A stretch of DNA of 28,745 nucleotides from a virus, in UHGV virus genome UHGV-0139114. One strand, written 5' to 3'. This document shows, one piece after another, positions 1 through 28,745 of the stretch. The translations under genes and the position numbers were made by a program. Every line of letters begins with the position of its first letter. Positions within the stretch are counted from its first letter, which is position 1. The notes below the pieces were generated by a model that had not been told where the DNA came from, made no database searches, and saw nothing but the letters and a program-made list of their open reading frames with translations.

Positions 1-981
1 TTATAACGTCACTCCGCCTTTTAGTGGATTCAGAGCGACGGCATTTTGCAGATAGTCAGGCGCAAGGTGCGCATAGGCCATCGTCTGCTGAATGCTCGCA
101 TGTCCCAGAATCTGTTGCAGTGCGATTATATTGCCCCCATTCATCATGAAATGGCTTGCGAATGTATGCCGCAGGATGTGGGTTGCCTGATTGGGTGGTA
201 TATCAGGTTTCACTCTGCGTAAAATCCCGCAAAATTTCTCATAATCAACTTTGAATAATTTGGCGCTGGCCTCCTCTTTAACTTTTTTCTCCAGTTCCTC
301 AGAAATCGGCACGGTTCGCTTTTTACCGTTTTTGGTTTTCAGGAAGGTAACCCTGCAATTTGTAATCTGTGCTGGTTTTAGCGTGGCAACTTCCGTCCAT
401 CTTCCTCCAGTGCTCAGACATAAAAGCGCGACAAGTAAGTCATCACCAGCCAAAACATTTAACAGTTTTTCGATTTCTGCTTTTTCCAGGAACGTCATTT
501 CAGGGTTGGCCTCCGCCAGTGGCGGCAGTCCGTGAATTGGGTGTTGCCCGGAAAATTCATCCAATTGAATTAATTTTGTGAACATGCCGGATAATCGGTA
601 CATGTCACGGTTTATCGTTGCGGCACTGATACCATCACGTAGTCGCATGGAACGATAATCCATCAAAGCCCTTTTGCTCATCCTGCTCACTGGTATATCA
701 CCTATGCCGCTGATGGTTTTGAGTAGATGATTAAACTCTTTTGTTCCATGCTCGTGGTTTTGCCCGTGATATTTCCACCAGATGTCCAGCAACTCACTCA
801 AAGTCCGGCGGTCTGCTCGCTGGCCTCCCCATTCTTTCTGACTGGCATTGGCGATCGTGTATCGCTCAAATGCTAGTGCTTCAGCTTTTCTTTCGAATTT
901 CCTGCGGATGCGTTTTCCGTCGCGACCGCGAGGTCTAATGTCCACTTCATAGCGACCATCATCGAGCTTCTTAATTGCCAT
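1..981 (-). CDS. int: Tyrosine integrase, P2 Int-like. Start placed at the ATG at 981 (GGAGGG 7 nt upstream); the track's ATG at 1011 has no SD and is the alternative.
   Basis: Translation begins MAIKKLDDGRYEVDIRP, which I recall as the P2 Int N-terminus; C-terminal region HTFASHF...LGH...Y is typical of tyrosine recombinases. Stop codon is at positions 1-3, so the attachment junction lies outside the window. Confidence 0.85.
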   Translation of the reverse strand: MAIKKLDDGRYEVDIRPRGRDGKRIRRKFERKAEALAFERYTIANASQKEWGGQRADRRTLSELLDIWWKYHGQNHEHGTKEFNHLLKTISGIGDIPVSRMSKRALMDYRSMRLRDGISAATINRDMYRLSGMFTKLIQLDEFSGQHPIHGLPPLAEANPEMTFLEKAEIEKLLNVLAGDDLLVALLCLSTGGRWTEVATLKPAQITNCRVTFLKTKNGKKRTVPISEELEKKVKEEASAKLFKVDYEKFCGILRRVKPDIPPNQATHILRHTFASHFMMNGGNIIALQQILGHASIQQTMAYAHLAPDYLQNAVALNPLKGGVTL

Positions 982-1050
982 AAGAAAGCCCTCCGGCGCT
1001 GTATTCACCATCTTGGTAGCAAATGGTGAAAATGTAATCTTTATATAGAG

Positions 1051-1344
1051 TTAGCCAATCCTTTTCGCGGAGTGGTTGGACTCTGTTGACTCTGGCCCAA
1101 TGTGCGCGAGAGCCGGTGCGATTTGTCCTGCGTCCGGCGCGGTTTTATCTGTCATAAGCCATAGAGCATATTTTTGGAATGTGGGATGCATAGTGATTTT
1201 TAGCAAAGCTGTGCCACCGGGTTCAAAGTTTCCTCCTTCATATTTTTTAAGTGTGCTTAGCGGTAACTCTATGATTTCACAGAATTTTGATTGGCTTAGC
1301 CCTTCAGCCTCACGCAAGGCCTTAATCTTTTCGCTTAATTTCAT
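1051..1344 (-). CDS. C: Immunity repressor, P2 C-like (97 aa)
   Basis: N-terminal HTH-like segment and the segment QIAPALAHIG match my recollection of P2 repressor C; divergent from cox and upstream of int as in P2. Confidence 0.8.
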   Translation of the reverse strand: MKLSEKIKALREAEGLSQSKFCEIIELPLSTLKKYEGGNFEPGGTALLKITMHPTFQKYALWLMTDKTAPDAGQIAPALAHIGPESTESNHSAKRIG

Positions 1345-1465
1345 TTGACATGGTGCCTATATAGGGACTAAATTCCCTCAAAACTGGAACCTATATAGGT
1401 TCCATTGATTTGAGAATAAACCAGCGTCTAAACGGTTTTGAGTGGTTTAGAAAGGGCTGGATCCT
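1345..1465. promoter_or_regulatory. Immunity switch region between C and cox, with TTGACA (1345-1350) and two copies of the palindrome CCTATATAGG (1356-1365 and 1390-1399; the second extends to an 18-bp perfect palindrome GGAACCTATATAGGTTCC, 1386-1403)
   Basis: Seen directly in the sequence. Position corresponds to the Pe/Pc promoter-operator region of P2-like phages; each palindrome has a TATATA core that could serve as a -10 on either strand. Confidence 0.5.
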
Positions 1466-1753
1466 ATGAGGGTACCATATATGGACTCTGAAAATTATGT
1501 GATTCAGTATCCGCTTGATGCGGTTCATGTGGATAAATTTGCTGATTTATTAGGGAAGCCAAAGACAGCCGTCAGTGAAATGGTGAAGGCAAATAAATTA
1601 CCAATTATTGAATTGCGTGATCCTTGCAAACCGAAGGCTCGTGCCGGTGAAAAATGGGTTTTCATTCCTGAGTTTAATCGCGCTGTACGTGAGGCGTTTT
1701 ATAACCGACCGGTTGAACAGCGTGATGCATGGCTTTTGTGGATGGGGTTGTGA
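1466..1753 (+). CDS. cox: Cox-like excisionase / early transcriptional regulator (alternative start at ATG 1481)
   Basis: About 90-95 aa, first rightward gene after the repressor; C-terminal WLLWMGL resembles P2 Cox. Both candidate starts have an SD. Confidence 0.75.
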   Translation: MRVPYMDSENYVIQYPLDAVHVDKFADLLGKPKTAVSEMVKANKLPIIELRDPCKPKARAGEKWVFIPEFNRAVREAFYNRPVEQRDAWLLWMGL

Positions 1754-1755
1754 TT

Positions 1756-1926
1756 ATGAATGAGCCGCGTTGTATTGCTCAGTTATTGCGTAACGAAAGC
1801 CCCAGGGCGATTGACTTCACCATCACCCACGGTAAGGGGCGTAAGGGAATCATTATCCGCACCAAAAAACAGAGTCCGTTAAAAAAGGCTCTGACCTTTC
1901 TGAAAAGCCGGAGGGTATGGAAATGA
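1756..1926 (+). CDS. Small hypothetical protein (56 aa from ATG 1756)
   Basis: ORF in the early operon between cox and B; ATG 3 nt after the cox stop. No family recognised. Confidence 0.4.
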   Translation: MNEPRCIAQLLRNESPRAIDFTITHGKGRKGIIIRTKKQSPLKKALTFLKSRRVWK

Positions 1927-2423
1927 CAGTGATGACGCTCAATCTCGTTGAAAAACAGCCAGCAACTATGCGCCGGATAATTGGTAAGCATCTGGCCGTC
2001 CCTCGCTGGCAGGAGACATGCGATTATTATAATCAGATGATGGAACGCGAACGGCTAACGGTTTGCTTTCATGCGCAGTTAAAACAGCGTCACGCAACGA
2101 TGCGTTTTGAAGAAATGAACGACGTCGAACGTGAACGGCTGGTTTGTGCAATTGATGAATTGCGTGGGGCATTCTCAAAACGCCGTCAGGTTGGCGCAAG
2201 TGAGTATGCATATATTAGTTTTTTAACAGTCAGTCAGCGCCGTACTTTATTTATGCATGCCGGATTGACTGAAAAAGAATTCAACCAGCCATACTGGCGA
2301 ATTAATGAAGAGTCATGTTACTGGCGTGATGCTTTATTCCGTGCGTTACGTGAATTATTCAGTCTGTTTGAGTATGCGCCGACAATTCTGACGTCGGTAA
2401 AACCAGAGCAATATCTGCATTAA
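1923..2423 (+). CDS. B: Replication protein B-like (166 aa from ATG 1923; track start is 1917)
   Basis: Position between cox and A and length equal to P2 gpB as I recall it; GGAGG at 1909-1913 is optimally spaced for the 1923 ATG. Confidence 0.65.
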   Translation: MTVMTLNLVEKQPATMRRIIGKHLAVPRWQETCDYYNQMMERERLTVCFHAQLKQRHATMRFEEMNDVERERLVCAIDELRGAFSKRRQVGASEYAYISFLTVSQRRTLFMHAGLTEKEFNQPYWRINEESCYWRDALFRALRELFSLFEYAPTILTSVKPEQYLH

Positions 2424-2486
2424 GTAATTAACCAGAGTTTTTAACGCACTTAATCGTGCGGGGCTTCTTTTTGCCTGGAGAAAGTC

Positions 2487-2711
2487 ATGCATACAGTTTC
2501 TGAAAATCAGTGCGGTAAATACGCATTACTGCTGCAACAGGCCAGAACCGAAGCACAGGCCGACGCAGCGACGCGCTTTTCTTCTCATCTTGACGCCATG
2601 ATTCGCCATATCACAAAGGCGGAGTTATCCCGCGTGGAGATAGTCGAGCTGCTCAGTCAGGAGTCGGAAAAATTTCACAATATCGGATTGTCTCGCGGGG
2701 AGGTGCTTTGA
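2487..2711 (+). CDS. Hypothetical early protein (74 aa)
   Basis: ORF with GGAG 6 nt upstream of the ATG; stop overlaps the next start (TGATG). Confidence 0.55.
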
Positions 2712-3013
2712 TGTCCTGTTCTCATTCAGTTGTATTACTGAATAACGCCTTAAAAATCGCTGTTATGAAAAATGGCGATTTGTCTCTTATTCAACTTGGT
2801 CTTGATAAAGAAAAACGCGAAATAACTGAATCTGTTATCGCGATTTATCAGAACGAATTAAACCTCCTGTCTGATGTGGTCAATTTACTTGTTAAACGCG
2901 CTGTATTCCACAAGCAAATTTCCTCAGTGGATGAACTGACAAAATTAACGACAGAAATCGCCAGCTATTGCGCTGATGAATTTAAGAAACTGAACGACAA
3001 AAGGAGCTGGTAA
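2711..3013 (+). CDS. Hypothetical early protein (100 aa from ATG 2711)
   Basis: Track start at 2708 is TTG; ATG at 2711 has GGAGG 9 nt upstream and overlaps the upstream stop. Confidence 0.55.
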   Translation: MSCSHSVVLLNNALKIAVMKNGDLSLIQLGLDKEKREITESVIAIYQNELNLLSDVVNLLVKRAVFHKQISSVDELTKLTTEIASYCADEFKKLNDKRSW

Positions 3014-3237
3014 TGCCGGACAACGTGGATTTTATTCAGGAACAACAGGCTGAATTACTGGAGCGTCAGATTAACGCGGCAAGGGTAAAACATTGCGGTG
3101 CTTCTGCGCTGGTTTGCGAAGAGTGTGACGCGCCAATACCTGCTGCCCGTCGTGCGGCTTATCCGTCAGCCACGCGTTGTGTTTCCTGCCAGTCAGTCTT
3201 TGAAGCAAAAAACAAACATTACCGGAGAACGGCATGA
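3013..3237 (+). CDS. Small C4 zinc-finger protein, TraR/DksA-like
   Basis: Cys pairs CEECDAP ... CVSCQ in a 74-aa protein; AAGGAG 6 nt upstream. Matches the position of the small zinc-finger orf found before gene A in P2-like phages. Confidence 0.65.
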   Translation: MPDNVDFIQEQQAELLERQINAARVKHCGASALVCEECDAPIPAARRAAYPSATRCVSCQSVFEAKNKHYRRTA

Positions 3238-3509
3238 GTATTCGTATTGAAATTGGCGAACGTTATGTCGTTACCAGTGACAGCTTTCAGTTTATTCTCC
3301 ACGAGAAAAAGAGAGCGGAAAGCGGTAAAAACGCCGGTCAGGAATGGCTGGCGGTGGTTGGTTATTATCCGAAATTAAGCCAGCTCGTTTCCGGCCTGAT
3401 GCATCACGATATTCTGACCGGAAGCGCAAAGTCTTTTGCTGATTTAAACGCGCAGGTTGAGCAACTCAGCAGGCGTTGTTCAGAGGCTTTTGGCTCATAT
3501 GGCCGTTAA
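3234..3509 (+). CDS. Hypothetical early protein (91 aa)
   Basis: ORF with GGAG upstream, overlapping the neighbouring genes at both ends. Confidence 0.5.
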   Translation: MSIRIEIGERYVVTSDSFQFILHEKKRAESGKNAGQEWLAVVGYYPKLSQLVSGLMHHDILTGSAKSFADLNAQVEQLSRRCSEAFGSYGR

Positions 3510-5805
3510 AGCCTCCGGGCGTTTTGTCCCTCCGTCAGCATTTGCTGCAGGCACCGGTAAGGCGTTTACCGGTGCTTATGCATGGAACGCGCCACGCGAG
3601 GCTGTCGGGCGCGAAAGACCCCTTACACGTGACGAGATGCGTCAGGTGCAAGGTGTTTTATCCACGATTAACCGCCTGCCTTACTTTTTGCGCTCGCTGT
3701 TTACTTCACGCTATGACTACATCCGGCGCAATAAAAGCCCGGTGCACGGGTTTTATTTCCTCACATCCACTTTTCAGCGTCGTTTATGGCCGCGCATTGA
3801 GCGTGTGAATCAGCGTCATGAAATGAACGCCGACGCGTCGTTGCTGTTTCTGGCAGAGCGCGACCAGTATGCGCGCCTGCCGGGGATGAATGACAAGGAG
3901 CTGAAAAAGTTTGCCGCCCGTATCTCATCACAGCTTTTCATGATGTATGAGGAACTCTGCGATGCCTGGGTGGATGCGCATGGCGAGAAAGAATCGCTGT
4001 TTACGGATGAGGCGCAGGCTCACCTCTATGGTCATGTTGCTGGCGCTGCACGTGCTTTCAATATTTCCCCGCTCTACTGGAAAAAATACCGTAAAGGACA
4101 GATGACCACGAGGCAGGCATATTCTGCCATTGCCCGTCTGTTTAACGATGAGTGGTGGACTCATCAGCTTAAAGGCCAGCGTATGCGCTGGCATGAGGCG
4201 TTACTGATTGCTGTCGGGGAGGTGAATAAAGACCGTTCTCCTTATGCCAGTAAACATGCCATTCGTGATGTGCGTGCACGCCGCCAGGCAAATCTGGAAT
4301 TTCTTAAATCGTGTGACCTTGAAAACAGGGAAACCGGCGAGCGCATCGACCTTATCAGTAAGGTGATGGGCAGTATTTCTAATCCTGAAATTCGCCGGAT
4401 GGAGCTGATGAACACCATTGCCGGTATTGAGCGTTACGCCGCCGCAGAGGGGGATGTGGGGATGTTTATCACGCTGACCACGCCGTCAAAGTATCACCCG
4501 ACACGTCAGGTCGGAAAAGGCGAAAGTAAAACCGTCCAGCTTAATCACGGCTGGAATGATGAGGCATTTAATCCAAAGGATGCGCAGCGTTATCTCTGCC
4601 GTATCTGGAGCCTGATGCGCACGGCATTCAAGGATAATGATTTACAGGTCTACGGTTTGCGTGTCGTCGAGCCACACCACGACGGAACGCCGCACTGGCA
4701 TATGATGCTTTTTTGTAATCCACGCCAGCGTAACCAGATTATCGAAATCATGCGTCGCTATGCGCTCAAAGAGGATGGTGACGAAAGAGGAGCCGCGCGA
4801 AACCGTTTTCAGGCAAAGCACCTTAACCGGGGCGGTGCTGCGGGATATATCGCGAAATACATTTCAAAAAATATCGACGGCTATGCACTGGATGGTCAGC
4901 TCGATAACGATACCGGTAAGCCGCTTAAAGATACTGCCGCGGCTGTTACCGCATGGGCGTCAACGTGGCGCATCCCGCAATTTAAAACGGTTGGCCTGCC
5001 GACAATGGGGGCTTACCGTGAACTACGCAAATTGCCTCGCGGCGTCAGTATTGCTGATGAGTTTGACGAACGCGTCGAGGCTGCTCGCGCTGCCGCAGAC
5101 AGTGGTGATTTTGCGTTGTATATCAGCGCGCAGGGTGGGGCAAATGTCCCGCGCGATTGTCAGACTGTCAGGGTTGCCCGTAGCCCGTCGGATGACGTCA
5201 ACGAGTACGAGGAAGAAGTCGAGAGAGTGGTCGGCATTTACGCGCCGCATCTCGGCGCGCGTCATATTCATATCACCAGAACCACGGACTGGCGCATTGT
5301 TCCGAAATTTCCGGTCGTTGAGCCTTTGACTTTAAAAAGCGGCATCGCCGCGCCTCGGAGTCCTGTCAATAACTGTGGAAAGCTCACCGGTGGTGATACT
5401 TCGTTACCGGCTCCCACACCTTCTGAGCACGCCGCAGCCCTGCTTAATCTGGTTGATGACGGTGTTATCGAATGGAATGACCCGGAGGTCGTGAGGGCGC
5501 TCAGGGGCGCATTAAAACACGGCCTGAGAACACCAAACCGTCAGCAAAGAAACGGAAGCCCGTTAAAAGCGCATGAAATAGCGCCATCGGCCAGGCTGAC
5601 CCGGTTGGAGCGTATGCAAATTACCCGTATCCGTGTTGACCTTGCTCAGAACGGCATCTGGCCTCAGCGATGGGAACTTGAGGCGCTGGCGCGTGGCGCG
5701 ACCGTAAATTATGACGGGAAAAAATTCACGTATCCGGTCACTGATGAGTGGCCGGGATTCTCAACAGTAATGGAGTGGACATCATGGCAAAAATTCACGA
5801 GGTAA
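3499..5805 (+). CDS. A: Rolling-circle replication initiator endonuclease, P2 gpA-like (start at ATG 3499; track start 3457 is TTG)
   Basis: From the 3499 ATG the protein begins MAVKASGRFVPPSAF, which I recall as the P2 gpA N-terminus; contains HWHMMLF and YIAKYISKNIDGY, typical of rolling-circle initiators with the active-site tyrosines. Confidence 0.9.
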   Translation: MAVKASGRFVPPSAFAAGTGKAFTGAYAWNAPREAVGRERPLTRDEMRQVQGVLSTINRLPYFLRSLFTSRYDYIRRNKSPVHGFYFLTSTFQRRLWPRIERVNQRHEMNADASLLFLAERDQYARLPGMNDKELKKFAARISSQLFMMYEELCDAWVDAHGEKESLFTDEAQAHLYGHVAGAARAFNISPLYWKKYRKGQMTTRQAYSAIARLFNDEWWTHQLKGQRMRWHEALLIAVGEVNKDRSPYASKHAIRDVRARRQANLEFLKSCDLENRETGERIDLISKVMGSISNPEIRRMELMNTIAGIERYAAAEGDVGMFITLTTPSKYHPTRQVGKGESKTVQLNHGWNDEAFNPKDAQRYLCRIWSLMRTAFKDNDLQVYGLRVVEPHHDGTPHWHMMLFCNPRQRNQIIEIMRRYALKEDGDERGAARNRFQAKHLNRGGAAGYIAKYISKNIDGYALDGQLDNDTGKPLKDTAAAVTAWASTWRIPQFKTVGLPTMGAYRELRKLPRGVSIADEFDERVEAARAAADSGDFALYISAQGGANVPRDCQTVRVARSPSDDVNEYEEEVERVVGIYAPHLGARHIHITRTTDWRIVPKFPVVEPLTLKSGIAAPRSPVNNCGKLTGGDTSLPAPTPSEHAAALLNLVDDGVIEWNDPEVVRALRGALKHGLRTPNRQQRNGSPLKAHEIAPSARLTRLERMQITRIRVDLAQNGIWPQRWELEALARGATVNYDGKKFTYPVTDEWPGFSTVMEWTSWQKFTR

Positions 5806-6236
5806 AGCTGCACGCAAAATATTTCGACCTTGTGCTGGAAGGAAAGAAACGTGCAGAGTTTCGGAAAAATGACCGTAATTATGAGCGCGGGGACACGCTG
5901 ATTTTGCATGAATGGGTGCAGGGTGTGTTTACGGGGCGAAAGGTTGAAGCCCGGATAACAGATGTTACTGACCTGTCAGACTGGCTGGAAGATTATGTCT
6001 TGCTAAGTATTGAGCTGCTTAATACAAGCGCATATGAGATTGTGAACTGGAAAGAACTTAGTGAGCGTGGTCTGGTATTCAGAATTAATCATGAAATTAT
6101 GCATCAGCTCGGCCTTGCTGTTATGTATGAACCAGAGACGGGGATGTCTGGCGGGGCAATGGTTACCACGGATGGAGCATGGAACTATTCAGATGAACAG
6201 ATTGAGAGTGCAAAGCAAAACGGGTGGCTTGGATAA
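5784..6236 (+). CDS. DUF3850-like (ASCH/PUA-like fold) protein with a C-terminal extension (150 aa from ATG 5784)
   Basis: N-terminal 60 aa (KIHEVKLHAKYFDLVLEGKKRAEFRKNDRNYERGDTL) look like DUF3850 from memory; track start 5748 is GTG, and ATG 5784 has GGAG 9 nt upstream. Confidence 0.55.
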   Translation: MAKIHEVKLHAKYFDLVLEGKKRAEFRKNDRNYERGDTLILHEWVQGVFTGRKVEARITDVTDLSDWLEDYVLLSIELLNTSAYEIVNWKELSERGLVFRINHEIMHQLGLAVMYEPETGMSGGAMVTTDGAWNYSDEQIESAKQNGWLG

Positions 6237-6442
6237 TGCACGGAATACCAGGCGAGATACCGCAACATAACACTAAAAATATCAAGCTGATGGCTATTGT
6301 TCACCGTCTACAGCAGATTATGGTCAACGAAAATCTGACGCCTGACGAGCTGGTCGGGTGTGCTGAAATAGTCCGGGATAATTACGGGCGGTTTAACTAT
6401 ATCGGTCAGTCCAGAGTTGCGCCACCACCACGCAGACGATAG
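6236..6442 (+). CDS. Small hypothetical protein (68 aa), start overlapping the DUF3850 stop (TAATG)
   Basis: ATG 6236 shares one base with the upstream stop TAA at 6234-6236; no family recognised. Confidence 0.4.
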   Translation: MHGIPGEIPQHNTKNIKLMAIVHRLQQIMVNENLTPDELVGCAEIVRDNYGRFNYIGQSRVAPPPRRR

Positions 6443-6515
6443 AGAACGCCGCCAGTCGTGAAACTTGTTTTCAGGGCTGGCGGGGTTGAACAACGAGCGA
6501 AGTGAGGCGTTAGCA

Positions 6516-7457
6516 TTAAGTTAATTTTAATGAATGGTACTCTATCGAGCTGATTGTAGATGCGATATATTTACGATCATTTACAGAGAGTATTGCCGCT
6601 AGTAGACGACATACCAGAGCCTGCATTTGTAGCAATATATCGCTACCATATTGACAATCATTGATACTAGAGAAACCAAGCGGTTGCCCATTAAAAATGG
6701 CTTCATGAAAATTATCATTGCGTATAACTGAAACATTACATTCATCTGTTGCCCATGACGGGATTTTTACACCGTAATTTTCGCACATCCAATATACTCT
6801 ATTTTGATGAGATGGTTTTTTCTCTTTAATGACTTTATCCCTTTCATCCCATGCTATAGCAAAACAGCAATCAAGAGCCATATAAAGATACTGGAATTTC
6901 TCAAAGGAAAGGTATAGTGGGTTATGTGATAGGAATAGGGAGTGTATCACCGCAGCTATTCTTTTAATGGAGCGATCATCTTTTTGTTTGTCTTTTATAT
7001 AGTTAAGTGCTAGCTCTATTACTTCTTTTTCAGAGCATCCAACGAGAATAAAGTCAGTTAACTTAGTGGGCTTGATAGTGGTTGCATCAAGAAAACCAGC
7101 GTCAGTGGTTGTCAATCTTATACCCTTGAAAAAAGAGAGGCACCACACAACAAAGTTGAGAGTTTCTAACGAGGATGTGTTTTTTAATTTTAGTGTGTGC
7201 GTTTTGGGCATGCCGAATACTCGGTAACTATAAGGCATTGTGCATGTGTCACCATTAAGGTTATATACCTTTCGATTCCCAGGGTATATCCAACCATTAA
7301 CAACGTTTTTATCATTGTTAATACGTTCCACTTTCTCAATAAGACCGGGTAAAGTACGCAAAGAAAATTGTTCAGTCTCAATGTTAACTTCTACTGGATA
7401 GTATCCAAACTCCGAAATAATCTCATTTGGTTGCTGTTCATCAACTTCACCTTGCAT
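6516..7457 (-). CDS. Orphan 313-aa protein with an RNxxxH (HEPN-like) motif; candidate abortive-infection / defence nuclease
   Basis: Long ORF on the opposite strand to the surrounding phage genes in an AT-rich segment; GGAG 7 nt upstream of ATG 7457; motif RNDNFH at residues 246-251 (nt 6705-6722). Not a P2 gene that I recognise. Confidence 0.6.
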   Translation of the reverse strand: MQGEVDEQQPNEIISEFGYYPVEVNIETEQFSLRTLPGLIEKVERINNDKNVVNGWIYPGNRKVYNLNGDTCTMPYSYRVFGMPKTHTLKLKNTSSLETLNFVVWCLSFFKGIRLTTTDAGFLDATTIKPTKLTDFILVGCSEKEVIELALNYIKDKQKDDRSIKRIAAVIHSLFLSHNPLYLSFEKFQYLYMALDCCFAIAWDERDKVIKEKKPSHQNRVYWMCENYGVKIPSWATDECNVSVIRNDNFHEAIFNGQPLGFSSINDCQYGSDILLQMQALVCRLLAAILSVNDRKYIASTISSIEYHSLKLT

Positions 7458-7695
7458 AACTTTCTCCGTTCAAAAACAGGCACGATAATTCTCGTAAGCC
7501 TATCATGTTCGCAAAGTATCCATACCTGTGGATTTTGTAAATTTAAGTTGATTTGTCATTAAATAAGCCGTTGCATGCAACAAGTGAATGTTTTTGCATG
7601 CGTCGGGGATGTCCGTTCAGGCTGCGTGCGGTCAGGACTGGTGCGGATCCATAGTATCTATGCAACTGCATTAAAACCGCCCCATGAAGCGGGCG

Positions 7696-7714
7696 GGCGA
7701 GGCGGGGAAAGCAC
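7696..7714. other. cos: cos site: 19-nt sequence GGCGAGGCGGGGAAAGCAC, the cohesive-end sequence of P2 as I recall it
   Basis: Exact string present about 170 bp from the 3' end of the portal gene, the expected location of P2 cos. Confidence 0.65.
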
Positions 7715-7856
7715 TGCGCGCTGGCGGTGGTGCTGATTTTATTTTTTCAGCGTCTCAGCGCGTCGTGACGGCGCTTAGTCTGCCCGTTGAGGCGCTGGTG
7801 TGTCTGCGGGGTGTTTTGTGCGGTGGTGAGCGTGTGAGGGCGTGATGACGGGGTGT

Positions 7857-7878
7857 AAAAAAGCCGCCCGCAGGCGGC
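7857..7878 (-). terminator. Rho-independent terminator after the P-Q operon
   Basis: GC hairpin GCCGCC / GGCGGC (7863-7868, 7873-7878) with a 4-nt loop; on the minus strand it is followed by T6 (plus-strand A-run 7857-7862), directly downstream of the Q stop at 7884. Confidence 0.7.
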
Positions 7879-7883
7879 GATGT

Positions 7884-8918
7884 TCAGCCGTTGTCAGTGT
7901 CCAGTGAGTAGTTTTTAAAGCGGATGACCTCCTGACCGAGCCAGCCGTTTATCTCGCGGATCCTGTCCTGTAGCGGGATAAGCTCATTGCGGACAAAGAC
8001 CTTTGCCACTTTCTCAATATCACCCAGCGACCCGACGTTCTCCGGCTTGCCACCCATCAACTGAAAGGGGATGCGGTGCGCATCCAGCAGGTCAGCGGCG
8101 CTGGCTTTTTTGATATTAAAAAAATCGTCCTTCGTCGCCACTTCACTGAGCGGGATAATTTTAATGCCGTCGGCTTTCCCCTGCGGGGCATAGAGAAACA
8201 GGTTTTTAAAGTTGTTGCGGCCTTTCGACTTCACCATGTTTTCGCGAAGCATTTCGATATCGTTGCGATCCTGCACGGCATCGGTGACGTACATGATGTA
8301 TCCGGCATGTGCGCCGTTTTCGTAATACTTGCGGCGGAACAGCGTGGCCGACTCATTCAGCCAGGCAGAGTTAAGGGCGCTGAGATATTCCGGCAGACCG
8401 TACAGCTCCTGATTAATATCCGGCTCCAGCAGGTGAAACACGGAGTCGGGCGCGAAGGCTGTCGGCTCGTTGAAGGAGGGCACCCACCAGTAAACATCCT
8501 CCTCCACGCCACGGCGGGTATATTTTGCCGGTGAGGTTTCCAGTCTGATGACCTTACCGGTGGTGCTGTAACGCTTTTCCAGAAACGCATTACCGAACAC
8601 CAGAAAATCCAGCACAAAGCGGCTGAAATCCTGCTGGGAAAGCCACGGATGCGGGATAAATGTCGAGGCCAGAATATTGCGTTTAACGTAAATCGGTGAG
8701 CTGTGATGCACGGCAGCACGCAGGCTTTTTGCCAGACCGGTAAAGCTGACCGGTGGCTCATACCATCTGCCGTTACTGATGCACTCGACGTAATCCAGAA
8801 TGTCACGGCGGTCGAGTACCGGCACCGGCTCACCAAAGGTGAATGCCTCCATTTTCGGGGCGCTGGCGGTGATTGTTTTTGCCGCAGGTTGCGGCGTTTT
8901 CCCTTTTTTCTTGCTCAT
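7884..8918 (-). CDS. Q: Portal protein, P2 gpQ-like (344 aa)
   Basis: Length and position next to the terminase gene; start ATG overlaps the terminase stop by one base. Confidence 0.9.
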   Translation of the reverse strand: MSKKKGKTPQPAAKTITASAPKMEAFTFGEPVPVLDRRDILDYVECISNGRWYEPPVSFTGLAKSLRAAVHHSSPIYVKRNILASTFIPHPWLSQQDFSRFVLDFLVFGNAFLEKRYSTTGKVIRLETSPAKYTRRGVEEDVYWWVPSFNEPTAFAPDSVFHLLEPDINQELYGLPEYLSALNSAWLNESATLFRRKYYENGAHAGYIMYVTDAVQDRNDIEMLRENMVKSKGRNNFKNLFLYAPQGKADGIKIIPLSEVATKDDFFNIKKASAADLLDAHRIPFQLMGGKPENVGSLGDIEKVAKVFVRNELIPLQDRIREINGWLGQEVIRFKNYSLDTDNG

Positions 8919-10690
8919 CAGTAAAACTCCAGAATGGTGGATGTCAGCGGGGTGCTGATACCGGCGGTGAGTGGCTCATTTAACAGGGCGTGCATGGTCG
9001 CCCAGGCGAGGTCGGCGTGGCTGGCTTCCTCGCTGCGGCTGGCCTCATAGGTGGCGCTGCGTCCGCTGCTGGTCATGGTCTTGCGGATAGCCATAAACGA
9101 GCTGGTGATGTCGGTGGCGCTGACGTCATATTCCAGACAGCCACGGCGTATAACGTCTTTTGCCTTGAGCACCATTGCGGTTTTCATTTCCGGCGTGTAG
9201 CGGATATCGCGCGCGGCGGGATAGAACGAGCGCACGAGCTGGAACACGCCGACACCGAGGCCGGTGGCATCAATTCCGATGTATTCGACGTTGTATTTTT
9301 CGGTGAGTTTGCGGATGGATTCAGCCTGGGTGGCAAAGTCCATGCCTTTCCACTGGTGACGCTCAAGTATTCTGAATTTGCCACCGGCCACCACCGGCGG
9401 TGCCAGCACCACGCATCCGGCGCTGTCGCCACGGTGTGACGGGTCGTAACCAATCCATACCGGGCGGGAGCCGAACGGATTGGCGGCAAACGGCGCATAG
9501 TCTTCCCATTCTTCCAGCGTGTCGACCATGCAGCGTTGCAGCTCCTCGAACGGGAACACCGACGCCTTGTCGTCAACAAATTCACACATGAACAGGTTTT
9601 TAAAATCGTCGGCGCTGTTTTCACGTTTGAGCTGCTCAATGTCGAACAGCGTGCAGCCGCCTTTCAGCGCGTCCTCAATGGTGACAATCTGTCGCCACTG
9701 GCCGTCCGCACAGAGAAGCCCACCGGCAAGGGCGTTATGACTGACGTCGATTTCCACGCGTTCGGCGGCGCTGGCGCGTCCCCGGTTGAACAGTTCACCG
9801 GACCAGAACGGGTAGGCGTCGTGCGCCAGCGTGGACGGGGTGGAGAAATAGGTCGAGCGCAGGTGACTCTGTGAGGCCATACCCGATGCCACCTTACGCA
9901 GTACCTGAAAATTCGGGATCCAGAAAATCTCGTCGACGTACAGGTCGCCGTTATGGCTCTGTGCGGTGTTGGAGTTGGTGCCGAGAAAAATCAGTTTTGC
10001 GCCGTTATTGCCCAGGACAATCGGGTCACCGGTCAGGTCAACGTCAACCAGACGGGCAAAGGCGATGATGTATTCGCGGAACACATACGCCTGCGTTTTA
10101 CTGGCCGACAGAAAAATCTGGTTATGGCCGGTTTTCAGGGCGCGCAGCAGCGCCTCGCGGGAAAAATAAAACGTCGCGCCAATCTGGCGGGATTTCAGGA
10201 TATCGCGGATGCGGTGCTCAAGCCCGGCGCGATACCAGTGCAACTGATAGTCGAAAGACTGCTCAAAGAAAATCTGCTCCAGCTTTTCGATGGCTTCGTC
10301 GCTGAAAAAATTCTTTTTCGGTTTGCGCCGCCCGCCTTTGTTGCGGTTAGCGATGTTCGGATTAAGGTCTGCCTCGTTGCCGGTCTGGCTGTAGCGGTTG
10401 ACCCGTGCCAGTCGTTCAATCTGGCGTCCGAGCAGGTCAATTTCCTTGAAGTCACCGCCGGTTTTCTGCGGTTTGATGATGAGCTGGGTCAGCCGCGCTT
10501 CCAGACTCATTTCGACACGGCTGATGGGGGCAACGCTGTCCCAGCCGTCGCGCTGTTTCCAGCTCTGCACCGTCGGGCGTTTCATCTGCAACATGGCGGC
10601 AATCTGCGGCACGGAAAATCCCTGCCAGTACAGCAGCGCCGCCTGACGACGCGGGTCGTGTAAAAGAGTGGTGTCTGTGGTGATGGTCAT
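8918..10690 (-). CDS. P: Terminase large (ATPase) subunit, P2 gpP-like (590 aa from ATG 10690; track start 10720 is TTG)
   Basis: From 10690 the protein begins MTITTDTTLLHDPRRQAALLYWQGF; a 590-aa product matches P2 gpP as I recall it. Confidence 0.9.
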   Translation of the reverse strand: MTITTDTTLLHDPRRQAALLYWQGFSVPQIAAMLQMKRPTVQSWKQRDGWDSVAPISRVEMSLEARLTQLIIKPQKTGGDFKEIDLLGRQIERLARVNRYSQTGNEADLNPNIANRNKGGRRKPKKNFFSDEAIEKLEQIFFEQSFDYQLHWYRAGLEHRIRDILKSRQIGATFYFSREALLRALKTGHNQIFLSASKTQAYVFREYIIAFARLVDVDLTGDPIVLGNNGAKLIFLGTNSNTAQSHNGDLYVDEIFWIPNFQVLRKVASGMASQSHLRSTYFSTPSTLAHDAYPFWSGELFNRGRASAAERVEIDVSHNALAGGLLCADGQWRQIVTIEDALKGGCTLFDIEQLKRENSADDFKNLFMCEFVDDKASVFPFEELQRCMVDTLEEWEDYAPFAANPFGSRPVWIGYDPSHRGDSAGCVVLAPPVVAGGKFRILERHQWKGMDFATQAESIRKLTEKYNVEYIGIDATGLGVGVFQLVRSFYPAARDIRYTPEMKTAMVLKAKDVIRRGCLEYDVSATDITSSFMAIRKTMTSSGRSATYEASRSEEASHADLAWATMHALLNEPLTAGISTPLTSTILEFY

Positions 10691-10863
10691 GAATACCTCG
10701 CCGTGATGAATACACGGCAAGGCTACTGAGTCGCGCCCCGCGATTCGCTAAGGTGCTGTTGTGTCAGTGATAAGCCATCCGGGACTGATGGCGGAGGATG
10801 CGCATCGTCGGGAAACTGATGCCGACATGTGACTCCTCTAATCACTATTCAGGACTCCTGACA

Positions 10864-11718
10864 ATGGCAAAAAAAGTCTCAAAATTCTTTCGTATCGGCG
10901 TTGAGGGTGACACCTGTGACGGGCGTGTCATCAGTGCGCAGGATATTCAGGAAATGGCCGAAACCTTTGACCCGCGAGTCTATGGTTGCCGCATTAACCT
11001 GGAACATCTGCGCGGCATCCTGCCTGACGGCATTTTTAAACGTTATGGCGATGTGGTCGAACTGAAGGCCGAAAAGATTGACGATGATTCGGCGCTGAAA
11101 GGCAAATGGGCGCTGTTTGCGAAAATCACCCCGACCGATGACCTTATCGCGATGAACAAGGCCGCGCAGAAGGTCTACACCTCAATGGAAATTCAGCCGA
11201 ACTTTGCCAACACCGGCAAATGTTATCTGGTGGGGCTGGCCGTCACCGATGACCCGGCAAGCCTCGGCACGGAATACCTGGAATTCTGCCGCACGGCAAA
11301 ACACAACCCCCTGAACCGCTTCAAATTAAGCCCTGAAAACCTGATTTCAGTGGCAACGCCTGTTGAGCTGGAATTTGAAGACCTGCCTGAAACCGTGTTC
11401 ACCGCCCTGACCGAAAAGGTGAAATCCATTTTTGGCCGCAAACAGGCCAGCGATGACGCCCGTCTGAATGACGTGCATGAAGCGGTGACCGCTGTTGCTG
11501 AACATGTGCAGGAAAAACTGAGCGCCACTGAGCAGCGCCTCGCTGAGATGGAAACCGCCTTTTCCGCACTTAAGCAGGAGGTGACTGACAGGGCGGATGA
11601 AACCAGCCAGGCATTCACCCGCCTGAAAAACAGCCTCGACCACACCGAAAGTCTGACCCAGCAGCGCCGCAGCAAGGCCACCGGCGGTGGCGGTGACGCC
11701 CTGATGACGAACTGCTGA
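10864..11718 (+). CDS. O: Capsid scaffolding protein, P2 gpO-like (start at ATG 10864)
   Basis: Begins MAKKVSKFFRIGVEGDTCDGRV; divergent from P with the intergenic late-promoter region between them; AGGA 10 nt upstream. Confidence 0.9.
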   Translation: MAKKVSKFFRIGVEGDTCDGRVISAQDIQEMAETFDPRVYGCRINLEHLRGILPDGIFKRYGDVVELKAEKIDDDSALKGKWALFAKITPTDDLIAMNKAAQKVYTSMEIQPNFANTGKCYLVGLAVTDDPASLGTEYLEFCRTAKHNPLNRFKLSPENLISVATPVELEFEDLPETVFTALTEKVKSIFGRKQASDDARLNDVHEAVTAVAEHVQEKLSATEQRLAEMETAFSALKQEVTDRADETSQAFTRLKNSLDHTESLTQQRRSKATGGGGDALMTNC

Positions 11719-11776
11719 CCGGCGTCAGTCAGTCCGGGAAAACCTTCACGATTAACCCTTAATTTCAGGAAAAACT

Positions 11777-12850
11777 ATGCGCCAGGAAACCCGCTTTAAA
11801 TTTAATGCCTATCTGTCCCGTGTTGCCGAACTGAACGGCATCGACGCCGGTGATGTGTCGAAAAAATTCACCGTTGAACCGTCGGTCACCCAGACCCTGA
11901 TGAACACCATGCAGGAGTCCTCTGACTTTCTGACCCGCATCAACATTGTGCCGGTCAGCGAAATGAAAGGGGAAAAAATTGGTATTGGTGTCACCGGCTC
12001 CATCGCCAGCACCACCGACACCGCCGGTGGCACCGAGCGTCAGCCGAAGGACTTCTCGAAGCTGGCGTCAAACAAGTACGAATGCGACCAGATTAACTTC
12101 GATTTTTATATCCGCTACAAAACGCTGGACCTGTGGGCGCGTTATCAGGATTTCCAGCTCCGTATCCGTAACGCCATTATCAAACGCCAGTCCCTTGATT
12201 TCATCATGGCCGGTTTTAACGGCGTGAAGCGTGCCGAAACCTCTGACCGCAGCAGCAATCCGATGCTGCAGGATGTGGCGGTCGGCTGGCTGCAGAAATA
12301 CCGCAATGAAGCCCCGGCGCGCGTGATGAGCAAGGTCACTGACGAGGAAGGTCACACGACCTCTGAGGTCATCCGCGTGGGTAAGGGCGGTGATTATGCC
12401 AGCCTTGATGCACTGGTGATGGATGCGACCAACAACCTGATTGAGCCGTGGTATCAGGAAGACCCTGACCTTGTGGTGATAGTGGGACGTCAGTTACTGG
12501 CGGACAAGTATTTCCCCATCGTTAACAAGGAGCAGGACAACAGCGAAATGCTGGCCGCTGACGTCATCATCAGCCAGAAACGCATCGGTAACCTGCCAGC
12601 GGTACGCGTCCCGTACTTCCCGGCGGATGCGATGCTCATCACGAAGCTGGAAAACCTGTCCATCTACTACATGGATGACAGCCATCGCCGCGTGATTGAG
12701 GAAAACCCGAAACTCGACCGCGTGGAGAACTACGAGTCAATGAACATTGATTACGTGGTGGAAGACTACGCCGCCGGTTGTCTGGTGGAAAAAATTAAGG
12801 TCGGTGATTTCTCCACACCGGCCAGGGCGACCGCAGAGCCGGGAGCGTAA
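11777..12850 (+). CDS. N: Major capsid protein, P2 gpN-like (357 aa)
   Basis: Begins MRQETRFKFNAYLSRVAELNG; length and position after O. Confidence 0.9.
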   Translation: MRQETRFKFNAYLSRVAELNGIDAGDVSKKFTVEPSVTQTLMNTMQESSDFLTRINIVPVSEMKGEKIGIGVTGSIASTTDTAGGTERQPKDFSKLASNKYECDQINFDFYIRYKTLDLWARYQDFQLRIRNAIIKRQSLDFIMAGFNGVKRAETSDRSSNPMLQDVAVGWLQKYRNEAPARVMSKVTDEEGHTTSEVIRVGKGGDYASLDALVMDATNNLIEPWYQEDPDLVVIVGRQLLADKYFPIVNKEQDNSEMLAADVIISQKRIGNLPAVRVPYFPADAMLITKLENLSIYYMDDSHRRVIEENPKLDRVENYESMNIDYVVEDYAAGCLVEKIKVGDFSTPARATAEPGA

Positions 12851-12853
12851 CCG

Positions 12854-13603
12854 ATGACGAGTCCCGCACAGCGCCACATGATGCGGGTCTCGGCAGCGAT
12901 GACCGCGCAGCGGGAAGCCGCCCCGCTGCGACATGCAACTGTCTATGAGCAGATGCTGGTCAAGCTGGCCGCAGACCAGCGCACACTGAAAGCGATTTAT
13001 TCAAAAGAGCTTAAGGCCGCGAAAAAACGCGAACTGCTGCCGTTCTGGTTGCCGTGGGTGAACGGCGTGCTGGAGCAGGGCAAAGGTGCACAGGATGACA
13101 TTCTGATGACGGTCATGCTGTGGCGTCTGGATACCGGCGATATTGCCGGTGCGCTGGAGATTGCCCGTTATGCCCTGAAGTACGGTCTGACCATGCCGGG
13201 TAAACACCGCCGCACCCCGCCGTACATGTTCACCGAGGAGGTGGCGCTCGCGGCCATGCGTGCTCACGCTGCCGGTGAGTCTGTGGATACCCGCCTGCTG
13301 ACGGAGACCCTCGAACTGACCGCCACGGCTGACATGCCTGATGAAGTGCGCGCAAAGCTGCACAAAATCACCGGTCTGTTTCTGCGTGACGCTGGTGATG
13401 CCGCAGGGGCGCTGGCGCACCTGCAACGTGCGACACAGCTCGACTGTCAGGCAGGCGTCAAAAAAGAGATTGAACGACTGGAGCGGGAACTGAAACCGAA
13501 GCCGGAGCCACAGCCACAGCCAAAAGCGGCCACCTGCGCCCCGCGTAAGACCCGGAGCGCGACACCGGCAAAACGTGGACGCCCGAAAAAGAAAGCCAGT
13601 TAA
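12854..13603 (+). CDS. M: Terminase small (endonuclease) subunit, P2 gpM-like
   Basis: Position after N and length about 249 aa; basic Pro-rich C-terminal tail. Confidence 0.8.
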   Translation: MTSPAQRHMMRVSAAMTAQREAAPLRHATVYEQMLVKLAADQRTLKAIYSKELKAAKKRELLPFWLPWVNGVLEQGKGAQDDILMTVMLWRLDTGDIAGALEIARYALKYGLTMPGKHRRTPPYMFTEEVALAAMRAHAAGESVDTRLLTETLELTATADMPDEVRAKLHKITGLFLRDAGDAAGALAHLQRATQLDCQAGVKKEIERLERELKPKPEPQPQPKAATCAPRKTRSATPAKRGRPKKKAS

Positions 13604-13702
13604 CAACCGAATGCGCCCCGCGCCAGGGCGGCACGCCGGTCAGTGAGGGTGAATCACCTGACACTGCACCGGCGTCCACCGCCCGATTTTTCAGAGGTAG
13701 TC

Positions 13703-14212
13703 ATGATGACGCTGATTATTCCGCGAAAGGAGGCTCCCGTGTCCGGTGAGGGTACGGTGGTCATCCCGCAACCGGCAGGCGACGAGCCGGTGATTAAAAA
13801 CACGTTCTTTTTTCCCGATATCGACCCGAAGCGCGTCCGGGAACGTATGCGCCTTGAGCAGACCGTCGCCCCCGCCCGTCTGCGTGAGGCCATCAAGTCA
13901 GGCATGGCGGAGACGAATGCGGAGCTGTACGAGTACCGCGAACAGAAAATTGCCGCCGGTTTTACGCGTCTGGCGGACGTCCCGGCGGACGACATCGACG
14001 GTGAAAGTATCAAAGTTTTTTACTACGAGCGCGCCGTGTGTGCGATGGCGACCGCGTCGCTTTATGAGCGTTATCGCGGCGTGGATGCCAGTGCGAAAGG
14101 CGACAAGAAGGCTGACAGCATTGACAGCACCATTGATGAACTGTGGCGGGATATGCGCTGGGCGGTGGCGCGTATCCAGGACAAGCCGCGCTGCATCGTG
14201 AGTCAAATCTGA
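13703..14212 (+). CDS. L: Head completion / stabilisation protein, P2 gpL-like (169 aa from ATG 13703; track start 13643 is GTG)
   Basis: Position and length; stop overlaps the next start. Confidence 0.8.
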   Translation: MMTLIIPRKEAPVSGEGTVVIPQPAGDEPVIKNTFFFPDIDPKRVRERMRLEQTVAPARLREAIKSGMAETNAELYEYREQKIAAGFTRLADVPADDIDGESIKVFYYERAVCAMATASLYERYRGVDASAKGDKKADSIDSTIDELWRDMRWAVARIQDKPRCIVSQI

Positions 14213-14415
14213 TGAAGACCTTTGCGCTACAGGGCGACACGCTCGACGCCATTTGTGTCCGGTATTACGGGCGCACTGAGGGCGTGGTTGAGACCGTGCT
14301 CGCCGCAAATCCGGGACTGGCTGAACTGGGTGCGGTGCTGCCACACGGCACCGCCGTCGAACTGCCCGACGTTCAGACCGCGCCCGTGGCTGAAACTGTC
14401 AATCTGTGGGAGTAA
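14212..14415 (+). CDS. X: Tail protein X (67 aa, LysM-like)
   Basis: Begins MKTFALQGDTLDAICVRYYGRTEG; start ATG at 14212 overlaps the L stop; sits between L and the holin as in P2. Confidence 0.8.
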   Translation: MKTFALQGDTLDAICVRYYGRTEGVVETVLAANPGLAELGAVLPHGTAVELPDVQTAPVAETVNLWE

Positions 14416-14418
14416 CGC

Positions 14419-14700
14419 ATGACAGCAGAAGAAAAAAGCGTCCTGTCGCTTTTCATGATTGGGGTGCTGATTGTTGTCGGCAAGGTGCTTGCCGGTGGTG
14501 AACCCATCACCCCGCGTCTGTTTATCGGGCGCATGTTGCTCGGTGGTTTTGTCTCGATGGTTGCCGGTGTTGTTCTGGTGCAGTTTCCTGACCTGTCACT
14601 GCCTGCGGTGTGCGGCATCGGCTCCATGCTGGGTATCGCCGGTTATCAGGTGATTGAGATTGCCATTCAGCGCCGCTTTAAGGGCAGGGGGAAACCGTAA
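14419..14700 (+). CDS. Y: Holin, P2 gpY-like
   Basis: 93 aa with hydrophobic transmembrane segments and a charged C-terminus, immediately upstream of the endolysin. Confidence 0.8.
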   Translation: MTAEEKSVLSLFMIGVLIVVGKVLAGGEPITPRLFIGRMLLGGFVSMVAGVVLVQFPDLSLPAVCGIGSMLGIAGYQVIEIAIQRRFKGRGKP

Positions 14701-15197
14701 TGCCGGTAATTAACACGCATCAGAATATCGCCGCCTTTCTCGACATGCTGGCCGTGTCCGAAGGGACGGCGAATCACCCGCTGACGAAAAACCGGGGCTA
14801 TGACGTGATAGTCACCGGACTGGACGGAAAGCCGGAAATATTCACCGACTACAGTGACCACCCGTTCGCGCATGGCCGACCGGCGAAGGTGTTTAACCGT
14901 CGCGGTGAAAAATCCACGGCCTCCGGTCGCTATCAGCAGCTTTACCTGTTCTGGCCGCATTACCGCAAACAGCTTGCCCTGCCGGATTTCAGTCCGTTGT
15001 CACAGGACAGACTTGCCATTCAGTTGATCCGCGAACGCGGTGCACTGGATGACATCCGGGCGGGACGCATTGAGCGAGCCATTTCACGCTGTCGCAATAT
15101 CTGGGCGTCCCTGCCGGGTGCCGGTTACGGTCAGCGTGAGCATTCACTGGAAAAACTGGTCACCGTCTGGCGTACCGCTGGCGGCGTACCGGCTTAA
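14700..15197 (+). CDS. K: Endolysin (lysozyme), P2 gpK-like
   Basis: 165 aa, follows the holin with overlapping stop/start (TAATG). Confidence 0.8.
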   Translation: MPVINTHQNIAAFLDMLAVSEGTANHPLTKNRGYDVIVTGLDGKPEIFTDYSDHPFAHGRPAKVFNRRGEKSTASGRYQQLYLFWPHYRKQLALPDFSPLSQDRLAIQLIRERGALDDIRAGRIERAISRCRNIWASLPGAGYGQREHSLEKLVTVWRTAGGVPA

Positions 15198-15211
15198 ACG
15201 GAGTAAACACC

Positions 15212-15637
15212 ATGAAGAAATTATCCCTTTCACTGATGCTGAACGTGTCGCTGGCGCTGATGCTGGCACTGTCCCTGATTTACCCGCAGAGCGTGGCCGT
15301 CAGTTTTGTCGCCGCCTGGGCGATTCTGGCGACGGTTATCTGTGTGGTTGCCGGTGGTGTCGGCGTGTATGCCACTGAGTATGTGCTGGAACGCTACGGG
15401 CGGGAGCTGCCGCCGGAATCGCTGGCCGTGAAGATTGTCACGTCGCTGTTTTTGCAGCCGGTGCCGTGGCGCAGACGGGCGGCGGCTCTGGTGGTGATGG
15501 TGGCGACGTTTATCGCGCTGGTCGCTGCCGGGTGGATTTTTACCGCGCTGATTTATCTCGTGGCGTCGCTGTTTTTCCGGCTGATACGCACGGCCTGCCG
15601 TCAGCGTCTTGAGGGGCGGGAACTATGTCAAAGCTGA
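15212..15637 (+). CDS. lysA: Lysis-timing membrane protein LysA
   Basis: 141-aa strongly hydrophobic protein after K, as in P2. Confidence 0.7.
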   Translation: MKKLSLSLMLNVSLALMLALSLIYPQSVAVSFVAAWAILATVICVVAGGVGVYATEYVLERYGRELPPESLAVKIVTSLFLQPVPWRRRAAALVVMVATFIALVAAGWIFTALIYLVASLFFRLIRTACRQRLEGRELCQS

Positions 15638-16050
15638 TGATTGCACTGGTCGTGTTGTTATCGCTGGCGGTGGCGGGGCTGTTTCTGGCGAAGCATGAAA
15701 ACGCCAGACTGCGCGCCTCACTGGACAGGGCGAACAATGTCGCCAGCGGGCAGCAGACGACCATCACCATGCTGAAAAACCAGCTTCATGTTGCCCTTAC
15801 CAGGGCAGACAAAAACGAGCTGGCGCAGGTGGCACTGCGTCAGGAACTGGAGAACGCCGCGAAGCGTGAAGCACAGCGCGAGAAAACCATCACGAGGTTA
15901 CTCAATGAAAACGAAGATTTCCGCCGCTGGTACGGTGCTGACCTGCCTGATGCTGTGCGCCGGTTGCACCAGCGCACAGTCTGTGCAGACGCCAGTGATT
16001 GTCCACAACGCCTGCCCGAAAGTGAGCCTTTGCCCGATGCCGGGCAGTGA
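15625..16050 (+). CDS. lysB: Inner-membrane spanin (Rz-like) LysB
   Basis: N-terminal transmembrane segment followed by a charged coiled-coil-like region; contains the embedded lysC frame. Confidence 0.75.
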   Translation: MSKLMIALVVLLSLAVAGLFLAKHENARLRASLDRANNVASGQQTTITMLKNQLHVALTRADKNELAQVALRQELENAAKREAQREKTITRLLNENEDFRRWYGADLPDAVRRLHQRTVCADASDCPQRLPESEPLPDAGQ

Positions 16051-16195
16051 CCCGGAGACGAACGGCGATTTAAGTGCCGATATCCGGCAGCTTGAGAACG
16101 CGCTGGCACGCTGTGCCAGTCAGGTAAAAATGATTAAACACTGTCAGGACGAAAACGATGCTCAAACCCGACAGCCTGCGCAGGGCGCTGACTGA
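15905..16195 (+). CDS. lysC: Outer-membrane lipoprotein spanin (Rz1-like) LysC, embedded in the +1 frame of lysB and extending beyond it
   Basis: ATG 15905 with GAGG upstream; signal peptide ending in lipobox LCAGC; 96 aa. Confidence 0.7.
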   Translation: MKTKISAAGTVLTCLMLCAGCTSAQSVQTPVIVHNACPKVSLCPMPGSDPETNGDLSADIRQLENALARCASQVKMIKHCQDENDAQTRQPAQGAD

Positions 16196-16625
16196 TGCCG
16201 TCACGGTGCTGAAAACTAACCCCGATATGCTGCGGATATTCGTGGATAACGGGAGTATTGCCTCCACGCTGGCGGCGTCGTTGTCATTCGAAAAGCGTTA
16301 CACGCTCAATGTGATTGTGACCGACTTTACCGGTGATTTTGACCTGCTCATTGTGCCGGTGCTGGCGTGGCTGCGGGAAAATCAGCCCGACATCATGACC
16401 ACCGACGAAGGCCAGAAAAAGGGCTTCACGTTTTATGCAGACATCAACAATGACAGCAGCTTTGATATCAGCATCAGCCTGATGCTGACCGAGCGCACGC
16501 TGGTCAGTGAGGTTGACGGCGCACTGCATGTGAAGAATATCCCGGAACCTCCGCCGCCGGAGCCGGTCACCCGCCCGATGGAGCTGTATATCAATGGCGA
16601 ACTGGTGAGCAAGTGGGATGAATGA
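16158..16625 (+). CDS. R: Tail completion protein R
   Basis: Position and length (155 aa) relative to P2. Confidence 0.75.
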   Translation: MLKPDSLRRALTDAVTVLKTNPDMLRIFVDNGSIASTLAASLSFEKRYTLNVIVTDFTGDFDLLIVPVLAWLRENQPDIMTTDEGQKKGFTFYADINNDSSFDISISLMLTERTLVSEVDGALHVKNIPEPPPPEPVTRPMELYINGELVSKWDE

Positions 16626-17070
16626 GTTTAAGCGTTTTGAAGACCGGCTGACCGGACTTATTGAATCGCTGTCACCGTCAGGGCGTCGGCGACTGAGTGC
16701 CGAACTGGCGAAACGTCTGCGGCAGAGTCAGCAGCGTCGGGTGATGGCACAGAAAGCCCCGGACGGCACCCCCTACGCGCCACGCCAGCAGCAGAGCGCC
16801 AGAAAAAAGACCGGTCGCGTTAAGCGAAAAATGTTTGCGAAACTTATCACCAGTCGTTTTTTGCATATCCGCGCCAGCCCGGAACAGGCATCAATGGAAT
16901 TTTACGGCGGGAAGTCACCGAAAATCGCCAGTGTGCATCAGTTCGGTCTGTCGGAAGAAACCCGGAAAGACGGTAAGAAAATTGATTATCCGGCGCGTCC
17001 TCTGCTCGGCTTCACCGGTGAGGATGTACAGATGATTGAAGAGATTATCCTGGCTCACCTCGACCGTTAG
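16618..17070 (+). CDS. S: Tail completion protein S
   Basis: Position and length (150 aa); start overlaps the R stop. Confidence 0.75.
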   Translation: MNEFKRFEDRLTGLIESLSPSGRRRLSAELAKRLRQSQQRRVMAQKAPDGTPYAPRQQQSARKKTGRVKRKMFAKLITSRFLHIRASPEQASMEFYGGKSPKIASVHQFGLSEETRKDGKKIDYPARPLLGFTGEDVQMIEEIILAHLDR

Positions 17071-17136
17071 TTGTGCCATTCCCGACACCTCATCGTCACA
17101 TTGCCGCCGGTATGACCCGGCGGCATCCTTCCCGTT

Positions 17137-17772
17137 ATGAACACTCTCGCAAATATTCAGGAAATCGCGCGCGCACTGCGCAACATGATCCGCACCGGCC
17201 TTGTCGTCGAAACCGACCTTAACGCCGGTCGCTGCCGTGTGCAGACCGGCGGCATGTGCACTGACTGGCTTCAGTGGCTGACCCATCGTGCCGGTCGTTC
17301 GCGCACATGGTGGGCACCTTCCGTGGGGGAGCAGGTGCTGATTCTGGCCGTGGGCGGTGAACTCGACACGGCGTTCGTTCTGCCGGGGATTTATTCCGGC
17401 GATAACCCCGCGCCGTCTGCGTCGGCGGATGCCCTGCATATCCGTTTCCCTGACGGGGCGGTGATTGAATATGAACCTGAAACCAGTGCACTCACGGTAA
17501 GCGGAATTAAAACGGCCAGCGTGACGGCTTCTGATTCTGTTACTGCCACGGTGCCGGTGGTCATGGTGAAAGCATCAACCCGCGTCACCCTGGACACACC
17601 GGAGGTGGTCTGCACCAACAGGCTGATTACCGGCACGCTGGAAGTGCAGAAGGGCGGGACGATGCGCGGCAACATTGAACACACCGGCGGTGAACTCTCA
17701 TCAAACGGTAAGGTACTGCATACCCATAAACACCCCGGCGACAGCGGCGGCACAACCGGGAGCCCTCTATGA
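17137..17772 (+). CDS. V: Baseplate spike / assembly protein V
   Basis: 211 aa, first gene of the V-W-J-I-H-G block. Confidence 0.8.
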   Translation: MNTLANIQEIARALRNMIRTGLVVETDLNAGRCRVQTGGMCTDWLQWLTHRAGRSRTWWAPSVGEQVLILAVGGELDTAFVLPGIYSGDNPAPSASADALHIRFPDGAVIEYEPETSALTVSGIKTASVTASDSVTATVPVVMVKASTRVTLDTPEVVCTNRLITGTLEVQKGGTMRGNIEHTGGELSSNGKVLHTHKHPGDSGGTTGSPL

Positions 17773-18116
17773 CAGCGCGTTATCTCGGAATGAATCGCAG
17801 TGATGGCCTGACGGTCACTGACCTTGAGCATATCAGCCAGAGTATCGGCGATATCCTGCGCACACCGGTCGGCTCACGGGTGATGCGTCGTGATTACGGC
17901 TCGTTGCTGGCGTCAATGATTGACCAGCCGCAGACCCCGGCGCTTGAGTTGCAGATTAAGGTCGCCTGTTACATGGCGGTGCTGAAATGGGAACCCCGCG
18001 TCACGCTGTCATCTGTCACCACGGCGCGCAGTTTTGACGGGCGAATGACGGTCACGTTAACCGGCCAGCACAACGACACCGGCCAGCCACTTTCGTTAAC
18101 CATCCCTGTGAGTTGA
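17769..18116 (+). CDS. W: Baseplate wedge protein W (gp25-like)
   Basis: 115 aa, overlapping the V stop. Confidence 0.8.
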   Translation: MTARYLGMNRSDGLTVTDLEHISQSIGDILRTPVGSRVMRRDYGSLLASMIDQPQTPALELQIKVACYMAVLKWEPRVTLSSVTTARSFDGRMTVTLTGQHNDTGQPLSLTIPVS

Positions 18117-18120
18117 AACC

Positions 18121-19029
18121 ATGCCGATTATCGACCTGAACCAGCTACCCGCACCGGATGTGGTCGAGGAGCTGGACTTTGAAACCATTCTCGCCGAACG
18201 CAAGGCGACACTGATTTCCCTTTACCCGGAAGACCAGCAGGAGGCGGTCGCCCGTACCCTGACGCTGGAATCTGAGCCTCTCGTCAAACTGCTGGAGGAA
18301 AATGCTTATCGTGAGCTTATCTGGCGTCAGCGTGTGAATGAGGCTGCACGGGCGGTGATGCTGGCCTGTGCAGCCGGTAATGACCTTGATGTGATTGGTG
18401 CCAATTACAACACCACGCGCCTGATTATCACCCCGGCAGATGATTCGACCATCCCGCCGACACCGGCAGTGATGGAATCTGACACCGATTATCGTCTGCG
18501 TATTCAGCAGGCGTTTGAAGGTTTAAGCGTCGCCGGGTCGGTGGGTGCCTATCAGTATCATGGCCGCAGTGCCGACGGGCGTGTCGCGGATATCTCTGTC
18601 ACCAGTCCGTCTCCGGCCTGCGTCACCATCTCTGTGCTGTCACGTGAGAATAACGGTGTGGCATCCGAAGACCTGCTGGCGGTGGTGCGTAACGCCCTTA
18701 ATGGCGAGGACGTCAGACCGGTGGCCGACCGCGTGACCGTGCAGTCTGCTGCCATCGTTGAATACCAGATAAACGCCACGCTTTACCTTTACCCTGGTCC
18801 CGAAAGCGAACCCATCCGCGCGGCCGCCGTGAAAAAACTGGAAGCGTACATCACGGCACAGCACCGGCTGGGGCGCGACATCCGTCTGTCTGCCATTTAT
18901 GCCGCCTTGCATGTGGAAGGCGTGCAGCGTGTCGAGCTGGCCGCACCACTGGCCGACATTGTGCTCAACAGTACGCAGGCGTCTTTCTGTACCGAATACC
19001 GCGTCGTGACCGGAGGCTCGGATGAGTGA
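18121..19029 (+). CDS. J: Baseplate protein J
   Basis: 302 aa, position after W. Confidence 0.8.
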   Translation: MPIIDLNQLPAPDVVEELDFETILAERKATLISLYPEDQQEAVARTLTLESEPLVKLLEENAYRELIWRQRVNEAARAVMLACAAGNDLDVIGANYNTTRLIITPADDSTIPPTPAVMESDTDYRLRIQQAFEGLSVAGSVGAYQYHGRSADGRVADISVTSPSPACVTISVLSRENNGVASEDLLAVVRNALNGEDVRPVADRVTVQSAAIVEYQINATLYLYPGPESEPIRAAAVKKLEAYITAQHRLGRDIRLSAIYAALHVEGVQRVELAAPLADIVLNSTQASFCTEYRVVTGGSDE

Positions 19030-19552
19030 TTCGCGCCTGCTGCCGACCGGCTCATCGCCGCTTGAAGTTGCCGCCGCAAAAGCCTGTGCGGAAATTGAAA
19101 AAACGCCGGTCAGTATTCGTGAGCTGTGGAACCCGGATGCCTGTCCGGCAAATCTGCTGCCGTGGCTGGCGTGGGCGTTTTCGGTCGACAGGTGGGATGA
19201 AAAGTGGCCGGAAGCAACAAAACGCGCCGTTATCCGCGATGCGTATTTCATTCACTGCCATAAGGGCACTATAGGCGCAATCCGGCGTGTGGTGGAGCCG
19301 CTCGGCTATCTCATTAACGTAAAGGAATGGTGGGAGACAAACGACCCGCCCGGAACCTTTCGCCTTGATATCGGTGTGCTGGAAAGCGGCATCACGGAGG
19401 AGATGTATCTGGAAATGGAACGGCTTATTGCCGATGCCAAACCCGCAAGTCGCCACCTTATCGGTCTGAACATTATCCAGGACATTCCCGGCTGTCTGTA
19501 TACAGGCGGTGTGGTCTGTGATGGTGATGTTATTACTGTTTATCCCGGATAA
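19022..19552 (+). CDS. I: Baseplate / tail fibre attachment protein I
   Basis: 176 aa, overlapping the J stop. Confidence 0.8.
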   Translation: MSDSRLLPTGSSPLEVAAAKACAEIEKTPVSIRELWNPDACPANLLPWLAWAFSVDRWDEKWPEATKRAVIRDAYFIHCHKGTIGAIRRVVEPLGYLINVKEWWETNDPPGTFRLDIGVLESGITEEMYLEMERLIADAKPASRHLIGLNIIQDIPGCLYTGGVVCDGDVITVYPG

Positions 19553-19562
19553 GTGAGAAACA

Positions 19563-22298
19563 ATGAGCACGAAATTTAAAACCGTTATCACTACTGCCGG
19601 AGCCGCAAAGCTGGCAGCCGCCACTGTCCCCGGCGGGAAAAAAGTAACCCTGTCTGCAATGGCCGTGGGTGACGGTAATGGCAAATTGCCGGTGCCGGAT
19701 GCCGGTCAGACGAAACTGGTGCATGAGGTCTGGCGTCACGCTCTGAATAAAGTCAGCGTGGATAACAAGAATAAAAACTATATCGTGGCTGAACTGGTTG
19801 TACCGCCCGAAGTGGGCGGCTTCTGGATGCGTGAGCTTGGTCTGTATGACGATGCCGGAACACTGATTGCGGTCGCCAACATGGCAGAAAGCTATAAGCC
19901 TGAACTCGCTGAAGGCTCCGGGCGTGCGCAGACCTGCCGCATGGTTATTATTGTCAGTAACGTGGCGTCCGTTGAGCTGAGTATTGATGCCAGCACAGTG
20001 ATGGCGACGCAGGATTACGTCGATGACAAAATCGCAGAACATGAGCAGTCCCGCCGCCATCCTGACGCCACGCTGACAGAAAAAGGTTTTACCCAGTTAA
20101 GCAGCGCAACAAACAGCACCAGTGAAAAACTGGCGGCAACGCCAAAAGCGGTCAAGGCTGCGAATGACAACGCAAATTCACGTCTGGCGAAAAATAAGAA
20201 CGGTGCAGATATCCAGGATAAATCAGCTTTTCTGGACAATGTTGGCGTTACCAGCCTGACGTTTATGAAAAACAACGGCGAAATGCCGGTTGATGCTGAT
20301 CTGAATACATTTGGTCCAGTTAAGGCTTATCTGGGGATCTGGTCTAAAGCTACCTCAACTAACGCAACACTGGAGAAAAATTTCCCGGAAGATAATGCTG
20401 TCGGTGTGCTTGAGGTTTTTGCTGCCGGCAATTTTGCAGGCACGCAACGCTTTATCACGAGAGACGGCAATGTATACATGCGTAAACTCGCCAATAAGTG
20501 GAATGGTACTGATGGTCCATGGGGCGTATGGCGTCACACTCAATCAGCTACCCGCCCTTTGAGTACGACTATAGACCTGAATACGCTTGGAGCCGCCGAA
20601 CATCTTGGTTTATGGCGTAACAGTAGCTCGGCTATAGCTTCATATGAACGCAATTATCCAGAGGAAGGCGGCTTTGCTCAGGGGACGCTTGAGATCCTCG
20701 AAGGCGGGAATTATGGAAGAACGCAACGTTATACCACTCGCCGTGGAAATATGTATGTCCGCTGCCTTGCGGCAAGCTGGGATGCATCAAATCCGCAGTG
20801 GGAACCGTGGTTAAGAGTCGGTCATCAGTCAGAGAGTCGTTATTACGACGGGGATTTGAATGATGTGACTTCACCAGGTATTTACAGCGTTACAGGTAAA
20901 GCGACCAACGGTCCAGTACTGGACGGAAACGGCGTGACAGTCCTCGGTATTCTGGAAGTGTTGAGGCGCTTTGATGGTGTTAACGTATGGCAGCGTTATA
21001 CAACTGCCGGAACAGGTGCAACCCTTAAAGGTCGCACGTTTGAGCGCGTCTATACCGGCAGCTCGTGGAGCGAATGGCGGGAAGTCTACACCTCGTATTC
21101 ACTTCCCCTGAATCTGGGTATCGGCGGTGCAGTGGCAAAGCTCACCAGCCTGGACTGGCAGACCCACGACTTTGTGCCGGGCAGTCTGATAACCGTTCGG
21201 CTTGATAACATGACCAACATTCCCGACGGTATGGACTGGGGCGTCATTGATGGCAACCTGATAAACATCGCAGTTGGTCCGAGTGATGATTCCGGTACGG
21301 GGCGCTCAATGCATGTATGGCGCAGCACTGTAAGTAAAGCGAACTACCGCTTTTTTATGGTGCGTATTTCAGGAAATCCGGGAAGCCGCACGATTACAGC
21401 AAGACGAGTACCAATCATTGACGAAGCCCAGACATGGGGCGCGAAACAGACATTCAGTGCTGGCCTTTCTGGTGAACTGTCCGGCAATGCGGCGACAGCA
21501 ACAAAGCTGAAAACAGCCCGTAAAATTAATAACGTTTCGTTTGATGGAACATCAGATATTAACCTGACGCCGAAAAATATTGGTGCATTTGCTTCAGGAA
21601 AAACAGGAAACACCGTTGCGAATGATAAAGCCGTTGGATGGAACTGGAGTAGCGGAGCCTATAACGCAACTATTGGTGGGGCATCAACGTTAATTCTTCA
21701 TTTTAATATCGGTGAAGGAAGTTGTCCCGCCGCCCAGTTTCGCGTTAATTATAAGAACGGTGGTATTTTTTATCGTTCTGCTCGTGACGGTTACGGATTC
21801 GAGGCTGACTGGTCTGAGTTTTATACCACAACGCGAAAACCTACAGCGGGAGATGTCGGTGCACTGCCGTTATCTGGTGGTCAATTGAATGGTGCTCTGG
21901 GTATAGGAACATCCAGTGCTCTTGGCGGTAATTCGATTGTTTTGGGTGATAATGACACGGGCTTTAAACAAAATGGTGATGGTAATCTGGATGTTTATGC
22001 TAATAGCGTCCATGTTATGCGCTTTGTCTCCGGAAGCGTTCAAAGTAATAAAACCATAAATATTACGGGGCGTGTTAATCCCTCGGATTACGGTAACTTT
22101 GATTCCCGCTATGTGAGAGATGTCAGACTTGGCACACGTGTTGTTCAGACCATGCAAAAAGGCGTGATGTATGAAAAATCAGGTCATGTAATCACGGGGC
22201 TTGGTATTGTCGGTGAAGTCGATGGTGATGACCCGGCAGTATTCAGACCTGTTCAAAAATACATTAACGGAACATGGTATAACGTATCGCAGGTGTAA
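19563..22298 (+). CDS. H: Tail fibre protein H-like, extended (911 aa) with a mosaic C-terminal receptor-binding region
   Basis: N-terminus MSTKFKTVITTAGAAKLAAATVPGGKKVTLS matches P2 H as I recall it; longer than the ~670 aa I recall for P2 H; three internal tandem repeats. Confidence 0.85.
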   Translation: MSTKFKTVITTAGAAKLAAATVPGGKKVTLSAMAVGDGNGKLPVPDAGQTKLVHEVWRHALNKVSVDNKNKNYIVAELVVPPEVGGFWMRELGLYDDAGTLIAVANMAESYKPELAEGSGRAQTCRMVIIVSNVASVELSIDASTVMATQDYVDDKIAEHEQSRRHPDATLTEKGFTQLSSATNSTSEKLAATPKAVKAANDNANSRLAKNKNGADIQDKSAFLDNVGVTSLTFMKNNGEMPVDADLNTFGPVKAYLGIWSKATSTNATLEKNFPEDNAVGVLEVFAAGNFAGTQRFITRDGNVYMRKLANKWNGTDGPWGVWRHTQSATRPLSTTIDLNTLGAAEHLGLWRNSSSAIASYERNYPEEGGFAQGTLEILEGGNYGRTQRYTTRRGNMYVRCLAASWDASNPQWEPWLRVGHQSESRYYDGDLNDVTSPGIYSVTGKATNGPVLDGNGVTVLGILEVLRRFDGVNVWQRYTTAGTGATLKGRTFERVYTGSSWSEWREVYTSYSLPLNLGIGGAVAKLTSLDWQTHDFVPGSLITVRLDNMTNIPDGMDWGVIDGNLINIAVGPSDDSGTGRSMHVWRSTVSKANYRFFMVRISGNPGSRTITARRVPIIDEAQTWGAKQTFSAGLSGELSGNAATATKLKTARKINNVSFDGTSDINLTPKNIGAFASGKTGNTVANDKAVGWNWSSGAYNATIGGASTLILHFNIGEGSCPAAQFRVNYKNGGIFYRSARDGYGFEADWSEFYTTTRKPTAGDVGALPLSGGQLNGALGIGTSSALGGNSIVLGDNDTGFKQNGDGNLDVYANSVHVMRFVSGSVQSNKTINITGRVNPSDYGNFDSRYVRDVRLGTRVVQTMQKGVMYEKSGHVITGLGIVGEVDGDDPAVFRPVQKYINGTWYNVSQV
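20290..21095 (+). repeat. Three tandem, diverged protein-level repeats of about 90 aa inside the tail fibre gene
   Basis: Repeated pattern LNT.G ... G.LE. ... GN. ... TQR(F/Y).TR.GN.Y.R ... W... W..W in three consecutive blocks. Confidence 0.6.
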
Positions 22299-22301
22299 TT
22301 T

Positions 22302-22829
22302 ATGCAACACTTAAAAAACATTATTGCGGGAAATCCAAAAACGGTTGAGCAATATAAACTGACAAAGAATTTTGATGTTATCTGGTTATGGTCCGAAGAG
22401 GGAAAAAACTGGTATGAGGAAGTAAGTAATTTTCAGGAAGACACGATAAAGATTGTTTACGACGAGCATAATATTATTGTCGCCATCACCAAAGATGCCT
22501 CCACGCTTAACCCTGAAGGTTTTAGCGTTGTCGAGGTTCCTGATATTACCGCCAACCGACGTGCTGATGACTCAGGTAAATGGATGTTTAAGGATGGTGC
22601 TGTGATTAAGCGGATTTATACGGCAGACGAACAGCTGCAACTGGCAGAATCACAAAAGGCCGCGTTACTTTCCGAAACCGAATCCGTGATTTTGCCGCTG
22701 GAGCGCGCTGTCAGGCTGAATATGGCAACAGATGAGGAGCGCAGTCGACTGGAAGCATGGGAACGCTACAGCGTTCTGGTCAGTCGTGTGGATACTGCAA
22801 ATCCTGAATGGCCGGAAATGCCACAATAA
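22302..22829 (+). CDS. G: Tail fibre assembly chaperone G
   Basis: 175 aa immediately after H. Confidence 0.8.
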
Positions 22830-23019
22830 GTGATATGATCTCTTGTGTGAATTAACATAGCTATAGTACAGAGTAAAACCTAATCGGACAGTCCGCTCTG
22901 TGCCATTACCGGACATACTGAGCAGAAGGCTAAAAGAACGCTTTCAGGACATATAGCAAGGGAGCAGGGATGATAGAATTAACCCAGTATATTTAATGTT
23001 TCAATCATGATAGTTCCTG

Positions 23020-23047
23020 AATTAAAGGGGGGTATCCCCCTTTAATT
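23020..23047. terminator. Bidirectional hairpin terminator between convergent G and the 92-aa gene
   Basis: Perfect 12-bp stem AATTAAAGGGGG / CCCCCTTTAATT with loop GTAT; overlaps the stop codon of the minus-strand gene. Confidence 0.55.
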
Positions 23048-23324
23048 ACTTGTACCACTCAGTCTGAATTTGGTTACTAACTTCATCTGGGAGATTGTAC
23101 CAATAAGCTGAGTTATTGGTTGCGTCTACAACAATAAGCTTATCATCACTATCCATAACCGCCCTCACAATTTTGGCTGCATCCTCGGCAGAGTAACTAC
23201 AGTTAACATACCAGTTCGATTCAGTTGTTAAAGCCCAATTTCCTAAAGATTTAATCGCATTATACACAGCCGCATAATCTTTCGTTTTAATGAGGTCGTA
23301 AGTAATAAATAAATTATTGGCCAT
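23046..23324 (-). CDS. Hypothetical 92-aa protein (cargo)
   Basis: ORF with GGGAG 8 nt upstream of the ATG, in an AT-rich island; no family recognised. Confidence 0.55.
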   Translation of the reverse strand: MANNLFITYDLIKTKDYAAVYNAIKSLGNWALTTESNWYVNCSYSAEDAAKIVRAVMDSDDKLIVVDATNNSAYWYNLPDEVSNQIQTEWYK

Positions 23325-23343
23325 AAATCATCTCCCAAAGGGC

Positions 23344-23370
23344 AAAGAAAAAAGCGCCTAGAAAGGCGCT
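23344..23370 (-). terminator. Rho-independent terminator between the DUF3606 gene and the 92-aa gene
   Basis: Stem AGCGCCT / AGGCGCT (23353-23359, 23364-23370), loop AGAA; on the minus strand it is followed by TTTTTTCTTT. Confidence 0.6.
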
Positions 23371-23376
23371 CATATA

Positions 23377-23595
23377 TTAATGGTCTTTAAGCCATGCCTG
23401 TACTTTCTTAGCCGAATGACCTACAGCCTGTACGGCTTGAACAAGTTTGGCCTCGCTAACTCCAAACTTTTCAGCCCAATCACGTCTTTCGTAATCCTGT
23501 TTGATACTTATTAAATCATTGTCAGGGGTACCGATTTTGGTCTTATCATCAGCCATTTTACTGATTCCTCGTGATACAGGCTTATACCTGCCCAT
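23377..23595 (-). CDS. DUF3606-like small protein (alternative start at ATG 23556 giving 59 aa)
   Basis: Pattern DYERRDWAEKFGVSEAKLVQAVQAVGHS resembles DUF3606 family members as I remember them; both candidate starts have an SD. Confidence 0.55.
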   Translation of the reverse strand: MGRYKPVSRGISKMADDKTKIGTPDNDLISIKQDYERRDWAEKFGVSEAKLVQAVQAVGHSAKKVQAWLKDH

Positions 23596-24043
23596 TAGTT
23601 ATATGGCTCCCGTGCCGCTTCGTAAACGTTCAATAATCAAACAATTGACACTGATCATAAAACCAGTTAAAGGATTTGACTCTACCTTGGATATATGATG
23701 CCACCCCCTTTATATTGTTGTCGGTAACTCACAGGCATTGAACTCATGCTGGTGAGTGAAAGGCCACATAAACGCCCAATATTTAAACTGCCCTCAGCAG
23801 CGTTCGCGGAGCAATATACAGGCTTCGTATTCAATCCTTGCCCTACGAGAAACCCTAGCCGCAACCTCGTTTTCAAGTGTCAGTAAGTTCTTTGTCAGAC
23901 CTCATACAGTTTTAAGCTGGGTGAGGTGCATGGGGGAAGTTGAAGCCTTAACTGTTGAGGTAAATCGAACCATAAGTGTGCAATTTTTCAAGCCCGGCGC
24001 TATTTTAGTCTTGAAAACAATTAGTACGCCCCAAGGACAACTC

Positions 24044-24736
24044 ATGATCGAATTTATCGCAGAGCATATAAACACAGTAAGCACACTTATCTCCGCTTTG
24101 GCTGCATTGCTAACAGCAGTTGCTACATTTTTCTTGTGGAGAGTAACAAGGCTATTAGCAGACGAGACAAAAAGGATGGTTGACGCATCAGTTCAACCTC
24201 ACGTCGTTGTGACTCTTGAACCAAATTCTTGGGCTGCTTTTTATTTTGATATCAATATTGCTAATACCGGAAATGCCCCAGCCTATGATATTGAAATCGG
24301 ATTTAATCCCCCACTGGTAAATGCAGAACATAGAAAAAATAAAGGTATACCATTTAGCAAGGTTAGCGTATTGAAAAACGGCCATTCGCTCAACAGCAGT
24401 CTTTGTAAGTATGAACAGATTAAAGATCAAGTTTATACTGTTAGTATTAGTTGGTCTAAACAGCCGGGCTCAACTGAAAGAGAGCGGAATGAGTATTCTT
24501 ATGATATGGCTTCTTTCGAGGGGGTTAGCTACTTAGGTGCAAGGAGTCCAATGACACAGATAGCCGAGCAGGTGAAAAAGATTAGAGAAGACTGGAGGCC
24601 GATTTCCCAGGGAAGCAAAAAAATTAAAACAGACAACTATAATTCAAGTGACAGAGCCGAGGAACAACGAGCACGTGAAGAGTGGTATCAGACCACTGCA
24701 AAGAAATGGGATAAAGAAAAGCAAAAAGATAACTAA
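24044..24736 (+). CDS. Membrane-anchored protein of about 230 aa (cargo); candidate superinfection-exclusion / abortive-infection protein. Alternative start at ATG 23930.
   Basis: AAGGA 6 nt upstream of ATG 24044; predicted single N-terminal transmembrane helix TVSTLISALAALLTAVATFFLW, then a beta-rich domain and a K/E-rich tail; AT-rich; occupies the Z/fun locus. Confidence 0.55.
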   Translation: MIEFIAEHINTVSTLISALAALLTAVATFFLWRVTRLLADETKRMVDASVQPHVVVTLEPNSWAAFYFDINIANTGNAPAYDIEIGFNPPLVNAEHRKNKGIPFSKVSVLKNGHSLNSSLCKYEQIKDQVYTVSISWSKQPGSTERERNEYSYDMASFEGVSYLGARSPMTQIAEQVKKIREDWRPISQGSKKIKTDNYNSSDRAEEQRAREEWYQTTAKKWDKEKQKDN

Positions 24737-24871
24737 TACAATTGACCTGCTCCCCATAAATTAGCATACCACAATCTCAGGTCCGCTCTTCGCTCAAAAC
24801 AGGCTGTCAGATTTGACAGAATTTTGGTTACGTAATTTATCAGTTGGAAAATGAGTGAGTACAAATCAGGA

Positions 24872-24900
24872 CAGGCGGGCGAATAGCCTGCCTTTTCTTT
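24872..24900 (+). terminator. Possible weak terminator after the cargo gene, before the FI promoter region
   Basis: Short stem CAGGC / GCCTG with a 9-nt loop followed by CCTTTTCTTT. Confidence 0.3.
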
Positions 24901-24996
24901 ATCTGTTGTTTCATCCACTGACCAGCCAGGTCAAATAGCGTCTCATGCACTACCCAACAGAAAATAGTTGCACCCATTAACCACGGAGTTAAACGG

Positions 24997-26187
24997 ATGA
25001 GTGACTATCATCATGGCGTGCAGGTGCTGGAGATTAACGACGGCACCCGCGTCATTTCCACTGTATCCACGGCCATTGTCGGCATGGTCTGCACGGCCAG
25101 CGATGCGGATGCGGAAACCTTCCCCCTCAATAAACCGGTGCTGATTACCAATGTGCAGAGCGCAATTGCAAAGGCCGGTAAAAAAGGCACGCTGGCGGCA
25201 TCGTTGCAGGCCATCGCCGACCAGTCAAAACCGGTCACCGTTGTCGTGCGTGTGGAAGACGGCACCGGCGACGACGAGGAAACGAAACTCGCGCAGACCG
25301 TTTCCAATATCATCGGCACCACCGACGAAAATGGTCAGTACACCGGACTGAAAGCCCTGCTGGCGGCGGAGTCGGTAACCGGTGTTAAACCGCGTATTCT
25401 CGGTGTGCCGGGACTGGACACCAAAGAGGTGGCTGTTGCACTGGCATCAGTCTGTCAGAAGCTGCGCGCTTTCGGGTATATCAGCGCATGGGACTGTAAA
25501 ACCATTTCCGAGGTGAAAGCCTACCGTCAGAATTTCAGCCAGCGTGAGCTGATGGTCATCTGGCCGGATTTCCTCGCATGGGATACGGTCAGCAGTACCA
25601 CCGCCACCGCGTATGCCACCGCCCGTGCGCTGGGTCTGCGCGCTAAAATCGACCAGGAGCAGGGCTGGCATAAAACGCTGTCCAATGTCGGGGTGAACGG
25701 TGTTACCGGCATCAGCGCATCCGTCTTCTGGGATTTGCAGGAGTCCGGCACCGATGCTGACCTGCTTAACGAGTCAGGCGTCACTACGCTGATTCGCCGC
25801 GACGGTTTCCGCTTCTGGGGTAACCGTACCTGCTCTGATGACCCGCTGTTCCTCTTTGAAAACTACACCCGCACCGCGCAGGTACTGGCTGACACGATGG
25901 CTGAGGCGCACATGTGGGCGGTGGACAAGCCCATCACCGCAACGCTGATTCGCGACATCGTTGACGGCATCAATGCCAAATTCCGTGAGCTGAAAACAAA
26001 CGGCTATATCGTGGATGCGACCTGCTGGTTCAGCGAAGAATCCAACGATGCGGAAACCCTCAAGGCCGGAAAACTGTATATCGACTACGACTATACACCG
26101 GTGCCTCCTCTTGAAAACCTGACCCTGCGCCAGCGTATTACCGATAAATACCTGGCAAATCTGGTCACCTCGGTTAACAGCAATTAA
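24997..26187 (+). CDS. FI: Tail sheath protein FI
   Basis: 396 aa, begins MSDYHHGVQVLEINDGTRVIS; position before the tube gene. Confidence 0.9.
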   Translation: MSDYHHGVQVLEINDGTRVISTVSTAIVGMVCTASDADAETFPLNKPVLITNVQSAIAKAGKKGTLAASLQAIADQSKPVTVVVRVEDGTGDDEETKLAQTVSNIIGTTDENGQYTGLKALLAAESVTGVKPRILGVPGLDTKEVAVALASVCQKLRAFGYISAWDCKTISEVKAYRQNFSQRELMVIWPDFLAWDTVSSTTATAYATARALGLRAKIDQEQGWHKTLSNVGVNGVTGISASVFWDLQESGTDADLLNESGVTTLIRRDGFRFWGNRTCSDDPLFLFENYTRTAQVLADTMAEAHMWAVDKPITATLIRDIVDGINAKFRELKTNGYIVDATCWFSEESNDAETLKAGKLYIDYDYTPVPPLENLTLRQRITDKYLANLVTSVNSN

Positions 26188-26199
26188 GGAGCCTGACCG

Positions 26200-26718
26200 A
26201 TGGCAATGCCGCGCAAACTCAAGTTAATGAACGTCTTTCTGAACGGCTACAGCTATCAGGGCGTCGCGAAGTCCGTCACGCTACCAAAACTGACCCGTAA
26301 GCTCGAAAACTATCGCGGTGCGGGGATGAACGGCAGCGCACCGGTAGATCTCGGCCTTGATGACGATGCGCTGTCAATGGAGTGGTCGCTCGGTGGCTTT
26401 CCGGATTCGGTTATCTGGGAGCTTTACGCCGCAACCGGTGTGGATGCCGTACCGATTCGTTTTGCAGGCTCTTACCAGCGCGACGATACCGGCGAAACGG
26501 TGGCCGTCGAGGTGGTCATGCGTGGACGTCAGAAAGAAATCGACACCGGCGAGGGCAAACAGGGAGAAGACACCGAGTCGAAAATCTCCGTGGTCTGCAC
26601 CTATTTCCGGCTGACGATGGACGGTAAGGAGCTGGTCGAAATCGACACCATCAACATGATTGAGAAGGTGAACGGCGTCGACCGGCTGGAGCAACACCGC
26701 CGCAATATCGGCCTGTGA
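26200..26718 (+). CDS. FII: Tail tube protein FII
   Basis: 172 aa after FI. Confidence 0.85.
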   Translation: MAMPRKLKLMNVFLNGYSYQGVAKSVTLPKLTRKLENYRGAGMNGSAPVDLGLDDDALSMEWSLGGFPDSVIWELYAATGVDAVPIRFAGSYQRDDTGETVAVEVVMRGRQKEIDTGEGKQGEDTESKISVVCTYFRLTMDGKELVEIDTINMIEKVNGVDRLEQHRRNIGL

Positions 26719-26774
26719 TTTTCATCCGGTCAGCCTGGCTGACCGGTTAACCCCGATTCAGAAGTGAGAAAACC

Positions 26775-27050
26775 ATGAACAAAGAAAATGTGATTACCCT
26801 GGACAATCCGGTCAAGCGTGGTGAGCAGGTTATCGAACAGGTCACGCTGATGAAACCTAATGCCGGGACGCTGCGCGGTGTCAGTCTGGCTGCGGTCGCA
26901 AACTCCGAAGTCGATGCACTGATTAAGGTGCTGCCGCGCATGACGGCACCGATGCTGACCGAGCAGGAGGTCGCCGCGCTGGAACTGCCTGACCTTGTGG
27001 CGCTGGCCGGTAAGGTGGTCGGTTTTTTGTCTCCGAACTCGGTGCAGTGA
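26775..27050 (+). CDS. E: Tail assembly chaperone E (91 aa)
   Basis: Small ORF between the tube gene and the tape measure gene, with the slippery run GGTTTTTTG near its 3' end. Confidence 0.8.
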   Translation: MNKENVITLDNPVKRGEQVIEQVTLMKPNAGTLRGVSLAAVANSEVDALIKVLPRMTAPMLTEQEVAALELPDLVALAGKVVGFLSPNSVQ

Positions 27051-27198
27051 CGTTTTCGAAAAATCTCTCGGTCGATGACCTGATGGCGGATGTGGCAGTG
27101 ATATTTCACTGGCCGCCATCAGAACTGTATCCCATGAGCCTGACCGAACTCATCACATGGCGCGAAAAGGCGCTCCGGCGAAGCGGAAACACGAATGA
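27023..27198 (+). other. Slippery heptamer T TTT TTG (27023-27029) and overlapping extension frame (E') that stays open to a TGA at 27196-27198, overlapping the T start
   Basis: Seen directly in the sequence; a programmed frameshift producing E+E' is known for P2. The frame relationship is discussed in the findings. Confidence 0.5.
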
Positions 27199-28745
27199 GT
27201 AACAATGTAAAATTACAGGTATTGCTCAGGGCTGTTGACCAGGCATCCCGCCCGTTTAAATCCATCCGTACAGCGAGCAAGTCGCTGTCGGGGGATATCC
27301 GGGAAACACAAAAATCACTGCGCGAGCTGAACGGTCATGCATCCCGTATTGAGGGATTTCGCAAGACCAGTGCACAGCTCGCCGTGACTGGTCAGGAACT
27401 GAAAAAAGCCAGACAGGAAGCCGCAGCACTGGCTGTCCAGTTTAAAAATACTGAACGACCGACAAATGCACAGGCAAAGGCAATGGAAGCCGCGCGTAAA
27501 AATGCGTCTGAGTTACAGGCGAAATATAACAGCCTGAGATTGTCGGTACAGCGACAGCGTCAGGAGTTGAGTCAGGCGGGTATTAATACCCGTAATCTGG
27601 CGCATGATGAACGAGGGCTGAAAAACCGTATCAGTGAAACCACCGCACAGCTTAACCGTCAGCGTGACGCGCTGGCGCGTGTCAGTGCGCAACAGGCAAA
27701 ACTTAACGCAGTAAAACAGCGTTATCAGGCAGGCAAGGAACTGGCCGGAAATATGGCCTCGGTGGGCGCTGCCGGTGTGGGGATTGCGGCGGCGGGAACG
27801 ATGGCCGGAGTTAAGTTGCTGATGCCCGGTTATGAGTTTGCGCAGAAAAACTCAGAATTACAGGCCGTGCTCGGAGTGGCAAAAGACTCTGCCGAAATGA
27901 CCGCACTCCGCAAACAGGCGCGCCAGCTCGGTGACAATACCGCCGCCTCGGCGGATGATGCGGCCGGTGCGCAGATTATTATTGCGAAAGCCGGTGGGGA
28001 TGTTGATGCCATTCAGGCGGCAACGCCGGTCACGCTGAATATGGCGCTGGCGAATCGCCGCACGATGGAAGAAAACGCCGCCCTGCTGATGGGGATGAAA
28101 TCCGCCTTTCAGCTTTCAAACGATAAGGTCGCTCATATCGGGGATGTTCTCTCCATGACGATGAACAAAACCGCCGCCGATTTTGACGGTATGAGCGATG
28201 CGCTGACCTATGCCGCACCAGTGGCAAAAAATGCCGGTGTCAGCATTGAAGAAACCGCCGCAATGGTCGGGGCGCTGCATGACGCAAAAATTACTGGTTC
28301 AATGGCGGGGACGGGAAGCCGTGCCGTGTTAAGCCGCCTGCAGGCACCGACGGGAAAAGCATGGGATGCACTGAAAGAGCTTGGTGTGAAAACCTCAGAC
28401 AGCAAGGGAAACACCCGACCAGTATTTACCATTCTGAAAGAAATGCAGGCCAGTTTTGAGAAAAACCGGCTCGGTACTGCCCAGCAGGCTGAATACATGA
28501 AAACCATTTTCGGGGAGGAGGCCAGCTCAGCCGCCGCCGTGCTGATGACTGCCGCCTCAACCGGAAAGCTGGACAAACTGACCGCTGCGTTTAAAGCCTC
28601 AGACGGGAAGACTGCAGAGCTGGTAAATATCATGCAGGACAACCTCGGCGGTGACTTTAAGGAGTTTCAGTCCGCTTATGAGGCGGTGGGGACTGACCTG
28701 TTTGACCAGCAGGAAGGCGCACTGCGTAAGCTCACGCAGACGGCC
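27195..28745 (+). CDS. T: Tail tape measure protein T, 3'-truncated by the window end
   Basis: Frame open from ATG 27195 to the window end (which is why it is absent from the ORF track); begins MSNNVKLQVLLRAVDQASRPF and is Ala/Gln-rich and coiled-coil-like. Confidence 0.85.
   Translation, partial: MSNNVKLQVLLRAVDQASRPFKSIRTASKSLSGDIRETQKSLRELNGHASRIEGFRKTSAQLAVTGQELKKARQEAAALAVQFKNTERPTNAQAKAMEAARKNASELQAKYNSLRLSVQRQRQELSQAGINTRNLAHDERGLKNRISETTAQLNRQRDALARVSAQQAKLNAVKQRYQAGKELAGNMASVGAAGVGIAAAGTMAGVKLLMPGYEFAQKNSELQAVLGVAKDSAEMTALRKQARQLGDNTAASADDAAGAQIIIAKAGGDVDAIQAATPVTLNMALANRRTMEENAALLMGMKSAFQLSNDKVAHIGDVLSMTMNKTAADFDGMSDALTYAAPVAKNAGVSIEETAAMVGALHDAKITGSMAGTGSRAVLSRLQAPTGKAWDALKELGVKTSDSKGNTRPVFTILKEMQASFEKNRLGTAQQAEYMKTIFGEEASSAAAVLMTAASTGKLDKLTAAFKASDGKTAELVNIMQDNLGGDFKEFQSAYEAVGTDLFDQQEGALRKLTQTA

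Follow-up and report, generated by a model that had tools for sequence, protein, structure and literature searches.

Introduction

In P2, P2 Hy dis and WPhi, the P2-type immunity repressor C represses the early promoter Pe by way of a pair of repeated half-sites, and as of 2007 these three were the only phages in which such operators had been located (PMC1904268). The half-sites vary in length and spacing, from 8 bp at a spacing of 22 bp in P2, through 8 bp at 26 bp in P2 Hy dis, to 10 bp at 34 bp in WPhi (PMC1904268). Repression is abolished only when both half-sites are mutated in WPhi and P2 Hy dis, and in P2 the double mutation reduces it substantially (PMC1904268). P2 C recognises direct repeats, as the original prediction for the locus studied here had stated and as the literature documents (PMC1904268, PMC2995052), and the WPhi half-sites, TATTGGTGAC, were established by mutagenesis (PMC1904263).

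In its crystal structure, P2 C is a symmetric dimer akin to repressors that act on palindromic sites; its recognition helices are separated by 26 Å, the same distance as in P22 c2, and in the published model the sequence is read by only one helix per dimer (PMC2995052). Massad et al. cite C.Esp1396I as a structural relative of P2 C, and this protein occupies directly repeated palindromes that are bound cooperatively by two dimers (PMC2995052). Phage 186, which is related to P2, combines face-to-face promoters with inverted-repeat CI operators at pR (PMC1904268). In 434 and P22 c2, symmetric sites of 14-20 bp with an AT-rich centre are bound by a symmetric dimer, and the P2 C structure superimposes on that of P22 c2.

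Karlsson et al. (2006, J Bacteriol 188:3823) reportedly defined immunity classes I-VII together with putative repeats. The literature we searched, which did not extend to that study, makes no mention of palindromic operators for P2-type C. Here, we describe a pair of palindromic elements between C and cox in a P2-like prophage which, by position and homology, is a symmetric variant of the known P2-type O1/O2 operator pair, departing from the family only in that its sites are not non-palindromic.

Results

The window, by which we mean the whole stretch of 28,745 nucleotides that was analysed, starts with an integrase gene (1-1011, minus strand), followed by the C gene, a Cox-family gene on the plus strand and then replication genes resembling P2 B and A. 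The immunity repressor gene C (ORF at 1051-1344, minus strand) encodes a helix-turn-helix protein of 97 aa with a Pfam HTH_3 match, and cox (1481-1753, plus strand; Pfam Phage_Cox, E=1e-23) comes first in the Pe-controlled early operon, in agreement with the original prediction, which had placed the palindromes in a C-cox switch region governed by a 97-aa repressor. The locus shares with P2 the same protein family, a face-to-face Pe/Pc switch with Cox, and two sites flanking the -10.

Protein comparison gives the window C 100% identity with L-413C gpC, 56% with WPhi C and 43% with P2 C. It has a single helix-turn-helix domain and a structure match to P2 C (2XCJ and 2L49, E=2e-21). The C-cox region, Pe included, is 98.8-99.9% identical to those of the Yersinia phages L-413C and HQ103, of R18C, of the Salmonella phage FSL SP-004 and of several "P2" isolates, and it is present, at one copy per genome, in 420 of 5426 complete E. 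coli genomes (~8%). Judged by its sequence, the window is a P2-like (Peduovirus) prophage of the L-413C immunity type, a known and common type that is heteroimmune to P2. The expectation that its immunity specificity would differ from that of P2 is borne out by the 43% identity of the repressors and by operators unlike P2 GTTTAGAT, and unlike WPhi TATTGGTGAC as well; what had been overlooked is that the type is already represented by L-413C, HQ103 and R18C.

A consensus scan places the -35 of Pe, TTGACA, at 1345-1350 (plus strand), where the original prediction had it, adjoining the C start codon (CAT, 1342-1344), and the -10, TAAATT, at 1369-1374 (plus strand); the former aligns with the annotated WPhi Pe -35 and the latter with WPhi TATATT. 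With a spacer of 18 bp, this promoter matches the consensus at 10 of 12 positions and is the sole sigma-70-like promoter in a scan of 1000-1800. Transcription from Pe is predicted to start near 1380 (plus strand), six nucleotides past the -10, by homology with the end of the WPhi promoter feature (position 1793 in the WPhi class, L001), which would put the second palindrome at about +6 to +25. No Pc candidate rose above the threshold of the promoter scan, and the mapped WPhi Pc -35 falls within a 19-bp segment that is missing from the window.

On the cox side, the ATG at 1481 (ATGGAC) is the start used by RefSeq and most phage records, has GAGGG ahead of it at 1468-1472 and lines up with the start of WPhi cox, and a start at 1466 appears in the mechanical ORF list and in some phage records. 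We consider that cox probably starts at 1481 and that the 1466 start is probably wrong; with the 1481 start, the intergenic region is 1345-1480. The T at 1487 is private to the window, G standing there in every fetched relative, so that codon 3 of Cox, counted from the 1481 start, reads Ser and not Ala. The cox-proximal part of the interval also contains two inverted repeats, CCAGC...GCTGG (1421-1425 and 1457-1461) and TCTAAAC...GTTTAGA (1427-1433 and 1445-1451). This 1421-1461 module is near-identical across many classes with different C, and so presumably belongs to the Pc/Cox side of the switch.

Two copies of the 10-bp perfect palindrome CCTATATAGG lie at 1356-1365 and 1390-1399, 34 bp apart from centre to centre, the spacing first reported. 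With the promoter spanning 1345-1374, copy 1 takes up its whole spacer, and copy 2 follows shortly after the predicted start. At no more than one mismatch, CCTATATAGG has two matches in the 28.7-kb window against 0.15 expected, and none of 100 shuffles gave two or more; a search of the window at two mismatches showed no gain over chance. It is also the sole 10-bp palindrome with two occurrences in the window. The perfect palindrome around copy 2, originally given as 18 bp, in fact extends over 20 bp (1385-1404, TGGAACCTATATAGGTTCCA) and is the longest in the window, where palindromes of at least 20 bp are expected 0.04 times per shuffle; it constitutes the candidate operator O2, with its core at 1390-1399. 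Copy 1 is the centre of an imperfect symmetric site of 16-20 bp, with 7 of 8 symmetric pairs in GTGCCTATATAGGGAC and 8 of 10 in the 20-mer at 1351-1370 (TGGTGCCTATATAGGGACTA), the candidate operator O1, as against 10 of 10 in O2. The two 20-mers match each other at 15 of 20 positions, in direct and inverted orientation alike.

Two other long perfect palindromes in the window are CGGGTATTAATACCCG (16 bp, 27577-27592) and GTCCAGTACTGGAC (14 bp, 20911-20924). A third 10-bp perfect palindrome, CCATATATGG (1475-1484), lies over the cox start codon and has its ACC and GG arms 6 bp apart, like O1 and O2, around a different centre. We considered it as a weak O3 for autoregulation and rejected this role, the element being absent from relatives that share the recognition helix and its centre misfitting YAWWTR; it may be a weak third site or a product of chance.

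The two cores align onto O1 and O2 of WPhi (immunity class III) with an offset of 2 bp and at the identical spacing of 34 bp, flanking the Pe -10, and the window sites are in this sense positional homologues of the WPhi operators. In both phages, a homologous C gene abuts TTGACA, and of two 10-bp repeats at a distance of 34 bp, one occupies the -35/-10 spacer and the other follows just past the start. A palindrome present twice is at the same time a direct repeat, which makes the arrangement exactly the WPhi one, a point missed in the original prediction; the comparison with P2 and other P2-like operators that it had proposed yields cores that align with WPhi O1 and O2 in position and differ in sequence. 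The layout of a P2-type operator pair comprises an 8-10-bp sequence in two copies, separated by 22-34 bp and placed around the -10 or the -35 of Pe, beside a gene for a P2 C homologue of about 100 aa. With a P2 C homologue next door and two 10-mers at 34 bp flanking TAAATT, the locus has this layout, except that the sites are not non-palindromic and directly oriented, the core and O2 being perfect palindromes. The WPhi repeat is asymmetric and direct, whereas the window sites are symmetric over up to 20 bp and have no defined orientation. The GTTTAGAT sites of P2 likewise differ from them in being 8-bp non-palindromic direct repeats placed 22 bp, or two helical turns, apart, and the one-helix reading published for P2 contrasts with the symmetry of the window sites.

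A two-fold symmetry over about 14-20 bp, conserved among relatives, is what characterises symmetric operators, and it is found here. In this respect the window resembles 434 and P22 c2, with their symmetric sites, AT-rich centre and symmetric dimer, and C.Esp1396I, with its directly repeated palindromes, although the centre-to-centre distance is 15 bp in the latter and 34 bp here. Unlike that of the classical helix-turn-helix operators, the repressor is a one-domain P2-type protein of 97 aa, and there is no evidence for a lambda-type array of three operators. Phage 186, for its part, has a two-domain CI of about 190 aa, in contrast to the single-domain C of the window, which is therefore not of the 186 type; since the window holds no extra motif copies beyond chance, there is also no evidence for distal sites of the 186 kind.

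C homologues and their upstream regions were collected from IMG/VR and GTDB genomes and grouped into about 19 classes. Across these, the operator sequence changes together with the recognition helix. The classes with helix PLSTLKKYE (the window, L039/40 and L070) and L073 (SVSTLKKYE) have operators in common, and classes of the PLSTLKKYE type share their operator down to 61% overall protein identity, at spacings of 29, 32 or 34 bp, with a consensus, TGGAACC(T/C)ATATAGGTTCCA, that is exactly the window O2. Classes with RSTLxKYE-type helices carry the palindromes (C)TCCTAWWTAGGA(G), the SINTLKKYE classes of the window clade carry GTACATATGTAC, and one more distant class has two copies of a 16-bp near-palindrome, GGTCTCAATTGATACC.

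Throughout the window clade, the sites carry no indication of orientation. In 10 of 10 classes, comparing O1 with O2 gives as good a match inverted as direct, their departures from symmetry are not common to the two sites, and the arm sequences vary yet stay symmetric across the 10 related classes. In the L039 class, reverse-complementing the O1 core CCCATATAGG gives the O2 core CCTATATGGG. O1 is the less symmetric of the two because its outer arms must encode the end of the spacer and the -10 hexamer. The P2-clade classes, by contrast, keep asymmetric direct repeats, and in the WPhi clade asymmetric repeats are direct in WPhi (L001) and L054 and inverted in L046/L086 (the class of phage P37) and L049, so that repeat orientation is not fixed in the family. 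The original prediction had suggested that palindromic operators might point to a different binding mode for C, and the absence of orientation information in O1 and O2 makes a symmetric mode plausible rather than demonstrated.

The palindromes are intact in 36 of 37 viral contigs of the same class, and the 54 bp spanning O1 and O2 are identical in 326 of 420 E. coli prophages, as against 253 of 420 for the adjacent 54 bp. In the three variant prophages that were fetched, the changes fall at 1373-1375 (the end of the -10 and the discriminator) and at 1426, and none is in the palindromes. Operator changes are absent from three other isolated phages of the class, vB_YpM_50, FSL SP-004 and P2_AC1.

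A different pattern is seen in phages isolated as lytic or clear-plaque forms, which carry palindrome substitutions or a C deletion, whereas the window represents the intact prophage version. R18C, described as a virulent/lytic P2-like phage (PMC6823313), has an intact C identical to that of the window, and its private changes in 721 bp, counted against the class consensus, come to just two, 1364 G>T (O1) and 1390 C>T (O2). By our arithmetic, random placement would put one change in each of the 10-bp cores with a probability of about 4e-4. An identical C is found too in L-413C, a mutant of L-413 that forms clear plaques (PMC3448106) and carries 1356 C>A in O1, 1373 T>C in the -10, 1402 C>A in the outer arm of O2, and one cox change. 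Three of the four operator substitutions in these two phages hit the CC/GG dinucleotides, and the first C of CC was changed independently in O1 of L-413C and in O2 of R18C. From their placement, these substitutions look like operator-virulent mutations, and the double-site pattern parallels the genetics of P2, WPhi and P2 Hy dis. The original papers on R18C and L-413C do not discuss them. HQ103 has an identical Pe and identical palindromes together with a 7-bp deletion in its own C, and a full-length 294-bp homologous repressor supplied in trans blocks its plaque formation (PMC10321612).

Around O2, symmetry extends beyond the perfect palindrome into an imperfect stretch at 1372-1417, whose 24-nt arms (1372-1395 and 1394-1417) are 75% complementary, with CTCAAAAC and ATTTGAG as outer arms. 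The predicted fold of this stretch reaches -11.3 kcal/mol on the plus strand (z=-3.7) and -18.4 kcal/mol on the minus strand (z=-4.3); as RNA, it might fold into a stem-loop close to the 5' end of the Pe transcript as well as in the C mRNA leader. A symmetric stretch of 24-34 bp centred on O2 and starting right past the -10 exceeds shuffles in 13-15 of 19 C classes, among them L001, L039, L041, L043, L046, L055, L057, L063 and L070; in the WPhi-like classes, the asymmetric O2 sits in the "loop" between arms such as TCAAAAGG and CCTTTTGA. The one Rfam 15 hit, to mir-2686, is attributable to chance, scoring 18 bits where the family's gathering score is 90 (E=0.7). The scan flagged 1385-1404 together with TTGATTTGAG as terminator-like; an intrinsic terminator would have a GC-rich stem with a T-run directly after it, and here the tail is interrupted and the stem core AT-rich. 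We rejected a terminator as the main role of O2, given the poor T-tract and the relatives that have no T-run past their stems.

Discussion

With position, conservation, the substitutions of the lytic isolates, symmetry and co-variation with the repressor taken together, the most probable reading is that the two CCTATATAGG elements form the centres of O1 and O2, the operators by which C shuts off Pe. O1 (about 1351-1370) would take up the entire -35/-10 spacer and O2 (1385-1404) would span about +6 to +25, such that occupation of both sites would shut out RNA polymerase and leave cox and the replication genes unexpressed, thereby maintaining lysogeny and immunity to phages of the same class. 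Symmetric sites together with the symmetric dimer of P2 C lead to the simplest reading, namely that a single symmetric C dimer most likely binds each site of about 20 bp (consensus TGGAACCTATATAGGTTCCA). Its two recognition helices would contact the DNA equivalently, likely at the TGG and ACC arms on either side of a TATATA centre able to bend. The two dimers, at a distance of 34 bp, would cooperate and bend the DNA, as described for WPhi C. The analysis shows the features of the sequence, their homology of position with WPhi O1 and O2, their conservation, the matching of operator to recognition helix and the pattern of substitutions in the lytic isolates; the binding of C itself, its stoichiometry, the symmetric contacts and the transcription start are what we infer here. 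Three features fit less easily. Isolated phages of the class such as vB_YpM_50, FSL SP-004 and P2_AC1 have unaltered operators. At a spacing of 34 bp, the sites lie roughly a quarter turn out of phase, which counts against the operator reading, and the symmetry of O2 reaches past the contact range of one dimer, so that part of it may serve another purpose.

Among other binders, Cox, the lytic repressor and excisionase, had been named in the original prediction as a possible ligand of the palindromes, and their location in the C-cox switch region and the filaments of P2 Cox, which at high concentration reach toward Pe (PMC3936717), are consistent with this. P2 Cox, however, binds at least six asymmetric cox-boxes (TTAAAG/CNCA), spaced by 10-11 bp over Pc and protecting at least 70 bp (PMC3936717). 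Compared with that consensus and with an array of at least six copies over about 70 bp, the palindromes are only two, lie 34 bp apart on Pe and do not resemble the cox-box motif. Moreover, classes with nearly the same cox-proximal module differ in their palindromes, which vary with C rather than with Cox. Motif, copy number and position thus speak against Cox as the binder to an extent that leaves the idea scarcely credible. It is also improbable, if less starkly so, that the TATATA cores serve mainly for silencing by host H-NS or as promoter architecture in the form of -10-like elements. In HQ103, which has the window's Pe region unchanged, H-NS binds fragments of both Pe and Pc and silences Pe at 21 °C (PMC10321612), and TATATA is similar to a -10 hexamer; yet H-NS does not need identical GC-clamped palindromes at a fixed spacing of 34 bp, conservation and mutation affect the CC/GG and TGG/CCA arms as well as the AT core, the promoter scan finds no acceptable -35 partner for either TATATA on either strand, and the operator sequence follows the recognition helix of the phage repressor. 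The AT-rich cores may nonetheless contribute to the silencing of Pe by H-NS.

Two further alternatives leave C in place or overlap with it. The operators could be read as in P2 and WPhi, with one helix per dimer on an asymmetric repeat of 8-10 bp and the palindromy incidental, a result of the AT-rich TATATA core plus chance. This draws on the asymmetric direct repeats of the three experimentally studied members (PMC1904268, PMC2995052) and on the asymmetric repeats retained by relatives in the WPhi and P2 clades. We regard it as unlikely, given that the symmetry spans 16-20 bp and recurs in about 10 independent classes with differing but symmetric arms, that the asymmetries of O1 and O2 are unshared and the L039 cores are reverse complements of each other, and that the substitutions of the lytic isolates fall in the left arm (1356, 1390) as well as in the right arm (1364, 1402). 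Somewhat less doubtful, though we would still not expect it to hold, is the proposal that the palindromes, chiefly the extended O2 stretch, are selected as nucleic-acid structure, with repressor binding secondary or additional; the candidates are a 5' stem-loop of the Pe transcript that would stabilise the mRNA or cause pausing, a leader stem-loop of the convergent mRNA from Pc to C, and a cruciform. The stretch that exceeds shuffles in 13-15 of 19 classes, the WPhi-like ones included, speaks for such a structure, as do the hairpins predicted on both strands (z=-3.7 and z=-4.3), the left arm in WPhi, which begins at about +1 of Pe (constructs in PMC1904263), and the marking of O2 plus TTGATTTG as terminator-like. 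Against it, G-U-type wobble pairs number 8 on the plus strand and 11 on the minus strand over the 19 classes, and plain mismatches are more frequent (32); without a strand bias in wobble pairs, RNA structure is not separable from DNA symmetry. O1, furthermore, is palindromic yet lacks an extended stem and lies upstream of the Pe start, the T-run past the stem is poor for a terminator, and the substitutions that the lytic isolates carry in both O1 and O2 are left unaccounted for by structure alone. The extended symmetry of O2 is thus possibly a second function that overlaps the operator, and does not replace the reading of O1 and O2 as binding sites for C.

Beyond the window, a broader interpretation can be put forward tentatively, as one that may well prove wrong in some part. 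A large clade of P2-type C would bind symmetric operators of 16-20 bp, the direct-repeat mode of P2 would be a half-degenerate derivative of a palindromic ancestor, and the symmetric stretch around O2 would be a separate conserved element of the switch, such as a 5'-terminal stem-loop. Sister clades would, under this joint interpretation, use the same fold on asymmetric repeats, whether direct or inverted.

The element is real, functional-looking and very common, and belongs to an ordinary lysogeny switch. Symmetric sites are the normal mode for helix-turn-helix dimers, and here they depart from the description of P2-type operators as non-palindromic direct repeats. The relevance of this lies mainly in work on P2-family repressors and in the lytic behaviour of L-413C and R18C. 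For L-413C, which is used in plague diagnostics, and for R18C, double operator mutations are a suggested cause of lytic behaviour in phages whose repressor gene is intact. P2 C has long been an oddity of the textbooks, a symmetric dimer said to bind direct repeats that are not palindromic, for which there is no DNA-bound structure, and the combination of an identical repressor fold with a perfect 20-bp palindromic site makes the class of the window a tractable partner for co-crystallisation. Taken across the family, the palindromic, inverted and direct arrangements form a natural series for the evolution of operator architecture and immunity specificity.

Follow-up and report, generated by a model that had tools for sequence, protein, structure and literature searches.

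The closest described relative of the genes examined here is orf91 of phage P2 (AAD03307), which occupies the same place after the replication gene A. Our literature search on orf91 returned only a table that gives its function as unknown, and our search for papers on DUF7415, the second domain of the protein described below, returned none. P2 Orf91 consists of a DUF3850 domain followed by an unrelated tail, with tin/old next in the genome. In the GenBank record of phage Wphi, DNA corresponding to the intact gene is split into gp91 and gp92 by single-base indels, unlike the E. coli W RefSeq genome, in which the pair is intact. The junction with A reads ATGATG in both P2 and Wphi; there the stop codon of A overlaps the start of the next gene.

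DUF3850 is an ASCH/PUA-like domain. In characterised ASCH proteins, the cleft serves to bind cytidine derivatives in RNA or to deacylate them. The amidohydrolases and RNA-binding proteins of this type that we compared were E. coli YqfB, T. thermophilus TthASCH, Z. mobilis ASCH and human TRIP4/EOLA1. Among DUF3850 proteins proper, PDB 3IUW (E. faecalis; a structural-genomics entry named 'activating signal cointegrator') is a stand-alone 83-aa domain that, unlike the protein in question, lacks DUF7415. The domain is also shared with phage-enriched ParB-CTPase-DUF3850 prophage fusions; however, these have an N-terminal ParB-CTPase fold and an adjoining parA, and our gene has neither. According to a 2026 preprint, ASCH proteins of the GKER type strip ac4C from tRNA and depend on the Lys and Glu of the conserved octapeptide for this.

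We analyzed a 28,745-nt stretch of viral DNA (UHGV-0139114; hereafter the window), from a P2-like prophage, in which gene A is followed by two plus-strand genes, designated X and S (Table 1). The first-pass annotation had a DUF3850-like ORF beginning in the 3' end of A and sharing a base of its stop with the ATG of a small ORF, and both placements were exact: X overlaps the last 22 nt of A (A stop, TAA at 5803-5805), and its own TAA has one base in common with the S start codon. From cox to S, the plus-strand genes overlap or abut without a break. X and S close a P2-type early operon, cox-B-orf80-83-A-X-S, as its final cistrons, which bears out the earlier description of a co-translated two-gene unit at the end of that operon, in that the pair is tightly coupled.

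Table 1. Features of the X-S locus (window coordinates)
Feature	Position	Strand	Basis or detail
Gene A (replication, P2 gpA family)	3457..5805	+	Pfam Phage_GPA 1.1e-123; ORF coordinates
Shine-Dalgarno-like GGAG	5772..5775	+	within A 3' end; X ATG 8 nt downstream; read from sequence
X (150 aa, two domains; full-length P2 orf91 homologue)	5784..6236	+	ATG 5784, TAA 6234-6236
DUF3850 / ASCH-type PUA-like beta-barrel domain, X aa 4-76	5793..6011	+	
DUF7415 domain of X	6039..6227	+	Pfam envelope aa 86-127; conservation to ~aa 148
TAATG stop-start overlap X/S	6234..6238	+	read from sequence
S (68 aa)	6236..6442	+	ATG 6236, TAG 6440-6442
Hairpin directly 3' of S stop	6445..6487	+	MFE -34.2 kcal/mol, z -3.8
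GTTGAACAACGAG, nearly invariant unpaired motif 3' of hairpin	6485..6497	+	alignment
ORF313, variable hotspot cargo, outside X-S unit	6516..7457	-	phrog_5937

X is orthologous to P2 orf91, being homologous to it and lying on the same strand as A and directly downstream; only the first ~74 codons are common with P2 itself. Over the DUF3850 domain, DNA identity is 96%, and homology between P2 and the window ends at position 6004. X is the intact form of orf91, of which P2 keeps the DUF3850 part only. RefSeq genomes and phage vB_YpM_46 already label the product 'DUF3850 domain-containing protein'. It gave a full-length match to phrog_1812 (5.9e-81) and is under purifying selection across clades, with saturated synonymous sites.

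The N-terminal domain had been assigned to DUF3850 at first reading, and the profile search agreed: X scored 64.5 bits against Pfam DUF3850 (PF12961; cut-off 22.9) over profile positions 1-77 of 77. It scored 41.8 bits against Pfam ASCH, phrog_986 matched the DUF3850 part (6.8e-42), and X also matched the fold of 3IUW as well as ASCH folds. The octapeptide G20-K-K22-R-A-E25-F-R27 fits the ASCH pattern GxKxx[E/T/S]xR, is invariant in 52 of the 52 diverse DUF3850 proteins that we aligned and aligns with the YqfB catalytic motif (G19..K21..T24..R26). At the sequence level, however, DUF3850 resembles YqfB-type ASCH domains only marginally (hhalign probability 18%). It is some 25 residues shorter, and the helical segment with YqfB Glu74 is missing. 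Only the Lys/Glu dyad is present, and no residue of X could be aligned to Glu74. As DUF3850 is without the C-terminal segment bearing this residue, enzymatic activity is uncertain.

The C-terminal segment of about 80 aa had been thought an extra peculiar to this copy, but it proved to be a catalogued Pfam domain, DUF7415 (PF24187; 53 bits, cut-off 27; 4e-14), which is promiscuous among phages and occurs in 899 phage records, T4-like and T5-like phages among them. Its conserved motif is W.EL..RGL.FRIN.EI.H.LGLA...G.S.GA...DG.W.Y, and 20 diverse members have the invariant IN.E...GL...G.S residues in common with X. For X, AlphaFold gave pLDDT values of 33-50 over this domain, where the shallow alignment makes the model unreliable. 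A survey of the architectures of distant DUF3850 and DUF7415 proteins found no informative enzyme partners, only phage DUFs (DUF551, DUF1642), Cox and one weak ClpX-type zinc finger. We considered H103-E-I-M-H107 in DUF7415, which reads as HExxH, as a metalloprotease motif and rejected it, since several homologs have Tyr in place of the first His.

The small ORF was conserved together with the DUF3850-like gene. Of the 346 complete E. coli genomes that carry X, 345 have S contiguous with it, and S is the next gene at 78 of the 82 loci with full-length X from IMG/VR and other metagenome and genome contigs; a genome-contig scan yielded 2 loci only. The stop-start overlap takes two forms, TAATG in 49 loci of one clade and ATGA in 19 loci of a diverged clade whose X is only ~54% identical; Salmonella and Enterobacter phages at this level of X identity are among the loci. 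The two-gene unit is more than a chance arrangement, given the full-length PHROG matches, the purifying selection in both genes and the retention of the overlap in two geometries. The partnership is not obligatory, though, because S occurs without X or DUF7415 (in Salmonella phage PSP3 as gp37, and in a DUF2158-ORF226-S arrangement) and T4-like and T5-like phages carry DUF7415 but not S. At full length, X lacks the S core at loci L076-78 and L080.

We give roughly even chances to the reading that X and S form an accessory complex, co-translated from the early operon, that acts on RNA or another nucleic acid. Ribosomes terminating on X would re-initiate at the overlapping S start, so that both proteins are made together. 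By analogy with P2 biology, we infer that this would happen during lytic growth or induction, along with the replication proteins, and not in the repressed lysogen. The DUF3850 barrel, a minimal one of the ASCH type, keeps the GxKxxExR cleft, which may take an RNA, other nucleic-acid or modified-base substrate. DUF7415 is the second, small module, which many enterobacterial phages, lytic and temperate, carry alone or in different fusions, and S would act with this part of X, presumably by physical interaction of the two proteins. Beyond adjacency, a link between S and DUF7415 is suggested by two distant P2-like loci in which they are separate genes in the post-A stretch (L085, and L084, where an ASCH-like protein is a further separate gene) and by one metagenomic protein, P0195, in which an S-like N-terminus is fused to DUF7415 (hhalign 91%, E 1e-6; phrog_11386 7e-5). 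A search for relatives of this fusion returned only P0195 itself, a singleton on a 3.5-kb contig. The pair appears to be non-essential, since P2 lacks DUF7415 and S and, among ~2162 E. coli genomes containing P2-like A/Q DNA, only 378 have a megablast-level match to X. It might serve host take-over or counter-defense rather than act as a lysogen-protecting defense gene. By itself the pair matters little, as it is an ordinary, already catalogued accessory unit common in enterobacterial P2-like phages; a useful outcome is that P2 orf91 and DUF7415, the latter present in ~900 sequenced phages, gain a cheap, concrete hypothesis.

A more ambitious version, which we regard as improbable, is that DUF3850/ASCH, DUF7415 and S constitute a previously unrecognized three-module phage system, fused or split. 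In it, the GKER-type ASCH domain would erase or read a cytidine modification (e.g., ac4C on tRNA) on host RNA or nucleic acid early in infection, under the control of a DUF7415-S complex. If true, such a system would reprogram translation or blunt host defense.

Rather than serving host take-over, X (through DUF7415) and S might help the initiator whose gene lies just upstream, dealing for instance with RNA or displaced single strands at the rolling-circle origin. The pair shares its transcript with the replication genes, and DUF7415 genes directly follow, overlapping or abutting, two unrelated initiator genes, P2 gpA and a P4-alpha-like primase (L083, L094). However, P2 replicates without DUF7415 or S, X is absent from most E. 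coli P2-like prophages, and in T4-like phages DUF7415 adjoins nrdD or small ORFs instead of replication initiators. We consider a role in replication rather unlikely.

The accessory complex also has to be weighed against a toxin-antitoxin or abortive-infection pair, in which one product neutralizes the other. The genes are small, their stop and start overlap, and a defense hotspot adjoins them. Even so, this reading is very unlikely: the best match to the PADLOC defense models had an E of 0.022 for X, with none for S, no toxin-antitoxin family was hit, and the partners do not show the obligate co-occurrence expected of type II systems, each gene being found without the other. The pair also belongs to a lytic early operon, a promoter consensus scan found no plus-strand promoter of its own, and X-S is conserved backbone, not variable cargo.

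The limits of that backbone are visible downstream of S. The hairpin after the S stop is conserved (96.8% of cells paired over 22 distinct variants, with compensatory changes at 3 pairs). It was not called by a terminator consensus scan and has no T-run. The early operon probably has its 3' end here, with the hairpin as terminator or stabilizer and as the left anchor of a variable cassette. The motif that follows it, GTTGAACAACGAG, has one exact copy in the window; we dropped it as a paired recombination site, as it is absent from the right cassette border and from the A-gene region holding the P2 origin. An Rfam scan of 5600-8000 gave a chance snoRNA match only, far below threshold. In 55 of 86 loci, the conserved block including X-S ends at 6513-6517, just short of ORF313, where the homology of related phages to the window breaks, and GC falls from ~46% to ~36% across this border.

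The cassette beyond (~6514-7659; GC 34-40%) holds the convergent 313-aa gene, which is ORF313 of P2-EC67; phrog_5937 was its only match, Pfam and PADLOC had no hit, and NCBIfam, like PADLOC, yielded nothing of use for ORF313, X or S. ORF313 is a swappable, low-GC cassette and variable hotspot cargo: between otherwise similar P2-like phages it varies as cargo does, whereas X-S does not. Published hotspot tables count 'DUF3850/ASCH + hypothetical ...' within the locus. The P2 defense hotspot, however, has its true left border after S and the hairpin, at 6513-6517, and X and S are therefore not to be counted as cargo or as partners of defense genes. It had been suggested that the pair might share a role with the 313-aa gene, and the adjacency of X-S and ORF313 in the window, in 7 E. 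coli genomes and in 3 phage records would fit a single three-gene system. This is highly improbable, as those 7 are the only ones of the 53 E. coli genomes with ORF313 to have X-S in the present arrangement, most of the 53 having DUF2158-ORF226-S upstream instead of X. In addition, X-S is accompanied by other cargo in ~345 genomes, and ORF313 is carried by 8 of the 90 loci examined. X-S is unrelated to ORF313.

Finally, we examined the product of S. It matched phrog_11386 over its full length (7.4e-40; residues 1-68 on profile positions 1-69 of 69), and its homologs occur solely in P2-like phages (Peduoviridae). The predicted structure is a helical hairpin (helices at aa 10-31 and 36-59; AlphaFold pLDDT above 89 at aa 21-50) that ends in a basic tail, PPPRRR; Cys42 is invariant. 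A fold search with the model gave 0 hits in the PDB and nothing significant in BFVD. With dN/dS at 0.08-0.17 against diverged homologs at saturated dS, a conserved helical core and confidently modeled helices, S is a real gene. The alternative of a chance ORF in a 3' untranslated region could draw on the lack of a Pfam or NCBIfam family and on records that leave S unannotated, but is almost certainly wrong, considering this dN/dS, a core more than 90% conserved between clades whose X is 54% identical, the PHROG match and the conserved overlapping start. Homologs 78-98% identical over the core include PSP3 gp37, located after tumA/tumB, and proteins that PGAP calls 'meiotically up-regulated 80 protein'; these are stand-alone genes with no X before them, and the name that PGAP uses is wrong for a phage protein.

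The window is an E. coli prophage of the P2-like (Peduovirus) type; over 5600-7900 its identity is 100% with E. coli KC-Dl-1 and 99.8-99.9% with the Yersinia phages VB-YPM-4 and vB_YpM_46. The P2 early genes form a + strand chain of overlapping or abutting genes, closed by the replication gene A (Pfam Phage_GPA, 1.1e-123) and followed by X, the DUF3850 gene, and S, the small ORF directly after it; the portal and terminase genes lie downstream on the - strand. GC content falls from 55-59% in A to 43-48% in X-S and to 34-40% across the cassette of the convergent 313-aa gene (ORF313). X-S is best read as an accessory unit, both conserved and dispensable, that belongs to the lytic early operon and in which a putative nucleic-acid- or modified-cytidine-binding domain of ASCH type would be tethered to DUF7415, and S would be a small helical partner made together with X. 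The main rival is a replication-accessory role for the pair. Two other proposals, a defence cassette and a toxin-antitoxin pair, were rejected.

Coordinates of the early operon end in the window and of two more distant P2-like loci
Feature	Location	Strand	Description
Stop of A	5803-5805	+	
X	ATG 5784 to TAA 6234-6236	+	150 aa
S	ATG 6236 to TAG 6440-6442	+	68 aa
Hairpin	6445-6487		directly after S stop; -34 kcal/mol, z -3.8
L084	4827-6066		after A: DUF7415 (123 aa), 116-aa ORF, ASCH-like protein, S-like
L085	4827-5647		after A: DUF7415, 73-aa ORF, S-like

The first-pass annotation had placed X and S exactly. X begins inside A, 22 nt ahead of its stop, with GGAG 8 nt upstream of the start. Gene A of the window thus extends 22 nt into X (5784-5805), unlike its counterparts in P2 and Wphi, where a change of one base (ACATGATGG vs ACATCATGG) makes A stop at a TGA overlapping the start codon. 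The N-terminal domain of X is DUF3850, as had been proposed (Pfam, aa 4-76, 64.5 bits), and the related ASCH model also matches. The C-terminal segment, earlier described as an extra extension, is present, but it matches Pfam DUF7415 (aa 86-127, 53 bits) and is therefore a catalogued domain. The only solved relative found by sequence was 3IUW (5e-13), a structural-genomics DUF3850 protein, and the AlphaFold model of X is usable for DUF3850 (pLDDT 74-83) but not for DUF7415 (pLDDT 33-50). The ASCH octapeptide, G20-K-K22-R-A-E25-F-R27, aligns to G19/K21/T24/R26 of YqfB; its residues and the following N-D-R and G-D do not vary among 52 diverse DUF3850 proteins. A 2026 preprint reports deacetylation of tRNA ac4C by ASCH proteins of the 'GKER' type, with the motif Lys and Glu required, which by analogy may offer a lead to the activity of X.

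X is orf91 of P2, the gene next after A. The P2 DNA shows 96% identity to the window, but only as far as 6004, where the DUF3850 domain ends; beyond this point it continues into an unrelated tail, followed by tin/old. The DNA of the window is shared through 6513 by the GenBank record of Wphi. In that record (AY135739, 3182-3850) several 1-nt indels break X-S into 'gp91' and 'gp92'; the E. coli W RefSeq genome has the pair intact (659-nt), and old sequencing errors probably account for the indels. A published listing gives the function of Orf91 as unknown. Rousset et al. include the X gene in their gpA-gpQ inventory, as 'DUF3850/ASCH + hypothetical ...' and as protein 3 of 'old-tin' (PMC9122126); we saw it neither discussed in their main text nor included with their tested systems. 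The pair is already catalogued, as P2 orf91, as a RefSeq 'DUF3850 domain-containing protein' plus hypothetical protein, and as PHROGs 1812 (matching X end to end) and 11386 (matching S along its full length). Novelty is therefore low, and the remaining value is that two widespread phage DUFs gain a hypothesis open to testing.

S is a real gene, although Pfam and NCBIfam scans assigned it no family. Its 51 distinct homologues share a near-invariant core, IKLMA[IV]VHRLQQIM[IV]NENLTP.ELVGCAE[IV]VRDN, with PPPRR as the usual C-terminus; in comparisons with homologues of the diverged clade, synonymous sites have reached saturation (pS 0.64-0.77) with dN/dS of 0.08-0.17, and X shows the same pattern. 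The predicted structure has two helices (aa 10-31 and 36-59) that form a hairpin, and disordered ends (pLDDT >89 for aa 21-50); for this model fold searches returned no structural neighbours. By tblastn, S is restricted to P2-like phages (34 records). NCBI PGAP calls N-terminally shortened homologues 'meiotically up-regulated 80 protein' (L091 2782-2937; P0103, P0151), a fungal name and clearly a misannotation.

The suggested conservation of the small ORF alongside X was borne out. The two are contiguous in 345 of 346 complete E. coli genomes carrying at least 80% of X, and S adjoins full-length X in 78 of 82 loci from IMG/VR and other contigs (L030 was counted as S-positive after its alignment was inspected). 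Coupling of X to S holds up as well: X stop and S start jointly form TAATG here and in 49 of these loci, and ATGA in 19, the latter in phages of Salmonella and Enterobacter type, where identity in X is down to ~54%. Since both overlap geometries persist across saturated divergence, the sequences argue for translational coupling under selection. There are exceptions to the link. In four loci X is followed by a mere 34-codon remnant of S, reduced to the overlapping start and the PPPRRR end; in L076 (5462-5566), L077 and L078 the overlap is ATGA and the helical core is gone. S stands alone in PSP3, as gp37 after tumA/tumB, and another common E. coli arrangement is DUF2158 and ORF226 followed by S, there again bearing the fungal PGAP name. 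In four E. coli strains (matches H32, H34-H36) the locus is matched in two pieces, separated by ~1.3 kb more than in the window, and the annotation there includes an IS2 transposase; since one of these strains also gives a partial match to S only, the insertion may lie in or near the S gene.

DUF7415 is widely distributed, occurring in 899 phage records by tblastn, including T4-like (RB43, KP15) and T5-like phages, and the proteins that carry it are extended in many different ways at the N- or C-terminus. Directly after A, L084 and L085 encode a 123-aa DUF7415 protein, with S three and two genes further on, respectively; the ASCH-like protein of L084 has the octapeptide GEKTEEYR (hhalign 68% to X). 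Next to a P4-alpha-like primase, L083 has a gene that again ends in DUF7415, and in the metagenomic locus L094 (2597-3163) such a primase is directly followed by P0195, which joins an S-like N-terminus (hhalign 91%, E 1e-6; phrog_11386 7e-5), a weak ClpX-type zinc finger and DUF7415. This fusion is a singleton in a search for relatives. Taken together, the split genes, the primase-linked DUF7415 and the fusion suggest that S may act jointly with DUF7415 and, in a looser way, with the ASCH-type barrel.

A functional pairing of X-S with the 313-aa gene, which the first-pass annotation had raised, was rejected. That gene, ORF313 of P2-EC67, occurs in 53 E. coli genomes, only 7 of which have the window's arrangement; it also stands behind a diverged X type (L068, L082) and behind DUF2158-ORF226-S. 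Homology to the window ends at 6513, 6514, 6516 or 6517 in 55 of 86 loci with X-region homology and in most loci picks up again near 7660, beside cos. ORF313 is thus cargo separate from X-S. Its cassette spans 6516-7659 and has three different left-hand neighbours. ORF313 had no match in Pfam or PADLOC; it is listed in Table S5A of Rousset 2022, where we found no sign of its testing, and is a candidate defence gene of the P2 hotspot.

The hairpin after S is 96.8% paired among 22 distinct variants, with compensatory changes at 3 pairs, and is followed by a near-invariant GTTGAACAACGAG, the whole element covering 6445-6497. The hairpin lacks a T-run and was not called by a terminator scan. The homology of other P2-like phages to the window ends 16-20 nt past 6497. 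We infer that the hairpin bounds the early operon or forms its 3' end, and that it provides the left homology anchor for cassette exchange. The element is kept where the S core is deleted, and it occurs twice in PSP3 (L092, 3312-3376 and ~3715-3781).

Follow-up and report, generated by a model that had tools for sequence, protein, structure and literature searches.

The interval between gpA and cos

The window, meaning the whole 28,745-nucleotide stretch of virus genome UHGV-0139114 that was analysed, shares approximately 99% to 100% identity with Yersinia phage vB_YpM_46 and with E. coli prophages. The gpA gene ends at position 5805 and the portal gene Q occupies positions 7884-8918, with cos located between them (Table 1). 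The original prediction placed three non-structural genes here, at the site of tin and old in P2, and both the gene content and the site are borne out. The gpA-to-cos interval is the same slot as in P2, adjoining cos, and contains a DUF3850-type gene and a coupled 68-aa gene on the plus strand, and a convergent gene for a 313-aa protein (ORF313) on the minus strand.

Table 1 Coordinates of genes, domains and sequence elements in and around the gpA-to-cos interval.
Feature	Position	Strand	Basis or detail
150-aa DUF3850/ASCH (aa 4-76) + DUF7415 (aa 86-127) gene	5784-6236	+	Pfam E 1e-17 and 4e-14
68-aa gene, Wphi gp92 family	6236-6442	+	phrog_11386 E 9e-40
Variable cargo cassette: ORF313 with its own leader/promoter region	~6514-7571	minus	
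ORF313, 313-aa two-domain protein	6516-7457	minus	phrog_5937 E 8.5e-200 ('unknown')
C-terminal HEPN-fold domain, aa ~143-313	6519-7031	minus	
Rx4H HEPN catalytic motif, R246-N-D-N-F-H251	6705-6722	minus	translation reads RNDNFH
N-terminal alpha/beta domain, aa 1 to ~140, putative sensor/regulatory	7038-7457	minus	
Predicted sigma-70 promoter, ATGACA + 16-nt spacer + CAAAAT	7532-7559	minus	consensus scan, 9/12 matches
cos-proximal backbone segment, common to many other P2-like elements	7572-7695	.	GCATGCAA/TTGCATGC inverted repeat inside
cos 19-nt cohesive-end sequence GGCGAGGCGGGGAAAGCAC	7696-7714	+	exact match to P2; P2 cosR annotation

The 150-aa gene starts inside the end of gpA, with an overlap of 22 nt; the same ORF is present in the RefSeq annotation and matches phrog_1812 (E 6e-81). 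Residues 1 to 74 of its product are 98.6% identical to P2 Orf91. The gene is the full-length homologue of P2 orf91, which in P2 is truncated after residue 74 at the tin/old junction, whereas here it continues into the DUF7415 C-terminal domain. Since P2 itself has Orf91 beside tin/old, the DUF3850 gene is not a replacement for them. The 68-aa protein has no match in Pfam or NCBIfam. Its start overlaps the DUF3850 gene stop by 1 nt, and the two genes therefore look translationally coupled. Both correspond to Wphi gp91-gp92 and P2 orf91 and extend the rightward early A operon. These accessory genes of P2 (orf91, gp92 family) are semi-conserved and are not lysogenic-conversion cargo; the two are probably expressed in lytic growth.

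ORF313 has a GGAG Shine-Dalgarno sequence 7 nt ahead of its ATG at position 7457. The sigma-70 promoter listed in its leader comes from a consensus scan in which promoter-like sites were not enriched over shuffled sequences and were as numerous as expected by chance. Because ORF313 is read leftward from its own cos-proximal leader, like old and tin of P2, expression in the lysogen is probable.

Mosaic composition of the hotspot

The A-cos (tin/old, 'TO') hotspot, which Rousset 2022 (PMC9122126) delimits by the ends of genes A and Q, has 1,650 arrangements in 18,150 loci in that study. The AT-rich island anticipated at this site is present on average, with a GC content of 41.2% for positions 5806-7560 versus 52.2% for the whole window, but it is not uniform: GC is 36.7% in ORF313 versus 45.7% in the DUF3850 gene and 48.8% in the 68-aa gene. 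The lowest-GC stretch of 1120 bp in the 28.7-kb window starts at position 6481 (37.2%; window mean 52.3%, sd 5.9).

Similarity to P2 stops at position 6004 and returns at 7667, similarity to Wphi stops at 6513 and returns at 7661, and the EC67 and LR-24 types have 6254-7668 in common with the window. P2, Wphi, EC67, and LR-24 each lose homology to the window within positions 5762-7667. With breakpoints that vary by comparator, the region amounts to a three-module mosaic.

Counts among 5,426 complete E. coli genomes are also unequal across the interval. The gpA segment is present in 1,682 of these, which puts P2-like prophages in roughly one third of the genomes, while the DUF3850 gene is found in 403 (~24% of gpA carriers), the 68-aa segment in 564 (~34%), and a match to ORF313 in 99. 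The ORF313 leader (7458-7571) is full length in 97 genomes, a number equal to that of the gene, and the adjoining segment at 7572-7660 is present in approximately 185 further genomes. This leader is 98% to 100% conserved even where the coding sequence is only about 75% identical. No flanking repeats of the kind that mark transposon-like boundaries were found at the cassette, and no RNA element matched Rfam above threshold. In four genomes the matched A-to-cos stretch contains a copy of IS2.

The locus thus has both features of P2-like A-cos hotspot cargo, namely a position between gene A and cos/portal gene Q and a content that varies among homologous P2-like genomes by breakpoints and genome counts alike, as had been expected of it. 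The hotspot consists here of three independent pieces, and the real swapped-in cargo is the AT-rich ORF313 cassette only.

The original prediction took the interval as a possible uncharacterised exclusion or defence module. ORF313 stands as a credible candidate for such a function; the union of all three genes in one module does not. The genes are adjacent inside the hotspot as Rousset 2022 delimits it, and the 68-aa gene is found alongside ORF313 in four prophage types, including one with a 186-like backbone. A single module is nevertheless very unlikely, given the unequal distributions (403, 564, and 99 genomes) and breakpoints. Homologues of the 68-aa gene are present with ORF313 in EC67, LR-24, and SF-468 prophages and without it in Wphi, and Wphi and P2 have gp92 or orf91 beside other cargo. 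Conversely, ORF313 occurs without the DUF3850 or 68-aa gene in a 1916D18-type prophage and in five genera beyond (Aeromonas, Pseudomonas, Providencia, Acinetobacter, and Stenotrophomonas). The plus-strand genes also belong to the A transcription unit, while ORF313 lies on the opposite strand. As an obligate partner or antitoxin of ORF313, the 68-aa gene is ruled out by its distribution.

The ORF313 family and its predicted HEPN domain

Profile searches of the three proteins identified DUF3850/ASCH and DUF7415 in the first; ORF313 matched only PHROG 5937, which is annotated as 'unknown', and had no family assignment in Pfam, PADLOC or NCBIfam. It is not the orphan it had been taken for. We identified 260 homologues at E<=1e-3 in a collection clustered at 90% identity, and the family comprises 658 clusters at 50% identity, nearly all of 290 to 325 aa. 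It ranges across Gamma-, Beta-, and Alphaproteobacteria, with length and motifs conserved.

Members of the family have also been catalogued before. One is ORF313 of P2-EC67 (AM157369), with 81% identity to the protein described here, and Table S5B of Rousset 2022 (PMC9122126) lists the family as 'system #11', with 218 loci and approximately 69% identity. Both share family, locus and orientation with the gene described here; as catalogue entries ('hypothetical', no Pfam) they give no function or fold. In the tables covered, no test of either is recorded and system #11 is absent from the cloned systems of that study. DefensePredictor 2026 predicts the family to be a novel defence gene: in its Table S10, the 69% allele WP_001161722.1 has a log-odds score of 9.68 (strict cut-off 4), and the protein encoded in the window, WP_001620979.1, represents the cluster to which that allele belongs. 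No experimental test of the family was found in the part of the literature covered, and a literature search by accession number returned no matches.

In other P2-like and 186-like prophages the homologues always abut the cos/portal end, and one lies at the end of another E. coli prophage. A homologue in P. aeruginosa lies approximately 3 kb from Gabija, and others are found in an integrase island alongside TIR-NACHT and HNH genes, in a tmRNA island of Providencia together with AbiH, TIR, and DUF3800, beside type I RM plus GmrSD, as Tn7-like cargo in Stenotrophomonas, and on plasmids. The homologues thus stand alone as mobile genes, both in the hotspots of prophages and in defence islands.

ORF313 is under purifying selection, with dN/dS of 0.15 to 0.33 among alleles. 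Of the 99 matching E. coli genomes, 97 have the ORF intact. These values, together with the conservation of length and motifs across Gamma-, Beta-, and Alphaproteobacteria, make it exceedingly improbable that the gene is a decaying or neutral hitch-hiker that is AT-rich through recent foreign origin, as its low GC content (36.7%) and the four IS2-bearing genomes might otherwise suggest.

The AF2 model of ORF313 (pLDDT 84.6) has an N-terminal alpha/beta domain, for which no confident fold relative was found, and a C-terminal HEPN fold, a four-helix up-down bundle similar to solved HEPN domains. The HEPN Rx4-6H motif (RNDNFH, aa 246-251) is located on the third core helix, within predicted helix 242-255. 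In an alignment of 62 homologues (24% to 50% identity), R246 and H251 are invariant, N247 and E252 are kept in at least 90%, and among other polar residues E186 and R284 are invariant and H217 and R220 nearly so. The invariant residues of the N-terminal domain include Y20, W56, R79, H87, R114, D124, and D135. Neither Pfam nor PADLOC gave a significant profile match to a curated HEPN family, the best scores among the 62 members being E 0.074 for HEPN_RiboL-PSP and E 0.15 for HEPN_Apea, in one member each. Profiles built for the full and the diverse family and for the HEPN half matched PDB sequences at noise level only (E 0.015 for RNR R2 and E 0.006 for ribose/galactose isomerase, in each case over a short stretch), and Foldseek returned no PDB match at E<=0.001.

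The motif in its structural setting suggests that ORF313 is an RNase. It is quite unlikely that the C-terminal domain is instead a helical bundle that is non-catalytic or has no RNase activity (for example, one that binds a ligand, as HEPN domains of nucleotidyltransferases do) and that ORF313 has another accessory role, such as regulation or counter-defence, since the R-N-x3-H-E signature is invariant family-wide and is accompanied by other invariant polar residues. Anantharaman and colleagues reportedly noted in 2013 that the motif is typically missing from non-catalytic HEPN domains.

Proposed function and comparison with known systems

Building on the observed gene anatomy, mosaic distribution, HEPN fold with its motif, purifying selection, and defence-island contexts, we propose, at a probability of roughly 55%, that ORF313 is a lysogen-expressed, single-protein abortive-infection RNase directed against phages. 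Its conserved N-terminal alpha/beta domain packs on the C-terminal HEPN domain with its canonical R-N-x3-H motif, and the protein would be kept inactive in the uninfected lysogen. Infection by an unrelated phage would supply an activating signal, which probably acts via the N-terminal domain and alters the HEPN dimer. Cleavage of RNA by active ORF313, in tRNA anticodon loops or elsewhere, would then stop translation and block the competitor. Lysogenic expression, the RNase activity, the trigger, the abortive outcome, and the anti-phage function itself are all inferred parts of this scheme.

An RNase in this position could also be a selfish toxin or addiction element, or could serve the phage in its lytic cycle in host shut-off or RNA processing. 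We consider either role unlikely. No partner gene is conserved across contexts, and no adjacent co-oriented MNT nucleotidyltransferase antitoxin, as in HEPN-MNT type II/VII toxin-antitoxin systems, is present in the window or in approximately 10 other contexts. ORF313 also has its own leader, from which it is transcribed in the direction opposite to the early and late operons, and it is found in chromosomal islets outside phages and in defence islands, settings in which a lytic role would make no sense. The DefensePredictor score likewise classes it as defensive.

Two observations count against the abortive-infection RNase reading. The promoter is no more than a 9/12 consensus match of a kind equally frequent in shuffled sequence. 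In addition, close ORF313 alleles differ less in the N-terminal half than in the HEPN half, which is unusual for a fast-evolving sensor. More tentatively, ORF313 may found a new, widespread family of single-protein HEPN abortive-infection nucleases, with several hundred clusters at 50% identity across Proteobacteria, in which the N-terminal domain, with its invariant motif, is an undescribed sensor fold responding to a new cue. One of the most frequent unannotated cargos of the P2 hotspot would thereby be accounted for.

The A-cos slot of P2-like prophages is a proven reservoir of defence systems, and approximately one fifth of P2 elements have no recognisable defence gene (10.64898/2026.02.27.708500). 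The literature already has the hotspot, the existence of ORF313, and a 'likely defensive' label for it, and the present reading holds no conceptual surprise. What the eleventh most frequent slot cargo gains is a fold, a catalytic motif, and targets for mutation (R246 and H251), which make it a directly testable candidate. If the reading is correct, a compact 313-aa sensor-HEPN architecture joins the tRNA-cleaving immune nucleases, and the question arises of what the conserved N-terminal domain senses.

ORF313 is best read as a new family, distinct from Tin, Old, ApeA, DARNA, and HepS. It shares with old and tin of P2 (Odegrip 2006; Rousset 2022, PMC9122126) the slot from gpA/orf91 to cos, the leftward orientation, the cos-proximal start, and the character of swappable lysogenic-conversion cargo. 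However, old and tin are two genes, whereas a single 313-aa gene is present here, and its HEPN fold differs from the ABC-ATPase and TOPRIM domains of Old. As had been supposed, none of the three window proteins resembles Tin or Old (BLASTP E >= 0.23 for all three).

Cleavage of tRNA by a single HEPN protein in response to a phage cue is an established mode of defence, with ApeA (10.64898/2026.01.26.701840), DARNA/PD-T7-3 (10.64898/2026.02.22.705581), and HepS (PMC13043305) as examples. Like ORF313, ApeA (Gao 2020; 10.64898/2026.01.26.701840) is a single protein with a C-terminal HEPN domain and N-terminal non-catalytic domains. However, ApeA has approximately 580 aa, is almost all helical, and consists of three domains (N, Mid, and split HEPN_ApeA), in contrast to the 313 aa and alpha/beta N-terminal domain of ORF313. 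Identity with ApeA is ruled out by this architecture, and there was no HEPN_Apea, ApeA_NTD1 or PADLOC ApeA match (best E 0.15, in 1 of 62 members). DARNA/PD-T7-3 (10.64898/2026.02.22.705581) resembles the proposed ORF313 activity as a single-protein HEPN tRNase with a phage-dependent cue. Its 456 aa comprise an N-terminal HEPN domain (R117/H122) and a C-terminal Pds5-like, ssDNA-binding helical domain, an order opposite to that of ORF313, which together with the lack of a PADLOC PD-T7-3 match rules it out.

HepS, encoded by the Gifsy-1 prophage (PMC13043305), is a constitutive solo HEPN anticodon nuclease that acts by abortive infection against competing phages. It is a stand-alone HEPN protein of <250 aa with the motif at R100-H105, whereas ORF313 has an extra 140-aa N-terminal domain and the motif at 246-251. 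No Gifsy record was among the tblastn matches in phage genomes, and the described architecture of HepS rules out ORF313 as HepS. As a competitor-excluding nuclease carried by a prophage, HepS is nonetheless the closest functional analogy to the activity proposed for ORF313.

Mosaic structure of the A-cos hotspot

The window is a P2-like prophage in the integrated order int, C, cox ... A, cos, Q, P, followed by capsid and tail genes. Over 5700-7700 it shares 99.8-99.9% identity with the Yersinia phages VB-YPM-4 and vB_YpM_46, and prophages of several E. coli genomes match this stretch at up to 100%. The three open reading frames expected after gpA, the last encoding a convergent 313-aa protein (ORF313), are all present, and the locus was correctly named as the P2 A-cos (tin/old) hotspot. 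This hotspot is well known (Odegrip 2006; Rousset 2022, PMC9122126), and its variable content is evident both from BLASTN breakpoints and from the 1,650 arrangements among 18,150 hotspot loci (PMC9122126). The low GC content proposed for 5806-7560 is real (41.2%, versus 52.2% for the window) but uneven, since the drop is concentrated in ORF313 (36.7%; 45.7% and 48.8% in the 150-aa and 68-aa genes). The lowest-GC 1.1-kb stretch in all 28.7 kb begins at 6481.

Coordinates of features in the A-cos region and the second variable locus
Feature	Position	Strand	Remark
gpA	3457-5805		
150-aa gene	5784-6236	+	overlaps A end
68-aa gene	6236-6442	+	1-base overlap with preceding stop
ORF313	6516-7457	-	convergent, 313 aa
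P2 cohesive-end 19-mer	7696-7714		
Portal gene Q	7884-8918		
ORF, 92 aa	23046-23324	-	no Pfam match
ORF, 72 aa	23377-23595	-	DUF3606, E 4e-18
ORF, up to 326 aa	23756-24736	+	hydrophobic helix, no Pfam match

The original prediction treated the three genes as one cargo, which is contradicted by differing breakpoints and genome counts. In BLASTN against reference loci, homology to P2 extends up to 6004, inside the 150-aa gene, and resumes from 7667, while homology to Wphi extends up to 6513 and resumes from 7661. Prophages of the P2-EC67 and LR-24 type differ at 5762-6253, where they carry DUF2158 and ORF226, and have 6254-7668 in common with the window. Among 5,426 complete E. coli genomes, the 3' part of gpA is present in 1,682, the 150-aa (DUF3850) gene in 403, the 68-aa segment in 564, and ORF313 in 99 (97 full length). 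Judged from these alignments, the A-cos region is a mosaic of three modules rather than one island.

In P2, the early lytic-phase operon is silenced by the immunity repressor. Because the 150-aa and 68-aa genes have the same orientation as A and overlap, we infer that they belong to this operon with A; they are semi-conserved accessory genes and not lysogenic-conversion cargo. The 150-aa protein contains a DUF3850/ASCH domain (E 1e-17) and a DUF7415 domain (E 4e-14), and its residues 1-74 share 98.6% identity with P2 Orf91. Homology to P2 orf91 (2817-3146 of the P2 locus, annotated as 109 aa) stops at aa 74, exactly at the tin/old junction, and P2 lacks the DUF7415 part, so that by sequence orf91 looks like a truncated DUF3850 gene. 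The 68-aa protein falls in phrog_11386 and the Wphi gp92 family. Its gene accompanies ORF313 in four prophage types, one with a 186-like backbone, is missing from the E. coli 1916D18-type prophage and all non-enterobacterial ORF313 settings, and is present in Wphi without ORF313, a distribution that rules it out as an obligate partner.

The 114-bp leader of ORF313 (7458-7571) is, like the gene, full length in 97 genomes, and 7572-7660 is common to ~185 further genomes, placing the swapped cassette at ~6514-7571. No flanking repeats were found at this cassette, and an Rfam search of it returned no element. A GGAG ribosome-binding site lies 7 nt 5' of the ATG, and a weak sigma-70-like site at 7532-7559 is the predicted promoter. 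The leader is 98-100% identical between prophages (1916D18, 5338-5450) whose ORF313 coding DNA is only ~70-85% identical, and identity drops sharply near the start codon. This reflects either allele replacement breaking exactly at the gene start or strong constraint on the leader. Just upstream of the predicted promoter is a perfect 9-bp inverted repeat, TGCATGCAA(N12)TTGCATGCA (7575-7605), a putative protein-binding site within the cos-proximal segment common to many other P2-like elements.

In four E. coli genomes (NZ_CP027325, NZ_CP013029, NZ_CP027459, and NZ_CP027445), the match to 5700-7700 is in two pieces ~1.3 kb apart, with an IS3-like IS2-family transposase annotated under it. In one of these, the ORF313 match ends at query position 872 (window 7387) and the record has two matching places, so that ORF313 itself seems to be interrupted there.

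Low GC also marks the second P2 variable locus (Z/fun position, 22830-24996), which separates tail-fibre assembly gene G from sheath gene FI. It has three small uncharacterised ORFs and is possibly another candidate for cargo or defence.

Fold and family of ORF313

Searches of Pfam, PADLOC, and NCBIfam matched ORF313 to no curated family, in keeping with the expectation of uncharacterised content. It is not an orphan as had been supposed, with 260 homologues at E<=1e-3; an exhaustive profile search places 658 clusters at 50% identity in the family, of which 193 reach E<=1e-30. Members are nearly always 290-325 aa long and share their architecture from end to end.

An AlphaFold2 model built from 50 homologues is confident (pLDDT 84.6, pTM 0.85), and places an N-terminal alpha/beta domain (aa ~1-140) against a helical C-terminal domain. 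Fold matches (scores in parentheses) are Csm6 (8jbc, 6.8), HEPN proteins 4nqf (6.6) and 2hsb (6.3), HepT toxin (7ae2/8xdj, 5.9), TT1696 (5.8), sacsin HEPN (5.8), SO_3166 HepN toxin (5.7), AbiA (5.6), AbiV (5.5), and LAS1 (4.5-4.8). In the model, helices 161-176, 184-204, 242-255, and 274-289 fit the H1-H4 HEPN scheme, with insertions at 205-241 and 256-273. Helix 242-255 holds R246-N-D-N-F-H251-E. R246 and H251 do not vary among 62 sequences with identities as low as 24%, in which N247 and E252 are at least 90% conserved. The motif matches the canonical signature of catalytic HEPN RNases, R-N-x3-H. Both the fold and the motif by which the HEPN superfamily is recognized are found, and we consider it very probable (roughly 0.85) that this hotspot cargo gene encodes a HEPN fold.

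Genomic settings of ORF313 homologues

Hosts of the family include Salmonella, Klebsiella, Citrobacter, Providencia, Aeromonas, Acinetobacter, Pseudomonas, Stenotrophomonas, and Lysobacter, and a few copies are plasmid-borne (Burkholderia, Bradyrhizobium). In every P2-like or 186-like prophage examined, the gene adjoins the cos/portal end and points leftward, as do old/tin in P2, and its other neighbours differ (DUF2158 and ORF226, ImmA/IrrE and a hypothetical protein, or DinI). Outside P2, the homologues are solo genes. One E. coli homologue occupies the end of another prophage. P. aeruginosa has one in an island ~3 kb from Gabija and one in an integrase island alongside HNH and TIR-NACHT genes. 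In Providencia, one is flanked by DUF3800 and AbiH/TIR genes in an island at the tmRNA site, and a second genome has it directly after type I RM and GmrSD. The other settings are Tn7-like cargo in Stenotrophomonas, a site adjoining a Peptidase_M78 gene in Acinetobacter, and a small chromosomal islet of Aeromonas. Such settings are typical of a mobile defence gene.

An ImmA/IrrE (Peptidase_M78) gene lies at most two genes from the homologue in E. coli 1916D18 (3162-5337) and A. seifertii (5232-7954); its recurrence in two unrelated settings may be coincidence or a recurrent association. In P. aeruginosa, a 73-aa HTH_3 (Xre-type) gene (7729-7950), without counterpart in the window, is directly upstream in the same orientation and may be a regulator in that lineage.

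Proposed action and relation to known HEPN defences

The gene has been deposited before as ORF313 of P2-EC67. A ~69% identical homologue is "system #11" in Rousset 2022 (PMC9122126, Table S5B; 218 occurrences, no Pfam, no note), and is not among the cloned systems in the tables examined. DefensePredictor (PMC13092281, Table S10; strict cut-off 4) lists WP_001161722.1 as a "predicted novel defense gene" with log-odds of 9.68, and its cluster representative, WP_001620979.1, is the RefSeq accession of the window's ORF313; WP_001161722.1 was not found in the tables of tested units. Within the papers searched by accession, nothing further was found; an experimental test may exist in Brenes & Laub 2025.

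The evidence leans modestly towards ORF313 being an anti-phage abortive RNase. Its position and orientation suggest expression in the lysogen from its own leader. By analogy to HepS, ApeA, and DARNA, the protein would be kept inactive as a HEPN dimer or oligomer. Activation would come from a phage-derived protein, nucleic acid, or small molecule that the N-terminal domain or the variable insertions recognise, and the ensuing cleavage of tRNA or mRNA would abort infection. Purifying selection acts on the E. coli alleles (dN/dS 0.15-0.33). When close alleles are compared, the N-terminal half is better conserved and the HEPN half more divergent, which does not fit a rapidly adapting sensor and inverts the usual arrangement of a variable sensor with a conserved effector. 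Relative to the 186-like prophage of E. coli SF-468, the N-domain codons (7000-7457) are 83-98% identical per 60-bp bin and the HEPN codons (6520-7000) 62-88%, a pattern of mosaicism within the gene at the nucleotide level.

BLASTP rules out Tin and Old, bearing out the original prediction that no product resembles them, and a HEPN-MNT toxin-antitoxin pair is ruled out as there is no partner. Among known single-protein HEPN defences, ApeA is ruled out by size, domains, and HMMs, and DARNA (PD-T7-3) by domain order and HMM. An extra domain sets ORF313 apart from HepS. ORF313 is best described as a separate family among the single-protein HEPN immune nucleases, a class already known, and is a solid and directly testable defence candidate rather than a surprise.

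Follow-up and report, generated by a model that had tools for sequence, protein, structure and literature searches.

The window, by which we mean the whole 28,745-nucleotide stretch analysed here (UHGV virus genome UHGV-0139114), is a P2-like prophage, 100% identical to the P2-like prophage of E. coli KC-Dl-1, which extends from an integrase adjoining cpxP to the tail genes. A minus-strand gene for a protein of 313 amino acids lies between gpA, the replication endonuclease gene, after which come a DUF3850/ASCH gene and a small ORF, and the portal gene Q; in the GenBank record of P2-EC67 (AM157369) it appears as 'ORF313', the name used here. The features of this gene and its surroundings are as follows.

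6450-7600: low-GC island (36-40% GC) comprising ORF313 and its upstream region; flanks 48-59% GC
6516-7457, minus strand: ORF313 coding sequence including the stop codon, 313 aa (RefSeq WP_001620979.1, 'hypothetical protein')
6519-7037, minus strand: C-terminal all-helical half, aa 141-313, the predicted HEPN domain
6705-6722, minus strand: codons of R246-N-D-N-F-H251, the putative Rx4H catalytic signature, followed by E252 and a PLGF turn
7038-7457, minus strand: N-terminal alpha/beta half, aa 1-140
7464-7467, minus strand: Shine-Dalgarno sequence GGAG, 6 nt 5' of the ATG (at 7457), read from the sequence
7532-7559, minus strand: sigma-70-like promoter candidate (ATGACA, 16 nt, CAAAAT) between cos and ORF313, a consensus match only
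7696-7714, plus strand: P2 cos 19-mer GGCGAGGCGGGGAAAGCAC; exact match, with 0 matches in 100 shuffles

Translation of 6516-7457 yields the 313-residue minus-strand frame of the preliminary description, with RNDNFH at residues 246-251 (nt 6722-6705, CGCAATGATAATTTTCAT). Its claims of a dedicated Shine-Dalgarno sequence and of an AT-rich composition were likewise borne out: GGAG lies 6 nt ahead of the ATG, a ribosome-binding site is annotated at the equivalent place in the P2-EC67 record, and the gene has a GC content of 36.7% compared with 52.2% for the window. The promoter assignment is weak, as the region holds four promoter-like sites where shuffled sequences give 3.5 +/- 2.0. The gene had also been described as transcribed against its flanking genes, which is correct for the left side, where it converges with gpA, the DUF3850 gene and the small ORF, and incorrect for the right side, where portal gene Q and terminase gene P run in the same direction as ORF313.

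The exact 19-mer at 7696-7714 is the P2 cohesive end. This makes ORF313, whose start faces cos, the final gene on the right-hand side of the packaged genome. Both this slot and this orientation are those of the exclusion gene old on the P2 map. The 19-mer is also present in the cloned P4 sequences of Table S2A of Rousset et al., who described the gpA-gpQ interval of P2 as a hotspot of anti-phage systems (Rousset et al., 2022; PMC9122126), and ORF313 is located inside this hotspot, immediately before cos. It thus resembles old and tin of P2, which also occupy the cos-proximal end of the hotspot, as a presumed phage-excluding prophage gene; however, Old is an ABC-ATPase/TOPRIM nuclease unrelated to ORF313, and the PADLOC Old models do not match the protein. 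Two further features of the interval were noted. After gpA, the gene at 5748-6236 (plus strand) encodes a fusion of DUF3850/ASCH (aa 16-88) and DUF7415 (aa 98-139), corresponding to the DUF3850 protein that the HHpred table of Rousset et al. places in the P2 old-tin locus. The 15-nt unit TCAGGCTGCGTGCGG is present in two tandem copies at 7617-7646, about 50 bp from the cos 19-mer, and may be part of the terminase recognition region.

The sequence RNDNFH matches the RNxxxH form of the Rx4-6H motif. Shuffling of the ORF313 protein produced an RNxxxH by chance in 1.6% of 20,000 cases, and the earlier judgement of the motif as mild but real evidence is a fair one. The looser Rx4-6H pattern arose in 50% of shuffles and carries no weight. 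A second Rx4-6H match of ORF313, R166-H172, was discarded as it is not conserved, R166 being present in only 30% of homologues. Conservation of the motif was assessed in two sets of sequences. Across 49 homologues of 44-79% identity R246, N247, H251 and E252 are invariant (49/49), and since this alignment contains 47 invariant columns the comparison was repeated with 60 representatives of only 23-50% identity. In this distant set H251 is retained in 60/60 sequences, R246 in 59/60 and N247 in 54/60, while position 252 is glutamate or aspartate throughout (60/60); H217 (59/60) and R220 (57/60) are nearly as well kept. Just five columns are invariant at this distance, namely G112, E186, H251, G261 and R284. 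The preliminary description had made conservation of R246 and H251 among homologues a test of its proposal of a HEPN RNase, and the proposal withstood it.

The hallmarks of HEPN domains are the Rx4-6H motif, a polar residue (N, D or H) immediately following the arginine and a conserved acidic residue upstream in helix 2 (Anantharaman et al., 2013; PMC3710099). The first two, the latter in the form of N247, are found across the ORF313 family, and the invariant E186, at the start of the predicted helix 184-205, is by sequence a candidate for the third. These observations bear on the possibility that the helical domain is HEPN-like without being a defence RNase, serving instead as a non-catalytic ligand- or nucleic-acid-binding accessory or as a lysogenic-conversion or regulatory factor in which R, N and H are used for binding or other chemistry. 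Non-catalytic HEPN domains, however, typically lose the Rx4-6H motif (PMC3710099), whereas here the full R-N-x3-H and an upstream acidic residue persist down to 23% identity, and we regard such a role as rather unlikely.

An AlphaFold2 model of ORF313 built with the 49-sequence alignment has a mean pLDDT of 84.4 and a pTM of 0.85 and shows a beta-rich N-terminal half followed by a helical C-terminal half, with helices at residues 143-156, 161-176, 184-205, 217-228, 242-255 and 274-289. The motif is predicted to lie in helix 242-255, after which only one more long helix (274-289) follows, a position consistent with helix 3 of the HEPN core, although the motif helix and its flanks (aa 241-270) form the least confident part of the model (pLDDT 55-68). 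Helix 217-228 is located where HEPN domains often have an insert. A Foldseek comparison of the model with the PDB gave nothing significant, with no match below E 0.3. The top matches of a separate structural comparison were AF0298, three HepT entries, the sacsin HEPN domain, AbiA, 4nqf, YutE, TT1696 and ST0689, further HI0074, TTHA0636, two Csm6 entries and AbiV, and at lower ranks the C-domains of KNTase-type nucleotidyltransferases and HepS. Predicted model and fold search together thus favour the HEPN-like all-alpha fold that had been set as a second test. The domain had been expected at residues 200-313; a helical HEPN-like domain is indeed predicted, and it spans about residues 143-300 instead. 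The N-terminal alpha/beta half has no recognisable structural or sequence relative, and it was not confidently folded when modelled alone.

Profile libraries contribute little to this assignment. Scans of the ORF313 protein with Pfam, PADLOC and NCBIfam gave no matches, as did Pfam scans of the 49 close homologues. Among the 60 distant homologues one matched HEPN_RiboL-PSP (PF18735) at E 0.074, far below the gathering score, and one HEPN_Apea at E 0.15, both sub-threshold. Profiles were also compared by hhalign, with comparator profiles built from annotated families in Table S1B of Rousset et al. The best sequence-profile link is to the RiboL-PSP type (PF18735; PD-T4-2_B; P4-hotspot system #70 of Rousset et al., 2022): against the P4-hotspot family labelled HEPN_RiboL-PSP by these authors, 65 columns aligned with a score of 29.9 and a P of 0.0064, at a probability of only 5.9%. 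The score exceeds those of all 32 controls (2 reversed and 30 column-shuffled profiles; maximum 24.7). The alignment pairs H217 with the invariant H160 of the comparator and R246-N247-H251 with R192-N193-H197, so that an upstream histidine and the RNxxxH are similarly spaced in both families, with the caveat that any two RNxxxH motifs tend to align. In the comparator R192 and N193 are invariant and H197 is found in at least 90% of sequences. Rousset et al. assigned its HEPN label by HHpred, whereas HMMER gave no Pfam HEPN match for the family here; as the comparator itself is undetected by the Pfam HMM, the link is suggestive only. The two proteins also differ in build, the comparator having about 450-470 aa and ORF313 313 aa with an alpha/beta N-terminal half, and the similarity is weak and confined to some 65 residues.

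Membership in the HEPN_Apea family (PF18739) was considered as well and rejected. The hhalign comparison with a 318-aa Apea-annotated family gave a P of 0.43, P values of 0.13-0.51 were obtained with single Apea sequences and with an Apea-like profile of 49 sequences, and the PADLOC ApeA and Pfam HEPN_Apea models do not match ORF313; the one pointer in this direction is a homologue that was named HEPN_Apea automatically by UniProt. The motif and the predicted fold in combination suggest that the ORF313 family belongs to the HEPN proteins.

The protein had been called an orphan, a description that does not hold. A word-indexed search returned 260 homologues, and an exhaustive profile search extended the family to at least 657 clusters (50% identity), of which 195 have E <= 1e-30; full-length proteins of about 300 aa make up nearly all of these relatives. 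PHROG 5937 ('unknown function') is matched by ORF313 from end to end (E 8.5e-200). The identical protein is present on 565 contigs, and among complete E. coli genomes 93 of 5,426 carry the gene. It is carried by isolated P2-like phages, namely Yersinia vB_YpM_46 and VB-YPM-4, Escherichia vB_EcoM-720R8 and vB_EcoM-613R3 and a Salmonella phage, while relatives are found in Gamma-, Beta- and Alphaproteobacteria and in metagenome-assembled genomes of Latescibacterota, Planctomycetota, Acidobacteriota, Longimicrobiales and Thermomicrobiales. Besides prophages the family is found on integrative conjugative elements (ICEs) and plasmids, three of which are conjugative; its distribution is patchy and borne on mobile elements.

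Carriage by functional P2-like phages such as vB_YpM_46 and vB_EcoM-720R8 would also be expected of a counter-defence nuclease with which a P2-like phage degrades cyclic oligonucleotides or defence RNAs of its host, and some HEPN enzymes do deplete cyclic oligoadenylate signals (10.64898/2026.02.22.705581). Most members of the family, however, are chromosomal or borne on ICEs or plasmids across phyla rather than on phages, the gene lies in the old/tin exclusion slot facing away from the lytic operons, and no CARF or other signal-binding domain was recognised in ORF313. We consider a counter-defence role highly improbable.

The surroundings of the gene were analysed both within E. coli and across species. 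In E. coli ORF313 remains cos-proximal while its left-hand neighbours vary between three sets: the DUF3850 gene and the small ORF in the window, DUF2158, ORF226 and the small ORF in GN02270 and P2-EC67, and ImmA/IrrE together with a 199-aa protein in Survcare253. ORFs called in 77 loci from different species were clustered, and no conserved partner gene emerged, the commonest neighbour being present in 12 of the 77 loci, all of which reflect the synteny of one lineage. The recurrent annotated neighbours, which are indicative of mobile elements and defence, are a tyrosine integrase, TrbI, CagX, a resolvase, an HSDR_N/AAA protein and a weakly AbiU2-like HEPN protein. In a P. aeruginosa island a homologue adjoins Gabija GajA/GajB, and in Acinetobacter one adjoins DUF4238, a system validated by Rousset et al. 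(PMC9122126). The context hence agrees with the earlier notion of a standalone, horizontally acquired module, given the hotspot position next to cos, the low-GC island and the absence of a conserved neighbour in the 77 loci. The patchy mobile-element distribution and the defence-gene neighbours fit a defence function and speak against the non-catalytic accessory role considered above.

Several loci show local arrangements of their own. In Aeromonas veronii (loci L009-L012, 4684-6963) an AlkZ-like (PF06224) gene precedes the homologue on the same strand with a gap of 105 bp; since the upstream flank of the pair comes in two different versions, it may move in this genus as a two-gene cassette. 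In Sphingopyxis (L052, L055-L060 and related loci, 6001-11813) the gene immediately after the homologue encodes 375 aa and weakly matches HEPN_AbiU2 (E 9e-5), possibly a pairing of two HEPN proteins, and next comes a gene for an error-prone DnaE2-type polymerase.

The small ORF at 6224-6442 (plus strand, 68-72 aa) converges with ORF313 at a distance of 73 bp from the ORF313 stop codon, and two of the ORF313 arrangements keep it. In some genomes it is annotated as 'meiotically up-regulated 80 protein', which is evidently spurious. In strains 2013C-4830, 2012C-4227, 90-3040 and 2013C-3492 an IS2 element is inserted in it (at about window position 6361) with ORF313 intact, the four prophages being otherwise 99.3% identical. 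The ORF was considered as an antitoxin and rejected, since it occurs in 364 of the 5,426 E. coli genomes, four times as many as the 93 with ORF313, and also accompanies unrelated cargo, for example in E. coli W; for the same reasons it belongs to the phage backbone and is no partner of ORF313. An RNA antitoxin was rejected too, as no direct-repeat families and no credible Rfam match were found near ORF313, where the only tandem repeat is the two-copy 15-nt unit beside cos.

These results bear on a further explanation, in which ORF313 would be a HEPN addiction or stabilisation toxin of a prophage or mobile element, neutralised by a neighbouring small protein, a minimal nucleotidyltransferase or an RNA, and not a dedicated phage sensor. 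The ranking of the HepT toxins of HepT/MntA among the top structural matches, the carriage of the gene on prophages, ICEs and plasmids and the retention of the convergent small ORF in two arrangements are in line with this. Against it stand the genome counts and varied cargo of the small ORF, the lack of any neighbour cluster beyond the 12 syntenic loci, the lack of an MNT-like neighbour in the 77 loci and the window, and the lack of a tandem-repeat RNA array or Rfam family nearby. [quoted passage not shown] AbiF) have a tandem-repeat RNA array beside the toxin, of which there is none at ORF313. An addiction toxin is thus distinctly unlikely.

The family has been listed before. In Table S5B of Rousset et al. 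a 69%-identical homologue is entered without annotation as system #11 of the P2 hotspot, a single-gene system counted 218 times, and none of the systems cloned and tested in that study belongs to the family (Rousset et al., 2022). Table S10 of DefensePredictor, an independent machine-learning study (Science 2026; PMC13092281), contains WP_001161722.1 as 'Predicted novel defense gene' with log-odds of 9.68 at a cut-off of 4, and the representative of its cluster, WP_001620979.1, is exactly the ORF313 protein of the window. The entry reports no homology to known defence proteins (PMC13092281), and the family is absent from the tested or validated systems of DefensePredictor. Log-odds of 9.7 again count against a non-catalytic accessory. 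Our literature search returned no paper giving a domain, function or experiment for the family (Odegrip 2006 and Brenes & Laub 2025 lay outside its coverage). A HEPN nuclease in the P2 hotspot is unsurprising to the specialist, and the family is already flagged as a likely defence gene.

Taken together, we favour the reading, at a probability of roughly 60%, that ORF313 is a standalone, prophage-carried HEPN ribonuclease acting as an anti-phage effector of abortive infection or growth arrest, and its family plausibly represents a novel form within the known class of single-protein HEPN abortive-infection systems, with an unrecognised N-terminal domain. What the analysis shows is an invariant motif, a predicted fold resembling HEPN, a position in a validated defence hotspot and on other mobile elements and the lack of any partner gene; that the protein is catalytic and dimerises, that its N-terminal half regulates it, which RNA it cuts, what triggers it and that infection is aborted are what we infer. 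In the mechanism we propose, the lysogen would express ORF313 from its own promoter next to cos. Residues ~143-300 would constitute the HEPN domain, two copies of which would pair to form a composite, metal-independent RNase site, of the type described for the HEPN superfamily (PMC3710099), made up of R246, N247 and H251 with the help of E186, H217, R220 and R284. The tightly packed N-terminal half, with H87, R114 and D135, would hold the enzyme off until an infection cue is sensed, such that it would stay silent in the lysogen and respond to infection by a heterologous phage. Once activated, it would cut host RNA, most probably the anticodon loops of tRNAs, whereupon translation would stop and the phage could not replicate. 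The tRNA anticodon loops are favoured as target by analogy to ApeA, DARNA and HepS. A lone toxic RNase needs an off-switch, and the model assumes that ORF313 has one.

As the N-terminal half did not fold confidently alone, it probably serves in regulation or sensing as an integral part of the protein. Nowhere is the protein better conserved than in the block at aa 81-135 of this half, which also has the near-invariant residues F17, G18, P21, W56, T86, H87, G112, R114 and D135; the top-residue frequency of the half is 0.46 compared with 0.44 for the nuclease half. Such strong conservation would argue for a conserved ligand rather than a fast-evolving phage protein. We therefore entertain, tentatively and with the odds against it, the more specific idea that this half is an undescribed sensor of an infection-derived small molecule or nucleic-acid by-product that allosterically activates the HEPN RNase, comparable to the deoxydinucleotides in the case of ApeA.

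Among known systems, HepS of the Salmonella Gifsy-1 prophage and Tha of S. aureus prophages are single-protein, prophage-encoded HEPN abortive-infection systems and are among the closest to ORF313. ApeA (Gao et al., 2020; PF18739), which cleaves tRNA anticodons once 5'-phosphorylated deoxydinucleotides activate it, is likewise a single-gene HEPN system; its HEPN domain is diverged, and the non-catalytic N-terminal parts, packed tightly against it, provide a conserved pocket for the ligand (10.64898/2026.01.26.701840). In contrast to ORF313, with its 313 aa and beta-rich N-terminal half, ApeA has about 580 aa, consists of all-helical N-terminal and Mid domains and a split HEPN_ApeA domain and assembles into doughnut-shaped oligomers (10.64898/2026.01.26.701840).

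Should the favoured reading of ORF313 as a HEPN effector be true, it would provide a mechanism for one of the commonest unannotated cargo genes of the E. coli P2 hotspot and for a family of at least 657 clusters in Proteobacteria and other phyla that is missed by PADLOC and Pfam-based annotators, and a compact effector of 313 aa with a new regulatory domain would join the tRNA- and RNA-targeting immune systems. ORF313 would also lend itself well to studying how a single toxic RNase stays silent and which infection cue frees it. If the sensor idea held in addition, the family would comprise a new ligand-gated single-protein immune sensor of many bacterial phyla that is exploited by P2-like phages. 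With regard to annotation, a family overlooked by profile libraries can be recovered from a bare RNxxxH motif if conservation among homologues and a fold search back it.

At 22830-24990, flanked by the genes for tail-fibre assembly and the tail sheath and corresponding to the Z/fun slot of P2, the window contains a second variable locus of P2-like phages. Here an ORF at 23756-24736 (plus strand) encodes 326 aa, called as 268 aa by RefSeq (WP_250145074.1), without a Pfam or PADLOC match, and the opposite strand carries a DUF3606 gene and a small hypothetical one; this locus may hold further accessory or defence cargo.

Follow-up and report, generated by a model that had tools for sequence, protein, structure and literature searches.

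The question raised by this locus is why the tail fibre gene of a P2-like prophage is enlarged by a repetitive middle, where that middle belongs, and what it might do for the phage. The window analysed here (the whole 28,745-nt stretch of virus genome UHGV-0139114) is a P2-like prophage that runs from integrase to tape-measure genes, and the Escherichia coli KC-Dl-1 chromosome (NZ_CP063046.1) was 100% identical to it over the 6.2-kb stretch tested (19000-25200). The product of its gene H is identical to RefSeq WP_154298440.1 of the same strain. The gene was assigned to the P2-type H by its N-terminal PF12571 domain, by its slot in a V-W-J-I-H-G operon (V-W-J-I upstream and G downstream, as in P2) and by the Caudo_TAP chaperone gene next to it. 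It very probably encodes the tail fibre of a P2-like (Peduovirus) prophage, a long mosaic of the L-413C type with three tandem knob domains that were duplicated anciently, are exchanged as cassettes and would make lateral contacts with glycans. What was computed here comprises the gene, its repeats and their fold, the breakpoints of the mosaic and the way the alleles vary; both the H allele type and the knob domain type are already known. The coordinates of all features are given in Table 1.

Table 1. Features of gene H and of the region downstream of it, with positions in the window; ranges given in aa refer to residues of the H protein.
Feature	Position	Strand	Basis
Gene H, tail fibre, 911 aa (stop codon included)	19563..22298	+	ORF list, operon position, 100% match and annotation in NZ_CP063046.1
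Tail-collar fibre domain, N-terminal, baseplate attachment, P2-like (aa 1-151)	19563..20015	+	Pfam PF12571, E=8e-58; mean identity of 97% across 8 alleles
Phage tail fibre repeat (aa 170-211), also in Mu S	20070..20195	+	Pfam PF03406, E=1e-20; alignment with residues 110-173 of Mu S/S'
Knob domain 1 (aa 244-337)	20292..20573	+	Unit HMM E=1e-38; five strands in AF2 model; structural hits to pyocin fibres
Knob domain 2 (aa 338-430), the best conserved knob	20574..20852	+	Unit HMM E=3e-40; 41% identity to knob 1; allele identity mean 0.79, minimum 0.63
Knob domain 3 (aa 431-517), the knob with the highest divergence and variability; cassette exchanged with respect to vB_YpM_50	20853..21113	+	
Domain without assigned fold (aa 518-640), in the central block that varies relative to L-413C	21114..21482	+	AF2 pLDDT <40; 63-80% identity to L-413C
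Distal third, low GC (aa 641-911): gp37_C domain resembling Mu S' (aa 672-768), then a C-terminus resembling P2 H and Mu S (aa 775-911)	21483..22295	+	Pfam PF12604, PF20744; PDB 8ju3, 5yvq, 6f45 by sequence
Gene G, tail fibre assembly chaperone, 175 aa	22302..22829	+	Pfam PF02413 Caudo_TAP, E=9e-34; same position as P2 G
Hypothetical protein, 92 aa	23046-23324	-	RefSeq annotation
DUF3606 protein	~23377-23556	-	RefSeq annotation
Hypothetical protein, 268 aa	~23930-24736	+	RefSeq annotation

Elsewhere in the prophage, two slots correspond to variable hotspots of P2. The region between G and the sheath gene FI (22830-24996) is low in GC (0.41), holds three small genes according to RefSeq and was found in one of 5426 complete E. 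coli genomes. The same slot, a known anti-phage defence hotspot of P2, holds Shedu, DUF3800 and other genes in other P2-like prophages. The two larger ORFs of the cargo gave no match in Pfam or PADLOC, and the cargo is possibly an uncharacterised defence or moron cassette. The other slot, which corresponds to old/tin in P2, where it is the second variable hotspot, is flanked by the replication gene A region and the portal gene Q and is occupied here by an ORF of 313 aa (6516-7457, minus strand) that likewise had no match in Pfam or PADLOC.

A previous reading of the letters and their open reading frames (the sequence-only reading hereafter) had set the 911 aa of H against roughly 670 aa for P2, and the canonical P2 protein (NC_001895, NP_046775.1) is indeed 669 aa long. 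In BLASTP comparisons aa 1-207 of H were 85% identical to P2 H, which bears out the P2-like N-terminus claimed before, and aa 775-911 aligned to P2 H 477-669 across a 56-aa gap that corresponds to 56 extra residues in the C-terminal part of the P2 protein. No P2 H counterpart was found for aa 208-774, and the middle of the P2 protein (P2 aa 208-476) is unrelated to H. The two phages thus have the N-terminal 207 aa, a homologous C-terminus, the gene order and the G chaperone in common, and differ in the middle of the fibre; a scan of P2 H with the unit HMM described below detected no knob units. The alignment of fibres that had been proposed as a check placed the breakpoints after aa 207 and before aa 775, and P2-like ends around a non-P2 stretch lend support to the recombinant receptor-binding region that had been suspected. 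Both breakpoints coincide with those published for the GpH protein of Yersinia phage L-413C, in which the P2-like parts are 207 aa at the N-terminus and 137 aa at the C-terminus (Garcia et al., 2008, cited after PMC7460101), and H was accordingly classified as an L-413C-type allele. Judged by these alignments, H is a recombinant mosaic whose 567-aa middle is of different origin from its P2-like ends.

The GC content of H is 0.536 in aa 1-211, 0.505 in the knobs, 0.53 in aa 512-640 and 0.444 in aa 641-911, compared with 0.451 in G and 0.522 in the whole window. The lower GC that had been noticed in the distal part was therefore found again in aa 641-911, but the knobs are not the low-GC part of the gene, so that, within the mosaic, the GC drop and the repeats have to be regarded as two distinct features. 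Within the low-GC third the gp37_C domain was located by Pfam at aa 679-754; strong similarity to Mu S' extends over aa 672-768 and to Mu S over aa 835-909. The N-terminus of the Mu tail fibre S/S' (PDB 8JU3, 5YVQ) is different from that of H. Mu alternates between S and S' by inversion of its G segment.

Three consecutive tandem units of ~81-93 aa lie in residues ~244-517 of H (nt 20292-21113), where the sequence-only reading had placed three diverged repeats at 20290-21095 (aa 243-511). An HMM built from the units recognised three copies in H, at aa 244-337, 336-430, and 429-517. Self-BLASTP of the full-length protein, corresponding to the self-comparison proposed earlier, returned the identity match alone, and the units had to be cut out for comparison. 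Units 1 and 2 were 41% identical over 78 aa (BLASTP of the cut-out units, E ~1e-19 to 1e-22), their Smith-Waterman score was 180 versus 26±5 for shuffled sequences (z=32; none of 2000 shuffles scored as high), and hhalign gave P=1e-27. Pairwise comparisons of unit 3 with units 1 and 2 were marginal (z=2.8 and 1.8, the score being reached by 27 and 119 of 2000 shuffles, respectively; ~20-25% identity; BLASTP E=0.016-0.13).

Because of these weak pairwise scores one might accept only two real repeats and regard the third unit as an unrelated domain that is of similar length by chance. We consider this very improbable. Unit 3 aligns in register with units 1 and 2 with profile-profile P-values of 2e-4 and 1.4e-3 (hhalign), and 12 columns are identical across all three units, including DLN at each start and LE..QR..T in the core. 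By sequence, unit 3 is a remote relative of units 1 and 2 that has the same predicted fold, a relationship supported by profile and structure, not by pairwise similarity. The three consecutive diverged repeats reported for H were thereby recovered by unit HMM, Smith-Waterman, hhalign and fold, unit 3 being the weak one in pairwise comparison, and the repeats, which had been counted as part of the extra length, add up to ~270 aa, roughly the excess of H over P2 H.

At the DNA level the traces of repetition were faint (spacings of 279, 276, and 267 nt, copies at most 71% identical over 51 nt), and Tandem Repeats Finder reported no relevant repeat in the DNA. From this we conclude that the units were duplicated long ago and did not arise in assembly. 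Apart from the tandem layout itself, nothing speaks for a recent duplication or an artefact peculiar to this copy of H, and we regard that explanation as already refuted by the divergence of the DNA copies and the empty Tandem Repeats Finder result, by the same three-unit architecture in seven independent phage genomes, and by the occurrence of the repeat region in 347 of 5426 complete E. coli genomes (with a coverage of at least 80% in 264).

No Pfam or NCBIfam model matched the repeats, and PHROGs matches were limited to generic tail-fibre families. In the databases, fragments that match the repeat region at 77-98% identity have been named 'pyocin knob domain-containing protein' by NCBI, and the curated model behind this name is presumably a CDD model. 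AlphaFold2 (AF2) modelling of aa 226-668 gave a pLDDT of 50-86 over the three units (10-residue block means), and unit 3 modelled alone reached a pLDDT of 84.7. DSSP assigned five main strands to each unit in the AF2 models, with matching offsets in all three. When the PDB was searched with Foldseek, the R1/R2 pyocin fibres 6CL5 and 6CL6 ranked at the top (E ~2e-6), followed by proteins of Phi11 (gp45), phi812, and P68. As modelled, the unit conforms to a pyocin knob, which is defined by a length of ~80-95 aa and by a sheet of five or six antiparallel beta-strands with connecting loops, and it superposes on the solved pyocin knobs clearly above background. The pyocin knob domain was defined structurally in 2018, as Knob1 and Knob2 of R-type pyocin fibres (Buth et al., 2018, PMC6116203), and Phi11 gp45, phage K gp144, T4 gp34, and AS12 gp42 were listed there as having knob-like domains (PMC6116203). 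From the NCBI names, the five-strand models, the Foldseek matches to pyocins and this list taken together it follows that the repeat array, on model evidence, is a series of three tandem knob domains. The structure prediction suggested for the repeat unit thus returned a five-stranded pyocin-knob fold in all three units (AF2 monomer models).

The R1/R2 pyocin fibres of Pseudomonas aeruginosa (PDB 6CL5, 6CL6, 6CU2) have two knobs as opposed to three in H, with a sequence identity of 14-19%, and end in a distal iron-containing shaft with a lectin foot, whereas the distal part of H is Mu S'/P2 H-like. The receptor-binding proteins of Staphylococcus phages (Phi11 gp45, 5EFV; phage K gp144, 5M9F; phi812, 9EUF), T4 gp34 (5NXH) and AS12 gp42 (6EU4) contain knob-like domains but are unrelated proteins overall, and no sequence similarity of H to any of these five was detectable. 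Downstream of the array, aa 518-640 were unrelated to the knob profiles, and no solved relatives were found by sequence; the hhalign values (P=0.14-0.46) led us to dismiss a possible fourth, degenerate knob at aa 512-645. The mean identity of this domain (21114-21482) is 0.90 among most alleles, and it is diverged in L-413C. Since the AlphaFold monomer model is poor here, the domain may be an intertwined trimeric segment.

The phages with the nearest H alleles had Yersinia pestis and E. coli as isolation hosts. At least 80% of H was covered by 28 phage records, and over its full length the gene is 95.8% identical in nucleotide sequence to H of Yersinia phage vB_YpM_50 (YpM50); a literature search on the tail fibres of the vB_YpM P2-like phages gave nothing useful. 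The fibres of L-413C (GpH, AAP04455.1, 913 aa), YpM50, vB_YpM_22 (YpM22), vB_EcoM-569R9 (569R9), P24B2, and phage 899 share with H the operon position, a length of 909-919 aa, the P2-like N-terminus of 207 aa, the C-terminus of 137 aa, three knobs at the same positions, and a nearly identical stretch at aa 641-850. Overall amino acid identity to H is 96.6% for YpM50 and 80.8% for L-413C (97-100% in the flanks), and the unit HMM counted exactly three copies each in H and in these two fibres. A search of 1.84 billion cluster representatives yielded 220 proteins with E ≤1e-3. Among the 149 newly listed representatives, the 143 with at least one full-length unit carried one unit in 55 cases, two in 51, three in 28, four in 8, and six in one. 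Given these counts and its occurrence in E. coli, the three-knob array is unremarkable. The cluster representative P0042 (1300 aa) has six knob units in two blocks of three (aa 217-488 and 721-991), which suggests from sequence that a three-knob block may be duplicated as a whole. In the E. coli genomes 34 of the 413 knob-region matches were located on plasmids, so that the knob cassette may also circulate in the tail fibres of phage-plasmids.

Eight full-length alleles were compared for variation along the protein (UHGV-0139114 H, L-413C, YpM50, YpM22, 569R9, P24B2, phage 899, and PhiR44_2). The mean pairwise identity was 0.97 in aa 1-211, 0.99 in aa 641-774 and 0.98 in aa 775-850, and 0.76, 0.79, and 0.70 in knobs 1, 2, and 3, respectively. 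YpM50 and YpM22 differ from UHGV-0139114 H almost only in knob 3, with a nucleotide identity of 68-79% over 20853-21122, 89% over the next 90 nt and ~100% on both sides. In 569R9 the differences fall in knobs 1-2, in L-413C they span the whole block of aa 221-640, and in PhiR44_2 they are restricted to the extreme C-terminus. The divergent knob patches had a dS of 1-3 or saturated compared with 0-0.15 in the flanks, and their dN/dS was 0.08-0.17 in most comparisons and 0.32 at the highest. Because the patches are separate, dS is saturated and dN/dS is 0.1-0.17, we ascribe the differences to cassette exchange and not to recent point mutation. Positive selection as the source of knob diversity was rejected on the same values (dN/dS 0.1-0.17 with saturated dS); these rates point to purifying selection within each cassette lineage, with no signal of ongoing positive selection. 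The pattern indicates that the knobs are old, purified allelic lineages that recombination has moved as separately exchangeable cassettes. The extreme C-terminus (H aa ~851-911, 22113-22298) is a second, independent swap point: PhiR44_2 and the phages that match only nt 1-2552 of H have a different tip, with 37-57% identity over aa 841-900.

As for function, the knobs are likely lateral glycan-binding or orienting beads on the fibre. Each knob is, as modelled, a small antiparallel five-stranded beta-sheet unit, and three copies would pack round the trimer axis as a globular bead with the variable loops pointing outward, an arrangement taken from the pyocin fibres since our models are monomeric. 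The three units stem from an ancient duplication and now behave as separately exchangeable pieces in H alleles that are nearly identical elsewhere. With chaperone G assisting its folding, the conserved tip would make the primary contact with the LPS core, while the knobs would add lateral, allele-specific contacts with surface saccharides and so tune the host range; as in the model for pyocin Knob2, such contacts may also fix the angle of the fibre for triggering of the baseplate. Trimeric packing, saccharide binding and an effect on host range are thus what we infer in addition to the computed features. A lateral glycan-contact role is argued for by pyocin Knob2, which is the most diverse region of that fibre and a proposed LPS binder (PMC6116203), by the knob-like prism of K1F, which binds sialic acid (PMC6116203), and by Pseudomonas phages, in which variation in the knob region has been linked to host range. 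For the pyocin knobs, saccharide binding is itself a proposal (PMC6116203). The altered host range that the sequence-only reading had considered possible is plausible for the mosaic H because its nearest alleles are found in phages of Y. pestis and E. coli and because of the parallel with L-413C, whose GpH was shown to bind Y. pestis cells and whose mosaic was proposed to explain its host specificity (PMC7460101).

The knobs could, instead, be purely structural beads that lengthen and stiffen the fibre and nucleate trimer folding, with the distal third and the tip alone setting the host range. Phage P88 provides the sole host-range mapping that we found for a P2-like coliphage, and its determinant, at aa 716-746, is near the C-terminus of the P2-type fibre, so that the knobs could be mainly structural; P88 has a different H allele type, and the P88/pro147 result was for this reason rejected as a direct map for H. 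A structural role would also agree with the suggestion of Buth et al. that knob-like domains are important in the folding of trimeric proteins (PMC6116203), with a dN/dS of 0.1-0.17, which amounts to ordinary purifying selection, and with the 12 columns that all units share, the first 10 of which fit core positions of a fold scaffold. However, the knobs are the main hotspot of diversity while the tip (aa 641-850) is 98-99% identical across alleles of phages with different hosts, and their cassettes have been replaced one by one from lineages that are deeply diverged, neither of which one would predict for spacers; moreover, the equivalent knob of pyocins and Pseudomonas phages is the region linked to specificity. 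We therefore hold a purely structural role to be rather unlikely and retain lateral, allele-specific contacts as the preferred function of the knobs.

Lateral contacts may be taken further to a combinatorial specificity code, in which the three knobs would be independent, exchangeable glycan-binding modules and their combination, not the near-invariant tip, would decide which Enterobacterales surfaces are usable. Such a code, which we put forward as a doubtful idea only, could for example separate the rough LPS of Y. pestis from particular cores or O-antigens of E. coli.

Taken alone the finding matters little, as the protein is in RefSeq, L-413C has been known since 2008 to have a long mosaic H, and the structural definition of the knob dates from 2018. 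Its modest use lies in locating the diversity of this allele family almost entirely in three knobs from deeply diverged lineages, next to a tip that is nearly invariant. The knobs are therefore the first place to look for differences in host range among phages of the L-413C type, which are used in plague diagnostics and in the retargeting of pyocins, and the H proteins of UHGV-0139114 and vB_YpM_50 make up a natural pair that differs by the swap of a single knob. If the combinatorial code were true, nature would offer in this type of fibre a plug-and-play scaffold by which P2-like phages and pyocins could be retargeted.

Follow-up and report, generated by a model that had tools for sequence, protein, structure and literature searches.

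The Z/fun slot and its filling

The interval described here lies in a stretch of viral DNA of 28,745 nucleotides (the window), between gene G, encoding a tail fibre assembly protein (22302-22829, plus strand; Pfam Caudo_TAP, E 8.9e-34; 'tail fiber assembly protein' in RefSeq), and gene FI, encoding the tail sheath (24997-26187, plus strand; Pfam Phage_sheath_1, E 2.4e-33). These two genes are the left and right anchors of the interval and not part of its cargo. The interval itself, 22830-24996, is 2,167 bp long and has a GC content of 0.413 (41%), compared with 49-57% in its flanks (0.488 for H and G, 0.559 from FI onward), 0.574 in the late genes and 0.522 in the window as a whole. An earlier note, made from the sequence alone, had described about 2.2 kb of AT-rich DNA at this position, in agreement with these values. 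E. coli KC-Dl-1 matches the window with 100% identity, and its prophage adjoins cpxP.

Alignment with P2-like phages that carry other cargo places the variable core at 22906-24778, with 22830-22905 and 24779-24996 shared with those phages. Compared with Wphi, a P2-type phage and 12474II, the left flank is conserved up to ...GTGCCA and divergent beyond; it contains AATCGGACAG at 22882-22891, the left arm of a flanking inverted repeat, and the 9-mer GTCCGCTCT at 22891-22899, an identical direct copy of which lies at 24781-24789. The right flank, supported by megablast as well as by alignment, includes the region upstream of FI, and 60 other phage records match the interval by megablast only at about positions 1952-2167 of the query. 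Within it lie the hairpin CTGTCAGATTTGACAG (24804-24819), which is the right arm of the inverted repeat, and a terminator-like hairpin at 24873-24893. Record AJ512682 annotates a 'left inverted repeat' in the left flank, and both AJ512682 and AJ512683 annotate a 'right inverted repeat'; over the full length annotated in AJ512682 the similarity of the repeats is weak, the convincing parts being the 10-nt arm and the 9-nt direct repeat. A query made by joining the left and right flanks found an unoccupied slot in 0 of 89 phage records. We conclude that a P2-like prophage has its Z/fun cargo slot here, and that the flanks on either side of it contain short repeats, both inverted and direct.

Few prophages are as common in E. 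coli as the P2-like ones, which have already supplied many defence systems from their two cargo slots. Vassallo et al. (2022; PMC9519451) describe the Z/fun locus as a second defence-enriched hotspot of P2. The conserved segment of about 215 bp upstream of FI was found in 978 of 5,426 complete E. coli genomes, and about 10% of these 978 carry the island (99 of the 5,426, at 80% or more of its length). Since so many genomes have the flank and so few have this cargo, the slot is variable, as the earlier note had held, and comparison across prophages likewise finds conserved flanks around differing contents. These include a 299-aa gene in Wphi and in a P2-type record, and a 360-aa gene in phage 12474II, whose cargo matches PADLOC Aga_REase (E 4e-18). 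The island has the slot, the conserved flanks and low-GC cargo between late operons in common with P2 Z/fun, Wphi orf44 and the PD systems of Vassallo et al. (2022), but the cargoes of the other fillings have no sequence similarity to it (for ORF1, described below, against the 299-aa gene of the P2-type record, BLASTP E 1.3).

This particular filling is not new, having been both deposited and described. The Z-region of P2-EC53 (AJ512682) and phage R18C (MN016939) match it with 95.7-96.1% nucleotide identity over 100% of the interval, and have the same three genes, in the same order, between the same flanking repeats. In R18C, the island at the fun(Z) position was noted as morons of unknown function (PMC6823313). 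The window differs from these records by about 4% sequence divergence, and no function was assigned in either; the EC53 record annotates only ORF1, and that of R18C misses the DUF3606 gene, with an antisense 44-aa ORF in its place. Our literature search found P2-EC53 and DUF8453, a name given to ORF1 in some RefSeq records, mentioned in no paper. The island is thus a previously catalogued, 'P2-EC53/R18C-type' filling of the Z/fun slot.

Genes and signals within the filling

On the evidence of open reading frames, Pfam matches and helix prediction, the gene content is as first described: a DUF3606 gene and a 92-aa gene on the minus strand, and a membrane protein gene on the plus strand. The 92-aa gene (23046-23324, minus strand; phrog_1090) is a solitary phage accessory gene whose product has a predicted ferredoxin-like b-a-b-b-a-b-b-a fold, with a confident AF2 model in which the b-a-b-b-a-b core is of the Cas2/VapD/BPSL1038 type; BPSL1038 likewise has a C-terminal helix. 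Residues D10 (acidic, at the end of b1) and S36 (Ser/Thr, in the b2-b3 turn) match the D11(X20)SST motif of BPSL1038 (PMC10491678). D10 is present in all 46 of 46 close homologues, and 78 of 90 members of the wide family have D or E there, but the sole invariant residue of the wide family is D61, not D10. Sequence comparison is less telling, with the protein itself falling below the gathering score of PF09827 (E 0.097), which 15 of 90 relatives match (best E 9.8e-5), and giving no significant match to the BPSL1038 structure 7vxr (E 0.2). Unlike Cas2 and VapD systems, the gene has neither Cas1 nor CRISPR in its vicinity, and it lacks an antitoxin partner. The product is most likely to be a homodimeric nucleic-acid-binding or nuclease module, acting through a conserved acidic/Ser pocket (D10, S36, D58, D61).

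A perfect 12-bp-stem hairpin (AATTAAAGGGGG gtat CCCCCTTTAATT; 23020-23047), an inverted repeat with 100% complementarity, shares 2 nt with the 92-aa gene's stop codon; it is terminator-like on both strands and likely to be a bidirectional terminator. A second hairpin of the intrinsic-terminator type (GAGCGCC-TTTCT-AGGCGCT plus a T-run; 23352-23371, minus strand) lies between the stop of the DUF3606 gene and the start of the 92-aa gene, and loci L011 and L016 have a hairpin at the equivalent position whose stem bases have changed. Of the three genes, those for DUF3606 and the 92-aa protein thus have their own predicted terminator directly 3', and terminator-like hairpins are more numerous than expected overall (7 observed, 1.8 expected).

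The DUF3606 gene (23377-23556, minus strand; phrog_10779) encodes a helical protein of 59 aa that matches PF12244 with E 4.3e-18 (65.3 bits, above the gathering cut-off of 24.3), so that its assignment to this family was correct from the start. A longer frame from ATG 23595 would give 72 aa (23377-23595) and is without homologue support: the PHROG match covers residues 14-72 of the longer form. Because the homologues all begin MADDK, and PHROG and RefSeq both use M14 as the start, we take the gene to be the shorter frame. The divergent spacer that follows from this start is 487 bp long (23557-24043); the earlier note had rightly placed a divergent region here, in the sense of how the genes are arranged, and its size, which had been put at roughly 450 bp, is revised by the corrected start.

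Only one sigma-70-like site was found in the spacer, at 23688-23716 on the plus strand, and the total of promoter-like matches is not above chance. Its -10 element, TATATT (23711-23716), is the -10 signal annotated in AJ512682. A TGT-N12-ACA pattern occurs once in the window, inside the spacer (23716-23733); we give it no weight, since about 7 occurrences would be expected by chance.

ORF1 (24044-24736, plus strand; phrog_11802) encodes a protein of 230 aa, matched by PHROG 11802 over residues 1-230 of 230 and labelled 'putative lysogenic conversion protein' in AJ512682. It has no named match in Pfam, PHROG, NCBIfam, PDB or BFVD. The protein, for which there is a confident AF2 model, is predicted to have a membrane helix at about residues 12-32, a conserved membrane-proximal helix, an Ig-like beta-sandwich at 54-154 and a charged helical tail. 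The one hydrophobic helix upholds, as a prediction, the membrane anchor first proposed for this protein, and the positive-inside rule is satisfied across 52 homologues. ORF1 would thus make a single pass through the inner membrane, its short N-terminus lying outside and the bulk of the protein in the cytoplasm.

The start at 24044 fits PHROG 11802 and the wider ORF1 family. In the window the open frame extends further upstream, to ATG 23930, from which RefSeq calls a 268-aa protein. The leader of ORF1 is conserved from about 23903 to 24043 and includes a C-run (24029-24032) followed by the Shine-Dalgarno sequence AAGGA (24033-24037). The C-run has one C fewer in the window than in the P2-EC53 and R18C records, which brings the upstream leader into frame with ORF1. 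Substitutions in the leader are biased to third codon positions; however, viewed as a coding N-terminal extension or uORF, it has no conserved start or stop and is frameshifted in most copies.

Another way to view the leader is as a structured RNA. RNAalifold gave a candidate long-range helix (23926-24038, plus strand) in which 23926-23935 (..GCAUGGGG) pairs with 24029-24038 (CCCCAAGGAC), across the Shine-Dalgarno sequence of ORF1. The helix has 8 pairs, with 94.6% of cells paired among 7 sequences from 5 contexts; two pairs are changed on both sides and four go from G-C to G-U, in a sample of few independent lineages. The single-sequence z-score of -0.62 does not mark the helix as unusually stable, the folding energy of the long 5' region and spacer is likewise not unusual (overall fold z-score -0.09), and an Rfam search of the island gave no match. 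By covering the ribosome-binding site, such a helix may hold back translation of ORF1.

Independence of the three genes

The three genes had been called orphans, a description that the census of their relatives overturns: the 92-aa family has 2,409 cluster representatives, mostly phage-borne, ORF1 has 242 relatives and is present in 72 species of alpha-, beta- and gamma-proteobacteria, and DUF3606 has a Pfam entry of its own. Purifying selection acts on all three genes, with dN/dS of 0.04-0.15 (0.04 for DUF3606 against L011) or with synonymous sites saturated and the protein conserved. It could be argued that the frames lie in filler DNA without function, as gene remnants in decay or as artefacts of gene calling, given that the annotations are all 'hypothetical' and that GenBank records disagree, as where the antisense 44-aa ORF replaces DUF3606 in R18C. 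The selection data, the large families and the confident AF2 models argue otherwise, and sequence conservation effectively refutes this possibility already.

In the P2-type prophages of E. coli it is rare to find one of the three genes without the others (99-105 genomes have them together), and the set also occurs in 20 IMG/VR contigs with 94-98% identity. This co-occurrence, at a locus recognised as a defence hotspot (PMC9519451), is what would be expected if the whole island were one anti-phage system whose sensor, regulator and membrane effector came under a shared divergent control region. Against such a system, each gene is found without the others in many contexts. ORF1 is alone in the tRNA-Leu element of E2348/69, the tRNA-Gly island of NCTC11023, Xanthomonas, Klebsiella and a sphingomonad chromosome; DUF3606 is alone in Yersinia ruckeri, Burkholderiales and Pseudorhodoferax; and DUF3606 and the 92-aa gene form a cassette beside integrases from which ORF1 is absent. 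(A 234-aa gene upstream of DUF3606 in Yersinia ruckeri, suspected of being an ORF1 homologue, turned out not to be one.) Neighbouring families are heterogeneous, with no conserved partner, and the co-occurrence across unrelated contexts expected of a multi-gene defence system was not found. The separate predicted terminators of the DUF3606 and 92-aa genes, the unequal divergence of adjacent genes and the lack of any PADLOC match count further against a single system, which we consider very unlikely, although a functional link among the three genes could still exist within the E. coli P2-type clade, where sequence comparison finds them together.

A narrower version of this idea concerns only the minus-strand genes, which could form a VapX/VapD-like type II toxin-antitoxin or abortive-infection pair, in which the small upstream protein counteracts a Cas2-like toxin and the antitoxin:toxin ratio is set by the intergenic hairpin. 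The Cas2/VapD-like fold of the 92-aa protein, its size, which is about right, the small gene immediately upstream and the conservation of cassette and hairpin in a second element type would all suit such a pair. An HMM census, however, covered 52 other viral loci that have a homologue of the 92-aa gene and found DUF3606 at only 1 of them (and at 0 of 5 divergent viral ORF1 loci), so that the minus-strand pair of the earlier note is not an obligate one. Elsewhere the 92-aa gene has a different small gene upstream or none, the upstream gene being unrelated in Hafnia prophages and no small one being present in L020; with such mixed neighbours, no cognate small antitoxin gene of the VapXD type consistently accompanies the family. 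DUF3606 being alone in several genomes also tells against pairing, as does the unequal identity of the two proteins to their counterparts within the cassette (97% for DUF3606, 77% for the 92-aa protein). Finally, the family includes fused tandem copies and one insertion in a Baseplate_J protein, both of which favour a benign binding or dimer module. We regard a toxin-antitoxin pair as improbable.

Analysed in this way, the filling is a mosaic in which each of three single-gene modules is autonomous and is found elsewhere without the other two.

Possible functions of the three modules

Scans of PADLOC-DB v2, Pfam, PHROGs and NCBIfam found no described defence family, with matches only to DUFs and families of unknown function, and searches of the PDB by sequence, with single proteins and with profiles, gave nothing significant. 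The best PADLOC-DB v2.0 score for the island, DUF3606 against PDC-M03B, was not significant (E 0.027). The view that none of the products is recognisable as a described defence system thus held, and the absence of a PADLOC match sets the island apart from the PD-T4, PD-T7 and PD-lambda systems.

The explanation towards which we lean is that this known filling of the Z/fun slot consists of three autonomous morons with a possible anti-phage role, suggested by their location. The three genes would be carried for the benefit of the lysogen, and at least one of them, judging by where they lie, may act against competing phages. ORF1 is the most plausible candidate, as an inner-membrane-tethered exclusion or abortive-infection factor whose predicted cytoplasmic beta-sandwich and conserved membrane-proximal helix could make contact either with a component of the incoming phage or with a partner in the host membrane. 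ORF1 resembles prophage-encoded inner-membrane superinfection-exclusion proteins, such as HK97 gp15, T4 Imm and P22 SieA, in being a small, single-gene, predicted membrane-anchored moron that needs no partner. It has no detectable homology to any of these proteins, and is distinct from them in its predicted cytoplasmic Ig-like domain and conserved membrane-proximal helix.

Alternatively, the genes might have no anti-phage role, and serve instead in host physiology or stress tolerance, as lysogenic conversion genes, or aid the phage in its lytic cycle or in counter-defence. The relatives of DUF3606 lie among small chromosomal genes, for example beside Ku/LigD; homologues of the 92-aa gene occur both at the integrase ends of phages and in their early or replication regions; and in 72 genomes the genes immediately next to ORF1 homologues are for the most part unrelated ones of housekeeping or mobile-element type, only a handful of the 138 being defence-like. 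Because these homologues have often been inserted singly into the chromosome, amid housekeeping genes, guilt by association for ORF1 is weak outside P2. R18C, described as virulent, keeps the island, which fits a phage-side role as well as a lysogen-side role. Set against this are the hotspot location, whose other fillings are defence genes, the AT-rich moron architecture and the absence from the sequence of any pointer to a specific physiological function, and we judge the lack of an anti-phage role to be somewhat unlikely.

Taking the explanation by autonomous morons further, ORF1 (DUF8453) would found a single-gene anti-phage family, acting by exclusion or abortive infection and distributed patchily in alpha-, beta- and gamma-proteobacteria, with one inner-membrane helix and the bulk of the protein cytoplasmic, and silenced in the enterobacterial clade, until triggered, by the leader helix over its Shine-Dalgarno sequence; separately, the 92-aa Cas2-like family, of about 2,400 clusters, could be a new phage nuclease or a Cas2 mimic. 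As a joint proposal this is doubtful.

The significance of the autonomy of the genes is that they become three single-gene clones to study rather than one system, in a filling that about 2% of complete E. coli genomes have, as does the culturable phage R18C. If no gene were to affect phage infection, the result would be a caution against assigning function by location in a prophage hotspot. ORF1 gives access to one widespread, uncharacterised family and the 92-aa Cas2-like protein to another.

Boundaries and fillings of the G-FI slot

The window is 100% identical to the P2-like prophage of E. coli KC-Dl-1 (NZ_CP063046), integrated beside cpxP. A gap of 2,167 bp separates its tail fibre assembly gene G (22302-22829, plus strand; Caudo_TAP, E 8.9e-34) from the tail sheath gene FI (24997-26187, plus strand; tail sheath match, E 2.4e-33), and the GC content of this interval is 0.413, compared with 0.488 for H and G, 0.559 from FI onward and 0.574 for the late genes. 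Boundaries were mapped by aligning the interval with Wphi, a P2-type record and phage 12474II. In this alignment the left flank is kept up to 22905 (...GACAGTCCGCTCTGTGCCA) and the right flank from about 24779 (GGTCCGCTCTTCGCTCAAAACAGGCTGTCAGATT...); since all DNA between the conserved flanks differs, we place the variable core at 22906-24778. One arm of a 10-nt inverted repeat lies in each flank (AATC(G/T)GACAG at 22882-22891 and CTGTCAGATT at 24804-24813), as does one copy of a 9-nt direct repeat, GTCCGCTCT, which is exact in this window (22891-22899 and 24781-24789). The flank repeats have their counterparts in 'left/right inverted repeat' features of AJ512682 and AJ512683, and an unoccupied slot was found in none of 89 phage records.

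The earlier note had taken the slot to be a variable hotspot, and the comparison bears this out, as the cargo of the window differs from that of Wphi, the P2-type record and 12474II. The conserved ~215 bp upstream of FI occur in 978 of 5,426 complete E. coli genomes, whereas at least 80% of the island occurs in only 99. On these counts the locus is a truly variable hotspot, which the literature already states (PMC9519451; bioRxiv 10.1101/2024.10.15.618418). Wphi (orf44) and the P2-type record hold a 299-aa gene here. Phage vB_EcoM-12474II holds a 360-aa gene on the minus strand (2317-3399 of its fetched locus, L133), the N-terminus of whose product resembles the PADLOC profile Aga_REase-PNTD1-PNTD2 (Argonaute-associated REase; E 4e-18), so that a defence-type gene fills the same slot in another P2-like phage. 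The present filling has also been deposited before. AJ512682 ('Bacteriophage P2-EC53 proviral Z-region, ORF1') matches the island at 95.7% identity over its full length; its features include ORF1, labelled 'putative lysogenic conversion protein', a -10 signal, a ribosome-binding site and inverted repeats on either side. Phage R18C matches at 96.1% identity; in its description the fun(Z) position holds two short ORFs of unknown function, of which one bears the name DUF3606 in some records (PMC6823313).

Two side observations concern cargo regions. In E. coli E6474 (NZ_CP116981.1 1569209-1572716) the island match falls into two separate pieces, and an IS4-like ISVsa5 is annotated inside the matching region. 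The window also has a second low-GC cargo region at about 5780-7460 (minimum 0.37 at 6601-7200), in the other classical hotspot of P2, which the replication endonuclease and portal genes enclose; here RefSeq annotates KC-Dl-1 with genes for a DUF3850 protein, a 68-aa product and a hypothetical product of 313 aa.

Separability of the three island genes

All three ORFs proposed earlier were found in the interval: a 92-aa gene (23046-23324, minus strand), a DUF3606 gene of 59 aa (23377-23556, minus strand; PF12244, E 4.3e-18) and ORF1, a plus-strand gene ending at 24736 that encodes one strongly hydrophobic helix. The DUF3606 start is set by the homologues, all of which begin MADDK, and by the PHROG profile and RefSeq, which start at M14. 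With this correction the divergent spacer that had been described does exist, but measures 487 bp rather than about 450 bp. The three proteins belong to phrog_1090 (92-aa), phrog_10779 (DUF3606) and phrog_11802 (ORF1), all labelled as of unknown function, and newer RefSeq records name ORF1 a 'DUF8453 domain-containing protein'.

Among E. coli P2-type prophages the three genes go together: 102 genomes have the minus-strand cassette, 105 have ORF1 and 99 have the whole island. Outside this clade they part company completely. ORF1 homologues are found by themselves in the EPEC E2348/69 tRNA-Leu element, where a serine recombinase adjoins, and in a tRNA-Gly island of NCTC11023; in Xanthomonas and Klebsiella they neighbour integrases, and in a sphingomonad the site lies between the rib and mrd operons. 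The cassette occurs without ORF1 beside the integrases of other elements. In Hafnia-type prophages an unrelated 41-55-aa gene precedes the 92-aa gene, and in another phage contig the latter has no small upstream partner. An HMM census of all fetched loci found DUF3606 in one of 52 viral loci with a non-P2-type 92-aa homologue, and neither cassette gene in five divergent viral ORF1 loci. DUF3606 stands alone in Yersinia ruckeri, Burkholderiales and Pseudorhodoferax. Neighbours are mixed both at 27 diverse 92-aa loci (integrases commonest, then regulators and primases) and around ORF1 homologues from 72 species, where GajB-like helicases, methyltransferases and resolvases occur twice each among 138 immediate neighbours that are otherwise housekeeping genes.

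This separability speaks against a single system built from all three genes, despite their joint presence in the 99 genomes, and we regard such a system as very improbable. It likewise disfavours a VapXD-like toxin-antitoxin pair formed by the adjacent DUF3606 and 92-aa proteins, which is improbable to a slightly lesser degree. The cassette itself appears composite. Between the window (23046-23556) and L011, a comparison locus carrying the cassette (4765-5279), the DUF3606 proteins are 97% identical with a pS of 0.29, while the 92-aa proteins are 77% identical with synonymous sites saturated. On these alignments, such unequal divergence points to different histories for the two genes and puts a recombination breakpoint at or near the terminator-like hairpin between them, which recurs in other contexts at the same intergenic position with altered stem bases. 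Our conclusion is that three autonomous modules form a mosaic here, and that the island is neither a system of three genes nor an obligate pair.

Klebsiella (L007 4376-7424) and Hafnia (L016 3166-5279) prophages share a layout of a short integrase-family gene (183-188 aa), small ORFs and the main integrase, with either an ORF1 or a 92-aa homologue as integrase-proximal cargo; judged by layout alone, the two appear interchangeable there. The Pseudorhodoferax DUF3606 homologue (L031 2977-6412) sits between two Ku genes and adjoins LigD, together with other small ORFs, a setting that points to small proteins linked to stress or DNA repair and not to phage defence.

Fold and family of the 92-aa protein

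The fold class of the 92-aa protein is established. A described counterpart is BPSL1038, a Cas2/VapD-like DNase that has a further helix added at its C-terminus and a D11(X20)SST site located where b1 ends and at the b2-b3 turn (PMC10491678). The 92-aa family shares the extra helix, and among its close homologues D10 (end of b1) and S36 (b2-b3 turn) are invariant. The family is very large, with 2,409 representatives at E up to 1e-3. In the wide family D61 is the sole invariant residue, position 10 being acidic in 78 of 90 members and position 36 Ser or Thr in 77 of 90. The wider profile matches BPSL1038 at E 0.2 in a structurally correct register, and 15 of 90 relatives give weak matches to Pfam CRISPR_Cas2 (best E 9.8e-5); membership of the Cas2 superfamily is thus plausible at sub-threshold scores. 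Tandem-duplicated fusions of 200-260 aa (P0270, P0284, P0288, P0306, P0357 and P0385) are consistent with a dimeric unit, and two tandem copies inserted into a 1,507-aa Baseplate_J/CBM_5_12 protein (P0265) hint at a unit that acts in dimeric form and is able to fill a structural or binding role. For the 92-aa protein the probable role is a dimeric module that binds nucleic acid or acts as a nuclease.

ORF1, its leader and the role of the island

A start for ORF1 at 24044 is backed by the wider family (~230 aa each) and the PHROG profile, with an AAGGA Shine-Dalgarno at 24033-24037. About 130 nt 5' of the ATG are kept in unrelated contexts (E2348/69, NCTC11023, Kosakonia, Pantoea leporis and an IMG/VR contig); this conservation is absent in Biostraticola, Pectobacterium and more distant homologues. 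RNAalifold predicts a long-range helix pairing 23926-23935 with 24029-24038, over the C-run and the Shine-Dalgarno, with 8 pairs and 94.6% of cells paired. Two pairs are changed on both sides (e.g. U-A to C-G) and four from G-C to G-U. Support for this candidate helix is thin, as the changes go back to few lineages and folding of the single sequence gives an ordinary energy (z -0.62). Translated in the ORF1 frame, the leader also reads as a conserved peptide (..TISVQFFKPGAIL.LKTIST..), its substitutions being biased to third codon positions; the copies compared have no conserved start codon or consistent end. The peptide runs in frame into ORF1 in this window, Pantoea and E2348/69; a TGA ends it in Kosakonia and NCTC11023, and an extra C shifts its frame in R18C, P2-EC53 and all other P2-type copies, P2-EC53 having an early TAA as well. 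The C-run (24029-24032) is C4 here, one C longer in the R18C, P2-EC53 and IMG/VR copies, and replaced by a 3-nt longer CCACCCC stretch in Pantoea leporis. C4 puts a 38-codon upstream stretch (ATG 23930) in frame with ORF1, hence the 268-aa RefSeq call, and may be a homopolymer assembly error. Elsewhere in the spacer, the window's sole TGT-N12-ACA dyad (TGTTGTCGGTAACTCACA, 23716-23733) directly follows a predicted -10 element; with about 7 expected by chance in the window and one found, it is meaningless by itself as a signal.

The AF2 model of ORF1 (pLDDT 86.9) has four parts: a long helix (residues 2-49), a seven-strand beta-sandwich (54-154) and helices at 169-188 and 201-229. A single hydrophobic segment covers about residues 12-32. 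In a set of 52 homologues the median N-tail is 10 residues long, and the mean K+R count is 0.29 in the N-side flank and 3.56 in the C-side flank; ORF1 is therefore predicted to be N-out, C-in, with its bulk in the cytoplasm. Conservation is highest in the membrane-proximal helix (33-49), and fold searches returned only generic Ig-like sandwiches and uncharacterised phage membrane proteins. The dN/dS of ORF1 is 0.12-0.15.

The three genes are autonomous and conserved, and purifying selection leaves virtually no room for the island being junk DNA. None of the three proteins matches a described defence family, and a non-defence or phage-side function is quite possible, if the less probable reading. 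We infer that the island genes are morons carried to the lysogen's benefit. ORF1, possibly under translational control by its leader, would be the most plausible anti-phage factor among them, acting from its inner-membrane tether through exclusion or abortive infection.

Follow-up and report, generated by a model that had tools for sequence, protein, structure and literature searches.

An internal and probably leaky terminator between a DUF3606 gene and an orphan Cas2/VapD-like gene in the Z/fun hotspot of a P2-like Escherichia coli prophage

The window, a stretch of 28,745 nucleotides (UHGV virus genome UHGV-0139114), is a P2-like prophage of E. coli and matches the E. coli KC-Dl-1 chromosome with 100% identity. 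Two small genes, encoding a DUF3606 protein of 59 aa and a protein of 92 aa, lie in tandem on its minus strand between the tail genes G and FI (Table 1). This insert site is known from P2 as its classical Z/fun hotspot for accessory genes. P2, Wphi, HQ103 and further P2-like phages matched only the flanks of the cassette, and the GC content amounts to 39–41% across the cassette and insert versus 55–60% in FI. With the position between G and FI, these flank-only matches, the deviant GC content, the terminators found and a predicted promoter, the two genes represent an accessory (moron) transcription unit of ~640 bp running against the late genes. A preliminary description of the locus had assumed an island or cargo setting, which was borne out by the G/FI flanks and the flank-only matches. 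The known cargo of the Z/fun hotspot includes anti-phage genes, for example fun(Z).

The complete 2.2-kb insert was recovered with ~96% identity from 99 complete E. coli genomes, from the infectious phage R18C and from the P2-EC53 ‘Z-region’ record (GenBank AJ512682). The cassette is present in ~2% of complete E. coli genomes, and an identical one is already public as hypothetical genes; both small ORFs (ORF23/24) are given as function unknown in the R18C paper (PMC6823313). New here are the assignment of a fold, the spread of the family over mobile elements, an internal terminator that is conserved, and partners that are exchanged in modular fashion. The unit resembles other Z/fun morons (P2 fun(Z), the P2-EC53 Z-region and R18C ORF23/24) in its G–FI position, low GC content, anti-late orientation, own predicted promoter and flanking terminator, and it is likewise missing from most P2-like phages. 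It differs from them by the internal terminator between its two genes, and from the fun(Z)-type morons also in that no phenotype such as T5 exclusion is known for this cassette.

Table 1. Position of the two-gene unit, its predicted signals and its neighbours in the window.
Feature	Position	Strand	Remarks
Tail-fibre assembly gene G	22302–22829		Caudo_TAP
G/C hairpin closing the unit	23024–23043	either	AAAGGGGGAUACCCCCCUUU; terminator-like score on both strands
Orphan Cas2/VapD-like protein gene, 92 aa	23046–23324	-	PHROG 1090
SD of the 92-aa gene	23331–23336	-	GGGAGA, 6 nt before ATG
Gap between the two genes	23325–23376		52 nt
Internal intrinsic terminator (predicted)	23342–23371	-	stem-loop GAGCGCCU-UUCU-AGGCGCUU 23352–23371, U-tract 23342–23351
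DUF3606 gene, 59 aa	23377–23556	-	PF12244; phrog_10779; PGAP WP_001406733.1; stop TAA 23377–23379
SD of the DUF3606 gene	23566–23570	-	GAGGA
Small 5'-UTR stem-loop	23577–23590	-	CAGG-UAUAAG-CCUG, read from sequence; also in L004 and L084
Predicted promoter	23598–23626	-	-35 TTTACG 23621–23626, 17-nt spacer, -10 TATAAC 23598–23603
Inverted repeat	23650–23667	-	ACTGGT-N6-ATCAGT; homology with L004, L084, L087 and L088 begins here
ORF1, divergent neighbouring cargo gene	23930–24736	+	268 aa by PGAP; phrog_11802
Tail-sheath gene FI	24997–26187		other flank of the cassette

ORF1 is a separate unit and lies outside the module common to non-P2 elements. In the P2-EC53 record it comprises 230 aa from about 24044 and is named ‘putative lysogenic conversion protein’. 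An N-terminal membrane helix is present in ORF1, for which no match was obtained in Pfam, NCBIfam or PADLOC. The 92-aa protein was also without any match in PADLOC-DB v2, and for DUF3606 only a chance-level match (PDC-M03B, E 0.027) was returned by this database. In E. coli E6474 (NZ_CP116981.1, H9), an IS4-like ISVsa5 transposase is inserted within the Z-region cassette. Left and right inverted repeats are annotated in AJ512682.1 (L001) at 3–115 and 1983–2073, which corresponds to approx. 22802–22914 and 24782–24872 of the window; they were not recovered there (0 pairs of at least 14 nt with a 9-nt seed). The prophage has its other P2 hotspot between gene A and portal gene Q, where genes for an ASCH/DUF3850 + DUF7415 protein (5748–6236, plus strand) and for a 313-aa protein (6516–7457, minus strand) without Pfam or PADLOC match were found.

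The DUF3606 protein matched PF12244 with an E-value of 4.3e-18 and 65.3 bits (cut-off 24.3), covering all 54 profile positions, and phrog_10779 with an E-value of 4e-39. The earlier naming of this ORF as DUF3606-like was thereby upheld, but its proposed start at 23595 was corrected to 23556 because of the SD GAGGA, the PGAP call and the MADD/MSDD starts of the homologues. The ATG at 23595 has no SD and is located 3 nt past the predicted -10 element. The promoter had been missed by a consensus scan since its -10 element is without the final T. Its TTTACG/TATAAC hexamers occur at a spacing of 17–18 nt in the window and in loci L004, L084, L087, L088 and L101, with differing spacer sequences. Hexamers kept over divergent spacers support a promoter at this place, though the -10 element is atypical.

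Further upstream, the relatives carry the inverted repeat in its perfect form, ACTGGT-N6-ACCAGT. As judged from the extent of the homology, the repeat marks the 5' edge of the module common to non-P2 elements, and it may be an operator. It is followed by CAATTG and the conserved TTTACG/TATAAC, which altogether looks like a regulated promoter usable before DUF3606 or the Cas2-like gene. In L004, a hydrophilic, repeat-containing protein of 82 aa (3282–3530, minus strand, with a weak Con-6-like match) is encoded divergently from the DUF3606 promoter region; this arrangement belongs to integrase-proximal elements. A similar Ser/Ala/Lys-rich ORF stands ahead of the Cas2-like gene in L123. The two genes of the window have near-identical opening codons, ATGGCTGATGAT (MADD) and ATGGCCAATAAT (MANN), at 23313–23324 and 23545–23556 on the minus strand. 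Near-identical gene starts are also found in Yersinia, behind a common 5' UTR. These matching starts may represent a recombination joint or a common translation-initiation region.

A ferredoxin fold of the Cas2/VapD type is assigned to the 92-aa protein. The protein matched phrog_1090, a family annotated as function unknown, with an E-value of 2.5e-25. This family of proteins with ~90–95 aa comprised 136 clusters at 90% identity in a word-indexed search and 484 clusters at 50% identity in an exhaustive search, and homologues were found in phages of Staphylococcus, Enterococcus, Clostridium and Mannheimia and on small plasmids. PHROG 1090 is a large family of phages, including temperate phages of Gram-negative and Gram-positive bacteria, satellite-like elements and small plasmids. 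The residue D10, at the position of the catalytic Asp of Cas2, is Asp or Glu in 56 of 69 members and D61 is kept in 68 of them. The ORF is intact and under purifying selection in ~100 E. coli genomes. A contig search with the single 92-aa protein as query gave three loci, and the broad family alignment (A1) was too diverse for pattern searching. With Foldseek against viral structure models only unnamed proteins were matched. The longer homologues contained no informative domain fusions; one with 1507 aa (P0175) was set aside as an apparently merged baseplate gene call.

Some databases label homologues ‘Cas2’ or ‘Cas system-associated’. The match of the 92-aa protein to Pfam Cas2 (PF09827) had 13.3 bits and an E-value of 0.097, which is below the gathering cut-off of 23.8, and such sub-threshold matches were obtained for 14 of 69 family members (best member E 0.0015). 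The identity to Cas2 structures is 8–10%. Neither cas1 nor any other cas gene nor an array was present in the window or in any genomic context examined. A function as CRISPR Cas2 was ruled out by the sub-cut-off score and the missing cas neighbours. The top PDB match of the family profile was BPSL1038 from Burkholderia pseudomallei, a nuclease of the Cas2/VapD sub-family (PDB 7vxr; PMC10491678), but with an E-value of 0.043 this similarity falls short of clear significance. Its motif D11(X20)SST is not kept in the 92-aa protein, as only the last position (T34) aligns, to the conserved S36, and the Asp-to-Ser spacing in the family profile alignment is 25 instead of 20. BPSL1038 is moreover a conserved chromosomal gene, whereas the 92-aa gene is a phage or satellite cargo locus. 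No significant match was found to the VapD, VapX, VapY and VapW families. Judged from its fold, the Cas2-like protein would most likely act as a dimer in phage-host or phage-phage conflict, either as a nuclease or by binding nucleic acids.

The gap between the two genes contains a hairpin with an 8-bp stem, including five G-C pairs, and a 4-nt loop, a geometry within the limits for an intrinsic terminator (G+C-rich stem with 5–14 bp, loop with 3–8 nt). On its 3' side follows the tract UUUUCUUU (also given as TTTTCTTTG; RNA UUUUCUUUG), in which six Ts are unbroken when the last two stem bases are counted, as is typical of a terminator U-tract. The hairpin alone folds with -12.8 kcal/mol, and RNAfold gave -16.7 kcal/mol with z = -2.4 for the 61-nt gap region. 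The stem begins 5 nt past the DUF3606 stop codon, and 27 nt, containing the U-tract and the SD, separate it from the ATG of the 92-aa gene. The strong SDs reported for both genes (GAGGA for DUF3606 and GGGAGA for the 92-aa gene) and the GC-rich hairpin with its T-tract in the 52-bp gap were thus found as described, and the predicted anatomy is that of a canonical intrinsic terminator. A lone match of this kind is not rare, as nine terminator-like matches were counted in 5 kb compared with 4.5 ± 2.2 in shuffled sequences.

In minimum free energy folds of the -75 to -12 region, no helix competed for the 5' arm of the terminator and the hairpin stayed intact. The region has no Rfam family match, and the upstream ORF encodes a conserved 59-aa protein and not a leader peptide. 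With neither an antiterminator fold nor an Rfam family, it is not a classical attenuator or riboswitch. A REP/BIME element and an integron attC site were discarded because the hairpin is too short and the conserved boxes are missing. An Ogr-type late promoter was also rejected, as there is no TGT-N12-ACA site, and so was a CRP site, as the inverted repeat departs from the consensus. The G/C hairpin that closes the unit is terminator-like on both strands and could therefore also stop late H–G transcription from the other side. A similar hairpin, GGGGGG-CA-CCCCCC, is located 3' of the Cas2-like gene in L004.

The internal hairpin was compared among relatives with hairpin-centred segments, and the stop-to-stem gaps were taken from an explicit stem search. 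In 33 distinct sequences from enterobacteria, the stem AGCGCC/GGCGCU was found 22–32 nt ahead of the Cas2-like start codon ATG, with either DUF3606 or a Lys/Arg-rich (KRK) peptide encoded upstream. Standard pairs occupied 98.3% of the stem cells versus 32–64% when the partner column was slid. While the stem columns are at least 90% conserved, the loops are of at least 12 kinds with 4–7 nt. Seven single-sided changes were observed in the core G-C pairs, all of them from C to U, which retains a G·U pair in the sense RNA but leaves an A·C mismatch on the opposite strand. One stem change (L083) is disruptive and one sequence (L099) has a deletion. The sense-strand pair was thus kept in seven of eight substitutions (p ~0.035 under an equal-odds model that ignores relatedness). 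In L032, a different and fully compensated stem, ACCGCUC/GAGCGGU, is present behind a diverged DUF3606. It provides the only two double-sided changes, and elsewhere the stem is kept mostly by identity among related sequences. As covariation is limited, the argument rests mainly on the conservation pattern and the strand asymmetry. Given the conserved position and pairing of the stem in 33 distinct sequences, the hairpin is regarded as being under selection.

Since the same hairpin stands behind two unrelated upstream genes, it is linked to the Cas2-like gene. It is missing where this gene directly follows the promoter and in the distant loci L131 and L134, in which the KRK gene abuts. In 15 of 17 DUF3606-type sequences the stem lies 5 nt from the stop codon, and in 18 of 21 KRK-type sequences 3–12 nt; of the latter type, L131 and L134 (without terminator) and L092 (ORF call overlapping the stem) depart from this. 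Ordinary gene ends may often have a terminator this close to the stop codon. The U-tract ranges from 8/9 down to 4/9 U among the relatives and is poor in several KRK-type loci (CAUUUAAAG). At such loci with a weak U-tract, the stem-loop may be selected for a role other than termination, mainly RNA stability or processing.

In Enterobacterales, the Cas2-like gene is almost always found at the end of a prophage-like or satellite-like element, as the last gene ahead of an integrase in convergent orientation. Its upstream neighbour among 177 fetched loci was DUF3606 in 53 and the KRK-rich peptide in 34 cases. In the other 90, which include most of the distant family members, neither was present and no recurrent upstream partner was seen among the distinct sequences. 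In L087, L088 and L101, the Cas2-like gene stands directly behind the region that precedes DUF3606 in the window (ACTGGT-N6-ACCAGT, then TTTACG, 17–18 nt and TATAAC), with neither DUF3606 nor the hairpin. One promoter and 5'-UTR region is located before the Cas2-like gene in Yersinia enterocolitica (L028) and before a lone DUF3606 gene in Y. ruckeri (L185), which ends with a different terminator. No Cas2-like gene lies next to the DUF3606 homologues (51–77% identity) of Y. ruckeri and Burkholderiales; those of the Burkholderiales (51–61% identity) are found among small genes near Ku/LigD. As the partner is swapped or absent and each gene is found singly, both are interpreted as independent cargo that occurs alone or in tandem. 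By this comparison of sequences, DUF3606 and the Cas2-like gene are independent cargo joined in tandem and not a co-evolved or obligate pair.

The KRK family consists of Lys/Arg-rich peptides of 40–55 aa (MSKRKVVRSAITGQFV...HPKTTVTE...) and was without match in Pfam, PHROG and NCBIfam. As the alternative upstream neighbour of the Cas2-like gene, it was seen in L010 (3819–3944), L018, L020, L024, L076–L096, L131 and L134, with a gap of 10 nt in the distant loci. In L193 and L194 (E. coli AR_0128 and RM10410) and in L028–L032, the Cas2-like gene is located beside the integrase with a major capsid gene ~3 kb off. Instead of full prophages, these elements may be small satellites that encode a capsid.

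The preferred reading, to which a probability of roughly 0.6 is assigned, is one accessory transcription unit with an internal leaky, ribosome-modulated terminator, in which the Cas2-like protein is made by read-through and the two genes are not a pair. Transcription would start at the predicted promoter ~40 nt before DUF3606, and most transcripts would end at the intrinsic terminator 5 nt past its stop codon. A consensus scan detected no sigma-70-like site on the minus strand in the gap or in DUF3606. With a spacer of only 27 nt and no promoter-like site, transcripts of the Cas2-like gene must start upstream and pass the hairpin. Of the two routes of downstream expression suggested before, read-through is therefore supported by the short spacer, the missing sigma-70-like site and a promoter region that moves to the Cas2-like gene in relatives, while an internal promoter within the 52-bp gap is unlikely. 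The read-through fraction would then be the sole mRNA for the 92-aa protein, and its level would consequently be low and tied to transcription and translation of DUF3606.

The position of the terminator was compared with a study on tR2, in which termination was repressed when the hairpin was placed a few nt past the stop codon and termination efficiency neared its maximum of ~0.9 beyond ~30 bp (PMC4824070). In the window, too, a canonical hairpin and U-tract are predicted a few nt past a stop codon, with a second cistron following. Leader peptide and alternative antiterminator fold are absent. With the stem 5 nt past the stop, the 5' arm should be covered by a ribosome that finishes DUF3606, and the hairpin should thereby be kept from folding. 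By analogy to tR2, the extent of read-through would be set by how tightly translation trails transcription. The expected outcome is a high level of DUF3606 and a low level of the Cas2-like protein. The internal leaky terminator thus probably keeps expression of the Cas2-like gene low, with modulation by ribosomes.

It had also been suggested that the two genes might form a toxin-antitoxin or regulator-effector pair, with a toxic Cas2/VapD-like nuclease, DUF3606 as antitoxin or regulator and the terminator enforcing an excess of antitoxin. The fold class does include VapD toxins and the GhoS RNase (PMC11980593), and the VapXD, VapYD and VapWD type II systems share the order of a small upstream gene followed by a Cas2-superfamily protein (PMC11980593). 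A small gene running in the same direction stands upstream here, a small upstream gene from either of two families is present in 87 of the 177 fetched loci, and the terminator would yield a high upstream-to-downstream ratio. However, the partner is not conserved, being DUF3606, the unrelated KRK peptide or none at all (53/34/90). In L087, L088 and L101 and also in the Yersinia locus L028, the same promoter region is followed by the Cas2-like gene on its own, DUF3606 lacks a Cas2-like companion in Y. ruckeri and Burkholderiales, and PADLOC returned no match. The terminator also splits the two genes, unlike in typical type II pairs, including the Vap systems. Type II toxin-antitoxin pairs are typically translationally coupled. 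Obligate pairing is therefore not supported and a pair of this kind is considered improbable; as the Cas2/VapD-like fold keeps a toxin-like activity conceivable, the idea is weakened only.

Two further explanations were considered. The genes could be two independent single-gene morons in tandem with an efficient terminator between them, the 92-aa gene being silent in the lysogen or served by an unrecognised promoter within DUF3606 or a condition-specific factor. The hairpin and U-tract of the window do look strong, and in Yersinia (L028, L185) each gene occurs singly behind common promoter regions. A promoter within DUF3606, where no sigma-70-like site was found, would still face the hairpin, though, and the hairpin goes with the Cas2-like gene and not with DUF3606, whose terminator in Y. 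ruckeri differs. The intact ORF under purifying selection in ~100 E. coli genomes also argues against this explanation, which is judged unlikely, if less so than the pair. Alternatively, the stem-loop could mainly be no terminator but an intercistronic element for RNA stability or processing, or a recognition site of a protein. The strong conservation of the stem bases beside a U-tract of variable quality would fit this, as would GNRA-type loops (GAAA, GCAA) in some KRK-type loci. The variation of the loop length from 4 to 7 nt, by contrast, is ill-suited to a spaced protein-binding palindrome, the hairpin is missing whenever the gene directly follows the promoter, the copy in the window has a textbook U-tract and no family in Rfam matches, so that very little weight is given to this possibility. 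A single transcription unit with a leaky internal terminator is hence preferred.

These results narrow the experiments to be done on the locus: the 92-aa protein is an orphan with the Cas2/VapD fold, its expression is probably held down by an internal terminator that is under selection, and DUF3606 is a swappable neighbour and not a partner. The cassette is worth a modest experimental follow-up, and it will be unsurprising to the specialist. In a broader and distinctly speculative picture, to which only a small chance is given, the PHROG-1090 proteins would be widespread unrecognised effectors of temperate phages and satellites. They could be a Cas2 decoy that disturbs the acquisition of CRISPR spacers, or a nuclease that at low dose keeps out superinfecting phages, with a dose gated by a ribosome-sensitive terminator. 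If this were true, PHROG-1090 expression would rise when transcription-translation coupling or antitermination changes during infection. The case shows that hotspot cargo is built from small cassettes which are promoterless or bounded by terminators. Such an assembly of cassettes bears on guilt-by-association predictions, as these presume that neighbours act together.

Follow-up and report, generated by a model that had tools for sequence, protein, structure and literature searches.

In the present study, we analysed a stretch of viral DNA of 28,745 nucleotides (the window), a P2-like (Peduovirus) prophage of E. coli, and found that positions 24044-24736 (plus strand, stop codon included) hold a stand-alone accessory ('moron') gene of this prophage, encoding a protein of 230 amino acids. 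Among the functions that may be proposed, we favour protection of the lysogen, or of the host of a mobile element, against other phages or invading elements, exerted from the cytoplasmic side of the inner membrane; we give this reading a probability of about 0.45. Superinfection exclusion, proposed for this protein in the first-pass annotation, is one plausible reading among several. The frame is under purifying selection (dN/dS 0.25 against P2-EC53 and 0.15 against Kosakonia), and these values together with a large protein family establish it as a genuine gene. The gene itself is not new, since it is 'ORF1' of P2-EC53; its family, which is phrog_11802 and by RefSeq label DUF8453, is uncharacterised and missing from PADLOC-DB v2.0.0.

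The surroundings of the gene are those of P2 tail genes, and the sequence of strain KC-Dl-1 is 100% identical around it. On its 5' side lie a tail fibre gene of 911 aa and gene G for tail-fibre assembly (22302-22829, Caudo_TAP), and on its 3' side the tail sheath gene FI (24997-26187, Phage_sheath) and the tube gene. G and FI flank a low-GC cargo island of 2.2 kb (22830-24996, without assigned strand), which is the P2 Z/fun hotspot and has a GC content of 38-46% versus 50-60% in the adjoining tail genes. The layout of G, island and FI is identical in P2, Wphi and R18C, with different cargo at the site in other P2-like phages; in both Wphi and a further P2 isolate, an unrelated ORF of 299 aa fills the site. 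The whole island was present in 99 of the 978 E. coli genomes that match a conserved backbone segment, and Pantoea leporis shares the unit 22899-24796. Other P2-like phages share only the last ~215 bp; when the P2 annotation is transferred by offset, the P_F activator site and the start of transcription fall within this segment. The position between G and FI, the atypical GC content and the presence in only some related phages thus identify the gene as Z/fun cargo.

Two further cargo genes lie in the island, both on the minus strand: a DUF3606 gene (23377-23556, 59 aa from the RefSeq start) and an uncharacterised gene of 92 aa (23046-23324, phrog_1090). They travel with the 230-aa gene only in the near-identical island of Pantoea leporis and are probably independent cargo. 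For the DUF3606 gene, the start at ATG 23556 is probably to be preferred to that of the 72-aa ORF (23377-23595), and it agrees with RefSeq, phrog_10779 and the Pfam coverage; a terminator-like hairpin stands 3' of this gene on the minus strand (23371-23352).

The start codon had been left ambiguous in the first-pass annotation, as ATG 23930 would add 38 residues before the membrane helix. Both ATGs do lie in one plus-strand frame, open from 23756 to 24736, which gives 96 open codons upstream of ATG 24044 in the window. The ambiguity can now be settled, as comparison of the homologues indicates that ATG 24044 is the start. Most of the 22 aligned homologues start at most a few residues away from it, and the additional N-terminal residues that 5 of the 22 rows possess show no conservation. 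A Shine-Dalgarno-like AAGGA (24033-24037, plus strand) precedes ATG 24044 by 6 nt, and a purine-rich motif of this kind was found at a like distance in all seven related loci examined. The start at ATG 23930 was rejected: in P2-EC53 the equivalent ATG meets TAA after four codons, and in R18C the frame is disrupted by an insertion of 1 nt. With a stop codon or a frameshift in these close relatives, the upstream frame is not conserved as coding sequence. RefSeq calls a 268-aa protein from ATG 23930 in KC-Dl-1 (WP_250145074; window 23930-24736; L002:4101-4907). Since the comparison with P2-EC53, R18C and the distant homologues favours ATG 24044, this model is probably too long and its start wrong.

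The region upstream of the start is a conserved non-coding leader (23817-24043, plus strand) that moves with the gene, with an identity of ~94% in Pantoea leporis and of 88% in Kosakonia from 23916 on. A regulatory RNA in this leader was considered and rejected, as its predicted fold was not significant (z = -0.6) and no Rfam match was obtained. Recombination junctions fall inside the leader (window 23817-23916; L016:9458-9771; L015:2964-3041). In Pantoea leporis, a 312-bp insertion occurs at window position ~23818; in Kosakonia, the segment corresponding to 23827-23904 lies 7 kb from the gene with a resolvase/invertase gene between, and homology to the gene begins from 23916. A sigma-70-like promoter match, TGGATA-17-TATATT (23688-23716, plus strand), has a -10 element which is the minus_10_signal of AJ512682 by coordinate offset. 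Its use is uncertain, because it stands outside the leader common to other taxa. On the 3' side of the gene, a terminator-like GC-rich hairpin followed by a T-run (24873-24893, plus strand) lies within the P2-like conserved backbone, at a place that precedes the P_F activator site when the P2 annotation is transferred by offset.

The same gene has been deposited before. The proviral Z-region of P2-EC53 (GenBank AJ512682) and phage R18C carry the same island between G and FI, with DNA identities of 95.7% and 96.1%, and their products (ORF1, CAD54906, and QDP43518) show 7-8 amino acid differences over the 230-aa ORF; both differ from the window in that the upstream frame equivalent to 23930 is closed. 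The depositors of AJ512682 named ORF1 a 'putative lysogenic conversion protein'. The same record marks left and right 'inverted repeats' around the island (its positions 3-115 and 1983-2073, which are window 22802-22914 and 24782-24872), for which a repeat search with seeds of 7-9 nt gave no matching inverted pair.

At the protein level, residues 1-230 matched positions 1-230 of the phrog_11802 profile, a family of unknown function (E 1.6e-145). RefSeq names a truncated E. coli homologue (74% DNA identity) 'DUF8453 domain-containing protein', and the putative DUF8453 membership of the 230-aa protein rests on this name of a homologue rather than on a direct model scan. Scans of the 230-aa protein with Pfam, NCBIfam and PADLOC gave no significant family, and the matches to TMEM260 and SecE were set aside as noise. 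PADLOC-DB v2.0.0 returned no match for the window protein at E<=1, and only four scattered matches (E 0.004-0.03) for 74 family members, among which Pfam gave sub-threshold Ig-like matches only. Our literature search on P2-EC53, its accessions, DUF8453 and defence proteins with a transmembrane helix and an Ig-like domain found nothing on the 230-aa protein.

The predicted architecture agrees with the three features that had been noticed at first sight. The N-terminal hydrophobic helix, placed earlier at about residues 10-32, was recovered as a single transmembrane segment at residues 12-32 (24077-24139), with a maximum of 2.05 over residues 12-30 in 19-residue Kyte-Doolittle windows. This segment is kept in the family by prediction (a window above 1.6 in 140 of the 181 members) and is continued by a basic juxtamembrane helix at residues 33-49 (24140-24190). 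The AlphaFold2 model (74-sequence alignment, mean pLDDT 83.9) contains a helix at residues 2-49, of which the transmembrane segment is part, seven strands at 54-154 and helices at 169-188 and 201-229. The soluble domain described as rich in beta-type residues accordingly appears in the model as a seven-strand Ig-like (CARDB-like) beta-sandwich (residues 54-154, 24203-24505), and the charged C-terminus forms two helices (residues 169-229, 24548-24730; this and the preceding segments are all on the plus strand). The helix at 169-188 is conserved and amphipathic; that at 201-229 is highly charged and begins with a near-invariant D203-R204. Residues 170-230 contain 25% K/R and 20% D/E, so that the C-terminus is ~45% charged.

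The topology is predicted to be N-out/C-in, with the beta domain and the charged tail in the cytoplasm and a short acidic N-tail outside. We counted charges in 137 members in which the hydrophobic segment is clear and the N-tail short. The mean was 0.29 K/R and 1.3 D/E in the N-tail and 3.03 K/R in the 15 residues after the helix, and 96% of these members had the greater positive charge C-terminal of the helix, which by the positive-inside rule gives this orientation. On this rule, applied over the 137 members, the bulk of the protein, namely the Ig-like domain and the charged helices, probably faces the cytoplasm rather than the periplasm. The soluble part has 0-1 Cys in 89% of members and the family lacks conserved Cys pairs; few cysteines and the charged tail both agree with a cytoplasmic soluble domain. 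CARDB-like Ig domains are usually extracytoplasmic, and this is in tension with the predicted topology.

Searches by fold gave weak resemblances. The sandwich has similarity to CARDB, DUF11 and DUF7507 domains in the Pfam scan of 74 family members, in every case below the gathering threshold. Foldseek against the PDB gave no match at E<=0.001, with a weak resemblance to proteins composed of an N-terminal helix and an Ig-like domain (archaeal pilins, TRAP subunits), and a sequence profile search of the PDB returned coiled-coil noise only. In BFVD, a few uncharacterised phage proteins have an equivalent 'helix plus sandwich' layout. A type IV pilin, prompted by a Foldseek match, was rejected because the protein lacks a conserved Gly cleavage motif, has an acidic N-tail and is predicted to be oriented the opposite way. 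The likeness to KirBac/Kir channels is an analogy of architecture only, as the scores lie within the generic Ig-like range at 10-11% identity and the 230-aa protein has neither pore helix nor selectivity filter, and one transmembrane helix instead of two. The conserved residues show no apparent catalytic motif, from which we infer that a binding role is most likely.

A conserved stripe follows the first helix of the protein. Residues T24/A25, T28, L31, T35, L38/A39, T42 and M45 are 70-96% conserved among sequences that are 24-43% identical to the query. They lie on one helix face with a conservation period of 3.6 residues from T24 to M45, and the stripe runs from the inner half of the transmembrane helix through the juxtamembrane helix. 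Judged from the alignment, a helix face so nearly invariant is more than a plain anchor needs, and it indicates a putative specific helix-helix contact. Such a contact would be compatible with oligomerisation, and equally with partner binding or intramolecular packing.

The family is large and mobile. A word-indexed search found 242 homologues at E<=1e-3. In a profile search at the same threshold there were 1,948 cluster-50 representatives, and 585 of these reached E<=1e-10. Members occur in Enterobacterales, Pseudomonas, Xanthomonadales, Burkholderiales, Sphingomonadales, Caulobacterales and Rhodobacterales, that is, in Alpha-, Beta- and Gammaproteobacteria. Within a mobile element, the gene usually takes the outermost position among the cargo. 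Besides P2-like prophages and viral contigs, the carriers include an ICE with TraG/TraI in Pectobacterium, a Mob_Pre/Prim-Pol element in a marine Erythrobacter, and integrase or resolvase islands in Xanthomonas, Klebsiella and Yokenella. The 150 immediate neighbours comprise mobile-element genes (resolvase, integrase, DUF932, ParB, capsid), at some loci defence-type genes (GajB-like helicases, a type IIG restriction enzyme, IetA, MzaA), and many ordinary housekeeping genes; one Sphingomonadaceae copy stands between ribBA and rodA without nearby mobile-element genes. AbiJ-NTD4 is a further neighbour of the defence type. The context differs even between loci of Sphingomonadales. No partner gene was conserved across 49 loci of the three classes, and the gene therefore appears to act alone, as stand-alone cargo.

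The anti-phage role is the best-supported reading by virtue of the hotspot, the stand-alone and portable nature of the gene and the occasional defence-gene neighbours. The Z/fun locus has been described as a second defence-enriched hotspot of P2, with three validated systems (Vassallo et al., PMC9519451), and it is listed as a hotspot in two later surveys, with mixed content (bioRxiv 10.1101/2024.10.15.618418, PMC13586616), the former also describing cargo that is not for defence. The proposal of superinfection exclusion thus stands as far as prophage cargo at a Fun(Z)/defence hotspot is concerned, and it loses ground in that no kin was found among defence or exclusion proteins and the soluble part is predicted to lie inside the cell. 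The same lack of homology, the mixed purpose of the hotspot, the housekeeping neighbours, a copy that has lost its transmembrane helix and the tension between a CARDB-like domain and C-in topology speak against the anti-phage reading in general. On the predicted topology, we favour action at the cytoplasmic membrane face over a block of injection in the periplasm. In such a mechanism, the product would be a bitopic inner-membrane protein with its acidic N-tail outside, one transmembrane helix, and the Ig-like sandwich and charged helices in the cytoplasm. At the membrane, the Ig-like domain would bind a ligand from the phage or the host, and through the stripe of the transmembrane and juxtamembrane helix the protein may associate with itself or dock onto a membrane partner that is conserved. 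As an outcome, the completion of genome entry could be disturbed, or infection could trigger permeabilisation of the membrane (abortive infection). A bolder form of this reading, which we regard as rather improbable as it stands, would make DUF8453 a widespread and unrecognised single-gene anti-phage family, portable across Proteobacteria, in which an Ig-like sensor at the inner membrane face is coupled to a Thr/Leu stripe that oligomerises into a lesion or plugs the entry route.

Several other readings have to be weighed against protection at the cytoplasmic face. Possible, if doubtful, is a factor for lysogenic conversion or element maintenance without a defence role, such as a membrane-tethered cytoplasmic adaptor that would modulate a conserved inner-membrane protein of the host, for instance in transport, envelope stress or division, or some other benefit of carriage. 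The label given to ORF1 in AJ512682 says as much, a near-invariant transmembrane/juxtamembrane face in three proteobacterial classes would suit a conserved host partner, some copies do lie amid housekeeping genes, and the hotspot is of mixed purpose; yet no host gene or operon is conserved alongside, the context varies even within Sphingomonadales, and the P2 locus is enriched in defence genes. An N-in/C-out exclusion protein whose periplasmic domain stops DNA injection by other phages, for which HK97 gp15 and T4 Imm/Sp are the classical examples, is unlikely. It would account for the single N-terminal helix of a moron at the fun(Z) locus, for Ig domains of the CARDB/DUF11 type, which are typically extracytoplasmic, and for the weak fold likeness to pilins and TRAP subunits. 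It fits poorly with a beta domain and a charged tail that are predicted to be cytoplasmic: an R/K cluster stands just past the helix, for 96% of members the positive-inside rule gives the opposite orientation, ~45% of the last 60 residues are charged, conserved Cys pairs are missing and no similarity to known Sie proteins was seen. We give as little credence to orphan immunity against a membrane-targeting bacteriocin or T6SS effector, or to entry exclusion against redundant conjugation. An inner-membrane protein carried on ICEs and islands would suit either role, and the Pectobacterium copy has TraI/TraG genes beside it and an Rhs/PAAR toxin cluster at a distance of ~3 kb, whereas across the family no toxin or conjugation gene is consistently adjacent and the gene is likewise found in P2 phages and in small mobilisable elements without genes of either kind. 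That the ORF is non-functional, a decaying remnant in the window prophage, is scarcely credible: E. coli does contain many truncated and frameshifted copies, but the window copy is full length with 97% protein identity to a cluster of 328 sequences, its dN/dS is well under 1, and the Shine-Dalgarno motif and leader are conserved.

Comparison with known systems places the protein apart from each of them. P2 Fun(Z) occupies the same locus between G and FI; it is non-essential and annotated for lysogenic conversion with the remark 'cloned gene blocks growth of T5'. It differs in its 527 aa, its opposite strand and the lack of a Pfam domain, and it is unrelated to the 230-aa protein (BLASTP E = 1.7), which also has no similarity to Wphi orf44-type cargo. 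Exclusion proteins of the HK97 gp15 and lactococcal Sie2009 type are small and moron-encoded, have one N-terminal membrane helix, are expressed from the prophage and act at the cytoplasmic membrane. The 230-aa protein resembles them as a prophage moron with a single predicted N-terminal membrane helix. It is unlike them in its predicted cytoplasmic soluble domain, composed of an Ig-like domain and charged helices, and no sequence kinship was detected in any library searched. With the transmembrane effectors of CBASS, TIR and retron systems and with RexB, the proposed mechanism would share the idea of a cytoplasmic trigger, helix oligomerisation and membrane collapse. Transmembrane proteins of defence systems are believed to be suicide effectors (Rousset et al., PMC9122126). 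The effectors of the CBASS, TIR and retron type need a separate sensor or signal partner, whereas the DUF8453 family has one transmembrane helix and no conserved partner. No homology to abortive-infection transmembrane effectors was found, the lone PADLOC match to a '2TM effector' coming from one of the 74 members at E = 0.008.

If the anti-phage reading is correct, a function would be gained for ~1,900 cluster-50 representatives in three proteobacterial classes that are invisible to PADLOC-DB v2.0.0 (2023). The system would be unusually small, one protein with a membrane anchor and a binding domain facing the cytoplasm, and would offer a tractable model for the coupling of recognition to the membrane. 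If it is not correct, the case would be a caution against assigning function by hotspot position alone. Either way, the current RefSeq start is probably wrong, and the predicted topology of the family argues against the default label of 'periplasmic injection blocker'. Uncharacterised cargo at the Z/fun locus is to be expected; it is the size of the family, its self-sufficiency and the conserved membrane helix that make this candidate worthwhile.

A form of the gene lacking the transmembrane segment is common in E. coli. It matches nucleotides 114-622 of the query at ~74% DNA identity (for example in strain Seattle 1946, NZ_CP149500; L066:5020-5592) and occurs in about 460 E. coli genomes, being ~4 times commoner than the full-length P2 copy (104 genomes). 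Its 5' end has been replaced beside IS30 and transposase fragments, it lies in an island close to fecDE and faces an AbiJ-NTD4 gene in convergent orientation, and it bears the RefSeq name DUF8453. From its persistence in so many genomes, either the loss of the anchor is tolerated or the copy is merely a remnant.

In four enterobacterial loci, a conserved gene of 108 aa, whose product starts MKDGLYSVFFKSN, lies convergent and directly 3' of the homologue. It is on the minus strand in Biostraticola (L017:10739-11077), Pectobacterium versatile (L018:10731-11057), Ca. Pantoea varia (L019:10729-11118) and Klebsiella michiganensis (L011:8724-9050). This neighbour, which is missing from the window and has no Pfam match, presumably resembles GrlR.

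The second cargo hotspot of P2, between replication gene A and portal gene Q, corresponds to window 5748-7457. It holds a minus-strand ORF of 313 aa (6516-7457) without Pfam or PADLOC match and an ORF with a DUF3850/ASCH domain (5748-6236), both of which are uncharacterised cargo. Finally, a perfect 12-bp palindromic hairpin, AATTAAAGGGGG/CCCCCTTTAATT, is located at 23020-23047, between G and the 92-aa gene. It could be a bidirectional terminator, and its placement relative to G recalls the P2-annotated 'terminator for V operon'.
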